Shown piece by piece: positions 1-43,508 of a stretch of DNA of 43,508 bases. The translations under genes and the position numbers were made by a program. Every line of letters begins with the position of its first letter. Position 1 is the first letter of the stretch. This DNA is from Spirochaetota bacterium (GTDB taxonomy: Bacteria; Spirochaetota; UBA4802; UBA5550), in NCBI GenBank assembly GCA_038241375.1, contig JBBRFT010000003.1:1-43508 (forward strand). Direction: 5' to 3'. Under the pieces are notes generated by a model. It searched no databases, had not been told where the DNA came from, and saw nothing but the letters and a program-made list of their open reading frames with translations.

Positions 1-265
1 CATATTATTTTTATATCATCGGGATTTCGTCCGCACTTAAGAGCGGTTTCAATTATTTCATTTTTTATTCTGTTATAGTTTTCGGTTATTGTCATATTAT
101 TAATTTAGTTAAAATCAAATAGTGTTAAGTTTGTTATCGTAAGAAAATAAATATTATATTATTTTATTACGATCAGAATTTATAGAATAATGTAATTACA
201 TTTATGCAGTCAAGGCTAAAAAGAAATTCTTGAATTAAATAAGAGGTCTATTTTTAGAATTTTAA

Positions 266-1888
266 CTATTTTTTCTTATTTATTAATCCGGCGAGCTTTA
301 TCAGCTCAGGTTCAAACGGATTAAGTTCCAAGGCTTTTGATATTAAAGCTTTAGCATCAGAATGTTTACCAGATATGTATTCTATTTGGGCAAGTCTCAT
401 CCATGAACCGTAATATGAAGGGACTATTTTTGATGCTTTAATGAAGTATTCTATTGCGCGGATATCTGATTCAGCGGATAAAACTTCAGCCATTCTAAGA
501 TATCCCCAAATGTTATCAGGGTATTTTTCAATCAATTTAAGATATTGAAGTGATGCTTTTTTGATATCGGATTTGTCACAATAATGATCACCTTCTATTA
601 TATAATTCATCCAGCACTTGTCACCTGTTGTCTGACGATGTGTATGGAAATCATTTTTATTATATTCCGAATTTGCAGAAATTTTGTTGGAGAAGTTGAG
701 AATACTTTTTATATTCATTTCATTAATACTCTGCTTATTCAGGTAGAGTCCGTTTTCCTCGGAATTAAACCAGATGTTGTCGCTGATGTTACCCATTTTC
801 ATGGAACTGGTGTAAATTTTTGTTCCGGGATAATATGCTACAGGTGAGACGATAACGTCATGGGGCTTTGTCTGCTGAACAAGCTTTTTTGTATCTTCAA
901 TATCGTCGGGGGTTTCACCTGTCATACCTGTCATTAAATAGAAAGATAGATAGACTCCGACTTTCCGGGTAATAGCTGATGCTTTTATAATTTTACCGGG
1001 AGTTATATGCTTATCATAAAGTTTTAGTATTTTTTCAGAGCCTGATTCAACTCCGAATTGTATATGTTCAAGCCCGGATCTTTTCATCGCGGAGAGCATC
1101 TCTTCATCTATTGTGTCGACTCTTGCCTGGCAGTTCCACATCATGTATAACTTGCTCTCATCAAGCAGACGGCAGAATTCGAGTACACGTTTTTTGTTTA
1201 GGGTAAAATTATCATCTCTTATTGAAAAATATATAATACCGAATTTTTTATTAATATGTTTAAGCTCGCTTACAATGTTTTCAGCACTCCGGTAAGTGAC
1301 TTTTTTATTCCAGAAATTCGGGGATGAGCAATATGTGCAGCTTGATGGGCATCCCCGTGAAGTTATAATATATTTGAATTGTTCATTAGGATTTACATTA
1401 ATTGTTTTACCGTTGAAAAGTGAAGGGAATTTAATAGAATCGAGATCTGTAATTCTTTCAGATGATATTACTCTTTCTTGATGTTTGAATGATTTATCTA
1501 TAAGTTTTTTTATGGAATATTCGCCTTCTCCTTTGACCAGAAAATCTATTTCGGGGTAGTGAGACATTATTTGGTCAGCAAGAAATGTCGGGTGCTGACC
1601 TCCGGCTACTATTACAATATTTTTATTTCTTTTTTTTAATTCGCGTATATATTTAAAAGATTCTGTTCTGTTAAATGAAAAGATGGAAACAGCAACAGCA
1701 TGGGGTTTTTCGGCGATAGTTAATTCCACAGCTTTTAAATAGCCGAATGAAGAAAGATTGGCAAGAGTAACTTCATGCCCCTCCTGCTCCAGGTATGATG
1801 CTATGGTGGTTATTCCGTAAGGCATAAGAGAGAGGTAGTAGTCATTGCGATCTTTGTAGTCGCAGAGGTAAACAGCGAAAATTTTCAT
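266..1888 (-). CDS. B12-binding-domain radical SAM protein with C-terminal TPR repeats
   Basis: N-terminal cobalamin-binding fold (PYGITTIASYL, VAGGQHPT, GEGE), SRGCPSSCTYC CxxxCxxC motif, DDNFT, GVESGS, PYYPGT-like core and a TPR-like C-terminus (ALELNP). Confidence 0.85.
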   Translation of the reverse strand: MKIFAVYLCDYKDRNDYYLSLMPYGITTIASYLEQEGHEVTLANLSSFGYLKAVELTIAEKPHAVAVSIFSFNRTESFKYIRELKKRNKNIVIVAGGQHPTFLADQIMSHYPEIDFLVKGEGEYSIKKLIDKSFKHQERVISSERITDLDSIKFPSLFNGKTINVNPNEQFKYIITSRGCPSSCTYCSSPNFWNKKVTYRSAENIVSELKHINKKFGIIYFSIRDDNFTLNKKRVLEFCRLLDESKLYMMWNCQARVDTIDEEMLSAMKRSGLEHIQFGVESGSEKILKLYDKHITPGKIIKASAITRKVGVYLSFYLMTGMTGETPDDIEDTKKLVQQTKPHDVIVSPVAYYPGTKIYTSSMKMGNISDNIWFNSEENGLYLNKQSINEMNIKSILNFSNKISANSEYNKNDFHTHRQTTGDKCWMNYIIEGDHYCDKSDIKKASLQYLKLIEKYPDNIWGYLRMAEVLSAESDIRAIEYFIKASKIVPSYYGSWMRLAQIEYISGKHSDAKALISKALELNPFEPELIKLAGLINKKK

Positions 1889-2652
1889 TTACAATCCGGA
1901 TTGATCGAGTTTACATATATCGGTGAAAGTTGTCCTGCTTTTTCTGATCCTGAAAAAAGACCAGCACGTGTAAACTGATCGGGATTTTCATTGTAAGCTT
2001 TATTCCATTCATTTAAATATTGTATTGAAAGAGGAAGGTATGACCAGTGCCATTTTTCCTCTTTGTATCCATCATCGCGTCCCTCGGTGTAGGGCTGACC
2101 AAATCCGTAATTTGATGCATTCATTTTAAGCCATTGATATATAATTTCGCCATCACCCTTTTTGTAATATTCATTGTTAAGAATATTTATGTCAAAATCA
2201 GTCCCCCAGTGGTGACGCGATGTTCCGGGCATGGATGAGTAATCAAGAATTATACGAGCTCTGATTATAGGGTCGCTAATTTTCGTTATATCTTTTACGC
2301 CAGTTGTTGGTCTTTTCCCATTCCATTTCCCCTCCCATATCGATTTCTGGGAATTGAAATTCCGTGTCGCGCTCCGAATAATAATCTTAATTTTGGGATA
2401 TTCTTTTTTAAAATCAGTAATAAGAAGCAGCCATGCGCCAGCTGCTTGCATGCGCAGATACATATCCCCGGAACATGGAATAGGTGTTTTTTTTATATTG
2501 ATAAAATCTATTTGCGTAGAGGGATCAAAACGGCCGGTAACATAATCAAAAACAGGAATCGCATAGATTCCTGTTTCTTTACTGAGCACATTTATTCTTA
2601 AAACTGAAAAGATTGTGATCAAAAATATGAATGTGATTGATTTTTTTAACAA
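1885..2652 (-). CDS. M15B (VanY-like) D-Ala-D-Ala carboxypeptidase, secreted or membrane-anchored
   Basis: SMPGTSRHHWGTDFD (SxHxxGxxxD) and EKWHWSY (ExWH) motifs. Start moved from 2775 to the in-frame TTG at 2652, which gives a signal-peptide-like N-terminus (MLKKSITFIFLITIF) and removes the overlap with the upstream small ORF. Confidence 0.85.
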   Translation of the reverse strand: MLKKSITFIFLITIFSVLRINVLSKETGIYAIPVFDYVTGRFDPSTQIDFINIKKTPIPCSGDMYLRMQAAGAWLLLITDFKKEYPKIKIIIRSATRNFNSQKSIWEGKWNGKRPTTGVKDITKISDPIIRARIILDYSSMPGTSRHHWGTDFDINILNNEYYKKGDGEIIYQWLKMNASNYGFGQPYTEGRDDGYKEEKWHWSYLPLSIQYLNEWNKAYNENPDQFTRAGLFSGSEKAGQLSPIYVNSINPDCK

Positions 2653-2674
2653 ATCTACTCTTGATAAACCGGAA

Positions 2675-2854
2675 TCAATGTTCCATCTGGCTTGTTGCAG
2701 GGGGATATGTTCCTTTCTTTCTTCTATAAATAGCGATACCGAATCTGATACAGCCGGAGACTGATACGAATGCAATTATTATGCTGGCGATTACGATGGT
2801 GTTTCTAACGAGAAGATGATATTCTCTCATGAAATCTATGATTGCCTTATCCAT
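2675..2854 (-). CDS. Small single-TM membrane protein, 59 aa (not in ORF track)
   Basis: Hand translation MDKAIIDFMREYHLLVRNTIVIASIIIAFVSVSGCIRFGIAIYRRKKGTYPPATSQMEH*. AAGGGG RBS upstream; hydrophobic helix followed by RRKK. Confidence 0.6.
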   Translation of the reverse strand: MDKAIIDFMREYHLLVRNTIVIASIIIAFVSVSGCIRFGIAIYRRKKGTYPPATSQMEH

Positions 2855-2956
2855 TAAGTACCCCTTTAAGAATCTTAAATTTAATTATTTTTATCATTTC
2901 ATGTATTAATGTCAATATTAATTCGTAATATTACGGGAAAATCAGCAATTATTAAT

Positions 2957-3052
2957 TAAGAAATGGCTCATAATCTAGTGGAATTTTATCCTCGCCGTGC
3001 CTTCGGTGCGGCGGAAAGCAATTTTACTAATGGTTTTTGAGAAGTTATTTAA
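2957..3052. repeat. Imperfect palindromic intergenic element (REP/MITE-like, family A)
   Basis: Nested inverted repeats: tagtggaatt/aattttacta around the inner hairpin cgccgtgcc-ttc-ggtgcggcg. Resembles 37206-37281. Confidence 0.45.
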
Positions 3053-3056
3053 ATCG

Positions 3057-3758
3057 CTATTTTAGCATGTATTTATGTCTTTCGGAATTATCAAGTTTCT
3101 CAATGGAATATCTGAGCATAGTTCTTGGCATAACTTTATGATATTTATCAAGAAAATTTCTCAGAACATTCAGATTCTTTTTCCCAGCTTCGCGCAGCAT
3201 CCACCCCGTTGCTTTATGTATAAGATCGTGTTTATGTTCAAGAAGATTCTCTGAAAAAGACAGAATTTCATTGAAGTCGTTTTTCTTTATGAAATAGTAT
3301 GTGCTTACAACCGCTATTCTCTGTTCCCATAGGTTGTTGCTTTTAATAAGCTGATATAATTTATCTTTGTTCTTACCATAATAAAAATGCCCGATTATCT
3401 GCGGTGCTGATAAATCTACAAGATCCCAGTTGTTTATACGCGAAGTTTTACTAAGGTAGAATTTCACTATTTTTTCCTGTTCTTTCTCATCACCTTTTTT
3501 ATACATCTCTATTAGGATAAGAAGAGCTGTGAGCCTGAATTCATGTACGGGGTCATCTAGGAGCATGCCAATTTCGGAGAGAGCGGTACCGGAGAAAAGT
3601 TTAGCAATTTTGCGCTGGTCGGGCACTGTTATGCCGATAAAGATGTCACCCTCTCCGTACTCACCTTTACCTGTCTTGAAGAAACGTGACAGGTGTATTG
3701 CCTTTTCTTTATCGGCAATTTTATTTAATTCATTTTTTATAGTTTCAGCTTTATGCAT
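3057..3758 (-). CDS. AlkD-family DNA alkylation repair protein
   Basis: FFKTGKGEYGEGD, NNWDLVD, LWEQRIA, HKATGWMLREAGK and MPRTMLRYSIEK are typical of this family. Confidence 0.88.
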   Translation of the reverse strand: MHKAETIKNELNKIADKEKAIHLSRFFKTGKGEYGEGDIFIGITVPDQRKIAKLFSGTALSEIGMLLDDPVHEFRLTALLILIEMYKKGDEKEQEKIVKFYLSKTSRINNWDLVDLSAPQIIGHFYYGKNKDKLYQLIKSNNLWEQRIAVVSTYYFIKKNDFNEILSFSENLLEHKHDLIHKATGWMLREAGKKNLNVLRNFLDKYHKVMPRTMLRYSIEKLDNSERHKYMLK

Positions 3759-3763
3759 CGGTT

Positions 3764-4657
3764 TTATTTTACCATTTCTTCGATTATAATTTTAACCGGT
3801 TTTATATCGTGTATTAGAGCGCTCACCTGTCCGGCACCTGCTGGTACAAGGTCGAAGTCGGCCGATTCCCATGCTTTAGAGGCATTAGCAAGTTTGAATT
3901 CTTTTTTTATATCAAAGTCCGGTGAATTGAGTTTCTCTCTTAATTCGGGTGTTATGATTGCTCTCATCATGAGATAATCGACGGGGAGGAGATCTGTCCC
4001 GCCATCTTCGCAGTTTATTATCTGGTCTTTCCATCTCTGTTGAGCGGGACTCTCTGTACATGCAAGGAATCTTGTCCCAATCTGTACTCCCTGGGCGCCA
4101 AGAGCGAGAGCAGCTCTGTAGCCTCTTGAATCGGCAATTCCTCCCGCAGCTACTACTGGTATATTTACACTGTCAGCAATCATGGGCACAAGAATCATAG
4201 TTGAAGATTCCGATCCGGTAGAGCGTAATCCGCCAGCTTCAGCGCCGGCGGCAATGATTCCGTCAGCGCCAGCTCTCTCCGCGCTAACAGCGTGTTTTAC
4301 GGAGAGAAGCACGTGGAGCCCCTTCATCTCCAGGTCGTGGAGCATGGGGTATATTTTGCCGGGGAATCCTACTGATGTTGTCACAGTCTTGATCCCCGAT
4401 TCGGCCAGGAGAGGCAGAATTTGTTCATTGAGGGGATTGATGATCATTATATTCGCGCCGAATGGTTTGTCTGTGAGTTTTTTAACTTCAAGTATAAGGC
4501 GCTTGATTTCTTCTAAATTTGAAGAGAATCCTAAAGCGAGCATACCATATCCTCCGGCATTGCTGATTGCCGCAATGAGTTCGGGACTATTCATCGCGCC
4601 TATCGGTCCCTGGATTATCGGATATTTTGTGTTCAGTATTTCATTTAAGTGTGTCAT
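3764..4657 (-). CDS. Nitronate monooxygenase / FabK-like FMN oxidoreductase
   Basis: YPIIQGP, AISNAGGYG, GAEAGG, PVVAAGGIAD and GVQIGTRF motifs. Likely start is ATG 4657 with a GGAG RBS; the ORF track extends to 4744. Confidence 0.85.
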   Translation of the reverse strand: MTHLNEILNTKYPIIQGPIGAMNSPELIAAISNAGGYGMLALGFSSNLEEIKRLILEVKKLTDKPFGANIMIINPLNEQILPLLAESGIKTVTTSVGFPGKIYPMLHDLEMKGLHVLLSVKHAVSAERAGADGIIAAGAEAGGLRSTGSESSTMILVPMIADSVNIPVVAAGGIADSRGYRAALALGAQGVQIGTRFLACTESPAQQRWKDQIINCEDGGTDLLPVDYLMMRAIITPELREKLNSPDFDIKKEFKLANASKAWESADFDLVPAGAGQVSALIHDIKPVKIIIEEMVK

Positions 4658-4874
4658 TGTATTCTCCGGTATTTTTTTTAATGCTAATTCCTTAATATGT
4701 ATTGTAGTATAAAATAAAGGATTATAATTCTTAGCGTTTTCCATGGCGAAGAGAATTGAATTTTCATATTAAAAAAAGTTAATAATATGTATGCAACAAA
4801 GTTCATACGGGTCAACTGTTTTTTACTTTTTTTAATTATTAATGATGATATTTTAAAAAAGAGTCTTTAATTCC

Positions 4875-4904
4875 TTGACTTAAAAATTTATTCTATGTTA
4901 GAGT
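4875..4904 (+). promoter_or_regulatory. Putative sigma70 promoter for the small-ORF cluster
   Basis: TTGACT, 18-nt spacer, then TAGAGT preceded by TG (extended -10-like), about 30 nt before ATG 4933. Confidence 0.4.
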
Positions 4905-4932
4905 AGTAAAACCTCAGAGAGCTGAATGCAAT

Positions 4933-5112
4933 ATGCCCGGTGAGCTAAATATAATAAATGACATATCAGATTCACCAGATGATCTCTTTACAAAAGAAAT
5001 CAACTCCACATCTTTGCGGATACGATTTTTAAAAAGAGAGATAGAAAAATCTATGATACTTAATCACGATTGCTCTAATGAGCACCTGGATTTTTTACTG
5101 CAAAGATTATGA
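4933..5112 (+). CDS. Hypothetical small protein, 59 aa (not in ORF track)
   Basis: MPGELNIINDISDSPDDLFTKEINSTSLRIRFLKREIEKSMILNHDCSNEHLDFLLQRL*. Its TGA overlaps the next ATG (ATGA at 5109-5112). Confidence 0.5.
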   Translation: MPGELNIINDISDSPDDLFTKEINSTSLRIRFLKREIEKSMILNHDCSNEHLDFLLQRL

Positions 5113-5309
5113 ATGATTTTTTTATGATACTATTAAAGTCCGGAGTATTCCTGATATCATATGCTGTTATATCAAGGGCTGTATTGCGATTTCTGCAAAA
5201 GCGGAATCCTTCTGCTAAGTTGTGGGATATCGAAATTATTGCTGTTTCTGCAGTCTTCTCAGTTATCGTGACATCACTTGTAAAACATATTTTAAAATTT
5301 TTTATTTGA
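5109..5309 (+). CDS. Small two-TM membrane protein, 66 aa
   Basis: Two hydrophobic segments separated by a basic loop; ATGA coupling to the upstream ORF. Confidence 0.6.
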   Translation: MNDFFMILLKSGVFLISYAVISRAVLRFLQKRNPSAKLWDIEIIAVSAVFSVIVTSLVKHILKFFI

Positions 5310-5356
5310 TTTAGAACATATTTTTATTATATTATATAAGGAATGGGAGGTGTAGT

Positions 5357-5518
5357 ATGGCTGTTCAAAATATTTCAGGCTCGGATATCGTTACAACACA
5401 ATTTTCGCCGGAATACACTCCAAAGAATGAGCAGATCCCAACAGATCAGACTCGTGAACCGGAGAGAGGGCGTTCTGTTGATGAAAGTAAAGGACAGAAA
5501 ATTGACGCTGTGGCGTGA
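5357..5518 (+). CDS. Small hydrophilic protein, 53 aa, ending KGQKIDAVA (not in ORF track)
   Basis: Strong GGAGGT RBS 5 nt before ATG. Translation MAVQNISGSDIVTTQFSPEYTPKNEQIPTDQTREPERGRSVDESKGQKIDAVA*. Confidence 0.65.
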   Translation: MAVQNISGSDIVTTQFSPEYTPKNEQIPTDQTREPERGRSVDESKGQKIDAVA

Positions 5519-5558
5519 GTGTTATTATTCTCCCGATAATTAGAGATAGGGGGTGGTT

Positions 5559-6896
5559 TTAATTCTTTTTGTATCCTATCTCTTTTATAAACCGGGGCAG
5601 TTCCTCCGGTCCATTTTTATAATATAAAAGATGAAGTTCTTTTTTTGCCCTTGTTAATGCCACATAAAAAAGTCGTCGCTCCTCTTCAATATCCGAAGTT
5701 TTATCGGGAATAATTTTATCCGATATCCCTGCAATTATAACAGCATCAAATTCCAGACCCTTCGATCCATGCATTGTCATAAACGTTATTTCTCTCCCGG
5801 AGTTATCGGATTCCATTTTACTTTTAAGATATGAACCCTGGTAGTTATTACGGTAGAGTACAGCTATGGAAAATTTTTCAGGAACTCTGCTGATAATTCG
5901 AAGAAGGACTTGAGCTTCGTTTTCCATATCTTCAATATTATACAATTTAACTTTTCCTCCTTTTCCATGATAAGATGTTATTTTTTTTGAAGTCCGGAAT
6001 TTATTAAGATTAATGAAGCGGTTTGATATTGTAATGATCTCTTTATGGGATCTGTAGTTGACCGTAAGTTTGTGAATTATAATACCGGGGAAAAATTTTT
6101 TTGCGTTGATAATATATTCAACACGGCTGTGGCGGAATTTGTAAATACTCTGGAAGTCATCGCCAACCATGAATAAGTTTCGGTTATTTTCTGGAAGAAG
6201 AAGTGAAAGCAGACGGAAATTGTTTTCGGATGTATCCTGAAATTCATCGACAAATATATACCTGTACATTGATGTTATCTTAGTCCTCACATGAGGATAT
6301 GTTTCGAGAAGTTCAGTGCTGTGATTTATCATATCTTCGAACTCAAGGAGCAGTTTCTCTTTTTTATAGTTCTCAAATTTACTTATGATATCAATTATTT
6401 CAGTGAATAGGGGACCCGATTTAAGTTTCTGAAGTATATTTTTATCAAGATGATCAATATTTTCTGCCAGTTTAATCACAGTATTTGCCGGAAGCCCCAG
6501 GAATCTTTCAGGCTTCTCCATTATCAGTTCTTTCATGATACTTTCTTTTTCGTCTTTTCCTATAACAGTAGGGAAGGATTCTATTTTCCGGTGTTTTAGA
6601 TATTCTTCTTTCTGATCCTTAAGAAGTTTAAGTGAGAATGAGTGAAAAGTTCCGGCGAAGCCCGGTTCACAATCGGTGTTAAGCTTTCCGGATAATCTCT
6701 CTTTAATTTCAAGTGCAGCTTTTTTGCTGAATGTAAGTATAAGGATTTGATCGGACCTGACAATTCGATGCTCAAGAATATTATGAATTTTTGTAATCAT
6801 TGTGCTTGTTTTGCCGGTTCCGGCACCGGCAATTACCAGGTTAATTCCGCCATCAGGTTTTGATGCGGCGAGTTGTTGTTGATTAATTATGCTCAT
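5559..6896 (-). CDS. UvrD/Rep/PcrA-family SF1A helicase, compact (lacks 2B subdomain)
   Basis: AGAGTGKT, LTFS, TFHS, DEFQD, VGDDFQSIYKFR, NYRS, MTMHGSKGLEF and EEERRLFYVALTRAK motifs are all present in 445 aa. Confidence 0.9.
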   Translation of the reverse strand: MSIINQQQLAASKPDGGINLVIAGAGTGKTSTMITKIHNILEHRIVRSDQILILTFSKKAALEIKERLSGKLNTDCEPGFAGTFHSFSLKLLKDQKEEYLKHRKIESFPTVIGKDEKESIMKELIMEKPERFLGLPANTVIKLAENIDHLDKNILQKLKSGPLFTEIIDIISKFENYKKEKLLLEFEDMINHSTELLETYPHVRTKITSMYRYIFVDEFQDTSENNFRLLSLLLPENNRNLFMVGDDFQSIYKFRHSRVEYIINAKKFFPGIIIHKLTVNYRSHKEIITISNRFINLNKFRTSKKITSYHGKGGKVKLYNIEDMENEAQVLLRIISRVPEKFSIAVLYRNNYQGSYLKSKMESDNSGREITFMTMHGSKGLEFDAVIIAGISDKIIPDKTSDIEEERRLFYVALTRAKKELHLLYYKNGPEELPRFIKEIGYKKN

Positions 6897-7070
6897 GATA
6901 TATATACGATGGAAAGTTGTAATATTTAAAAATTTTTCATAAAAAGATAAAAATTTTACAGTTTTTCAATCCGTTCAAATTCTTTTCAAAAATTTTTTTG
7001 TTGTTAAAAAAACAGTAGAACTTAACCTGTTCATTAGATTAAATTATATCTGTTTCAAAGGGGATTTACA

Positions 7071-7424
7071 ATGGGATTTTTCAGAGCGAAAGGGATCAAA
7101 GAGTACGAGGCAATAGCCGCTAAGAATAACGGTAAAGTTGCTATTCTTCTTGAAACCAGAAATGGTGATAAATCTCCTGCAACGAAGCTTGTGATGATGG
7201 TTGGTACTCCCCGGCAGTATTCGATTAAACTGAATGAACTGAAAATTTTCTTCGAGAATGCCTTTGATGAAAAGTTTCCCGTTAGAAACGAAACTACTTA
7301 CTGCAAATATCGTCCTGTGGATGAAGATTTTGAACTTGCTGAAGATTTTATAAAACTTAAAAGTACCGGCGAAGAGATTGTAATAAAAAAAGTTCCCTAT
7401 TACGCCGGACTTCTCGACAGGTAG
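7071..7424 (+). CDS. Hypothetical protein, 117 aa
   Basis: AAGGGGA RBS, protein-like composition, fills the gap between flanking genes. No family recognised. Confidence 0.7.
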   Translation: MGFFRAKGIKEYEAIAAKNNGKVAILLETRNGDKSPATKLVMMVGTPRQYSIKLNELKIFFENAFDEKFPVRNETTYCKYRPVDEDFELAEDFIKLKSTGEEIVIKKVPYYAGLLDR

Positions 7425-7427
7425 AGT

Positions 7428-8306
7428 TTATAATCCTCTCATTTTGTCAGATTTTATCAGTTTCTCATCCCGCGTTTCCAGTACATGATTTACTGTATCG
7501 AGCATTTTCTGTTTGTCGCGCTGAAGAGTTCCGTTTACAGGGAGATAATTCGAAGCGTGTACTCCAACGAATTTTAAATCATCTATAGTTATATTTTCAA
7601 AAATAATTTTCATCTCTTCAAGAGTTTCAAACGGGTCAAGTAATTGAAATTCACCCTTCTGCATCTGGTTAAACAGAATAGTTCCAGGTACAGGCGTGAC
7701 AGTTAACGCTGCGAGATATTTAGGCTTCATCTCATTGGTGATTTTTGCCGTGGCGAGTGCGTGCTCCCTTGATCTTTCACCTTTGCCGGCAAGACCAAGA
7801 AGTACCATGGAGGAGAGATTAAAACCGGCATTGTTTAAATTCAGTCCCGCCTGAAGCATCTCTTCATACCCGACACCCTTGTTTATCTCGCGGAGAAGTC
7901 TGTCGTCGCCTGTTTCAACTCCAAGATATGCTTTGGCTAAACCGGCGGCTCTTAATGCAGAGAGTTCTGAGATGCTTTTTCTCAGGACACTTCCAGGGCC
8001 GACGTAAGTTCCAACATGACGGAGTGATGGGAATGTTTTTTTAAGCTCTGCAAGTATTTCAAGAAGTATATCAGTTTCAATATCAATGGCATCTCCATCG
8101 CAGAGGAAAACTTTCTCAACATTGCCATAATGAGCTTTAGCAAGTTTAATATCCTCTTTTATATCTTCGAGAGATCTGATTTTATATTTTTTATCTTTGT
8201 ACATCCCGCAGAAAGTGCATTTGTTGTGTGAACATCCAACAGTACATTGAAGGAGATAGCTGTCTGCCTCGCTAAATGGTCTGAATATATTACCTTCGTA
8301 TCGCAT
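7428..8306 (-). CDS. Radical SAM protein, uncharacterised family
   Basis: MRYEGNIFRP..EA.SYLLQCTVGCSHNKCTFCGMYK (CX4CX2C), FLCDGDA, YLGVETG and HASNYL. Start at 8306; its GAGG RBS overlaps the upstream TGA. Confidence 0.85.
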   Translation of the reverse strand: MRYEGNIFRPFSEADSYLLQCTVGCSHNKCTFCGMYKDKKYKIRSLEDIKEDIKLAKAHYGNVEKVFLCDGDAIDIETDILLEILAELKKTFPSLRHVGTYVGPGSVLRKSISELSALRAAGLAKAYLGVETGDDRLLREINKGVGYEEMLQAGLNLNNAGFNLSSMVLLGLAGKGERSREHALATAKITNEMKPKYLAALTVTPVPGTILFNQMQKGEFQLLDPFETLEEMKIIFENITIDDLKFVGVHASNYLPVNGTLQRDKQKMLDTVNHVLETRDEKLIKSDKMRGL

Positions 8307-8313
8307 AAAAACC

Positions 8314-8766
8314 TCAGGAGAATCGGATAAGGAATACACCTGAAATTATCAGGAGTATTCCGGCAATCTTATAAATGTTTATCGGCTGAATCTTATATCC
8401 GGCCAGCCCGTAGTGGTCGAGTATGAGGGATGTAATCATCTGTCCAGCCATTATAAGAGCAAGCATGGATACAGCGCCGACTTTGTTCGCGAGTATTACG
8501 CATGAGGCAACATAGAAAGCGCCGAAAATTCCACCCGTCCAGATCCACCAAGGTGCACCGGAAAAAGCTCCGGCAGCGGGGAGGGGAGTTCTTGATATCA
8601 GCGCGAATACTATAAGGGTAACGCTCCCCGTAAGGAATGAGATGATAGAGGCCATAACAGGAGATCCGCTGAAAAAGCTTAAGCGCGAATTAATCCCTGC
8701 CTGAAGCGGAACTGTCGCACCAGCAACAAATGCCATTAAAAGATATATGAGAAAGTATTTAACCAT
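8314..8766 (-). CDS. DMT-superfamily transporter, YdcZ/DUF606 type
   Basis: PLQAGINSRL, PWWIWTGGIFGA and GQMITSLILDHYG signatures; about 5 TM helices. Confidence 0.88.
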   Translation of the reverse strand: MVKYFLIYLLMAFVAGATVPLQAGINSRLSFFSGSPVMASIISFLTGSVTLIVFALISRTPLPAAGAFSGAPWWIWTGGIFGAFYVASCVILANKVGAVSMLALIMAGQMITSLILDHYGLAGYKIQPINIYKIAGILLIISGVFLIRFS

Positions 8767-8775
8767 TTTATATTA

Positions 8776-9705
8776 TTATCTCTCTTCTCTAAAGTATGAA
8801 ACACCAAGGCTTGCAGGAGCAGAACCGGAGTGCGATTTCCTTATTGAAACAAGAATTAGTATTACAATCGTTACGATGTAGGGGAGTAGATCAATTATAT
8901 ATTGGGAGATATGAATATCAAATTTCTGGATTCTGAAACCTATGATATCCAGCCCTCCGAACAGGAAAGCCCCCATCATTACTCTGTAGGGGTTCCATTT
9001 GCAGAATATTACAAGAGCTACTGCAATCCAGCCTCTTCCGGCTGTTACATTCTCCTGCCATGACGGAATGTATACAAGTGAAAGATATGCTCCGGCAAGA
9101 CCGCAAAGTACTCCACCTATTACAACGTGAATATACTTATATAAAGATACGTTTATTCCGGCAGCATCAGCTGCTGCAGTATTTTCGCCAACAGCACGGA
9201 GGTTTAGACCGATCTGCGTTCTGTAAATGTAAAGTCCTGCAATTATTGTAAGCAGGTATCCTGAATAGACGAGTATTCCCTGGTTGAAAAATATCTGTCC
9301 AAGGATAGGGATGTCACCAAGAAAAGGAATTTTAAAGTCAGCGAAGAAAAGTTTCATGCCTGGAGGAACAGTCTCTCCCATGAGCCCCTGGCCCATAAAA
9401 CTCGCAAAACCTGTGCCGAATATTGTTAATGTCAGACCCGACACTACCTGATTTGCTCTGAATGTTACAGTGAGTACTGCGTATATAAGAGCTCCGAATC
9501 CTCCGGCTGCCATTGCGCCGAGCAGTGCAAGGTAAGGATTTCCTGAAATTATTGCCATTTTAAAACCGATGACAGCACCCATGAGCATCATCCCTTCTAC
9601 TCCCAGATTAAGCTGTCCTGATTTTTCTGTTATCAGCTCTCCGAGTATAGCGTAGAGAAGTGGAGTCCCTGCAACAACTGCAGCTGCGAAAAATGATATA
9701 TCCAT
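8776..9705 (-). CDS. Nucleoside/simple-sugar ABC transporter permease (NupC-like)
   Basis: EKSGQLNLGVEGMMLMGA, GLNLRAVGEN and AGRGWIAVALV motifs. Confidence 0.9.
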   Translation of the reverse strand: MDISFFAAAVVAGTPLLYAILGELITEKSGQLNLGVEGMMLMGAVIGFKMAIISGNPYLALLGAMAAGGFGALIYAVLTVTFRANQVVSGLTLTIFGTGFASFMGQGLMGETVPPGMKLFFADFKIPFLGDIPILGQIFFNQGILVYSGYLLTIIAGLYIYRTQIGLNLRAVGENTAAADAAGINVSLYKYIHVVIGGVLCGLAGAYLSLVYIPSWQENVTAGRGWIAVALVIFCKWNPYRVMMGAFLFGGLDIIGFRIQKFDIHISQYIIDLLPYIVTIVILILVSIRKSHSGSAPASLGVSYFREER

Positions 9706-10775
9706 TACAGCTCCTTCTCCGTTTTATTATCATTAATTATTGAAATTTTATATTTGATAAAAAATTCACTTCCAAGTATAAAAAATAATATCATCCCCTG
9801 GAGTATCTGTGCCGCTGATTGAGGTATTTGAAACGCCATCTGTATAAATGTTCCCCCTTGAATCATTGCAGCAAAAAGAATACATACGATTGCGATAACC
9901 GGCGCACGGAGGGATGAGAGCCAGCTGGTTATGATTGCCGTATATCCGACACCGCGTGTTATTTCAACCGACAATGTTTTGTTTACACCTGAGACTTCTA
10001 TCATACCTGCAAGTCCGCACAATCCGCCGGAAAGAAAAATTGTATATATGATAATGAACTTAACATTCATGCCTGCGTAGCGGCCTGTGTTCTCACTCTC
10101 TCCGACAACGTTTATTTCGTAACCGCGTTTAGTATGATTAACGAATATATGCATGATAACAATAAGTACAACCGCAATTATCCAGCCGATATGAAGACCG
10201 AAAAAAGCAGGGAGTACCGCGTTTTCTGTGAAACCGGGTATCTTCGGAAAACCAAGTGCGCCGGGATCTTTCCATGGGCCGTACTGAAGATATGTAAGCC
10301 ACTTGAGCGCTATATAATTCATCATAAGTGTAAAAATTGTTTCGTTTGTACGGAATTTCGCGCGAAAGTATGCAGGTATTGCTCCCCATATCCCTCCGCA
10401 TATAATTGACGAGAGTCCCATCAATGGAAGCAGTATGATTGACGGAAGATTCTGAAAATTCAGAGCAAAGAAAGTAGCACCGAATGCTCCCATCATTATC
10501 TGTCCTTCGGCACCGATATTCCAGAATTTGAGTCTGAACGCAAGAGAAATTCCAAGAGACGCAATTATCAGCGGGATTGCTTTTCGTATCGTTTCTGTTA
10601 TACGGTATCCGGAACCGAATGCGCCTTCAATCATTGATATGTAAACTGAAAAGGGGTTGTGACCTAGCAGTATTATAAAAACCGCAACCGCGGTTAGTGC
10701 CAGCAGAATAGCGGATGTTCTGATTATGATTGCTTCATTTCTTGAGCAGTCTGTTCTTGCGGACATTCTTAACAT
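9705..10775 (-). CDS. Nucleoside/simple-sugar ABC transporter permease (NupB-like)
   Basis: WNIGAEGQ, NETIFTLMMNYIA and LSGGLCGLAG motifs. Confidence 0.9.
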   Translation of the reverse strand: MLRMSARTDCSRNEAIIIRTSAILLALTAVAVFIILLGHNPFSVYISMIEGAFGSGYRITETIRKAIPLIIASLGISLAFRLKFWNIGAEGQIMMGAFGATFFALNFQNLPSIILLPLMGLSSIICGGIWGAIPAYFRAKFRTNETIFTLMMNYIALKWLTYLQYGPWKDPGALGFPKIPGFTENAVLPAFFGLHIGWIIAVVLIVIMHIFVNHTKRGYEINVVGESENTGRYAGMNVKFIIIYTIFLSGGLCGLAGMIEVSGVNKTLSVEITRGVGYTAIITSWLSSLRAPVIAIVCILFAAMIQGGTFIQMAFQIPQSAAQILQGMILFFILGSEFFIKYKISIINDNKTEKEL

Positions 10776-12277
10776 TCTTTACCTCCAAGCATCATAAATC
10801 CGATATCTTCTTTTGTTGCAGTGGAGGCATCTACAGTTCCTATTACTTTTCCCTCAAAGAGAACCATTATACGGTCGCATAGACTTAGAAGAACATTAAG
10901 ATCTTCTCCTACATAAATAACTCCAACACCTTTCATCTTCTGCCTGTTCAGTTCATCGTAAATAAGGTGTGAAGAACCTATGTCGAGTCCACGTGTAGGG
11001 TATGCTGTTACAAGAAAATCCGGGTTGGCATCAATCTCACGGCCAAGCAGAACTTTCTGTATGTTACCGCCGGAAAGCTGATTTACCGGGTGATATATTC
11101 CCGGGGTGTGAACATTGAGCATCTTAACAATATGTTCCGCTCTCTCCCGGGCCGGTTCTCTGTCGAGGAATAGACTTTTCTGCAGATAGTAGTCTTTCAT
11201 TATAACATTGTCGACTATATCCATAGTCGGTACAAGTCCCATCCCCAGGCGGTCTTCCGGAATAAAGCTTATACGCAGACCTCGTTCAAATATTGCACGC
11301 GGGGTGAGGCGCGCAATATCCTCCCCCCTGAATAATATCTCGCCACGCTTTCGTCTTTCAAGGCCCTGAATGCTTTCACAAAGTTCCTTCTGCCCGCTCC
11401 CCGCGACACCGGCGATACCAAGAATCTCTCCGGCCTTAACGTTAAATGACACTCTATTAAGTTTTTTAATTCCGTCACGGTCTATGAGTGAGAGGTCTTT
11501 TATTTCAAGCATTACTTCATCTTTTAAAATAGCAGGGCGGTCAATTGAGAGATCAACAGCTTTACCGACCATCATGGCTGTCAGTTCTTTCGGATTGGTT
11601 TCACTGGTGTTTACAGTTCCTGCAACTTCACCTCTACGGAGAACTGTAACTCTGTCGCTTATCTCCATAACTTCCTGAAGCTTATGTGTAATTATTATTA
11701 CAGCGCATCCCTGTTCTTTCATTTTACGCAGTATATTAAAAAGTTTCTCCGTCTCCTGCGGTGTAAGAACTGCAGTAGGTTCATCAAGTATTAGTATGTC
11801 GGCTCCTCGGTAGAGAACTTTGAGTATTTCAACACTCTGTTTCTCTCCAACTGCCATGTCATAAATATATTTATCGGGATCAGTTTTAAATCCGTACTTT
11901 TCAGAAATTGAATTAATTGTTTTTTTCAGTTTTTTACGACGAATAATAAATGAACGTTTCTGTCCGATTATAATATTCTCCGCGGCAGTCATAACTTCTA
12001 CTAACTTGAAGTGCTGATGAATCATTCCTATACCTGAACCGATTGAATCGCCGGGTGATGAAAATCTCAATTTTTTATCGTGCACATAGATTTCACCCGA
12101 ATCGGGTGTATACACTCCGGATAGCATATTCACCAGTGTGCTTTTTCCTGCGCCGTTTTCACCAAGTAATGCATAAATTTCGCCATAATTAACACTGAAT
12201 GTTATATTATCGTTGGCTTTTATCTCTCCGAAAGATTTCGAGATATTAACCATTTTTACTGCTGTCTTGCCGTTAAT
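10769..12277 (-). CDS. Nucleoside ABC transporter ATP-binding protein, double NBD (NupA-like)
   Basis: GENGAGKST, LILDEPTAVL, LSGGNIQK and PTRGLD motifs. First ATG is at 12253; a probable ATT start lies at 12277 (see findings). Confidence 0.92.
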   Translation of the reverse strand: MNGKTAVKMVNISKSFGEIKANDNITFSVNYGEIYALLGENGAGKSTLVNMLSGVYTPDSGEIYVHDKKLRFSSPGDSIGSGIGMIHQHFKLVEVMTAAENIIIGQKRSFIIRRKKLKKTINSISEKYGFKTDPDKYIYDMAVGEKQSVEILKVLYRGADILILDEPTAVLTPQETEKLFNILRKMKEQGCAVIIITHKLQEVMEISDRVTVLRRGEVAGTVNTSETNPKELTAMMVGKAVDLSIDRPAILKDEVMLEIKDLSLIDRDGIKKLNRVSFNVKAGEILGIAGVAGSGQKELCESIQGLERRKRGEILFRGEDIARLTPRAIFERGLRISFIPEDRLGMGLVPTMDIVDNVIMKDYYLQKSLFLDREPARERAEHIVKMLNVHTPGIYHPVNQLSGGNIQKVLLGREIDANPDFLVTAYPTRGLDIGSSHLIYDELNRQKMKGVGVIYVGEDLNVLLSLCDRIMVLFEGKVIGTVDASTATKEDIGFMMLGGKEC

Positions 12278-12347
12278 GATGGTTGCCTCTTATATAATAG
12301 TTTTATGCTGATATAAACAGAATTTTATGTTTATGCAGATTGTAAAT

Positions 12348-12388
12348 AAAAAAACCGGCATAAACATATATTTTTATGCCGGTTTTTT
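12348..12388 (-). terminator. Intrinsic terminator (potentially bidirectional) between BMP and ATPase genes
   Basis: A7-CCGGCATAAA-loop-TTTATGCCGG-T6. Confidence 0.8.
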
Positions 12389-12564
12389 ATAAGGACATTG
12401 GTCTTGATAACTCTTCTTGTCATGGTTAAAGACTTAAGTTTTAAGTAGTCATCAATCCCGCCACCAATGGCGGCGGGGAAATAATTCACAAGTAAGTGCT
12501 AAACATAGTAAAATTACGTCACTTAATTATGAGTTACAGTTTTAAACTATGAAAAGAGAATTGT

Positions 12565-13653
12565 TTATTTTTTAGTTTTACCAACAACCCCTTCAACAAA
12601 CCAGTCGCATGAAAGTTGATCTTTATCTGCAAGAGCAGAACCGGCCGCGACTTTTACCGCACCTTTCTGATCTTTTATCGGACCTGAAAATACATCAAAA
12701 GATCCATTAAGAATTTTCTTTTTAATATCATTTACTTTTATTTCGGCGCCGTCAGGAGCATTTGCTGTAAGAGGAGCGAGCTGAACTATATCGTCTTTCA
12801 TACCGCCCCAGTAGTCAGCTGCTTTCCATGTACCTGCCAGAACTTTTTTAACCTCACCAACATAATATGGGCCCCAATTCCACACAGGAGCAGTCATGTA
12901 TGCTTTTGGAGCCATTTTAGCCATGTCAGAGTTGTAGCCTACAGAGAATACTCCACGTTCTTCAGCTGCCTGCTGAGGACCGGCTGTATCCTGATGCTGT
13001 GCTATAACGTCACACTTTTCATCAAGAAGAGCTTTTGCAGCCTCTTTCTCTTTAGCCGGGTCATACCATGTATGAGTCCATCTTACATGAACTTCAGCTT
13101 TAGGATTAACTGATCTTACTCCAAGTGTAAATGCATTTATTCCCCTAACAACTTCAGGTATTTCAAAAGCCGCTACATATCCGATTTTGTTAGTCTTTGT
13201 TTTCATCCCCGCAACAATACCTGAAAGATATCTCGGCTGCTCGATTCTTCCGAAATATGTAGAGAGGTTCTCTCCCATTTTATATCCTGAACAATGAAGG
13301 AATTTAATGTTTGGATATTCTTTTGCCATCTCCGCTACATAGTCCATGTAACCGAAACTTGTTGCTGCGATAATTGTTGCTCCCTGATCAATCATGCTTC
13401 TGATTACATCTTTAACTTCCGCACCTTCAGGAACAGTCTCTTTAAATATAGTTCTAATTCCCGTTTCTTTTTCAACCGCTTTTCTTCCCTGCTCGTGTGC
13501 GTAAGTCCAGCCGCCGTCACCTATAGGCCCTACATAAATAAAACCCATAACAACTTCTTTCCCATCGATTGTTGTTTTATCTTTTTTCCCGCAGCCGCTG
13601 AATGCTATCAATGCAGATAAAACAAGAACTGAAAATAATGTAAACTTTTTCAT
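12565..13653 (-). CDS. BMP/PnrA-family nucleoside-binding lipoprotein
   Basis: Lipobox FSGC after a signal peptide; GFIYVGPIGDGGWTYAH, PEVVRGINAF, WYDPAKE and QHQD motifs. Confidence 0.92.
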   Translation of the reverse strand: MKKFTLFSVLVLSALIAFSGCGKKDKTTIDGKEVVMGFIYVGPIGDGGWTYAHEQGRKAVEKETGIRTIFKETVPEGAEVKDVIRSMIDQGATIIAATSFGYMDYVAEMAKEYPNIKFLHCSGYKMGENLSTYFGRIEQPRYLSGIVAGMKTKTNKIGYVAAFEIPEVVRGINAFTLGVRSVNPKAEVHVRWTHTWYDPAKEKEAAKALLDEKCDVIAQHQDTAGPQQAAEERGVFSVGYNSDMAKMAPKAYMTAPVWNWGPYYVGEVKKVLAGTWKAADYWGGMKDDIVQLAPLTANAPDGAEIKVNDIKKKILNGSFDVFSGPIKDQKGAVKVAAGSALADKDQLSCDWFVEGVVGKTKK

Positions 13654-13705
13654 GTAATTTTAACCTCTACTTTTTTTTATCGTAAATATTTTAAGTACAA
13701 ATTTT

Positions 13706-13817
13706 AACCGCTCAAGTATATTGTTCTCAGATCTGAGTGGTCAGGGGGCTGCATGAATCGGGTTCAAACAGCCCCCTGGCCAGCGTACGTTTTACGTGCG
13801 CGTAAAATACAGCGGTT
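13706..13817. ncRNA. Candidate structured RNA (multi-stem junction) in the xpt-BMP intergenic region
   Basis: Closing stem AACCGCT/AGCGGTT encloses three hairpins. GC-rich against an AT-rich background. No known family recognised. Confidence 0.4.
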
Positions 13818-13844
13818 TTTAAATATCAGCAGTACATCAGATTG

Positions 13845-14417
13845 TTAATCTTTGAATTGTATTTTATTTTCTGACATGCTCTCAATTCTCGCAAGAGACT
13901 CTATCCTGTAACCCATCTCTCTTAGGAGTTTACCTCCATTCTGAAAACCTTTCTCTATTACTATTCCTATACCACCGACTTTCGCTCCACCCTGTTCTGC
14001 AATGCTGATAAGAGCACGTGCAGCACTTCCGTTGGCAAGGAAATCATCAATGATTAAAATATAATCCCTTCTCTTTATAAATTTAGAAGAGACTGATATT
14101 TCGTAATCGCTATTTTTTGTATATGAATGTACTGTCGCTGTATAAGCGTTCTCAATCATTGTTGAAGGTTTATTTTTTTTAGCAAAAACTACAGGGATAG
14201 AGAGTTTAAAGCCGGTCATTACTGCCGGGGCAATTCCGGATGATTCAACTGTAAGTATTTTATTGAATTTCTGATCAGAAAATCTATACGTGAAGGCAGA
14301 TGATATCTCTTCTATTAGAGAGGGATCTATCTGATGATTCAGAAAAGAATCGACCTTTAAAATCTGATCAGTGATTATTTCCCCATCTTTTAAAATTCTC
14401 TTTTTAAGAAGTTCCAT
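13845..14417 (-). CDS. xpt: Xanthine phosphoribosyltransferase
   Basis: LKVDSFLNHQIDP, ILTVESSGIAPA, LIIDDFLANG (PRPP motif) and GIVIEKGFQ. Confidence 0.93.
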   Translation of the reverse strand: MELLKKRILKDGEIITDQILKVDSFLNHQIDPSLIEEISSAFTYRFSDQKFNKILTVESSGIAPAVMTGFKLSIPVVFAKKNKPSTMIENAYTATVHSYTKNSDYEISVSSKFIKRRDYILIIDDFLANGSAARALISIAEQGGAKVGGIGIVIEKGFQNGGKLLREMGYRIESLARIESMSENKIQFKD

Positions 14418-14795
14418 TTATCACCACTGCATTTGAAATTATTATGATAGAGGTTTTATAATAATACTGGAGGCCATAAAAACACGAATTATACAAATGA
14501 ATGTATAGTTGTTGAATACAGCATTTTTTATTTATATGACTTTCCAGATCAGACTTCACTAAAATATTATACTGTTTATTAATGTCAATTCTTAAAATTA
14601 GTTTTAAATCCGGCTATCGTATAAGCTCATAGGCTGAAGATAAAACTGCTCTTCGCTGAAGAGAAATAAAAACACAATATCTGCTACTTTTGAACTGGTA
14701 TTGCAATCCTGATGGAAGTTTCATATCTTAATTGTATAATAATTAAAAGTAGTTGATAAATATAAATATTCATCTTCAGATTATCAAATAAAAAA

Positions 14796-16580
14796 ATGGG
14801 AACGATTATGGATATGTCAAATAATAGCGTATTTTCAGTAGTGCAGTGTGTCAGAAAAGGGCCGAATTTAATTTTTCGAACCATGTTTGGTGAAGATAAT
14901 GCATCTTTATCTGATTTTAAAACAGAGGATATATTTGAAGGGGATATATTTTTTATAAACAAACAGTGCATTGCCCAATCCGGTTATATAATATATAAAA
15001 AGGAATCAATTCTCAATAAATATTTTCTTGAGTTTGAGAAGACCGTCATAACCCCTTATTTTTCAAAAGATGTATTAAGAGAAGTTGAAGAAATTACAGC
15101 AAAACCTGGCATTGATGATCCGCTTCTTACTAATTATAGCGCTCTCCCTTTTATTACAATTGATAATGACGATTCAAAAGATCTCGATCAGGCTTTGTAT
15201 GTAGAAAAAAATATCACAGGTTATATTATATATTATGCTATTGCCGATGCGTCATATTATGTTAAACCTGGTTCCGCTTTGTTTAAAGAGAGCCTCCGGC
15301 GTGGAGCAAGTTATTATCTCCCCGGCTTTTCTGTTCCCATGCTTCCGCGTGAGTTGTCCGAGGGGATTATATCTCTTAACCCGGATGTTCCTAGAAGAGC
15401 TCTGGTTTTTAAAATTCAGATTAATGGTGAGGGGGATATAATTTCCAGTGAAGTCACCAGAGGGAGAATTCTAAGTAGAGCAAAACTTACCTATTCAGGA
15501 GTGCAGGATTTTTATAATTCCATGACAGGTAGCTCTTTAAACAATCTAGAATATACATCATCTCTTGTTGCTCTTCAGGATGCCGGTAGAATTCTTGTTC
15601 GTAATGGAGAGATGAGAGGAGTAATAAATTTTGACCGTTTTGAAAATCTGATAAGTATAAGTGAAGATGGAAATAGTTTGATATTCACGGAAAAAGAAAG
15701 GGATGATACTGGAAGATGGAACGAACAGTTATCTCTCCTTTGCAATATGGCCGGAGCTTCCATGCTTGCACCGGATGGTAAAGGGAACGATCTTCATATA
15801 CATCCTGTTTTCAGAGTTCATGAAGCTCCCGATGAATCGAGTCTCCATAGACTGGAGAAGGTTATCACTTCGATAGTGAAGATCCATTCACTAAACGAAT
15901 GCTGGATATGGAGGCGAGGGGAGGAGACTCCTGGTGAATATCTTTCACGTCTCCCTCGTACCGGGAATGAAAAGAGAATAACAGAAACGATCGAAAGGCA
16001 GATTTTAATTACAAATCAGAGATCTGTCTTTTCAGAAAATCCAGGTGAGCATTTTGCACTGAAGGTTGATTTGTACGGCAGATTTTCCTCCCCAATGAGA
16101 GAGGCCGTTGGAATTTACTCTCACAAAGAATTGCTTGAAAAACTTGGGATTGAAAAACCGGACACTGATGAAGATGAACTATTAATCAGAGAGCAGATAA
16201 TAAATTCGGCTAACAGAGCAAAAGAGACTCAAAAAACAATAGATCGTTTTGTAAATGATCTGTTGCTTCATTCAGTTTTTAATAGAGAACTCGAACTTGA
16301 GCTGGATAAAAGACCATCACATACCGGTACCATACTTGGAATGAAGGAGACAAAAATGTATGTTCTTCTCGATTCCCCCAGACTTGAAATTAAAGTTTAT
16401 AGTGAGGATATAGAACAGGCCGCAGGAGGAAAGCTTGAAATGAATGATAATATTTTTGAATTGGAGAGCGGTTCTTCCTGTAAAATGATCTTTAAAGCGG
16501 GCGAAATTATTGAATTAAAGCTTTTCTCTTTTGACAGTAAAGGGAAGTGGCATTTTGTTCCCGCAAGTATAAAATTTTAA
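14796..16580 (+). CDS. RNB-domain (RNase II/R family) exoribonuclease
   Basis: FITIDNDDSKDLDQA, AIADAS, RGASYYLPG..VPMLPRELS, FRVHEAP and HFAL...GRFSSPMRE motifs; S1-like C-terminus. Start uncertain. Confidence 0.85.
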   Translation: MGTIMDMSNNSVFSVVQCVRKGPNLIFRTMFGEDNASLSDFKTEDIFEGDIFFINKQCIAQSGYIIYKKESILNKYFLEFEKTVITPYFSKDVLREVEEITAKPGIDDPLLTNYSALPFITIDNDDSKDLDQALYVEKNITGYIIYYAIADASYYVKPGSALFKESLRRGASYYLPGFSVPMLPRELSEGIISLNPDVPRRALVFKIQINGEGDIISSEVTRGRILSRAKLTYSGVQDFYNSMTGSSLNNLEYTSSLVALQDAGRILVRNGEMRGVINFDRFENLISISEDGNSLIFTEKERDDTGRWNEQLSLLCNMAGASMLAPDGKGNDLHIHPVFRVHEAPDESSLHRLEKVITSIVKIHSLNECWIWRRGEETPGEYLSRLPRTGNEKRITETIERQILITNQRSVFSENPGEHFALKVDLYGRFSSPMREAVGIYSHKELLEKLGIEKPDTDEDELLIREQIINSANRAKETQKTIDRFVNDLLLHSVFNRELELELDKRPSHTGTILGMKETKMYVLLDSPRLEIKVYSEDIEQAAGGKLEMNDNIFELESGSSCKMIFKAGEIIELKLFSFDSKGKWHFVPASIKF

Positions 16581-16583
16581 AAA

Positions 16584-17453
16584 TTATACCTGTAATGTTA
16601 CTATTGTAGATCCCCAGTTTGATGAATCGTCATAAAAAATAATTACTGAAGGGTGACTTTTGAGAATTTCATGGATCTGTTTTTTCTTTACAGATTTCCC
16701 TTTCCCGTGAATTATCTTTACTGTTTTATATTTATTGTTTACCGCGTTTTCAAGAAACTTCCCTATCAGCATTGCCGTATCGGATGGGTGAAAGTGGTGA
16801 AGATCTATCTCTTTCCCGTTTAAAATATCAGAGATATCAATTTCATTATTCGATGAAAATAAGCTTTTTAATCTGAATTCTCTCGCTTTTTCTGACCAGG
16901 GACTTTTGCTATCTTTTTCAAGTTTTGAATATATACATCCGCAATAATTTTGTCTGTAGAAATTATTTTTTTTTGATATCTCTACTGACTTTTTTACTCC
17001 GTCATTCTTTTTAAAATCAGCAGAATAAAAAGCTATACCATATAATTTCGAGAGTCTTTCACCGATCTCGTTGATTTTTAAAACATTTTTGTGCGGAGAT
17101 ATAGACAGAGAAGTTGCTACAATATCAAAATTAAGTTCAGCAGCTTTTTTAAATGTATTATCCAGTCTTATTTCATAACACTTCCAGCAGCGGTCCGAAC
17201 TCTCTCCGAAATATCTGAAATCCTTAACATCTTTAATCCACTGTTTCGTGTCGGGAATTTCTGTAAAAAGCTGGAATCCTTTAAGCCTGCTGTATTCTTC
17301 CAGTTCGGTGTACCGTATCCTGTATTCATCCGCAGGCATAATATTAGGATTGGAGTAAAATGCTGAAATTTCAAATTCATCTTTCAGCAATTCATAAACA
17401 TATCCAATACATGGCGCGCAGCACGTATGGAGTAATAACTTTTTTGGTAGCAC
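16584..17453 (-). CDS. queH: Epoxyqueuosine reductase QueH fused to a C-terminal Smr domain
   Basis: LLHTCCAPC, NPNI, RCWKCY, ISPHKN and YRQNYCGCIYS (QueH), then EIDLH...VKIIHGKG...NWGSTIV (Smr). Confidence 0.88.
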   Translation of the reverse strand: MLPKKLLLHTCCAPCIGYVYELLKDEFEISAFYSNPNIMPADEYRIRYTELEEYSRLKGFQLFTEIPDTKQWIKDVKDFRYFGESSDRCWKCYEIRLDNTFKKAAELNFDIVATSLSISPHKNVLKINEIGERLSKLYGIAFYSADFKKNDGVKKSVEISKKNNFYRQNYCGCIYSKLEKDSKSPWSEKAREFRLKSLFSSNNEIDISDILNGKEIDLHHFHPSDTAMLIGKFLENAVNNKYKTVKIIHGKGKSVKKKQIHEILKSHPSVIIFYDDSSNWGSTIVTLQV

Positions 17454-17456
17454 TCT

Positions 17457-17804
17457 TTATTTCAGATACTTATCAAGAAAATTTGAGAGCTCTCTGGCTT
17501 TTTTTGGTTCAGCTTTGCTGTCCAGCCATAATAAAAATTTAGGTTTAACCTGATTTTTTGTTTCAGAGCAGTATTCATGATGCATTGTATATTTAGTTAT
17601 GTCGTATTTAATGTTATTAAATACTTCTTCTGCTTTGCATAAATTTTCCGGTGTTGAACCAATTATCTGACAAATCTTAATTATAATCTCATGTTTATCA
17701 ATTTCTCTGAGTTCATCATGACAGCATTTCGAGAAAAGTTCATTGCATAGTGAAATCTCATCTGTCAATTCAGGCATCATCGCCTTACCATTTTTGTTTC
17801 CCAT
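17457..17804 (-). CDS. Hypothetical Cys/His-rich protein, 115 aa
   Basis: AGGAGG RBS; ends 3 nt before the queH-smr start; 6 Cys including KCCH and HHEYC. Confidence 0.75.
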   Translation of the reverse strand: MGNKNGKAMMPELTDEISLCNELFSKCCHDELREIDKHEIIIKICQIIGSTPENLCKAEEVFNNIKYDITKYTMHHEYCSETKNQVKPKFLLWLDSKAEPKKARELSNFLDKYLK

Positions 17805-17819
17805 CGGGAATCCTCCTGA

Positions 17820-17863
17820 GTATAAAGTGTTTCAAAAATGAAATTTATTGAAACACTTTATAC
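17820..17863. promoter_or_regulatory. Perfect 16-bp inverted repeat (operator or leader hairpin)
   Basis: GTATAAAGTGTTTCAA-N12-TTGAAACACTTTATAC immediately upstream of the RBS of the 115-aa ORF. Confidence 0.5.
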
Positions 17864-17939
17864 AATCTGTAATAATAAATAACCAACAATCGATAAAATG
17901 TCAAATTTTTGTTAAAAAAAACAACACTTTTTTAATAAA

Positions 17940-20096
17940 TCATGTGATTTTAATAACCAAAAGAGTAATGTCAGAGCCTTGAAGTGAAATTCCCATAAAA
18001 TTTTCATATGCTGATTTTAAATTTTTCGCAATATCTGCCGGGAGTTTGGATTTAGATTCTTTTACAATATTTCGCAATCGTAAAAGTCCGAAGTTTTCAT
18101 TCTCGCTGTTTTTTGAGTTTATAAAAGATTTAGAGTATATTACACATATATCTCCGCTCTTTAATTCTGTTCGCCCCTGTCCGAATTCAGCATTAAGTTT
18201 GTAACCAAGAGGCGATCCCTCGGTATCAAGTGAATCAAAATCATTTCTTTCAATTCTGAATACTTCAGCAGGGGGGAATCCGGCGTTTGAGTAAAACAAT
18301 CTCTTTGTATCTGTATCGAAAAAAGCGTAAAAAGCTGTTACCAGTTCACCTTTCCCTTTTGTATAATCATGAAGCACAAGATTGATTCTTTTTATCATTA
18401 TATAAGGTGAAGCCGCTTCGTTTATACATGCGTGGAAAACCGATCTAAGGAGAACTGAGTAAAGTGCGTTGTTGATTCCAAGACCTGATACATCAGTAAA
18501 TAGAATCCCCAGTGTATTTTTTGTAGGTTGGAGAAAATCGAAATAGTCCACACCTCTTGAGTAACCCGGGGCAATCAGTGAACCGAATTTCATATTCTTC
18601 ATCTGTGGTAATGAATTAGCTGCTGAAGCGTGAAGTATACTCCCTGATAATCCTAAACTTCTTGATATAAACTGATCCTGTTTAGCTTTATCATATGCAA
18701 GAGCTGTTATTATGAAATCATTGGATCTTATTCTGAATTCTTCAAGTTTTTGAAGTTCATCAGGGGTCAGAGATTTCATATTTTCTTTTTTACCGAGACA
18801 TAGCATCCCGTAAATTCTGTTTTCATAATAGAGTGGTAGAATTGAGCTAATATCATATTTGCTGAAAAAACCGGAAACTTCGTCCCTTATCGGTTTAAAA
18901 GACTGATCGTCCATGTAAACCCTGTTAAGAGAGAGAATCTCCTGATTTCTGGCAAACCATATAATAAGAGGAAAATGCCTGTCAATGATCATATTTTCTT
19001 CTTCTGATTCTGACGTATCAAAATTTTTTTTAAACCCTCTTGAATCTTCATCATAAATAAAAAATATAGTTCTGTTGAGTCCCAGTCCTTTATACAGTTC
19101 CAGAGAACTTGCTTCTATGAGCTCATCAAGTGTTTTTAGTTTTGATGCTTTCTGTATGTATCTGTTTGTCAGATGTTCGATATCAGCAATTTTTCTTTTA
19201 AACGCCCTATCTATTCCAGGCTGGAACAGGTAAATAAAGAGAACGAAAGCGATAACCGATGAGCCTGCAATAATCCCGGTAGGGAAGTGCGCTATATTTT
19301 TAAAATATTCTGTAAAATAAATAATTATAACAATAGGAATAAAGACCGTTGTACTAAGAACAAAATACATGGCAGTTTTATGAATAGCAGTTCTGATATC
19401 CATAATGTTATAAGCGATAACCGAATAAAAGAGTGTAATTGTAGAAACTAAAGATACACTTGAGGGGGCTATTGCATAAAACGTATAATTATTATAAACA
19501 AGAGGCATCAATATCGAGCCGATATACGTGAGAGTTATAAATATTGATGTTCCAAGAACGACATATCGGATTTGAAGCCTATATGCTTCTACCTTTGTTT
19601 TAATATAGTTGATTAAAAAAATAACCCAGCTAATGATGAAATACAGGAATGATATTGCTCCATATATTGGATAAAGAATTCCTGCTTCACGTATAGGTTT
19701 CCAGTTTTCAAATCGGACACTTTTTATAGACAGGTCGGTAAAGAAAATCAGTCCGGATAACACTAAAGCGGGGATAATTACAAGAAATGGAATATATAAT
19801 GGAACTTTTTTCTTTTTTGCAGGATAGGTGAGAGACAAATTCAAAACAGAAGCAGAGAAAAACATAGTGAAAATCTGGCTTAATTTGCTGTAAATAATCA
19901 GATCGGGTGAATCATACATGTAGTAGGTGAAAAAAATACTTCCCGGAACACCCGCTGCAATAAAATTATATATAAAAAAGAAGTTCCATGCCTGGCTTTT
20001 AATGGTTCTGTTTTTAAAGAGAACAAAAAAAGCAGTGAACAAAACAAGGATAGTGCTTATAAATGTCGCTATAAGATTCACTGTGTACATAAACAT
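17940..20096 (-). CDS. Membrane sensor: multi-TM (HisKA_7TM-like) + GAF + SpoIIE/PP2C domain, probably catalytically degenerate
   Basis: About 8-9 hydrophobic helices, GAF-like ILPLY...GMLCLGKK, and SpoIIE motifs DYFDF, DVSGLG, TAFYA, YSNAGFPP, DITLLVIK. Confidence 0.82.
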   Translation of the reverse strand: MFMYTVNLIATFISTILVLFTAFFVLFKNRTIKSQAWNFFFIYNFIAAGVPGSIFFTYYMYDSPDLIIYSKLSQIFTMFFSASVLNLSLTYPAKKKKVPLYIPFLVIIPALVLSGLIFFTDLSIKSVRFENWKPIREAGILYPIYGAISFLYFIISWVIFLINYIKTKVEAYRLQIRYVVLGTSIFITLTYIGSILMPLVYNNYTFYAIAPSSVSLVSTITLFYSVIAYNIMDIRTAIHKTAMYFVLSTTVFIPIVIIIYFTEYFKNIAHFPTGIIAGSSVIAFVLFIYLFQPGIDRAFKRKIADIEHLTNRYIQKASKLKTLDELIEASSLELYKGLGLNRTIFFIYDEDSRGFKKNFDTSESEEENMIIDRHFPLIIWFARNQEILSLNRVYMDDQSFKPIRDEVSGFFSKYDISSILPLYYENRIYGMLCLGKKENMKSLTPDELQKLEEFRIRSNDFIITALAYDKAKQDQFISRSLGLSGSILHASAANSLPQMKNMKFGSLIAPGYSRGVDYFDFLQPTKNTLGILFTDVSGLGINNALYSVLLRSVFHACINEAASPYIMIKRINLVLHDYTKGKGELVTAFYAFFDTDTKRLFYSNAGFPPAEVFRIERNDFDSLDTEGSPLGYKLNAEFGQGRTELKSGDICVIYSKSFINSKNSENENFGLLRLRNIVKESKSKLPADIAKNLKSAYENFMGISLQGSDITLLVIKIT

Positions 20097-20241
20097 AACC
20101 TTCTGTATATTCCGGGATAAACCTGATTAATTCTTATCTCGGATATGATTACAAGTAAAAATTATTGACTAATGCTTAAAAACAAATTAAAAGTTAATTT
20201 AGAAATGTCATCATTAAAATAAAGTGTATAGTGGTGCCGGC

Positions 20242-20889
20242 ATGGAAGGTTTTGCTCTTGTTATTGTTGATATGCAGAAATATTACCTGGAAAGTAATTC
20301 GGTTTATTCAGAATATTTCAATTCTTTGTATCCCGGATCGCTGACATATATCAGGGATCGTGCATACAGTATTGTAATACCGAATATTATAAAGATTCGG
20401 GAGTCATTCGATAATCTCAAACTCCCTGTTATTTATTTGAGATTATGCGGTAGTAAACCTGATCGAAGCGATCTCCACCGTTTTTTTAAAAAATCTTATG
20501 AGGATGGGGCGGCTGCTGGTTATGCGGGTGTGTATCCATTGATGTCTGAAATTTCCGCGGACGTTATAGATGAATTAAAGCCTGATGCCGGTGATATTAT
20601 TATTAATAAAACTACATTCAGTCCTTTCTCTTCGTCAGACATTGATGCTGTTTTGAAATCTATTAATATTACAACTCTGGTATTTACCGGGCTTGCCACA
20701 AGTCAGTGTGTGGAAACAACTGCAAGAGATGCGTCAGACAGAGGGTATGATGTTTATCAGATACATGATGCTCAGGCAGATTATGATGACATTACTCACG
20801 AAGCTTCTCTTTTCTCCTCAAGAGGGGTCTGCGGAGGTGCTATTTACGATACTGATTCATTTCTCGAGCTTGTCATGCATTCTATTTGA
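20242..20889 (+). CDS. Isochorismatase-family cysteine hydrolase
   Basis: ALVIVDMQ, INKTTFSPF and GLATSQCVETTARDA (D-K-C triad). Start is ATG 20242 or GTG 20224. Confidence 0.88.
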   Translation: MEGFALVIVDMQKYYLESNSVYSEYFNSLYPGSLTYIRDRAYSIVIPNIIKIRESFDNLKLPVIYLRLCGSKPDRSDLHRFFKKSYEDGAAAGYAGVYPLMSEISADVIDELKPDAGDIIINKTTFSPFSSSDIDAVLKSINITTLVFTGLATSQCVETTARDASDRGYDVYQIHDAQADYDDITHEASLFSSRGVCGGAIYDTDSFLELVMHSI

Positions 20890-21547
20890 ATATTCTCATT
20901 CTTACTCTTCCGCTTTCGATTGAGGCGTAATTCTGGTTATCATCATTATTCAATGAAACAGAGGCGTTTCCTGGTGTAAATCCCACATCTTCCATTCTAC
21001 CTGCTGCTGGATTCACAAGCATGCCTGAATTAACTATAAATGTATGTTTTATATTATTTTTCTGAAGTACTCTCTTAATTGCTGCAACGGAACTTTTGTC
21101 AAATTCACCATCAATATAAGCCTGGGTAATCTGTATTATCCTGCCATTTGAATTGCTGACAGATTCTATTATTTTCTGTGTTTCATTATGACCTGTCAGG
21201 TTTGCCGCGACGTAAGATCCGGAATCATTGAACAAGCCTGTACGGATAAACCCTACACCAAAAATTATAATAACTGAAGCTGCAATAGCCGGAACCACCT
21301 TAAGGAAAAAACGCTTTTTTTCTCGTGACCTGCATATCATTATTGTTCTTTCCGAGAAATCGGGAATGACAATACATTCATTCTTAAGCGATGATAATAA
21401 TGTAAGACATTTTGAAAGTGAATCATACTCCTGACAGCATACTTCACAAACGGTGATATGTGAAAGGCACTGTTCTTTCTCCTGATTTGAAAGTTCATCA
21501 TCAAGAAGATCGGATATTTCTTCAAATTTCAGATGCTTAAGTGTCAT
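20882..21547 (-). CDS. Zinc-finger (zf-HC2/ZAS) membrane anti-sigma factor
   Basis: H...SDLLDDELS...HITVCEVC (Hx3Cx2C), one TM helix; overlaps the sigma gene stop. Confidence 0.85.
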   Translation of the reverse strand: MTLKHLKFEEISDLLDDELSNQEKEQCLSHITVCEVCCQEYDSLSKCLTLLSSLKNECIVIPDFSERTIMICRSREKKRFFLKVVPAIAASVIIIFGVGFIRTGLFNDSGSYVAANLTGHNETQKIIESVSNSNGRIIQITQAYIDGEFDKSSVAAIKRVLQKNNIKHTFIVNSGMLVNPAAGRMEDVGFTPGNASVSLNNDDNQNYASIESGRVRMRIFK

Positions 21548-22116
21548 ATTAAACCTCTGGCATGTAATCGATTTTTCAAGTATTCTCGTCCTCTATGAAT
21601 TCTAACTTTAACATTTGACAGGTTAATATCGAGTATTTCTGAAATTTCGTTATATGATAAACCGTCAATATCCCTTAAAGTAATAATATCTTTAAAATCT
21701 TCGGGGAGTTTTGAAATCTCCTCTTTGATTATCCGTATAGAATCCTCGTTCACTACCTTATCTTCAGGATTCTCCCTGTAATCCTGAAGCTGAAGATCAA
21801 CCTCATCTTCACCCCTCATGACTTTTAGAGAAACGGTGCTGTACCTGTTCATCTTTTTACGATAATTTTTACAATGGTTTACCATTATACTGTAAAGCCA
21901 TGTTGAAAATTTCGATTCCTGTCTGAATGATTTTAACGCTTCCATAACAGTTATAAAGATATCCTGTGTAATATCGAGCGCTTCATCATAGTTGTTAAAT
22001 TGATAATAAACATACTTAAACACCATATTCTGGTATTTCTGCACAATCTGGGAGAAGGCTTCTTTATCTCCTTCGATTACTCTGTTTATTATTTCTATAT
22101 CATTTATAGGTGACAT
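21544..22116 (-). CDS. ECF RNA polymerase sigma factor (RpoE/SigW-like)
   Basis: GDKEAF, DITQDIF, FSTWLYSI and GLSYNEISEIL...NVKVRIHRGR motifs. Confidence 0.93.
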   Translation of the reverse strand: MSPINDIEIINRVIEGDKEAFSQIVQKYQNMVFKYVYYQFNNYDEALDITQDIFITVMEALKSFRQESKFSTWLYSIMVNHCKNYRKKMNRYSTVSLKVMRGEDEVDLQLQDYRENPEDKVVNEDSIRIIKEEISKLPEDFKDIITLRDIDGLSYNEISEILDINLSNVKVRIHRGREYLKNRLHARGLI

Positions 22117-22242
22117 GATTATCCTGTTATGGTTACAAGAATTTTTTGTTATTTTTCTAAAACCGGTATAAATACTTCATTGTCGTGTTCTGCCCGTCAA
22201 AGAAGTATTTATATCGCATGTATCTGGTTCTTTCTAATTTTT

Positions 22243-23466
22243 TTAAGAAAACAATATTTTTATAAATTTTCTCTTTCCTACTTTGAGAATACCATCTGTT
22301 TTGGACAATTCAAATTCAGTGTCGGATATTTTTTCATTTTCAAATGTAACACCTCCCCCTGAAATAAGCCTTCTTGCTTCTCCGTTAGAAGAGGCAAGAC
22401 CGGTTAACGTCATAACTTTAACTATCCAGATCTTATCATCCTTCAGCTCACTGCTATCAATTGAAAATTCAGGTATTTCGTCCGGGGCGTCTTTATTTAC
22501 AAAAATTCTGTAAAATTCCGCTTCAGCATCATCGGCTGTTTTCTCATCGTAAAATTGCGCACAAAGTTCTTTAGCTAGTCTTATCTTAATATCACGCGGA
22601 TGAGCTGCGCCTGTTTCCATGTCATGTTTAAGTTTTGCTACTTCCTCCATGGGAACATCTGTTCCAAGTTCATAGTAGCGGAACATTATATCATCTGCTA
22701 TAGACATGGTTTTCCCGAATATCTCTTTCGGATGTTCATTTATTCCTATGTAGTTGTTCAGAGATTTGCTCATCTTCTGTACTCCGTCAAGACCAACCAG
22801 AAGAGGTACTGTAATAATAGCCTGAGGTTCCTGGCCATATTCTCTCTGAAGGTCACGTCCCACAAGAAGATTGAATTTCTGATCTGTTCCGCCTAATTCT
22901 ACATCTGCTTTCAGAGCTACAGAGTCGTATCCTTGTACAAGCGGATACATGAATTCAAGAATTGAGATCGGTTTCTGTGATTTATATCTGTTTGAGAAAT
23001 CATCTCTCTCAAGCATTCTGGCAACATTATATCTTGCTGTAAGCTCAAGGACATCACCAAAATTCATCGGGCTAAGCCACCTGGAGTTGAACTCTATTAC
23101 TGTTTTTTTCTCGTCGAGAATTTTAAAGACCTGTTTTTTATAGGTTTCGGCATTAGCAAGGACATCGTCGCGAGTTAATCTTTTTCTTGTTTCAGATTTT
23201 CCTGACGGATCGCCGATCATTCCTGTGAAATCGCCTATAAGAAATACCACGCGATGTCCCATATCCTGAAAATGTTTCATTTTACGAAGCAATACTGCGT
23301 GTCCAAGGTGAATATCCGGTGCTGTCGGGTCAAATCCTGCTTTTATTGTAAGAGGGGAGTTTTCCTTCTCGGACTTCTCAAGTTTCTTTTTGAATTCGTC
23401 TATCGGTATAATCTCTTCAGTTCCTCTCTGGAGGAGTTCGAAATCGTTTTTTATCATATCATTCAC
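22243..23466 (-). CDS. tyrS: Tyrosine--tRNA ligase
   Basis: [36 protein letters not shown] and a C-terminal S4 domain. Confidence 0.97.
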
Positions 23467-23501
23467 CTTTTAAGTGTTTGTTTCTTTTTTTTCAGAAATT
23501 T

Positions 23502-23798
23502 TTAATGCTCATTAACATCATCGTCTTCATTTTTACCGAGAAGATCGCTGATATCAAAATCGGGGCCGAGCTCTTTTACATAATGATATTGAGCTATAAT
23601 TGCAATAAGTTCTTCCCGGGCTTCAAGGGCTTCCTCTTCAGTATCGAATCCGATTACAATCGGTTCTTCCATTCCGGACAGAAATACTTCAAAACCGGGT
23701 TTTCCATCCTCAGAAACAGTGCTCCCGACGGCTGTTACTTTAGGGACAACTATTGCAATGCTTCCGTAATCTACTATTGGCAACATTTTTTTCTCCAT
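23502..23798 (-). CDS. Hypothetical acidic protein, 98 aa
   Basis: Clean ORF directly upstream of and co-oriented with tyrS; protein-like composition. Confidence 0.75.
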   Translation of the reverse strand: MEKKMLPIVDYGSIAIVVPKVTAVGSTVSEDGKPGFEVFLSGMEEPIVIGFDTEEEALEAREELIAIIAQYHYVKELGPDFDISDLLGKNEDDDVNEH

Positions 23799-24021
23799 TT
23801 AAACTTTTTGTTGTATAGCTTTTAAGTTTAGATTTCACACCGCATAATCCGGACATTTATGAGGTTGTTTTACTTAATCTATGAATAGAGACTCTGTTTC
23901 ACCGTAAATACAATGCATGAATGGCTGGATATAGTATAATTGAGCCGAAAAGAACAATCATTATTATGCGGTTTACTAAAAAAATTACAATAAATATTTT
24001 TAAATCTATAAATGCAATAAG

Positions 24022-24043
24022 AAAACGCCCCATAAGGGGCGTT
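24022..24043 (-). terminator. Intrinsic terminator after dnaJ
   Basis: Minus strand AACGCCCC-TTAT-GGGGCGTTTTCTT. Confidence 0.7.
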
Positions 24044-24045
24044 AA

Positions 24046-24070
24046 GTAGGGGCGAAAAATCTTTCACCCC
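24046..24070 (+). repeat. GTAG-family REP element (degenerate)
   Basis: GTAG tetranucleotide followed by the imperfect palindrome GGGGCGAAA-AATC-TTTCACCCC. Confidence 0.55.
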
Positions 24071-24077
24071 GCCGATT

Positions 24078-25175
24078 CTAGTAAAAATCGTCCCCGGCGT
24101 TACTATCTCCCGATAACTTTGCGAACTCTTTAAGAAGCTCTTTCTGTCTCGATGATAATTTCTTCGGAACCTGAATATTTATTTTAACAAGCTGATCCCC
24201 TTTGCCGTAAGATCCCAGATATGGGATACCATTTCCTTTAAGGCGAAAAACCTGGCCATTTTCTGTTCCTGGAGGTAATTTCATCTTAACTTTATTCCCA
24301 TATATCGTTGGAACCTCAATCTCTCCACCGAGACACACAATCGGATATGCAACATCTATTACGCTGAGTATATCATTTCCATGTCTGTCAAAGTTCGGAT
24401 GTTTTTTGATATGAAGAACAACATAAAGATCTCCTGTAATACCGTCATTTGGAGCCTGTTCTCCTTCGCCTGAGATTTTTAATCTTGAGCCGGATTCAAC
24501 ACCGGCAGGAATTTTTACAGTTATTGTTCTCTTCTTTTTTGTAAGCCCCGAACCGTTACATGTTTTACATGGTGACGTTACAACTTTTCCTTCACCGCGG
24601 CATTTAGGACATGCCTGTGTTATGGAGAAAAATCCTTGAGTCTGTCTTACTTGTCCCATTCCGTTACAGGTGGGGCAAACAGCCGGCTTTGTTTTTGTGG
24701 ATGACCCAGTGCCGCCGCATAAGTCACAGGCTTCACTTCTGGGAATTTCAATCTGAACTTCACTTCCCGATGCTGCTTCTTCCAGTGTAATTGTCATATC
24801 ATACTGGAGGTCTGACCCGCGTCTGGTTTTTTGAGATCTCCCTCTTCCGCCTGAAGAACCGAAAAATCCCTCAAATATATCACCAAGGTCAACATTCCCG
24901 AAAATATCTGAAAAATCGGAATATGCCCCTCTGCCGAAATTATCAAATCCGCCTACACCTTCATGGCCGAATTTATCATAAGATGACCGTTTTTTCGGGT
25001 CTCGTAGCACTTCATATGCTTCAGTGGCCTCTTTGAACATCTCTTCGGATTCTTTATTTCCTTTGTTCTTGTCAGGGTGATATTTCAGAGCGAGCTTCCT
25101 GTATGCCTGTTTTATCTCCTGGTCAGAAGCGGTCTTAATGACGCCAAGAACCTCGTAATAATCTCTTTTTGCCAA
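24078..25175 (-). CDS. dnaJ: Chaperone DnaJ
   Basis: J domain with HPD, G/F region and four CxxCxGxG repeats; TTG start. Confidence 0.97.
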
Positions 25176-25204
25176 TTTTATCCTCTCTCATTATAAAGGC
25201 TTAA

Positions 25205-25233
25205 TGCCGCAGCCGGAAAACATGGCTGCGGCA
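25205..25233 (-). terminator. Strong hairpin between dnaK and dnaJ (attenuator or mRNA stabiliser)
   Basis: TGCCGCAGCC-N9-GGCTGCGGCA, a 10-bp perfect stem with no long U tract. Confidence 0.55.
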
Positions 25234-25247
25234 CAATTCTGCCAGGA

Positions 25248-27170
25248 TTATTTTTCTTCGTCAACTACTTCATAATCCGCGTCGTAAACTTTTTCTTTTC
25301 CTTCTGCTGAATCTGCCGCGTCATCACCTGCAGGACCTGCATTTTCTGCTCCGCCAGGCTGCTGCGCTGAAGCATCCTGATATATTCTCTGTGCAAACTG
25401 ATGTGAAGCCTGCTCTAGTTCGGTTTTTGCCAGTCTGATAGCTTCAACATTGCTTCCTTCCATAGCGGTTTTCAGCTTTGCAGTTGCAGCATTTATTGAG
25501 TCTTTTTCGCCAGCCTCAATTTTAGCTTCGTTATCTCTCATCATTTTTTCTATTGAGTAGATAAGAGAATCAGACTCATTTTTAGCTTCGATCACTTCTT
25601 TAACTTTTTTATCTTCATCAGCATGTAGTTCCGCTTCTTTTACCATCTTCTCGATGTCAGCTTCTGAAAGTCCGCTTGAAGATTCAATTTTAATTTTCTG
25701 CTCTTTTCCGGTTCCAAGATCTTTTGCGGAAACGTGTACAATACCATTTGCATCTATATCAAATGTTACTTCGATCTGAGGAATTCCTCTTGGCGCAGGG
25801 GGGATGTCTGAAAGATCGAATCTTCCAAGAGTCCGGTTCTGTGCTGCAAGTTCTCTCTCTCCTTGAAGTACATGTATTGAAACTGCAGGCTGATTGTCCG
25901 CTGCAGTCGAGAAAGTCTGGCTCTTTCTTGCAGGGATCGTTGTATTTCTTTCAATCAGTTTTGTCATAACTCCGCCGAGAGTCTCAATCCCGAGAGAAAG
26001 GGGAGTTACGTCAAGAAGAAGTACATCGTGAACGTCACCTGCAAGAACTCCGCCCTGGATAGCAGCACCTATTGCAACAACTTCGTCCGGATTAACTCCT
26101 TTGTGAGGCTCTTTCGCGAATACTCTTTTAACAAGTTCCTGTACTGCGGGTATCCTTGTGGATCCCCCGACGAGAATAACTTCATCTATATCGCCGGCTG
26201 TAAGGCCTGCATCTTCAAGAGCTTTCATACAGGGGATTTTTGTCGATTCTACAAGATCTTCTACAAGCTGCTCAAATTTTGCGCGTGTAAGAGTTGTAAC
26301 AAGGTGCTTCGGTCCGTTCTGGTCAGCTGTGAGGAACGGAATATTTATCTCTGTCTGCATTTTACCCGAGAGTTCGATTTTTGCTTTTTCAGCAGATTCT
26401 TTTAATCTCTGGAGAGCCATCTTGTCTTTTGAAACATCAATTCCGGTCTGCTTTTTGAATTCAGCAATGAGCCATTCCATAATTCTATGGTCGAAGTCAT
26501 CTCCGCCCAGGTGTGTGTTACCGTTTGTAGATTTTACTTCAAAGACTCCATCGCCCAGTTCAAGTATTGAAACGTCAAAAGTACCGCCGCCAAGGTCATA
26601 TACTGCTATTTTTTCGTTTTGTTTTCCTTTATCAAGGCCATAAGCAAGGGCTGCGGCTGTCGGCTCGTTTATTATTCTTTCTACTTCGAGTCCTGCAATT
26701 TTTCCAGCGTCTTTTGTTGCCTGTCTTTGTGAATCGTTGAAATATGCAGGCACTGTGATTACCGCTTTTGTAACAGTTTCTCCAAGAAAATCTTCAGCGG
26801 TCTGTTTCATTTTTTGAAGAATTCTTGCAGAGATCTCCGGCGGTGTGAATTCGCCTGACACAGTACTGATTGTAACTCCGCCTTTACCGTCATCTTTTAC
26901 ATTATACGCAACCATTGAGATTTCGCCGGTTACTTCGTTGTATTTTCTTCCCATGAAACGTTTAACCGATCTGATAGTGTTCTCAGGGTTTGTGATAATC
27001 TGGTTCTTCGCAATCTGCCCTACGAGACGCTCACCTTTGTCTGTGTATGCAACTATTGAAGGTGTAGTTCTCTGCCCTTCAGCGTTCTGTATTACTACAG
27101 GTTCTCCGCCTGACATTACAGATACGCATGAATTTGTTGTTCCTAAATCGATTCCTATTATCTTACTCAT
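25248..27170 (-). CDS. dnaK: Chaperone DnaK
   Basis: [25 protein letters not shown] and [11 protein letters not shown] motifs. Confidence 0.98.
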
Positions 27171-27240
27171 CGCCTTTACTCCTTATAAATTAAATTATTC
27201 TCTTTTCATTTTTTAATAAACAGCTGATTAATATTCAGAA

Positions 27241-27876
27241 TCAGCTGTTTATTGCATCTTCATCCGGTACTTCGTTTTTCTTCTGTGCTGCTTTTGATAC
27301 TCTGACTTTTGAGGTTCTTATTATGTGTTCATCCAGTCTAAAACCTTTCTGGTATACTTTGGTTACTGTATCTTCTTGATGGTCGCTGTTGTTTTCTATC
27401 TCCAGCGCTTCATGATAGTTCGGATTAAAAGGTTTATTCTCGGATTCAATCTCTTCTATCCCGTATTTGCTCAGAATTTCTTCAATTTTCTTTGAAACAA
27501 GTTTTATTCCTTCAATAAATGAATCTTTTGCATCGGTATTCTCTTTGTCTGCAAGATTATCAGAAGCCTCAATAGCACGGCTGATATCATCATTAGCATT
27601 GATGATATCAAATGCGAAATCTTTTATAGCAAGTTTTCTGTAGTCCTCCTGCAGTTTCGCGGTTCTTTTTCTGAAGTTTTCGAAATCAGCCTGTCTTCTC
27701 TGCAGAAGATCTTTTAGAGTTTCTATCTCTTTGTTCAGTCTGATTATCTCTTCATCCTGGTTAGATATTTCATTTTCGAAGCTTTTAACGTCTTCACAGC
27801 CGTTTTCAGCTTCCTCAATTTTATTATCGTCCCCGTTTTTATTCTCTTTTGCTGCAGCTGTTTCTTTGTTACCCAT
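27241..27876 (-). CDS. grpE: Nucleotide exchange factor GrpE
   Basis: ADFENFRKR, FNPNYHEA and VYQKGF...IR..KVRV motifs; operon position. Confidence 0.95.
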   Translation of the reverse strand: MGNKETAAAKENKNGDDNKIEEAENGCEDVKSFENEISNQDEEIIRLNKEIETLKDLLQRRQADFENFRKRTAKLQEDYRKLAIKDFAFDIINANDDISRAIEASDNLADKENTDAKDSFIEGIKLVSKKIEEILSKYGIEEIESENKPFNPNYHEALEIENNSDHQEDTVTKVYQKGFRLDEHIIRTSKVRVSKAAQKKNEVPDEDAINS

Positions 27877-27919
27877 TTTACTTCTCCATCTTAAAATCGC
27901 TTTTATTCTTTGATCTTAA

Positions 27920-28966
27920 TTATTTGGACATCTTCGTGAGAAGTCCCGTTACTGCTTTCCCTGTGTAGTCAACAAGGGGTACGACTTTTTCATAATCCAT
28001 CCGTGTCGGACCGAAAACTCCTATTGCGCCGACAGGTTTGTTCCCGATTTTGTATGTTGATGCTACCAGACTGCATCCGGTAACCTTGTCATTCTCAATC
28101 TCTTCACCAATCATTATCCTGACGCCGTCACTTTCAATTTGCGTTTCAAGGATGTTTTTAAGAATATTTTTTTCCTCGATAATGTTCAAAAGACTGTTTA
28201 ATCTTTTCTCCTCCACCATCTCCGGAATACGGAGAAGGTTTTCTATACCGTCTATATTAATTGTTGAATCGGTAGTTTCGTTGAATGCTATTTGAGCTAT
28301 ATCAAGAGCAAGTTCACGGTTGGTTGATAATAGTTTGTCAAGACGGAGATTCTCGAATATTCTTTCTTTGATATCGTGTAGAGAGTATCCGCATAGCTCG
28401 CCAGTGAGAAATTTAGAGTACTCGAAAAGTTCATCCTGTGTAACACGTACTGAAATTGCAACTTTTCGCGTCAATATCATTCCTGTTCTGGTAATCGCGA
28501 TTAAAAGAACTTCACTGCTTTCAAGCTGAATCAGCTCTATAAGTTTTACAACTGTGAAATCCGGTTTTGGCGAAAGCATTACCCCCGCATAGTTTGATGT
28601 TACAGAGAGCATCTTTGTAACAGATTCGAATATTTTGTCCAGCTGCACTTCCCGCTGAAAAATCTTCTCGTCAATAACCATTTCATGAAAATCGTAGTTA
28701 TCCAGGAGGGAATCCACGTAATACCTGTATCCTTTGTCTGTCGGAACCCTTCCTGATGATGTATGAGGCTGCATGAGGAAATTCATCCTTTCCAGGTCAA
28801 ACATTATGTTTCTCATTGTAGCAGGGGAGAGGGAGAATGAGTATTTCTGTACAAAAGAACGTGACCCTACAGGTTTTCCCGTGAGGATGTATTCGTAAAC
28901 GATAGCGTTGAGAATAGCAGATTCTCTTTCGTCAAGTTTCCTATCAGGCTGCATTTCGTTTTTCAA
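27920..28966 (-). CDS. hrcA: Heat-inducible transcription repressor HrcA
   Basis: PVGS, SPATMRN, QPHTSSGRVPTDKGYRYYVD and GPTRMDY motifs. The track start at 29002 lies inside CIRCE; TTG 28966 (AAAGGT RBS) or ATG 28954 is more likely. Confidence 0.96.
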   Translation of the reverse strand: MKNEMQPDRKLDERESAILNAIVYEYILTGKPVGSRSFVQKYSFSLSPATMRNIMFDLERMNFLMQPHTSSGRVPTDKGYRYYVDSLLDNYDFHEMVIDEKIFQREVQLDKIFESVTKMLSVTSNYAGVMLSPKPDFTVVKLIELIQLESSEVLLIAITRTGMILTRKVAISVRVTQDELFEYSKFLTGELCGYSLHDIKERIFENLRLDKLLSTNRELALDIAQIAFNETTDSTINIDGIENLLRIPEMVEEKRLNSLLNIIEEKNILKNILETQIESDGVRIMIGEEIENDKVTGCSLVASTYKIGNKPVGAIGVFGPTRMDYEKVVPLVDYTGKAVTGLLTKMSK

Positions 28967-28991
28967 GACGTTACCTTTCTTCATCCGTTTA

Positions 28992-29018
28992 TTAGCACTC
29001 ATAAGTATTGAGTGCTAA
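28992..29018. promoter_or_regulatory. CIRCE operator (HrcA binding site)
   Basis: Exact TTAGCACTC-N9-GAGTGCTAA upstream of hrcA, with a TTGACG -35-like box just upstream on the minus strand. Confidence 0.97.
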
Positions 29019-29082
29019 TAAACAATATAATATTTTATCTGGAATCGTCAAGGAAAAATTTAAACTTTTTTAGTAAGTTTTA

Positions 29083-29916
29083 TTACTTTTTTGCAGGAGG
29101 TTTAGTTTTGCTCTTGTCATCACTCTCTTTCTTTTTGTCTCCAGCTTCAAGGGTGAATTTAGCCGCGTCTATAGTGGTTTTTAATTTATCGGCTTCACTG
29201 CTCTCTCCAAGAGTAAAATGTATCTTTCGCAAGGCCTCGAGTATCTCTATGGATTTTTTTAAATCCTCTCTTGATTTGGAGGATAATTCGTATTTTGTTC
29301 TATACTGTTTTGCAGCTTCTTCAAGAGCATCTTTAGCCATACCCACATGTTCATGTCTGTCGCGAAAATGCGGCAATCTTGGATCTCTAAATTTTAATAT
29401 ATCAGAAAAATTAATGAAGTTTCTTATTATAACAGCAATTTTTGCCTGAAGCTCAACAAAGAGCCATCTCCATTTCGAATCGTCACCCATATTGTTTTTA
29501 AGATTGAAGAAAGTAGTATCGACTCTGATCAGGAAATCCAGTATCTGGCGAGGATTCAATTTATCCAGCTTCTGAAGGTATTCTTCATTTTCTTTAAGTG
29601 AATCTCTTTCGACCTCATCTCCTACAGTCTCTTTAAGGAGAAGAAGTACTTTTGAAAAATTAGATTTAGCCACATCAAGGCTTTTATTGTTTTTTATTCC
29701 CAGCATCGCTACGGAGAAATCATTCATTTTCATGTATAATTCTATAGTACTCAGGAGGTATGTGGCAATTTCAAGGTTGTAGTACGGTTCAACATTAAGC
29801 TTGCTTTTCTTTTTCTGAAAGAGATCTTTTATTTTCTTTTCAAGTTCATCAGATTGAAGTTTAACTGCTTTTATATCGTCGTTATAGGCTGCTTTCTGTA
29901 CTTTTGATATGGCCAT
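29083..29916 (-). CDS. Hypothetical all-helical protein, 277 aa
   Basis: Long ORF with GGAG RBS and helical charged composition. No family confidently recognised. Confidence 0.8.
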   Translation of the reverse strand: MAISKVQKAAYNDDIKAVKLQSDELEKKIKDLFQKKKSKLNVEPYYNLEIATYLLSTIELYMKMNDFSVAMLGIKNNKSLDVAKSNFSKVLLLLKETVGDEVERDSLKENEEYLQKLDKLNPRQILDFLIRVDTTFFNLKNNMGDDSKWRWLFVELQAKIAVIIRNFINFSDILKFRDPRLPHFRDRHEHVGMAKDALEEAAKQYRTKYELSSKSREDLKKSIEILEALRKIHFTLGESSEADKLKTTIDAAKFTLEAGDKKKESDDKSKTKPPAKK

Positions 29917-30021
29917 TTTTAATAACTCCCGGAATATATCTGTATCTATTTAAATATAACTGAATAATTAGAATCTTTTTTCAACATTATTTTATCAAAA
30001 GTATGTTTTTTTATAAATTAT

Positions 30022-30113
30022 TCAGGCATTCCCGGGTAGCGAATTATTTCCGGGCACAAAGCGCAGCGCTGTACAGCCAAAAATAAATTGTTACGGTATC
30101 CCGAAGTGTTTGA
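30022..30113. repeat. Long imperfect palindrome in divergent intergenic region
   Basis: tcaggcatt/aagtgtttga and gtagcgaatt/aattgttac arms around an inner GC-rich segment. Confidence 0.35.
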
Positions 30114-30240
30114 TGCTATTTATTTCCTTGACTTTTTATATCGTAATAAATTCAATTTAAACAGTCTAATACATGGAAAATCCCAGATAAATTTATTAAA
30201 CTAAAGATAATTACAGATATAAATATAAATTAAAGGTTTT

Positions 30241-31437
30241 ATGAATATAAAGAATGCGATTATAACAGCTATCAGGTCATTAAGGCGTAATAAATTAAGA
30301 TCCTTGCTTACAAGTATCGGAATTATTATAGGGGTCTCTTCTGTGATTCTGATGATAGGACTTGGAAGCAGTGCCCGTATAGAAGTTAGGGACAAAGTAG
30401 CTAATTTTGGAGAGAATGGTATATCGTTTGAGATGAAACCTTTCGGGAAGAGGATCACAAGCAATGATATTTTTTCACTTAAAAATGAAATTTTTGAAAT
30501 AGATAAAATAAGTCCCATATGTTATATCTCTGAAAAGGGCGGACTTTTGAAATATAGAGATAATTCAACACGCGCAAAGATGTGGGGAGTTAATAATGAT
30601 TTTTTGAAGATTAAAGGCCGGAGTGTCGTAACCGGGAGGTCTTTTACCGAAGATGATATTAATTCATTTGCGAAAGTTGTAATTATTGGATTGACCACAA
30701 AAGAAGTTCTTTTTGGTCAAAGAAATCCTATTGGTGAGCAGATTCTTTTTAATGGCGTACCTCTTCAGGTAATCGGGATTCTTAATGCTGCCGGGATAGC
30801 CTTTTCGGGAAACGATTTTGATAATGAGGTTATTATTCCTCATACAACCGCAAATGTCCGGTTTTTCGCAAGAAGGGATATTTATTCCGAAATTATTCTT
30901 TCTACAAAGGAAGAGAACATGCTTGAGGGCGCAGAAAAAAAAATTATTAAATATTTTAGAAAGGTACATAATCTTAAAGAAGGAGCTGAAGATACTTACT
31001 GGATCAAAACAAGTAAAGAAAAGCTTAAAATGACTGAGGATATTACAAGAGCTCTTTCTTTTCTCCTTGCGGGGATTGCATCTATTTCACTTTTTGTGGG
31101 CGGTGTAGGGATTATGAATATTATGCTTGTCTCTGTAACCGAGCGGACCAGGGAGATCGGTATAAGAATGGCAATCGGTGCAAAAAGAAAAGATGTTCTT
31201 TTTCAGTTTTTAATTGAAGCGGTAACTCTTACCTCTGCGGGGGGAGCCATCGGGATAATGCTTGGTCTGTTAATTTATCTGATTCTAGTCATTGTGCTGA
31301 AGTGGGCATTTGTTTTTTCTCTGCTTTCAGTGCTGTTATCTTTTATCTTTTCCACTGCAGTAGGTGTTTTCTTCGGGTATTATCCCGCAAGGAAAGCCTC
31401 AAATCTTAAGCCTATTGATGCTTTAAAATTTGAATAA
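30241..31437 (+). CDS. MacB/FtsX-family ABC transporter permease
   Basis: RSLLTSIGIIIGVSSV, GGVGIMNIMLVSVTERTREIGIRMAIGA and YYPARKASNLKPIDAL motifs; no fused NBD. Confidence 0.92.
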   Translation: MNIKNAIITAIRSLRRNKLRSLLTSIGIIIGVSSVILMIGLGSSARIEVRDKVANFGENGISFEMKPFGKRITSNDIFSLKNEIFEIDKISPICYISEKGGLLKYRDNSTRAKMWGVNNDFLKIKGRSVVTGRSFTEDDINSFAKVVIIGLTTKEVLFGQRNPIGEQILFNGVPLQVIGILNAAGIAFSGNDFDNEVIIPHTTANVRFFARRDIYSEIILSTKEENMLEGAEKKIIKYFRKVHNLKEGAEDTYWIKTSKEKLKMTEDITRALSFLLAGIASISLFVGGVGIMNIMLVSVTERTREIGIRMAIGAKRKDVLFQFLIEAVTLTSAGGAIGIMLGLLIYLILVIVLKWAFVFSLLSVLLSFIFSTAVGVFFGYYPARKASNLKPIDALKFE

Positions 31438-31457
31438 AACTGCAGGTTTTAACCGGT

Positions 31458-31503
31458 AAAAAAGGGGACTGTTTTTATTTGATTTTGAAACAATCCCCTT
31501 TTC
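31458..31503. terminator. Probable bidirectional terminator
   Basis: AAAAAAGGGGACTGTTT...AAACAATCCCCTTTT between convergent genes. Confidence 0.6.
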
Positions 31504-31548
31504 TTTATCCTGTGCCCGTGAAATATATGAACAGGTCTTTCTTTTGAT

Positions 31549-31797
31549 TTATTTTTTTATACGGCTAATCAGCCAGAGAAGAAGAAGAGCCCCTATAAGT
31601 GCCGAGATTATCTGAGCGATAATACCGTAAATTCTGAATCCCGCAAAATTAAAGAGAAATCCTCCAATTAAAGCTCAACAAACACCAAGAAGAAGATTCC
31701 CTATGAAACCGAAACCTCGTCCTTTCCATAGCAATCCTGAAAGATACCCTGCTGAAACCCCAACGATTATCATGATTATTATTCTCATTATGGCCAT
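31549..31797 (-). pseudogene. GlsB/YeaQ/YmgE (transglycosylase-associated) membrane protein interrupted by one in-frame TGA
   Basis: MAIMRIIIMIIVGVSAGYLSGLLWKGRGFGFIGNLLLGVC*ALIGGFLFNFAGFRIYGIIAQIISALIGALLLLWLISRIKK. TGA at 31677-31675 falls where the family has Gly. Confidence 0.8.
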
Positions 31798-31843
31798 CCT
31801 GTTTTTTTATATGCTCCTGCCTGTTACTGGCATAGCTGATATA

Positions 31844-32968
31844 TTATCGGTTAAGTTTCTGTTTCCTGTAGTGACTTGGCGACTCACCTGTAATTTTTGA
31901 AAATACAGTACAGAAAGTAGTATTGGAATTAAACCCTACTGCGATTCCCACGGAAAGTATAGATCTCTGTGGTTCTTTAATGAGCATTGTTTGCGCTTCG
32001 GCGACTCTGTATTCATTGATAAAAGTGTTGAAATTTTTTTTAATTTTTTCGTTAAGTATCTCTGATAGCTGATGGGCGCTGATCCCAAGTTCGCTGGCTA
32101 AATCGCGCAAAGAGAGATCTTCGTCTGCAAAAACTTTTTCGTCACGCATGAGTTCCTCAAGTCTTGTACATATGTCATTTATATCCAGGCCGGAAATACG
32201 GGATTTTTCATAGTTTGCCTTTCTGGTTTCGCTTCTCAAAAGGCGGTGATAATCAGGGTGACGCTGAGTCACAAGATAAACATAAATAGTAAAAACGTTC
32301 GCAATAAGCAGTGATATAACTACAAGATCAAGAGAAAAAATGTATCCGAATAGGCAAAGAATATTTGAAACAACTATGGATAGAGCGGAAAGATAACCCA
32401 TTCTTGCAGGCTTGGAAATCTTGTTGTTGCTGTCACGTCTCCAGACCGGGAGCATCTGTATTAGAACCGGCGTCATCAGCACTGCAACATAAAGATTTGG
32501 AATTATTGCAGTGATGTATGTAATTTTAAAGTATAAGGGTAGTCTTGTGAAATTTTCACTCACAAGAGGCAGACCAGGATAGTATCTGTACATCTCCTCG
32601 TGCCCGGAAAAAGGGAAGTATAGAAAAATTCCCAGTGATATAATAGATGGAATGATCAGGTAAATATGCAATCTGCTTAGTTTAAAAGTACTTGCAAGAA
32701 CCCATCTGTATCTCAATGCCATAATCGGCGGAATAATATATATCAGCGGGACGGGAATAAATGTCAGATACCAGGCGTATTTCCAGCCGTTTATAATATC
32801 AGTGCTGAAAAGGGCAATTTGAAACATCCATATAGACATACCGAAAAATGAGAGAGCAAAGAGGTAATCGATAAGAGCTTTTTTTGCCTGAACGAGCAGG
32901 CCGATGGATATAACCAGAGCAAAAGCCGGACCGAAAAACATGATAAAATATAGAATCATATGTGGCAT
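31844..32968 (-). CDS. Membrane-anchored (about 7 TM) AraC-family transcriptional regulator
   Basis: Hydrophobic N-terminus, then DEDLSLRDLA...HQLSEILN...NFNTFINEYRV...VGFNS..TF...F.K.TGESPSHYR. Confidence 0.9.
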   Translation of the reverse strand: MPHMILYFIMFFGPAFALVISIGLLVQAKKALIDYLFALSFFGMSIWMFQIALFSTDIINGWKYAWYLTFIPVPLIYIIPPIMALRYRWVLASTFKLSRLHIYLIIPSIISLGIFLYFPFSGHEEMYRYYPGLPLVSENFTRLPLYFKITYITAIIPNLYVAVLMTPVLIQMLPVWRRDSNNKISKPARMGYLSALSIVVSNILCLFGYIFSLDLVVISLLIANVFTIYVYLVTQRHPDYHRLLRSETRKANYEKSRISGLDINDICTRLEELMRDEKVFADEDLSLRDLASELGISAHQLSEILNEKIKKNFNTFINEYRVAEAQTMLIKEPQRSILSVGIAVGFNSNTTFCTVFSKITGESPSHYRKQKLNR

Positions 32969-33210
32969 AAATTTTTACCGGTTTTTTTTTAATGTTAATT
33001 TATCCGAGAACTATGTCAATGACATTTGATTTATTTTTAAATCATGTTAATCGTTTAATCCTTGAAATCAAGGTTCAGAACACTTCCCGAATTATAATTA
33101 ATAAAAATTCAGAATTTCATAAGTTATAAATCGGCAAGACAGATTCAATTTAATATGGTACAAATATCCATAAATATTAAATTAAAAGAGTTCATATTGG
33201 AGGCTGCTTA

Positions 33211-35049
33211 ATGAGTAATGTCAATTATGAAAAAGAGTTTCAGGATTTTCTCGCTAAAGATGATCATCTTGGTAAAATGGTACACAAAAGAGCTGAAAAA
33301 TACGGAAACAGCAAAGTTGCAGTAAGACATAAAGCTTTTGGAGAATGGGAGGAGTTCAGCTGGAGTAAATTTGTTGATCTTATAGATTCAGCTGCAATGG
33401 GGCTTCTTGAGTATGGAGTTAAAGAGAGAGAATTTGTAGGTATTTTTTCAAATAACAGAGTTGAGCTTGCTGTTGCGGATTTCGGATGTTTTTCAATACG
33501 TGCCTGTTCTGTTCCGATTTACCAGTCAAACTCTGCAGAAGAACTTAAATATATTGTAAATGACTGCGGTATCAGAATTCTCTTTGTTGAAAAACAGGAA
33601 CATTATGATAAAGCAGTAAGCATACTTAAAGATACAAAAATCGAAAAACTGATCGTGATAGATCACAGAATAAACTACGATAAAAATAACAGTAAGGTAA
33701 TACTATATACAGATTTTATTGAGATGGGTAAAAAATCTTCGAAGAAGAGTGAACTTGAGAAGAAACTTGCTGCATCCACAAGCGAAGACCTCTCAACTCT
33801 TATTTACACATCGGGTACAACCGGCGAGCCTAAAGGTGTAATGCTGACTCACAAAAACTGGCTTGCAATGCTTTTTGCTACAGGATATTATATTCCTATA
33901 GTTGAGTCTGATGTTAATCTTGCATTCCTTCCTGTTGCCCACGTTTTTGAAAGAGCATGGAGTTATTTTATTCTATGCAGTAATGCTCGTGTTGATTATT
34001 GCCATGAGGCAAAACCTGAAGTTCTTCTTGAGTTTCTCCTTGAATCGAAGCCTCACTATATGTGCAGCGTTCCAAGACTCTGGGAAAAAGTTTACGGAAA
34101 GGTCATGGATGGAGTAAGCCAGGCTCCTGAGAAGAAACAGAAACTTTTTGCATGGGCTCTCAAAACCGGAAAAGAAGTCGCATATTTAAAGAAAGAAATG
34201 AAGCCTATACCATTTGGATTAAAATTCAAGTTTAAAATAGCTGATACTCTTGTACTTAAGAAAGTACGTAACATATTCGGTGGAAGAAACAAAGTATACA
34301 ATTGCGGAGGTTCAGCATTCTCCGGTGAAATCGGTGAGTTTTTCTTCAGCTGCGGTGTTCTTCTCCTACAGGGATATGGTATGACAGAGTGTTTCGTAAT
34401 CAGTGTATCAAATCCTCAGCGCAATAAGTTCGGGACATGTGGACCAGTTGTTCCTCTTATGCAGGTTAGAATCTCTCCCGAAGGTGAAATTCAGTCTAAA
34501 AGCCCGAGCCAGACTCCGGGTTACTGGAACAAACCTCAGCTTACTAAAGATCTTTTTACTGAAGACGGATGGGTTAGAACAGGTGATATCGGGCACATCG
34601 ATGAAGACGGTTATGTTGTAATTACAGACAGACTAAAGGATATGTTTAAAACTTCAGGCGGTAAGTATATTGCTCCACAGCAGATTGAGGGGCTTCTTAA
34701 AGAAGATATTTTCTTTGAGCAGGCAGCTGCAATTGGTGACGGATTAAAATATGTATCTGCGCTTGTTGTTCCGAATTTCGTTCAGCTCGAAGCATATTGC
34801 GAAAAGAATGGAATAACATTCTCTTCACGGGAAGAGCTTATCAAGAAGCCTGAAATCATTCAGCTTTACAGAGATAAAATCAATGCAAGAACAGCAGCAC
34901 TTGGACAGGTTGAGCAGGTTAAAAAGTTTACTCTTCTTGCAAACGAGTTTGCACAGGAAACAGGGGAGCTTACTCCAACATTTAAGCTAAAGAGAAAAGT
35001 TGTTTCTGCCAAGTTTAAAGGTGAAATTGACGCGATGTATAAAGACTAA
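33211..35049 (+). CDS. fadD: Long-chain fatty acid--CoA ligase (AMP-dependent synthetase)
   Basis: YTSGTTGEPKGVMLTH, FLPVAHVFER, QGYGMTE, RTGDIG, DRLKD.FKTSGGKYIAPQ and ELTPTFKLKR motifs. Confidence 0.92.
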   Translation: MSNVNYEKEFQDFLAKDDHLGKMVHKRAEKYGNSKVAVRHKAFGEWEEFSWSKFVDLIDSAAMGLLEYGVKEREFVGIFSNNRVELAVADFGCFSIRACSVPIYQSNSAEELKYIVNDCGIRILFVEKQEHYDKAVSILKDTKIEKLIVIDHRINYDKNNSKVILYTDFIEMGKKSSKKSELEKKLAASTSEDLSTLIYTSGTTGEPKGVMLTHKNWLAMLFATGYYIPIVESDVNLAFLPVAHVFERAWSYFILCSNARVDYCHEAKPEVLLEFLLESKPHYMCSVPRLWEKVYGKVMDGVSQAPEKKQKLFAWALKTGKEVAYLKKEMKPIPFGLKFKFKIADTLVLKKVRNIFGGRNKVYNCGGSAFSGEIGEFFFSCGVLLLQGYGMTECFVISVSNPQRNKFGTCGPVVPLMQVRISPEGEIQSKSPSQTPGYWNKPQLTKDLFTEDGWVRTGDIGHIDEDGYVVITDRLKDMFKTSGGKYIAPQQIEGLLKEDIFFEQAAAIGDGLKYVSALVVPNFVQLEAYCEKNGITFSSREELIKKPEIIQLYRDKINARTAALGQVEQVKKFTLLANEFAQETGELTPTFKLKRKVVSAKFKGEIDAMYKD

Positions 35050-35066
35050 GAATAAGACTCCGCACC

Positions 35067-35164
35067 GCCAAGCCCCCCAAACCCCCCGGAGGGGGGCTTT
35101 AAAATCCGGAGGAATTTATTTTGTTTAATTGGGGAATAAAAAGTTTTCGGGGGTTGGGGCTGGC
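35067..35164. repeat. C/G-run bipartite palindromic element (family B, copy 1)
   Basis: AAGCCCCCCAAACCCCCCGGAGGGGGGC...CGGGGGTTGGGGCTGG; same architecture as 40637-40755. Confidence 0.6.
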
Positions 35165-35245
35165 AATGAATTGTTATCCAATTGTCACAATTAAAAAGAT
35201 AAGATGTATGAGCAGTTATTGGGAAATATAGAGATTCAGCGGAAG

Positions 35246-35271
35246 GGCGGCGTTAGATAACGCCGCCTTTT
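35246..35271 (+). terminator. Intrinsic terminator between fadD and the patatin gene
   Basis: GGCGGCGTT-AGAT-AACGCCGCC-TTTT. Confidence 0.75.
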
Positions 35272-35275
35272 CTGT

Positions 35276-36340
35276 TTAAAAAGGTTTAATTATATCTTTA
35301 AGTTTTCCGCTCGATGCAGCTTCCATGAACTCTTCGCCGATAATTGAACTTTTTTTAATAACTTCATTCCAGTATTTAAGCCTCTCATCATCGTTGCCGA
35401 AAAAAGTTTTAAAATCTGTTCTGTCGGGAATTTTACCCATCGGGAGACCTTCTATAAATTTTTTTGAAGGTGCAACAAGAACTGTATTCGAATAAAATTC
35501 TTTATCGGGCTTTCTCCATGTGAGAGATTTGTCGAGCCATCCCGGAATTACCCTGCTGCTGAAATGCGGAAAGAGTACAATGCCATCATTTACGCCAAAA
35601 TCGATATTTATGTGATAATCGGTAAGCCCGCCGTCCCTGTAAGTTCCCGATGGCGCGCCGGGAATATTTTTAATCCCCTCCATAACAAATGGGATAGATC
35701 CTGAAGAGAGTAGTGCCTGTTTAAGATTTTTTGCAGAGAGTTTGACTCTGTTTTCTTTTTTAAAAGAGTTCGCGAAAGGTGGAGTGTTTCTTGAATCATG
35801 AAAAAGTGTTCTTGTGTAAATTTTCAAAAGAAGTTTTCTGCTTACAAGGTTCATCATCATGGCCGGGATAAAAGAGAGTGCAAGAGCCTTATTGCTCTCA
35901 AGTGATGAGATGCCGGTACATTGTGCGGAGATTATGTTCAGATTGAATTTTGATCTGTTTAGAATAAAATCAATATTTTCCTCTTTCAGGAAATCATTTA
36001 AAATTCGGGTGCTCTCTTCCGTTACCTCTTTTCTTGTCGGTTTGCTGGAGTAGTGCTGTTTAAGGTAAGATTCAGTAAAGATATCAAGAGTTTTAATCGG
36101 GTCTTTGCTTGCAAATGCCGCGCCTCTCCATGAACCGATAGATGATCCGATGAAGAAGAGCGGATCAGTTCTCTTTTTAAACCATGTATTTAATATAGCT
36201 TTATCGAGCCCGTTAAGTACCAGAAATTTCGGCCCACCTGAAGCTCCTACAATGCCTTTGATATCATTTTCGTTAAGTCCTCTGTCGCGGATAATCTCAG
36301 TGGCTTTAGTTCCTGCGAAAATTTCTATGTTGTTGTACAT
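35276..36340 (-). CDS. Patatin-like phospholipase family protein
   Basis: GASGGPK Gly-rich loop, GSSIG (GxSxG), SGSIPF and YRDGG motifs. Confidence 0.82.
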   Translation of the reverse strand: MYNNIEIFAGTKATEIIRDRGLNENDIKGIVGASGGPKFLVLNGLDKAILNTWFKKRTDPLFFIGSSIGSWRGAAFASKDPIKTLDIFTESYLKQHYSSKPTRKEVTEESTRILNDFLKEENIDFILNRSKFNLNIISAQCTGISSLESNKALALSFIPAMMMNLVSRKLLLKIYTRTLFHDSRNTPPFANSFKKENRVKLSAKNLKQALLSSGSIPFVMEGIKNIPGAPSGTYRDGGLTDYHINIDFGVNDGIVLFPHFSSRVIPGWLDKSLTWRKPDKEFYSNTVLVAPSKKFIEGLPMGKIPDRTDFKTFFGNDDERLKYWNEVIKKSSIIGEEFMEAASSGKLKDIIKPF

Positions 36341-36415
36341 TGTTTTATCCTTATTTTGATTTATTTCACTGTTTTTTATAATTATCGGGAACCGTGAAGA
36401 TCAATTGTAAACTGG

Positions 36416-36790
36416 TTATTCTCTGTTAAGGGGATTAAATATCTGAATATTAATATCGAGTGCTCTTTTTATAATCTGAGTGTCAGATGTGATCAGTGTT
36501 GCATTTTCCTGAAGAGCCGTTGCTGCAATTATAGAATCGGGAAGTTTTAATCCGTAAGTTTTTCTGATATCAACAGTTTTGTTTATCAAATCATTATCGA
36601 TAAAAATTATACTGCAATTTTCTAATATTTTATTTATATTTTTTTCTTCTTCAGGTACTGACTTGTGAGACAAAAGTCCAATTTTTGTAATAAATGAAAT
36701 GAATATATTGTCTCCATCGATTATTGGAAGTTCTTTTGATTTACCTTTAAGCAAGTATATGATCGCATTAGTATCGAATAAATAATTCAT
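36416..36790 (-). CDS. vapC: VapC/PIN toxin (catalytic Glu apparently replaced by Gly)
   Basis: LFDTNAII, LKLPDSIIAATA and LITSD motifs; SFITKIGLL where SxITxxELL is expected. Confidence 0.88.
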   Translation of the reverse strand: MNYLFDTNAIIYLLKGKSKELPIIDGDNIFISFITKIGLLSHKSVPEEEKNINKILENCSIIFIDNDLINKTVDIRKTYGLKLPDSIIAATALQENATLITSDTQIIKRALDINIQIFNPLNRE

Positions 36791-37012
36791 TTATCTATCC
36801 CATTCCTCCCTGATTTTTTTTTGAAATTCCATCCCGTCCGGTAAATCGGGGCAGCAGCCTTGTAGTTCTTTTAATAGTTCCAGATTTGTTTTCTTTTTTC
36901 TATTTTCTTCAACATCAGGTAAAATAATGATCTCTACACTTCTCCCTTTGAATTGATTTAACTCCGGCAATCTGTCAGATGTAATTGTCTTTATTATTCT
37001 GCATGCTTCCAT
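36791..37012 (-). CDS. Putative antitoxin, 73 aa
   Basis: Abuts the PIN gene; GRSVEIIIL and DGMEFQKKIREEW segments resemble VapC-associated antitoxins. Confidence 0.7.
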   Translation of the reverse strand: MEACRIIKTITSDRLPELNQFKGRSVEIIILPDVEENRKKKTNLELLKELQGCCPDLPDGMEFQKKIREEWDR

Positions 37013-37205
37013 AATATCCTCTGTTAAACAGACTTAAATTTATTGTTATGTGTTACTAAAAACCGGAATGTGAAATGAACCAGACCGGATTTTATAAACT
37101 GATTTAAATCACAATACAGGTAATGGCTGTTCTTAAGACAGCCATAATAATACAAACTAATACACAGAGTTTTTAATTTCAACAATATTATATAAATATT
37201 AATTG

Positions 37206-37281
37206 TTGACCCTGTGGTAAAACTGATCTTCGTCTCGCAGTTGGCGCGGCGGAGATAAAATGCAACCAGTTTATGAGTCGA
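37206..37281. repeat. Imperfect palindromic element (family A-like)
   Basis: aaactg/cagttt arms around the hairpin atcttcgtctcg-cagttgg-cgcggcggagat; ends in tttatgag. Confidence 0.4.
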
Positions 37282-37398
37282 TACTATAAAGCAGATAAAT
37301 TTCAAGAAATATACTTTACAGTAGAATATAAATCATTAATATATTAATAAATATACGTAGTTGGAAAAGTTTAAAAATTTAATTAAAAAGTGAATCTG

Positions 37399-37584
37399 AT
37401 GATGAATTTAATGCAAACTATACATCAGCTGCCCAGAAGTTAAAAACTTCAGATAATGGAATATCTCTGGAAAGAGCTGTCTGAAGAGGAAATTAAATTT
37501 GAATCACCTGAATGGCACAAAAAAGCTCTCGCCGATACAGAAGCAAGAATGGTACAGGGAAAAGAGGAAGTGCCTTACGCATAA
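37399..37584 (+). pseudogene. Addiction-module antitoxin (TIGR02574-like) pseudogene
   Basis: MMNLMQTIHQLPRS*KLQIMEYLWKELSEEEIKFESPEWHKKALADTEARMVQGKEEVPYA. TAA at 37441 where EKL is expected; LW..L and SPEWH motifs; no downstream RelE/ParE gene. Confidence 0.75.
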
Positions 37585-37602
37585 GAGCCCTGCAATATTA
37601 AT

Positions 37603-37643
37603 TTGACTTATCTTAATAATGACATTATAATGTCATTATTAAG
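37603..37643 (+). promoter_or_regulatory. Sigma70 promoter overlapped by a perfect 32-bp palindromic operator
   Basis: TTGACT (37603-37608)-N17-TATAAT (37626-37631); palindrome CTTAATAATGACATTA|TAATGTCATTATTAAG (37612-37643). Confidence 0.85.
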
Positions 37644-37661
37644 TCATAGAGGGGGCGTCTC

Positions 37662-37886
37662 GTGAATTTTCTCCAGTTTACAGATTTCAGAAATAACTCA
37701 AAAGAATACTTTGACAAAGTTGAGCATGGGAGCTCTTTTATTATTGTACGGAAAGGGAAACCTGTCGCAAAACTTATCCCTTTTAATGAAACCGAACCTG
37801 GCTGGAAGAGAGAGAATCAAAAAGTTGTATTGAAATCGGGAAAGACTACTTTAGATTATATTTTAGAAGAAAGAAATGATAAATGA
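37662..37886 (+). CDS. Phd/YefM-family antitoxin
   Basis: FTDFRNN..EYFDKVE.G..FIIVRKGKPVAKLIP; ATGA overlap with the toxin. Confidence 0.9.
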   Translation: MNFLQFTDFRNNSKEYFDKVEHGSSFIIVRKGKPVAKLIPFNETEPGWKRENQKVVLKSGKTTLDYILEERNDK

Positions 37887-38308
37887 ATATTTTCTGTGAC
37901 ACATCTGCTCTTATTAAAAAATATATATCAGAAACAGGTTCTGAAAAGTTTGAGAAAATACTGAGTAAGACAGATAAAATCTATGTATCTGCTATTACTG
38001 AAATAGAGACTATTTCGACTTTTAAACGGCTATTTACTGAAAAAGCAATTGATAAAAATGAATTTGATATGATAGTAAAAGACTTTGAAACTGATTATCA
38101 GTTTTTTTCAGTAGTATCAATCGATAGCTATGTAATTAAGCACGCATTAAAAATGATTAATCAGTATCAGCTGAAAACACTGGATTCAATTCAACTCGGC
38201 ACAGCGGTCTTTTTAGAAAGTGAGATAGATTTATTTGTGGCCTGTGACGAAAAATTGATAAAAACTGCATTAAAAGAGAAAATTAAAGTAATTAATCCGA
38301 ATAAATAA
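37883..38308 (+). CDS. vapC: VapC/PIN toxin
   Basis: FCDTSALIKKY, ITEIE, LKTLDSIQLGTA and FVACD; acidic tetrad intact. Confidence 0.9.
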   Translation: MNIFCDTSALIKKYISETGSEKFEKILSKTDKIYVSAITEIETISTFKRLFTEKAIDKNEFDMIVKDFETDYQFFSVVSIDSYVIKHALKMINQYQLKTLDSIQLGTAVFLESEIDLFVACDEKLIKTALKEKIKVINPNK

Positions 38309-38550
38309 TCTTAAATTTAAATGAGAAAGTGAATTTTGTTGATCTGAAAAATTTATCCCCAATGTCCGGATCTTGATTTGTAGAATTTTAATGTTCATCT
38401 GATTCGTTGGCGCGCAGAATGCTACTTGCCAACGGCTTCACAATAAGAATAATCTGCTAATCCTAAAAATCCTAATCCTGACAGATAAAAACCTTGACAA
38501 TGCTCCCCCTTTAAAAATATTGATTTAGTATTCAGCAGAATATATATATG

Positions 38551-38624
38551 GGGTGATTAGCTCAGTTGGTTAGAGCGCCTGCTCGACATGCAGGAGGTCA
38601 CTGGTTCGAATCCAGTATCACCCA
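38551..38624 (+). tRNA. tRNA-Val (GAC)
   Basis: Acceptor GGGTGAT/ATCACCC plus discriminator A; D arm GCTC/GAGC; anticodon arm CCTGC-TCGACAT-GCAGG; T arm ACTGG-TTCGAAT-CCAGT. CCA not encoded. Confidence 0.95.
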
Positions 38625-38697
38625 GAGTTTCCTTCGTCTTTCGTTTTGAAATAGGTAATCCTGCAGAAAAAGCAAATTAACACCTGGAGACAATCAA

Positions 38698-40614
38698 TTG
38701 AGCAATATAACAATTACATTACCCGATAAAAGTAAAAGAGAAGTAGAAAAAGGTACTACACTTTATGATTTTACCGGACAGATCGGTAAAGGTTTGCAGA
38801 AAGCTGCTCTTGCTGCAGAGATTGATGGAATAGCATTTGATCTTACAACTCCCGTCAATGCAGATTGTGAAGTTAACATTATCACATTCGATTCTGAAAA
38901 AGGGAAGGATATCTTCTGGCATTCCGCGTCGCACCTTATGGCGCAGGCTGTGAAAAGGCTTTACCACGATGCGAAATTTGCAATAGGACCATCTATTGAA
39001 AACGGTTTTTATTACGATATAGATATGAAGAAATCCCTTACTCCGGAAGATCTCACTGCGATTGAAACAGAAATGTCAAAGATCGTGGAAGAGAAACTTG
39101 TAGTCAAAAGAGAGGAGATGACCCGCAGTGAAGCTCTTGAATACTTCGGGAAGCTTAACGAAATATACAAGACTGAGCTTATCGAAGCTCTACCTGAAGG
39201 GAATGTTTCGCTCTACCGTCAAGGCGAGTTTGCAGATATGTGCCGCGGACCTCATGTAATGAATACAGAAGTTTTAAAAGCAGTAAAACTTCTCTCTATA
39301 GCCGGAGCATACTGGCGCGGAGATGAAAAGAATAAAATGCTTCAGCGTATATACGGAATTGCATTCCCGGATCCGAAGGCTCTTGCAAAACACCTTGAAT
39401 TTCTCGAAGAGGTAAAAAAAAGAGACCACCGCAAGCTCGGTAAAGAACTCGATCTTTTCAGCACTCATGAAGATGTTGGAGGGGGACTTATCTACTGGCA
39501 TCCAAAAGGTGGAAGGCTAAGAACAAACATCGAAGACTGGTGGAGAAAAGAACACTTTAAGAACGGATATGAAATTCTATATACTCCTCACATCGGGCGG
39601 GCGCACCTCTGGGAGACTTCTGGTCACTTGGGTTTTTATGCTGAAAATATGTATGCACCTATGGAGATAGACGGTAACGAATATTATTTAAAACCGATGA
39701 ACTGTCCCTTTCATATAAAGATATATCAGACCTCACTTCATTCATACAGAGATCTTCCTTTAAGATGGGCAGAGCTTGGAACTGTTTACAGATACGAAAA
39801 ATCAGGTGTACTCCACGGTCTTCTTAGAGTCCGCGGATTTACTCAGGATGATGCGCATATAATATGTACACCCTCACAGATCGATGAAGAGATACGTGAA
39901 GTTTTACGTTTCTCACTATGGATGTGGAAAACTCTCGGTTTTACAGATATTAAGGCATATCTCGCGACCAAGCCTGAAAAGAGCGTTGGCGAACCTGAAA
40001 GATGGGTTACTGCACAGGAATCTCTCCGCAAGGCAATTGAAGCGGAGAATCTTGTAGTCGAAATGGATGAAGGTGGTGGAGCATTCTACGGCCCCAAAAT
40101 CGATTTAAAGATAAGAGACGCATTGGGGAGAGAGTGGCAGATGACCACAATCCAGTTCGATTTTAATCTCCCCGACAGATTCGACATGTCATTTGTCGGA
40201 GAGGACGGGCAGAAGCACAGGCCATATGTTGTTCATCGTGCTCTTCTCGGCTCAATTGAAAGATTCACCGGAATACTTATTGAACATTACGCCGGGAAAT
40301 TCCCTGCATGGTTCTCTCCGCTCCATGCAATTCTGATCAATGTATCAGAAGAGCAGAAGGATTTCGTCAATAAAGTAAAAGCAGATATGATCGAAATGGA
40401 GCTCCGTCCCGAGACAGATCTTCGTAATGAATCTATGGGATATAAAATACGTGAAGCTGTATCACAGAAAGCACCATACGTTTGTGTTTTCGGGAAAAAT
40501 GAAATAGAAAACAATTCCGTTTCAGTTCGAAAGCGTGGTGAAAAAGATTCAGTAACAATGAAGCTTGAAGAATTTTATACTCTGTTGAAAGAGGATATAG
40601 CGCTTAAAAGATAG
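38698..40614 (+). CDS. thrS: Threonine--tRNA ligase
   Basis: TGS domain, HSASHLMAQA, CRGPH, KPMNCPFH, RVRGFTQDDAH and HRALLGSIERF; TTG start with GGAG RBS. Confidence 0.98.
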   Translation: MSNITITLPDKSKREVEKGTTLYDFTGQIGKGLQKAALAAEIDGIAFDLTTPVNADCEVNIITFDSEKGKDIFWHSASHLMAQAVKRLYHDAKFAIGPSIENGFYYDIDMKKSLTPEDLTAIETEMSKIVEEKLVVKREEMTRSEALEYFGKLNEIYKTELIEALPEGNVSLYRQGEFADMCRGPHVMNTEVLKAVKLLSIAGAYWRGDEKNKMLQRIYGIAFPDPKALAKHLEFLEEVKKRDHRKLGKELDLFSTHEDVGGGLIYWHPKGGRLRTNIEDWWRKEHFKNGYEILYTPHIGRAHLWETSGHLGFYAENMYAPMEIDGNEYYLKPMNCPFHIKIYQTSLHSYRDLPLRWAELGTVYRYEKSGVLHGLLRVRGFTQDDAHIICTPSQIDEEIREVLRFSLWMWKTLGFTDIKAYLATKPEKSVGEPERWVTAQESLRKAIEAENLVVEMDEGGGAFYGPKIDLKIRDALGREWQMTTIQFDFNLPDRFDMSFVGEDGQKHRPYVVHRALLGSIERFTGILIEHYAGKFPAWFSPLHAILINVSEEQKDFVNKVKADMIEMELRPETDLRNESMGYKIREAVSQKAPYVCVFGKNEIENNSVSVRKRGEKDSVTMKLEEFYTLLKEDIALKR

Positions 40615-40636
40615 CTAATGAGACAGTCCCCTCTCA

Positions 40637-40755
40637 AAAGCCCCCGCACCCCCGAAGGGGGCAAAGATGAGGAGATGGTTAAATAAGATTTTTTAGAATA
40701 TTTTTCTAAAGATGTAATCTTTTAAGTCCCCCTCCGGGGGATTTAAGGGGCTGGT
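40637..40755. repeat. C/G-run bipartite palindromic element (family B, copy 2)
   Basis: AAGCCCCCGCACCCCCGAAGGGGGC...GTCCCCCTCCGGGGGATTTAAGGGGCTGG. Confidence 0.6.
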
Positions 40756-40936
40756 AAACTTAGGGGTGTGGAAAGATGCTTAAGCGGTTTGGGCAGTAGT
40801 TTTAGATAAATTTGTTATATTCTGAACAAATATTCCCCAAATACCGAAAAAATATCTGATAAAATGAATTTTTTATTGATTTTAATAGCCCTGTTCAATC
40901 ATCCTGACGTTAAAGATATTTTCCGGGGGTACGACA

Positions 40937-41482
40937 ATTTTGCAGAATAAAGGTAAGGCATCCAATAAGGATAAATTTGACAAATTCAGGATTAACGAAG
41001 AGATAATTGCTGAAAATGTCAGACTGGTAGGTGAAGAGGGTGAGCCTGTTGTAATAGCACTAAGTGCGGCTCTTGCGATCGCCAGAGAGAAAAGTTTAGA
41101 TCTTGTTGAGATTACCGCAAACCAGGAACTTCCGGTTGTTAGGATTATCGACTACAGTAAGTTTAAATTTGATCAGATTAAAAAGGCGAAAGAAGCCAAG
41201 AAAAAACAGAAGATCGTTCATATCAAAGAGATTAAGATGCGGCCTGCTATTGATGATAATGATTTTCAACATAAAGTAAATAGAGCAAAAGATTTTCTTG
41301 AAAAGGGAGATAAGGTAAAGTTTACATTGATGTTCAGAGGGCGTGAGATGGTTCACCCTGAACTCGGTTTTGAGGTAATGGAGAAGGTTCAGGAAGTATT
41401 GAAAGATATCGGTGCTATTGAAAAAAGACCTATCCAGGAAGGAAGAAATATTACAATGTACATGACGCCTGTATCGAAGTAA
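40937..41482 (+). CDS. infC: Translation initiation factor IF-3
   Basis: RINEEI, LDLVEI, DYSKFKF, KEIKMRP, GDKVK and FRGRE motifs. Non-ATG start: ATT 40937 or TTG 40940, after a GGGGGT RBS. Confidence 0.96.
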   Translation: MLQNKGKASNKDKFDKFRINEEIIAENVRLVGEEGEPVVIALSAALAIAREKSLDLVEITANQELPVVRIIDYSKFKFDQIKKAKEAKKKQKIVHIKEIKMRPAIDDNDFQHKVNRAKDFLEKGDKVKFTLMFRGREMVHPELGFEVMEKVQEVLKDIGAIEKRPIQEGRNITMYMTPVSK

Positions 41483-41539
41483 AGAGAAGCTGTAATATAG
41501 ATATAAAAAATGCAATTATGAGAAAGAAGGGGTAACGAT

Positions 41540-41737
41540 ATGCCTAAGATGAAGACAAACAGCGGCGCTAAAAAAAGATTTTCAATAACAAAAAACGGGA
41601 AGGTTAAATGCGCAAAGGCATATGCCCGTCATATTCTTGAACACAAATCTCCGAAGCAGAAGAGAAGATTAAGAGGTACAACTGTAGTATCGGTAGCTGA
41701 AGTGGCAAAAGTTAAAAGACTGCTGCCTTACGGATAA
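41540..41737 (+). CDS. rpmI: 50S ribosomal protein L35
   Basis: MPKMKTNSGAKKRF...HIL..KS.KQKRRLR...LLPY. Confidence 0.97.
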   Translation: MPKMKTNSGAKKRFSITKNGKVKCAKAYARHILEHKSPKQKRRLRGTTVVSVAEVAKVKRLLPYG

Positions 41738-41790
41738 AATGATAATAAGCTAATAATAACAATTTTCAGTAATTAAAAAAGAGGAAAACA

Positions 41791-42144
41791 ATGGCAAGAG
41801 CTACAACAGGAAGAATCCACCAGAAAAGAAAAAGAAGAGTTCTTAAAGATGTAAAAGGATATAGAGGCGCAAGAAGTAAGCTTTTCAGAACTGCTAAAGA
41901 CGCGAGAAGAAGAGCATTACAGAATTCATATATACACAGAAGATTGAAGAAGAGAGATTTTCGTTCACTCTGGATTATGAGAATTAATGCAGCTGCCCGT
42001 GCTTGCGGTATGTCATACAGCAGACTGATCGGTGCATTAAAGGTTGGTCATATTGATATTAACAGAAAGATGCTCGCTGAAATAGCTGTTAGAGATATGG
42101 ACGCGTTCAGAAAAATTGTTGAGAATGTAAAAAAGGTCGCATAA
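41791..42144 (+). CDS. rplT: 50S ribosomal protein L20
   Basis: KGYRGARS, KKRDFRSLWIMRINAAAR and INRKMLAEIA motifs. Confidence 0.98.
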   Translation: MARATTGRIHQKRKRRVLKDVKGYRGARSKLFRTAKDARRRALQNSYIHRRLKKRDFRSLWIMRINAAARACGMSYSRLIGALKVGHIDINRKMLAEIAVRDMDAFRKIVENVKKVA

Positions 42145-42161
42145 AATATATCAGTTTTAAA

Positions 42162-43067
42162 ATGAAAAACTTTTTATTCAAAATAAACAGCACCATATTT
42201 CTGGTGCTGTTTTGTTTATCCGGGGCATTTTCACTTCCGCTTACACGTACTGTTTATACTCTCCCTGAAGAGAAAATTGATCTGGCTTTTAATCAGGAGC
42301 TGATTTATATTAAAAATATGAACCGGGTGGATAATTTTGTATTTAATATTGGTCTGCCCATGGATACATCCTTCGGCTTCGATTTCTCTGTCATTCATTA
42401 TGATTACAAAGAGGCTGGCGGCGGCGTACCCGGTGATATTCTTTTTAATATTTGGCATTTTATCGGAGATTATTATGGTGGAGCAGTCAGTTCCGGATTA
42501 AGTATTGTTGTAAGAATCCCCACCGGGCCTGATGCGTATGTCGATGAAAGAATCCGTAATTTATCATATGGTCATAGTGAACTGAAGTTTTCACCTGTTT
42601 TATTTTTTTCTCTTTCTCAATATGAGAATCTCTCATTTAATCTCAGCTATACGTTCAGGGAGGGGAGAGGTGAGGATATTTACAGCACTTTAAAGCTGAA
42701 TCCTTTTAACAGCGAATCATATAAATCGGTATTCGGGTTGAACCCTTACTCCAAAGACTCTTTTTTGGAAGGCGAAAAACTTAAAAATGATTACGCTTCT
42801 ATCTCCATGGGGTTTATTACATCCAGGCTTTATCCTTGGATATTTTTTAGTGAAATTTACTATTCATCGGGGTTTTACAATAAAAATTGCGGTGCAGAGA
42901 GCATCAATATTGAGGGGGACGGTGTAAATCCTCTTCTTCTTTCCATGGGAATTAAATACTTCTTCTCCGGATCCTTTTTTATTCAGCTTTCAGATACTGC
43001 AGCTTTATTGCAGTATCAGGGATATATTAAAAATAGGGTAGAATTAAGCTTGAATATATTTTTTTAA
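42162..43067 (+). CDS. Hypothetical exported protein, probable outer-membrane beta-barrel
   Basis: Signal peptide, alternating aromatic/hydrophobic strands and a C-terminal Phe (VELSLNIFF). Confidence 0.65.
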   Translation: MKNFLFKINSTIFLVLFCLSGAFSLPLTRTVYTLPEEKIDLAFNQELIYIKNMNRVDNFVFNIGLPMDTSFGFDFSVIHYDYKEAGGGVPGDILFNIWHFIGDYYGGAVSSGLSIVVRIPTGPDAYVDERIRNLSYGHSELKFSPVLFFSLSQYENLSFNLSYTFREGRGEDIYSTLKLNPFNSESYKSVFGLNPYSKDSFLEGEKLKNDYASISMGFITSRLYPWIFFSEIYYSSGFYNKNCGAESINIEGDGVNPLLLSMGIKYFFSGSFFIQLSDTAALLQYQGYIKNRVELSLNIFF

Positions 43068-43350
43068 TTATAATACTTTTATCATTCTGCTTGACGCATT
43101 TCGCATTTTAAGTATATTATACAAATGAGTTTATCTTTAAATTTCAATGTTTAATATTATTTTTTTAAAGATATGAAGTGTAAGTTTTTATAACTCCACG
43201 TCAGTAATAATATATCAATGTTAATGACTTTGTGTCTTTATTCCGATATATATTAGTAGAGATTGTTGTTTCAACGAAATGATAAGAAATGAAAATTAAA
43301 GCTTATTAAAGTGAATCGATTTAAATGAAGAAAATAACCGGAGGTAATAT

Positions 43351-43508
43351 ATGATTACTATGCAGCAACTTGAAGAACTCGAAAGCAGGGTGATAAAAGC
43401 TTTACATCTTATTGGCGATTTGAGAACTGAAAATTCAAAGTTGGAAAATGACAATGAGTCCTTGAAAGGGGAGGTTGAGGAGGTAAAGCTTACTCTGGAA
43501 GAGAAAGA
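43351..43508 (+). CDS. Coiled-coil protein, ZapB-like cell division factor (runs off the window)
   Basis: GGAGGT RBS; MITMQQLEELESRVIKALHLIGDLRTENSKLENDNESLKGEVEEVKLTLEEK...; heptad pattern and LE.rV..Al..I..Lr.En motif. Confidence 0.65.
   Translation, partial: MITMQQLEELESRVIKALHLIGDLRTENSKLENDNESLKGEVEEVKLTLEEK

Follow-up and report, generated by a model that had tools for sequence, protein, structure and literature searches.

A QueH-Smr fusion protein conserved in five genera of a Spirochaetota family, an undescribed architecture of a bacterial Smr domain

Recent work, as far as the accounts consulted go, has bacterial Smr domains act at collided ribosomes. The architectures described there are SmrB, MutS2 and KOW-SMR, and in each of them an N-terminal module recruits the Smr domain to the ribosome; SmrB reduced to its SMR domain alone does not bind ribosomes. 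According to the same accounts, SmrB of E. coli is a collision-activated mRNA endonuclease whose catalytic motif is DxH, MutS2 of B. subtilis splits ribosomes without cleavage, and KOW-SMR of the Bacteroidetes is small and has two modules, of which the C-terminal one is an Smr domain carrying DxH.

The stretch of Spirochaetota DNA analysed here (43,508 nt, hereafter the window) carries a gene in which an Smr domain is preceded by the tRNA-modifying Fe-S enzyme QueH. QueH is a cobalamin-independent epoxyqueuosine reductase, for which we know of no established physiological reductant or partner. A literature search for papers that mention an "Smr domain" along with QueH or queuosine returned none. 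The parts of the gene are the following.

16584..17453, minus strand: gene of the QueH-Smr fusion (289 aa), from a GTG start to a TAA stop
16923..17438, minus strand: QueH domain, residues 6-177, with CCAPC, RCWKC and YCGC (PF02677, phmmer against 7lc5, model against 7lc5)
16809..16922, minus strand: QueH C-terminal tail and presumed former Smr N-tail, residues 178-215 (AF2 model, conservation)
16593..16808, minus strand: Smr domain, residues 216-287, with DLH at 16797-16805 and HGKG at 16698-16709 (PF01713, model against 2zqe)

The single continuous QueH-Smr frame reported by the first-pass annotation is confirmed at 289 aa, with both domains complete and above the Pfam cut-offs, and the range given there for the Smr part (16584-16811) is correct to a few bases. 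For the QueH half, PF02677 is matched with an E-value of 4.6e-59 and 199.9 bits (cut-off 23.5) over profile positions 1-173 of 175. The fold and the cysteine motifs are those of QueH of T. maritima (PF02677, DUF208; structures 7lc5, 7lc7 and 9deu): 7lc5 aligns over its full length with 31-32% identity (phmmer E 2e-31) and intact cysteine motifs, and the QueH half of the predicted model matches it with Z 27.2, an rmsd of 1.2 Å over 175 residues and a Foldseek TMt of 0.93. The motifs are HTCCAPC (residues 9-15), RCWKC (88-92) and YCGC (170-173); in the alignment made for the fusion, C89, C171 and C173 do not vary, and at least 90% of the rows have C92. Where T. maritima has CCAPD (D13) the fusion has CCAPC, the cysteine being the majority residue at this position of the alignment. 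All QueH of the order differ from the T. maritima protein by an additional C-terminal tail helix, which in five genera is then followed by Smr. In pairs with usable dS the dN/dS of the QueH half is 0.008-0.106. TGT and QueA are encoded in the same genome, so that the pathway to the queuosine substrate exists.

The Smr half matches PF01713 with an E-value of 1e-13 and 51.6 bits (cut-off 25.7) over profile positions 1-76 of 77. DLH (residues 217-219), HGKG (249-252) and NWG.T are identical in all 29 rows compared by eye, of which 18 are fused copies and 11 stand-alone, and the Smr motifs are also invariant among the 18 fused copies in the computed conservation. With a dN/dS of 0.035-0.074 in pairs with usable dS, this half is under purifying selection; that it retains its catalytic motifs agrees with the earlier description. 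By fold it is closest to MutS2-type Smr (2zqe, Z 13.4, rmsd 2.1 over 77 residues; 4och, Z 12.7), followed by 3qd7 (Z 10.9) and MutS2 of B. subtilis on the disome (8r55_z, Z 10.5), and MutS2 is also the best sequence match (8qpp_W, E 6e-5). It belongs to none of the named equivalogs, scoring 35.1 against 128 bits for SmrB (NF003432), 16.2 against 180 for SmrA (NF033154) and 43.1 against 400 for MutS2 (TIGR01069), of which only profile positions 712-786 are matched.

Compared with the described systems, the fusion shares with E. coli SmrB, in the published description consulted, the Smr fold, the DLH (DxH), the HGxG loop and the position of Smr at the C-terminus behind another module; where SmrB has its N-terminal hook, an acidic-aromatic helix contacting uS2, the fusion has QueH, and its 215 N-terminal residues, being QueH and its tail, contain no hook of this type. 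MutS2, the best match of the Smr part, has ATPase, clamp and KOW domains, all three of which are missing from the fusion; a Pfam search of the fusion found no KOW domain. At the place of the DLH, B. subtilis MutS2 is described as reading DLR. Bacteroidetes KOW-SMR shares the small two-module layout, but its N-terminal module is a KOW domain and that of the fusion an Fe-S tRNA enzyme. The source genome has two Smr matches, and the fused one is the only bearer of DxH; the other is the C-terminal end of MutS2, present as a fragment on contig C285, which reads EVR at this place (alignment by eye). QueH-Smr is a real and undescribed Smr architecture.

In the AF2 model of the whole fusion (pLDDT 91.8, pTM 0.81) residues 185-200 are predicted as a helix and residues 202-204 have low confidence. 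The linker region of residues 178-215 is the least conserved part of the protein, with a mean identity of 0.42 and a dN/dS of up to 0.63; the motif LE..S.WS in its QueH tail is also present in the unfused QueH of the order. There is no in-frame ATG, GTG or TTG between residues 195 and 216 of the fusion ORF, which makes internal initiation of a separate Smr product unlikely for this copy.

Fused frames were found in 20 of the 121 genomes of the order, all of them within five genera of one family, and an intact fusion was confirmed at the ORF level in 19 related genomes; in none of the 20 was the gene seen to have split again. In the best 120 protein clusters, 61 have both Pfam domains, at identities of 88-51% and from several sources. 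The junction, for which a check of the linker had been proposed, is spanned by a contig of run X1 (16400-16979, 0 differences) and by a contig of run X3, from another study (16480-17530), whose only indels are two of 1 nt at the 5' end, 2 nt apart and mutually cancelling. A search of sequencing runs listed none of RNA, and 12 DNA runs contained only 5-11% of the sequence words; of these 12, X2-X4 were compared with the window.

In the rest of the order this Smr is encoded by a separate, single-copy gene of 84-114 aa, with an N-tail of only 10-30 aa. It adjoins queH in none of ten unfused loci compared at the ORF level, eight of which are from genomes with a listed place of queH; where both places are listed the two genes either lie on separate contigs or are some 14 kb or, in one genome, 2.2 kb from each other. 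As the stand-alone gene never adjoins queH in these loci, it would be a whole minimal smr gene that became attached, end to end, to queH, and the pair of adjacent queH and smr genes suggested earlier as a source of the fusion by stop loss was not encountered in the unfused loci examined. Eight genomes of the family have QueH without a match to this Smr, and four genomes have the Smr without a QueH match. The surroundings of stand-alone smr vary (a YlbF/YmcA-like gene, SSB, CorA, a UvrD-like helicase, a gene of about 385 aa of no known family), with neither a consistent theme among the neighbours nor a repair operon. A homologue search with the Smr part alone gave six proteins, too few to describe the range of the stand-alone family.

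In the tree of QueH and ORF115, the gene upstream of queH, the 18 fused rows form one side of a branch (70/70), inside a clade (100/99.6) which also contains the unfused genome G171. The Smr tree does not reject monophyly of the fused copies (p-AU 0.548); in this short alignment the fused copies of g154 group with a stand-alone copy (SH-aLRT 85). Two independent fusions were considered and not adopted, because the constrained Smr tree is no worse and the QueH and ORF115 tree requires a single change. By these phylogenies the fusion likely arose once, in the common ancestor of the five genera.

QueH is a very fusion-prone domain. Among 48 long QueH representatives, 28 carry a partner from one of at least 14 other, unrelated families, including VanZ, UDG, RNase HII, BirA, amidase and MiaA. 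These fusions, and those with a CCA-adding enzyme or with methyltransferases, resemble the present one in being clade-restricted joinings to the product of another gene. Smr is the partner in the cluster of this fusion only among the 48.

The surroundings of the fusion gene in the window comprise the following features.

17457..17804, minus strand: ORF115, orphan of 115 aa and upstream partner of queH, its TAA 3 nt before the GTG of queH
17820..17863, minus strand: perfect 16-bp hairpin, presumably in the 5' leader and separated by 3 nt from the AGGAGG of ORF115
17899..17904, minus strand: TTGACA box, putative -35 of an ORF115-queH-smr promoter, within a conserved 'AAAAATTTGACAT' stretch
14796..16580, plus strand: gene for an RNB-domain exoribonuclease, a convergent neighbour whose end lies 3 nt from the stop of the fusion
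17940..20096, minus strand: upstream gene for a membrane GAF-SpoIIE (PP2C) phosphatase, a frequent neighbour of the ORF115-queH pair

ORF115 precedes queH throughout the order, whether fused or not, and the earlier view of it as a conserved operon partner is borne out. Since it accompanies unfused QueH equally faithfully, its association is with QueH or the operon rather than with the fusion. By its sequence it is a clade-restricted orphan: it has no match in Pfam or NCBIfam, with only sub-threshold scatter across 45 members, its profile reaches at best E 0.56 against PDB sequences, and the best score in the ESM Atlas is 0.88, in unnamed clusters, with EF-hand leads below 0.9. Its AF2 model is poor and all helical (pLDDT 54.4, pTM 0.39). 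The description as Cys/His-rich holds for the source copy, with six cysteines and four histidines, but not for the family, in which no cysteine is invariant and C20, C27 and C56 are each present in less than half of the 45 members. The suggestion of a metal chaperone thereby loses its cysteine basis, while H38, H75 and H76 are kept across the family. A His/Glu metal site like that of hemerythrin or HD proteins was considered and found no support. Outside the order ORF115-like genes lie near flagellins, an FtsJ-like methyltransferase, SAM synthetase or a CCA-adding enzyme, with no common theme.

The inverted repeat noted upstream of ORF115 is real, with arms at 17820-17838 and 17845-17863 and, as RNA, a perfect stem of 16 bp closed by a loop of 12 nt; its energy of -20.8 kcal/mol (z -5.18) is matched by 0 of 200 shuffles. 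Its sequence is not conserved in congeners, and small hairpins recur at the same place on inspection by eye. The TTGACA stretch is conserved upstream in the fused clade; the consensus scan called no promoter here because the -10 is imperfect, and it found no intrinsic terminator in 16400-18100. Rfam gave on 16000-18500 only a chance miR match (E 0.9) and no preQ1 riboswitch above threshold. The RNB-domain gene is adjacent only in some of the fused genera and in the unfused G171.

Anatomy, conservation, a likely single origin and purifying selection describe a protein maintained as one chain, and we lean, if only narrowly, to reading it as a selectively maintained bifunctional protein, made by end-to-end joining of queH and smr, whose halves keep their separate ancestral jobs. 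A single-copy minimal smr gene of about 90-110 aa with a short N-tail would have joined the 3' end of queH in the ancestor of the five genera, with the tail helix of QueH and a short stretch of low conservation connecting the two modules. We infer both activities, and also that they are independent. The N-terminal half would be an ordinary [4Fe-4S] epoxyqueuosine reductase making Q34 on tRNA-Asn, -Asp, -His and -Tyr. The C-terminal half, judging from the retained DxH and purifying selection, is most likely a nuclease that binds collided ribosomes; as a DxH-type Smr endonuclease it would act between them and cut mRNA as SmrB does. The gain from the fusion would be co-expression from the ORF115-queH operon, and at most it may also supply an N-terminal RNA-binding body to an Smr otherwise without one.

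That the halves are instead functionally coupled is a doubtful but serious alternative. QueH would then recruit the nuclease or bind its substrate: through its hold on the anticodon loop of Q-family tRNAs it would lead Smr to ribosomes halted on NAY codons or to tRNA lacking the modification, or else Smr would bring QueH to ribosome-bound tRNA, and queuosine status would be linked to ribosome rescue or RNA decay. The order of QueH, linker and C-terminal Smr mirrors the SmrB hook, the MutS2 KOW and Bacteroidetes KOW-SMR. As every Smr in the accounts consulted has a recruiting N-terminal module, and SMR-only SmrB stays unbound, a QueH in this position could do more than ensure co-expression, the more so as the stand-alone Smr of the order has only its short N-tail and the fused copy is the sole DxH bearer of its genome. 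The pTM of the model also points this way, since with the larger domain making up about 62% of the chain it hints at a confident interdomain placement. The retention of the fusion across five genera speaks for coupling and counts against independent modules. Against coupling, the proteins are separate in most of the order, with genes never adjacent where both places are listed, each is found without the other, QueH joins many unrelated domains, conservation is lowest in the linker and no clade-specific change was seen in either active site. The proposal of the first-pass annotation that Q or Fe-S status is coupled to RNA cleavage is thus unsupported, as each half occurs alone and QueH is fusion-prone. 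The most elaborate form of coupling would be a long shot: the QueH body, holding the anticodon loop of tRNA-Asn, -Asp, -His and -Tyr, would direct the DLH nuclease to NAY stalls or under-modified tRNA, queuosine supply would directly set the threshold of rescue or decay, ORF115 would be a third partner, and bacterial Smr nucleases would gain a fourth kind.

DNA nicking is the older reading of the Smr domains of MutS2 and SmrA, and the Smr half could be such an endonuclease of recombination or repair rather than translation, accidentally fused to QueH. This is very unlikely. A stand-alone relative is labelled "DNA-nicking Smr family endonuclease" in one source, the nearest solved folds are the Smr of MutS2 (2zqe, 4och) and E. 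coli YdaL (3qd7), and some unfused relatives have genes for SSB or a UvrD-like helicase in the vicinity of smr; but the annotation is automatic, the variable neighbourhoods hold no repair operon, and current work, in the parts consulted, places bacterial Smr at collided ribosomes.

It is more improbable still that the QueH half has ceased to reduce epoxyqueuosine, a QueG-like enzyme doing so, and survives as an RNA-binding scaffold for Smr. QueG-like genes are present in 45 of the 63 genomes of the family and in the source genome, there split across two contig ends, and might relieve the QueH half of its task, leaving it open to a different one; all score 122-163 bits, below the equivalog cut-off of 200, and are just as common in unfused genera, and QueH retains all seven cysteines and QNYCGC with a dN/dS as low as in any enzyme. 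A lost stop, frameshift or chimeric assembly confined to the source contig, once named as what would refute the fusion, can practically be dismissed: the source assembly is fragmented (413 contigs) and nothing else was found in favour of it, and the same frame recurs in 19 other genomes, 61 clusters carry both domains and the X1 and X3 contigs span the junction.

The Spirochaetota thus add two undescribed forms of Smr, a minimal stand-alone protein with an intact DxH and without a recruiting module, and QueH-Smr as its derived form, with a tRNA-modifying Fe-S enzyme in the recruiting position. The order-wide ORF115-queH pair offers a new starting point in the search for QueH accessory factors. 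Even with the halves separate, the family offers a natural pair of fused and unfused orthologues in which to ask how a bare Smr finds its target; if the halves act together, QueH-Smr would be the first case of an enzyme of wobble-base modification tied directly to ribosome rescue.

The fusion gene and its upstream companion lie on the same strand of the window:

16584-17453, minus strand, queH-smr frame, 289 open codons with a GTG start
17457-17804, minus strand, ORF115, the 115-aa reading frame directly upstream of queH

The single continuous QueH-Smr frame proposed in the first-pass annotation is confirmed by the 289-codon open frame, by Pfam and by motifs. QueH covers residues 6-177 (E 4.6e-59) and Smr residues 216-287 (E 1e-13), both far above the curated Pfam cut-offs, and the only NCBIfam models to pick up the Smr part, MutS2, SmrB and SmrA, do so weakly and below threshold. 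The QueH half retains CCAPC, RCWKC and QNYCGC and is alignable over its full length to T. maritima QueH (7lc5, E 2e-31), while DLH and HGKG are present in the Smr half. In an AlphaFold2 model computed from an 80-sequence alignment (mean pLDDT 91.8, pTM 0.81) the predicted N-domain superposes on 7lc5 with Z 27.2 and an rmsd of 1.2 A over 175 residues. The predicted C-domain matches the Smr domains of T. thermophilus MutS2 (2zqe, Z 13.4), D. radiodurans MutS2 (4och, Z 12.7), E. coli YdaL (3qd7, Z 10.9) and B. subtilis MutS2 on the collided disome (8r55_z, Z 10.5). The fusion gene has a conserved start, GTG or TTG, at 17451-17453 in the window. Many database entries of the fusion have 274 or 251 aa (clusters P0003, P0021 and others), gene callers having apparently taken internal ATGs and thereby lost the CCAPC motif.

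The linker is spanned by contigs of two DNA sequencing runs. Those of X1 (Logan; possibly the run of the source sample) show no difference over 16400-16979, and a contig of 2876 nt from another study (X3), about 90% identical, spans 16480-17530 with only two indels of 1 nt each, 2 nt apart at its far 5' end and mutually cancelling. Relatives keep the fusion as well. A search of 5.8 billion proteins gave, among its 120 best clusters, 61 with both Pfam domains (identities from 88% down to 51%) and 59 with QueH alone. Only one of the 150 best among 1.84 billion 50%-identity representatives, P0121 (278 aa, QueH plus Smr by Pfam), spans both halves, and the fusion is therefore confined to one narrow clade. 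When the Smr part alone was used as query against 121 genomes of the window's order, 105 gave a match, nearly always one per genome, and for 20 genomes, from five genera, it sits within a 251-314 aa frame. The 20 comprise all genomes of the genera g1 (8/8, that of the window counted), g13 (6/6), g154 (2/2) and g19 (1/1), and three of five in g10, where one more is cut by a contig end. Nineteen of the 20 fused ORFs were extracted, each of 286-312 aa with a GTG or TTG start and the QueH N-terminus first; the exception in length is G419, whose stop-to-stop frame has just 251 aa.

In a maximum-likelihood tree of QueH plus ORF115 from 40 loci, the 18 fused rows form a clade with the unfused G171 of genus g7 (support 100/99.6) and are themselves one side of a branch with support 70/70, a single change being sufficient in 72% of bootstrap trees. 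The fused rows are scattered in the short Smr tree, where their monophyly is not rejected (AU test, p 0.548). The search of the order's genomes gave no hit to this Smr in G171, which either split off before the fusion or underwent a clean loss of the Smr domain. Nei-Gojobori dN/dS, calculated for pairs with unsaturated dS and rough since dS is high throughout, is 0.035-0.074 for Smr, 0.008-0.106 for QueH and 0.06-0.63 for the linker; compared pairwise, the 18 fused proteins have a mean identity of 0.69 in QueH, 0.42 in the tail and linker and 0.65 in Smr. The fusion is confirmed as real and maintained by selection, with a probable single origin, and adds a new variant to the Smr proteins. A search of the accessible literature found no paper pairing QueH, or queuosine, with "Smr domain", and a looser one returned chance co-occurrences only.

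Throughout the remaining genera of the family, as in all six of the order's other families, the Smr match sits in a short frame. At ten loci analysed at ORF level the stand-alone proteins measure 84-114 aa, consisting of the Smr domain and an N-tail of 10-30 residues, and DLH(H), (I/V)HGKG and NWG(A/S)T are identical in 18 fused and 11 stand-alone aligned sequences. None of these ten smr genes adjoins queH. For eight of the ten the position of queH in the genome was also listed: in seven the two genes are on separate contigs, and in G228 queH follows smr on the same strand at a distance of 2.2 kb, with a UvrD-like helicase gene between; about 14 kb lies between them in several genomes from families f2 and f6 (coordinates compared by eye). 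At the junction the fused proteins carry the QueH C-terminal tail (LE..S.WS...) also found in unfused QueH of the order, followed by a stretch which, judged from the sequence, looks like the former Smr N-tail. A search with the Smr part found no second copy in fused genomes. As smr is a stand-alone, single-copy gene in relatives and adjoins queH at none of the ten loci, and as the junction joins the QueH tail to an apparent Smr N-tail, a whole smr gene probably moved, or was brought by deletion, next to queH and was then joined to it. The minimal stand-alone Smr (L047, L053-L055, L057-L059, L061-L063), single-copy across the order, has intact DLH/HGKG and no recruiting module, scores under every NCBIfam Smr equivalog cut-off, and differs from the three bacterial Smr architectures described in the available parts of the literature. 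In genera g14, g15 and g155 (L058, L059, L061, L063) the 3' end of its gene abuts or overlaps a gene of 380-393 aa that has a conserved C-terminus (...RYKNFCTV) and no Pfam or NCBIfam family.

ORF115 was likewise said to accompany queH, and a homologue is found directly upstream in 30 of 30 loci, fused or unfused (L004-L033; identity 96-32%). A profile search finds one copy each in 77 of 79 further genomes from the order, G136 and G373 having neither ORF115 nor queH, and detects it in only 4 of 321 genomes in the rest of the phylum. Wherever both are listed it adjoins queH, G295 excepted (coordinates compared by eye). ORF115 is thus conserved alongside QueH in this order irrespective of whether Smr is fused. 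Only 3 nt separate its stop codon from the GTG of queH, which suggests that the two are translationally coupled. The family comprises only 53 clusters among 5.8 billion proteins, all unnamed. E31, H38, G49, E59, K66, H76, L92, W93, L94, D95, P100 and F109 are invariant, and H75 is present in 43 of 45 members. The Cys-rich character does not hold as a family trait, no Cys being invariant among the 45 (C79 in 36, C45 in 33, C28 in 28, C20 in 20, C56 in 17, C27 in 14). Similarity is confined to about residues 49-115, and the contexts are unrelated, in the G295 copy and in the four hits from elsewhere in the phylum; in L069 (G192) and L071 (G396), both outside the order, proteins that share only ORF115's C-terminal two thirds are encoded immediately upstream of flagellin gene pairs.

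Upstream of ORF115 the fused clade shares AAAAATTTGACAT, corresponding to a -35-like box at 17899-17904, at which a consensus scan called no promoter. The inverted repeat reported there is indeed a perfect 16-bp hairpin, between this box and AGGAGG. Its sequence is not conserved even among congeners, small hairpins recur at the same place (by eye), and no Rfam family matches; it is most simply a leader stem-loop. An RNB-domain exoribonuclease gene (14796-16580, plus strand) is convergent with the fusion gene, their stops lying 3 nt apart; in the unfused G171 (L015) this gene and queH overlap by 49 nt. The window also holds a short UvrD-like helicase (5562-6896), TyrRS (22246-23466) and two PIN-domain genes (36419-36790, minus; 37883-38305, plus), likely toxins of toxin-antitoxin systems.

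Of queuosine-pathway genes, the genome holds two for TGT, one for QueA and a single one for QueH, the fusion. A QueG-like gene coexists with QueH and is split between contigs C209 (end, 6252-6672) and C217 (start, 31-588). Of the family's 63 genomes, 45 have a full-length QueG-like gene, whether or not their QueH is fused, so that the fusion is not necessarily the sole epoxyqueuosine reductase. These genes encode about 376-385 aa and match TIGR00276 end to end at 122-163 bits, always below the 200-bit equivalog cut-off, and are either a divergent form of QueG or a paralogue that acts on a different substrate. The canonical TGT is on contig C76; the second, of 686 aa (PF01702, E 1e-134), is fused to an MnmC-type SAM methyltransferase domain (PF05430, E 4e-15; G000:C15:28948-31008, L066:1949-4009, plus strand).

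A real coupling of the QueH and Smr halves appears rather doubtful. No positive evidence that they work together was found. The genome's other Smr, at the C-end of a MutS2 gene cut by the contig end (G000:C285:31-312, L001), retains HGHG and reads EVR at the DxH place, as against DLH in SmrB and DLR in B. subtilis MutS2 (position taken by eye, BLASTP being gapped there), which would favour coupling, and the pTM of 0.81 hints at a confident interdomain arrangement. In the available parts of the literature each of three described bacterial Smr architectures has an N-terminal module helping to recruit Smr to the ribosome, and SmrB reduced to SMR alone does not bind ribosomes, cleavage requiring DxH (bioRxiv 10.1101/2021.08.16.456513; PMC10897456). 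In the fusion this N-terminal position is taken by QueH, a tRNA-anticodon-loop enzyme. However, QueH and ORF115 occur with no hit to this Smr in eight genomes of the family, and four of the order have Smr with no QueH hit, some of which incomplete assemblies may explain. QueH is moreover remarkably fusion-prone: among 48 long representatives scanned with Pfam its partners were VanZ (10), UDG (3), methyltransferases (3), RNase HII (2) and, once each, GNAT, 5-FTHF cyclo-ligase, CCA/poly(A) polymerase, M28, Amidase_3, NAGPA, HAD, PALP, MiaA, BirA and Smr, a second family being absent in 19. We therefore lean towards regarding QueH and Smr as independent modules in one chain.
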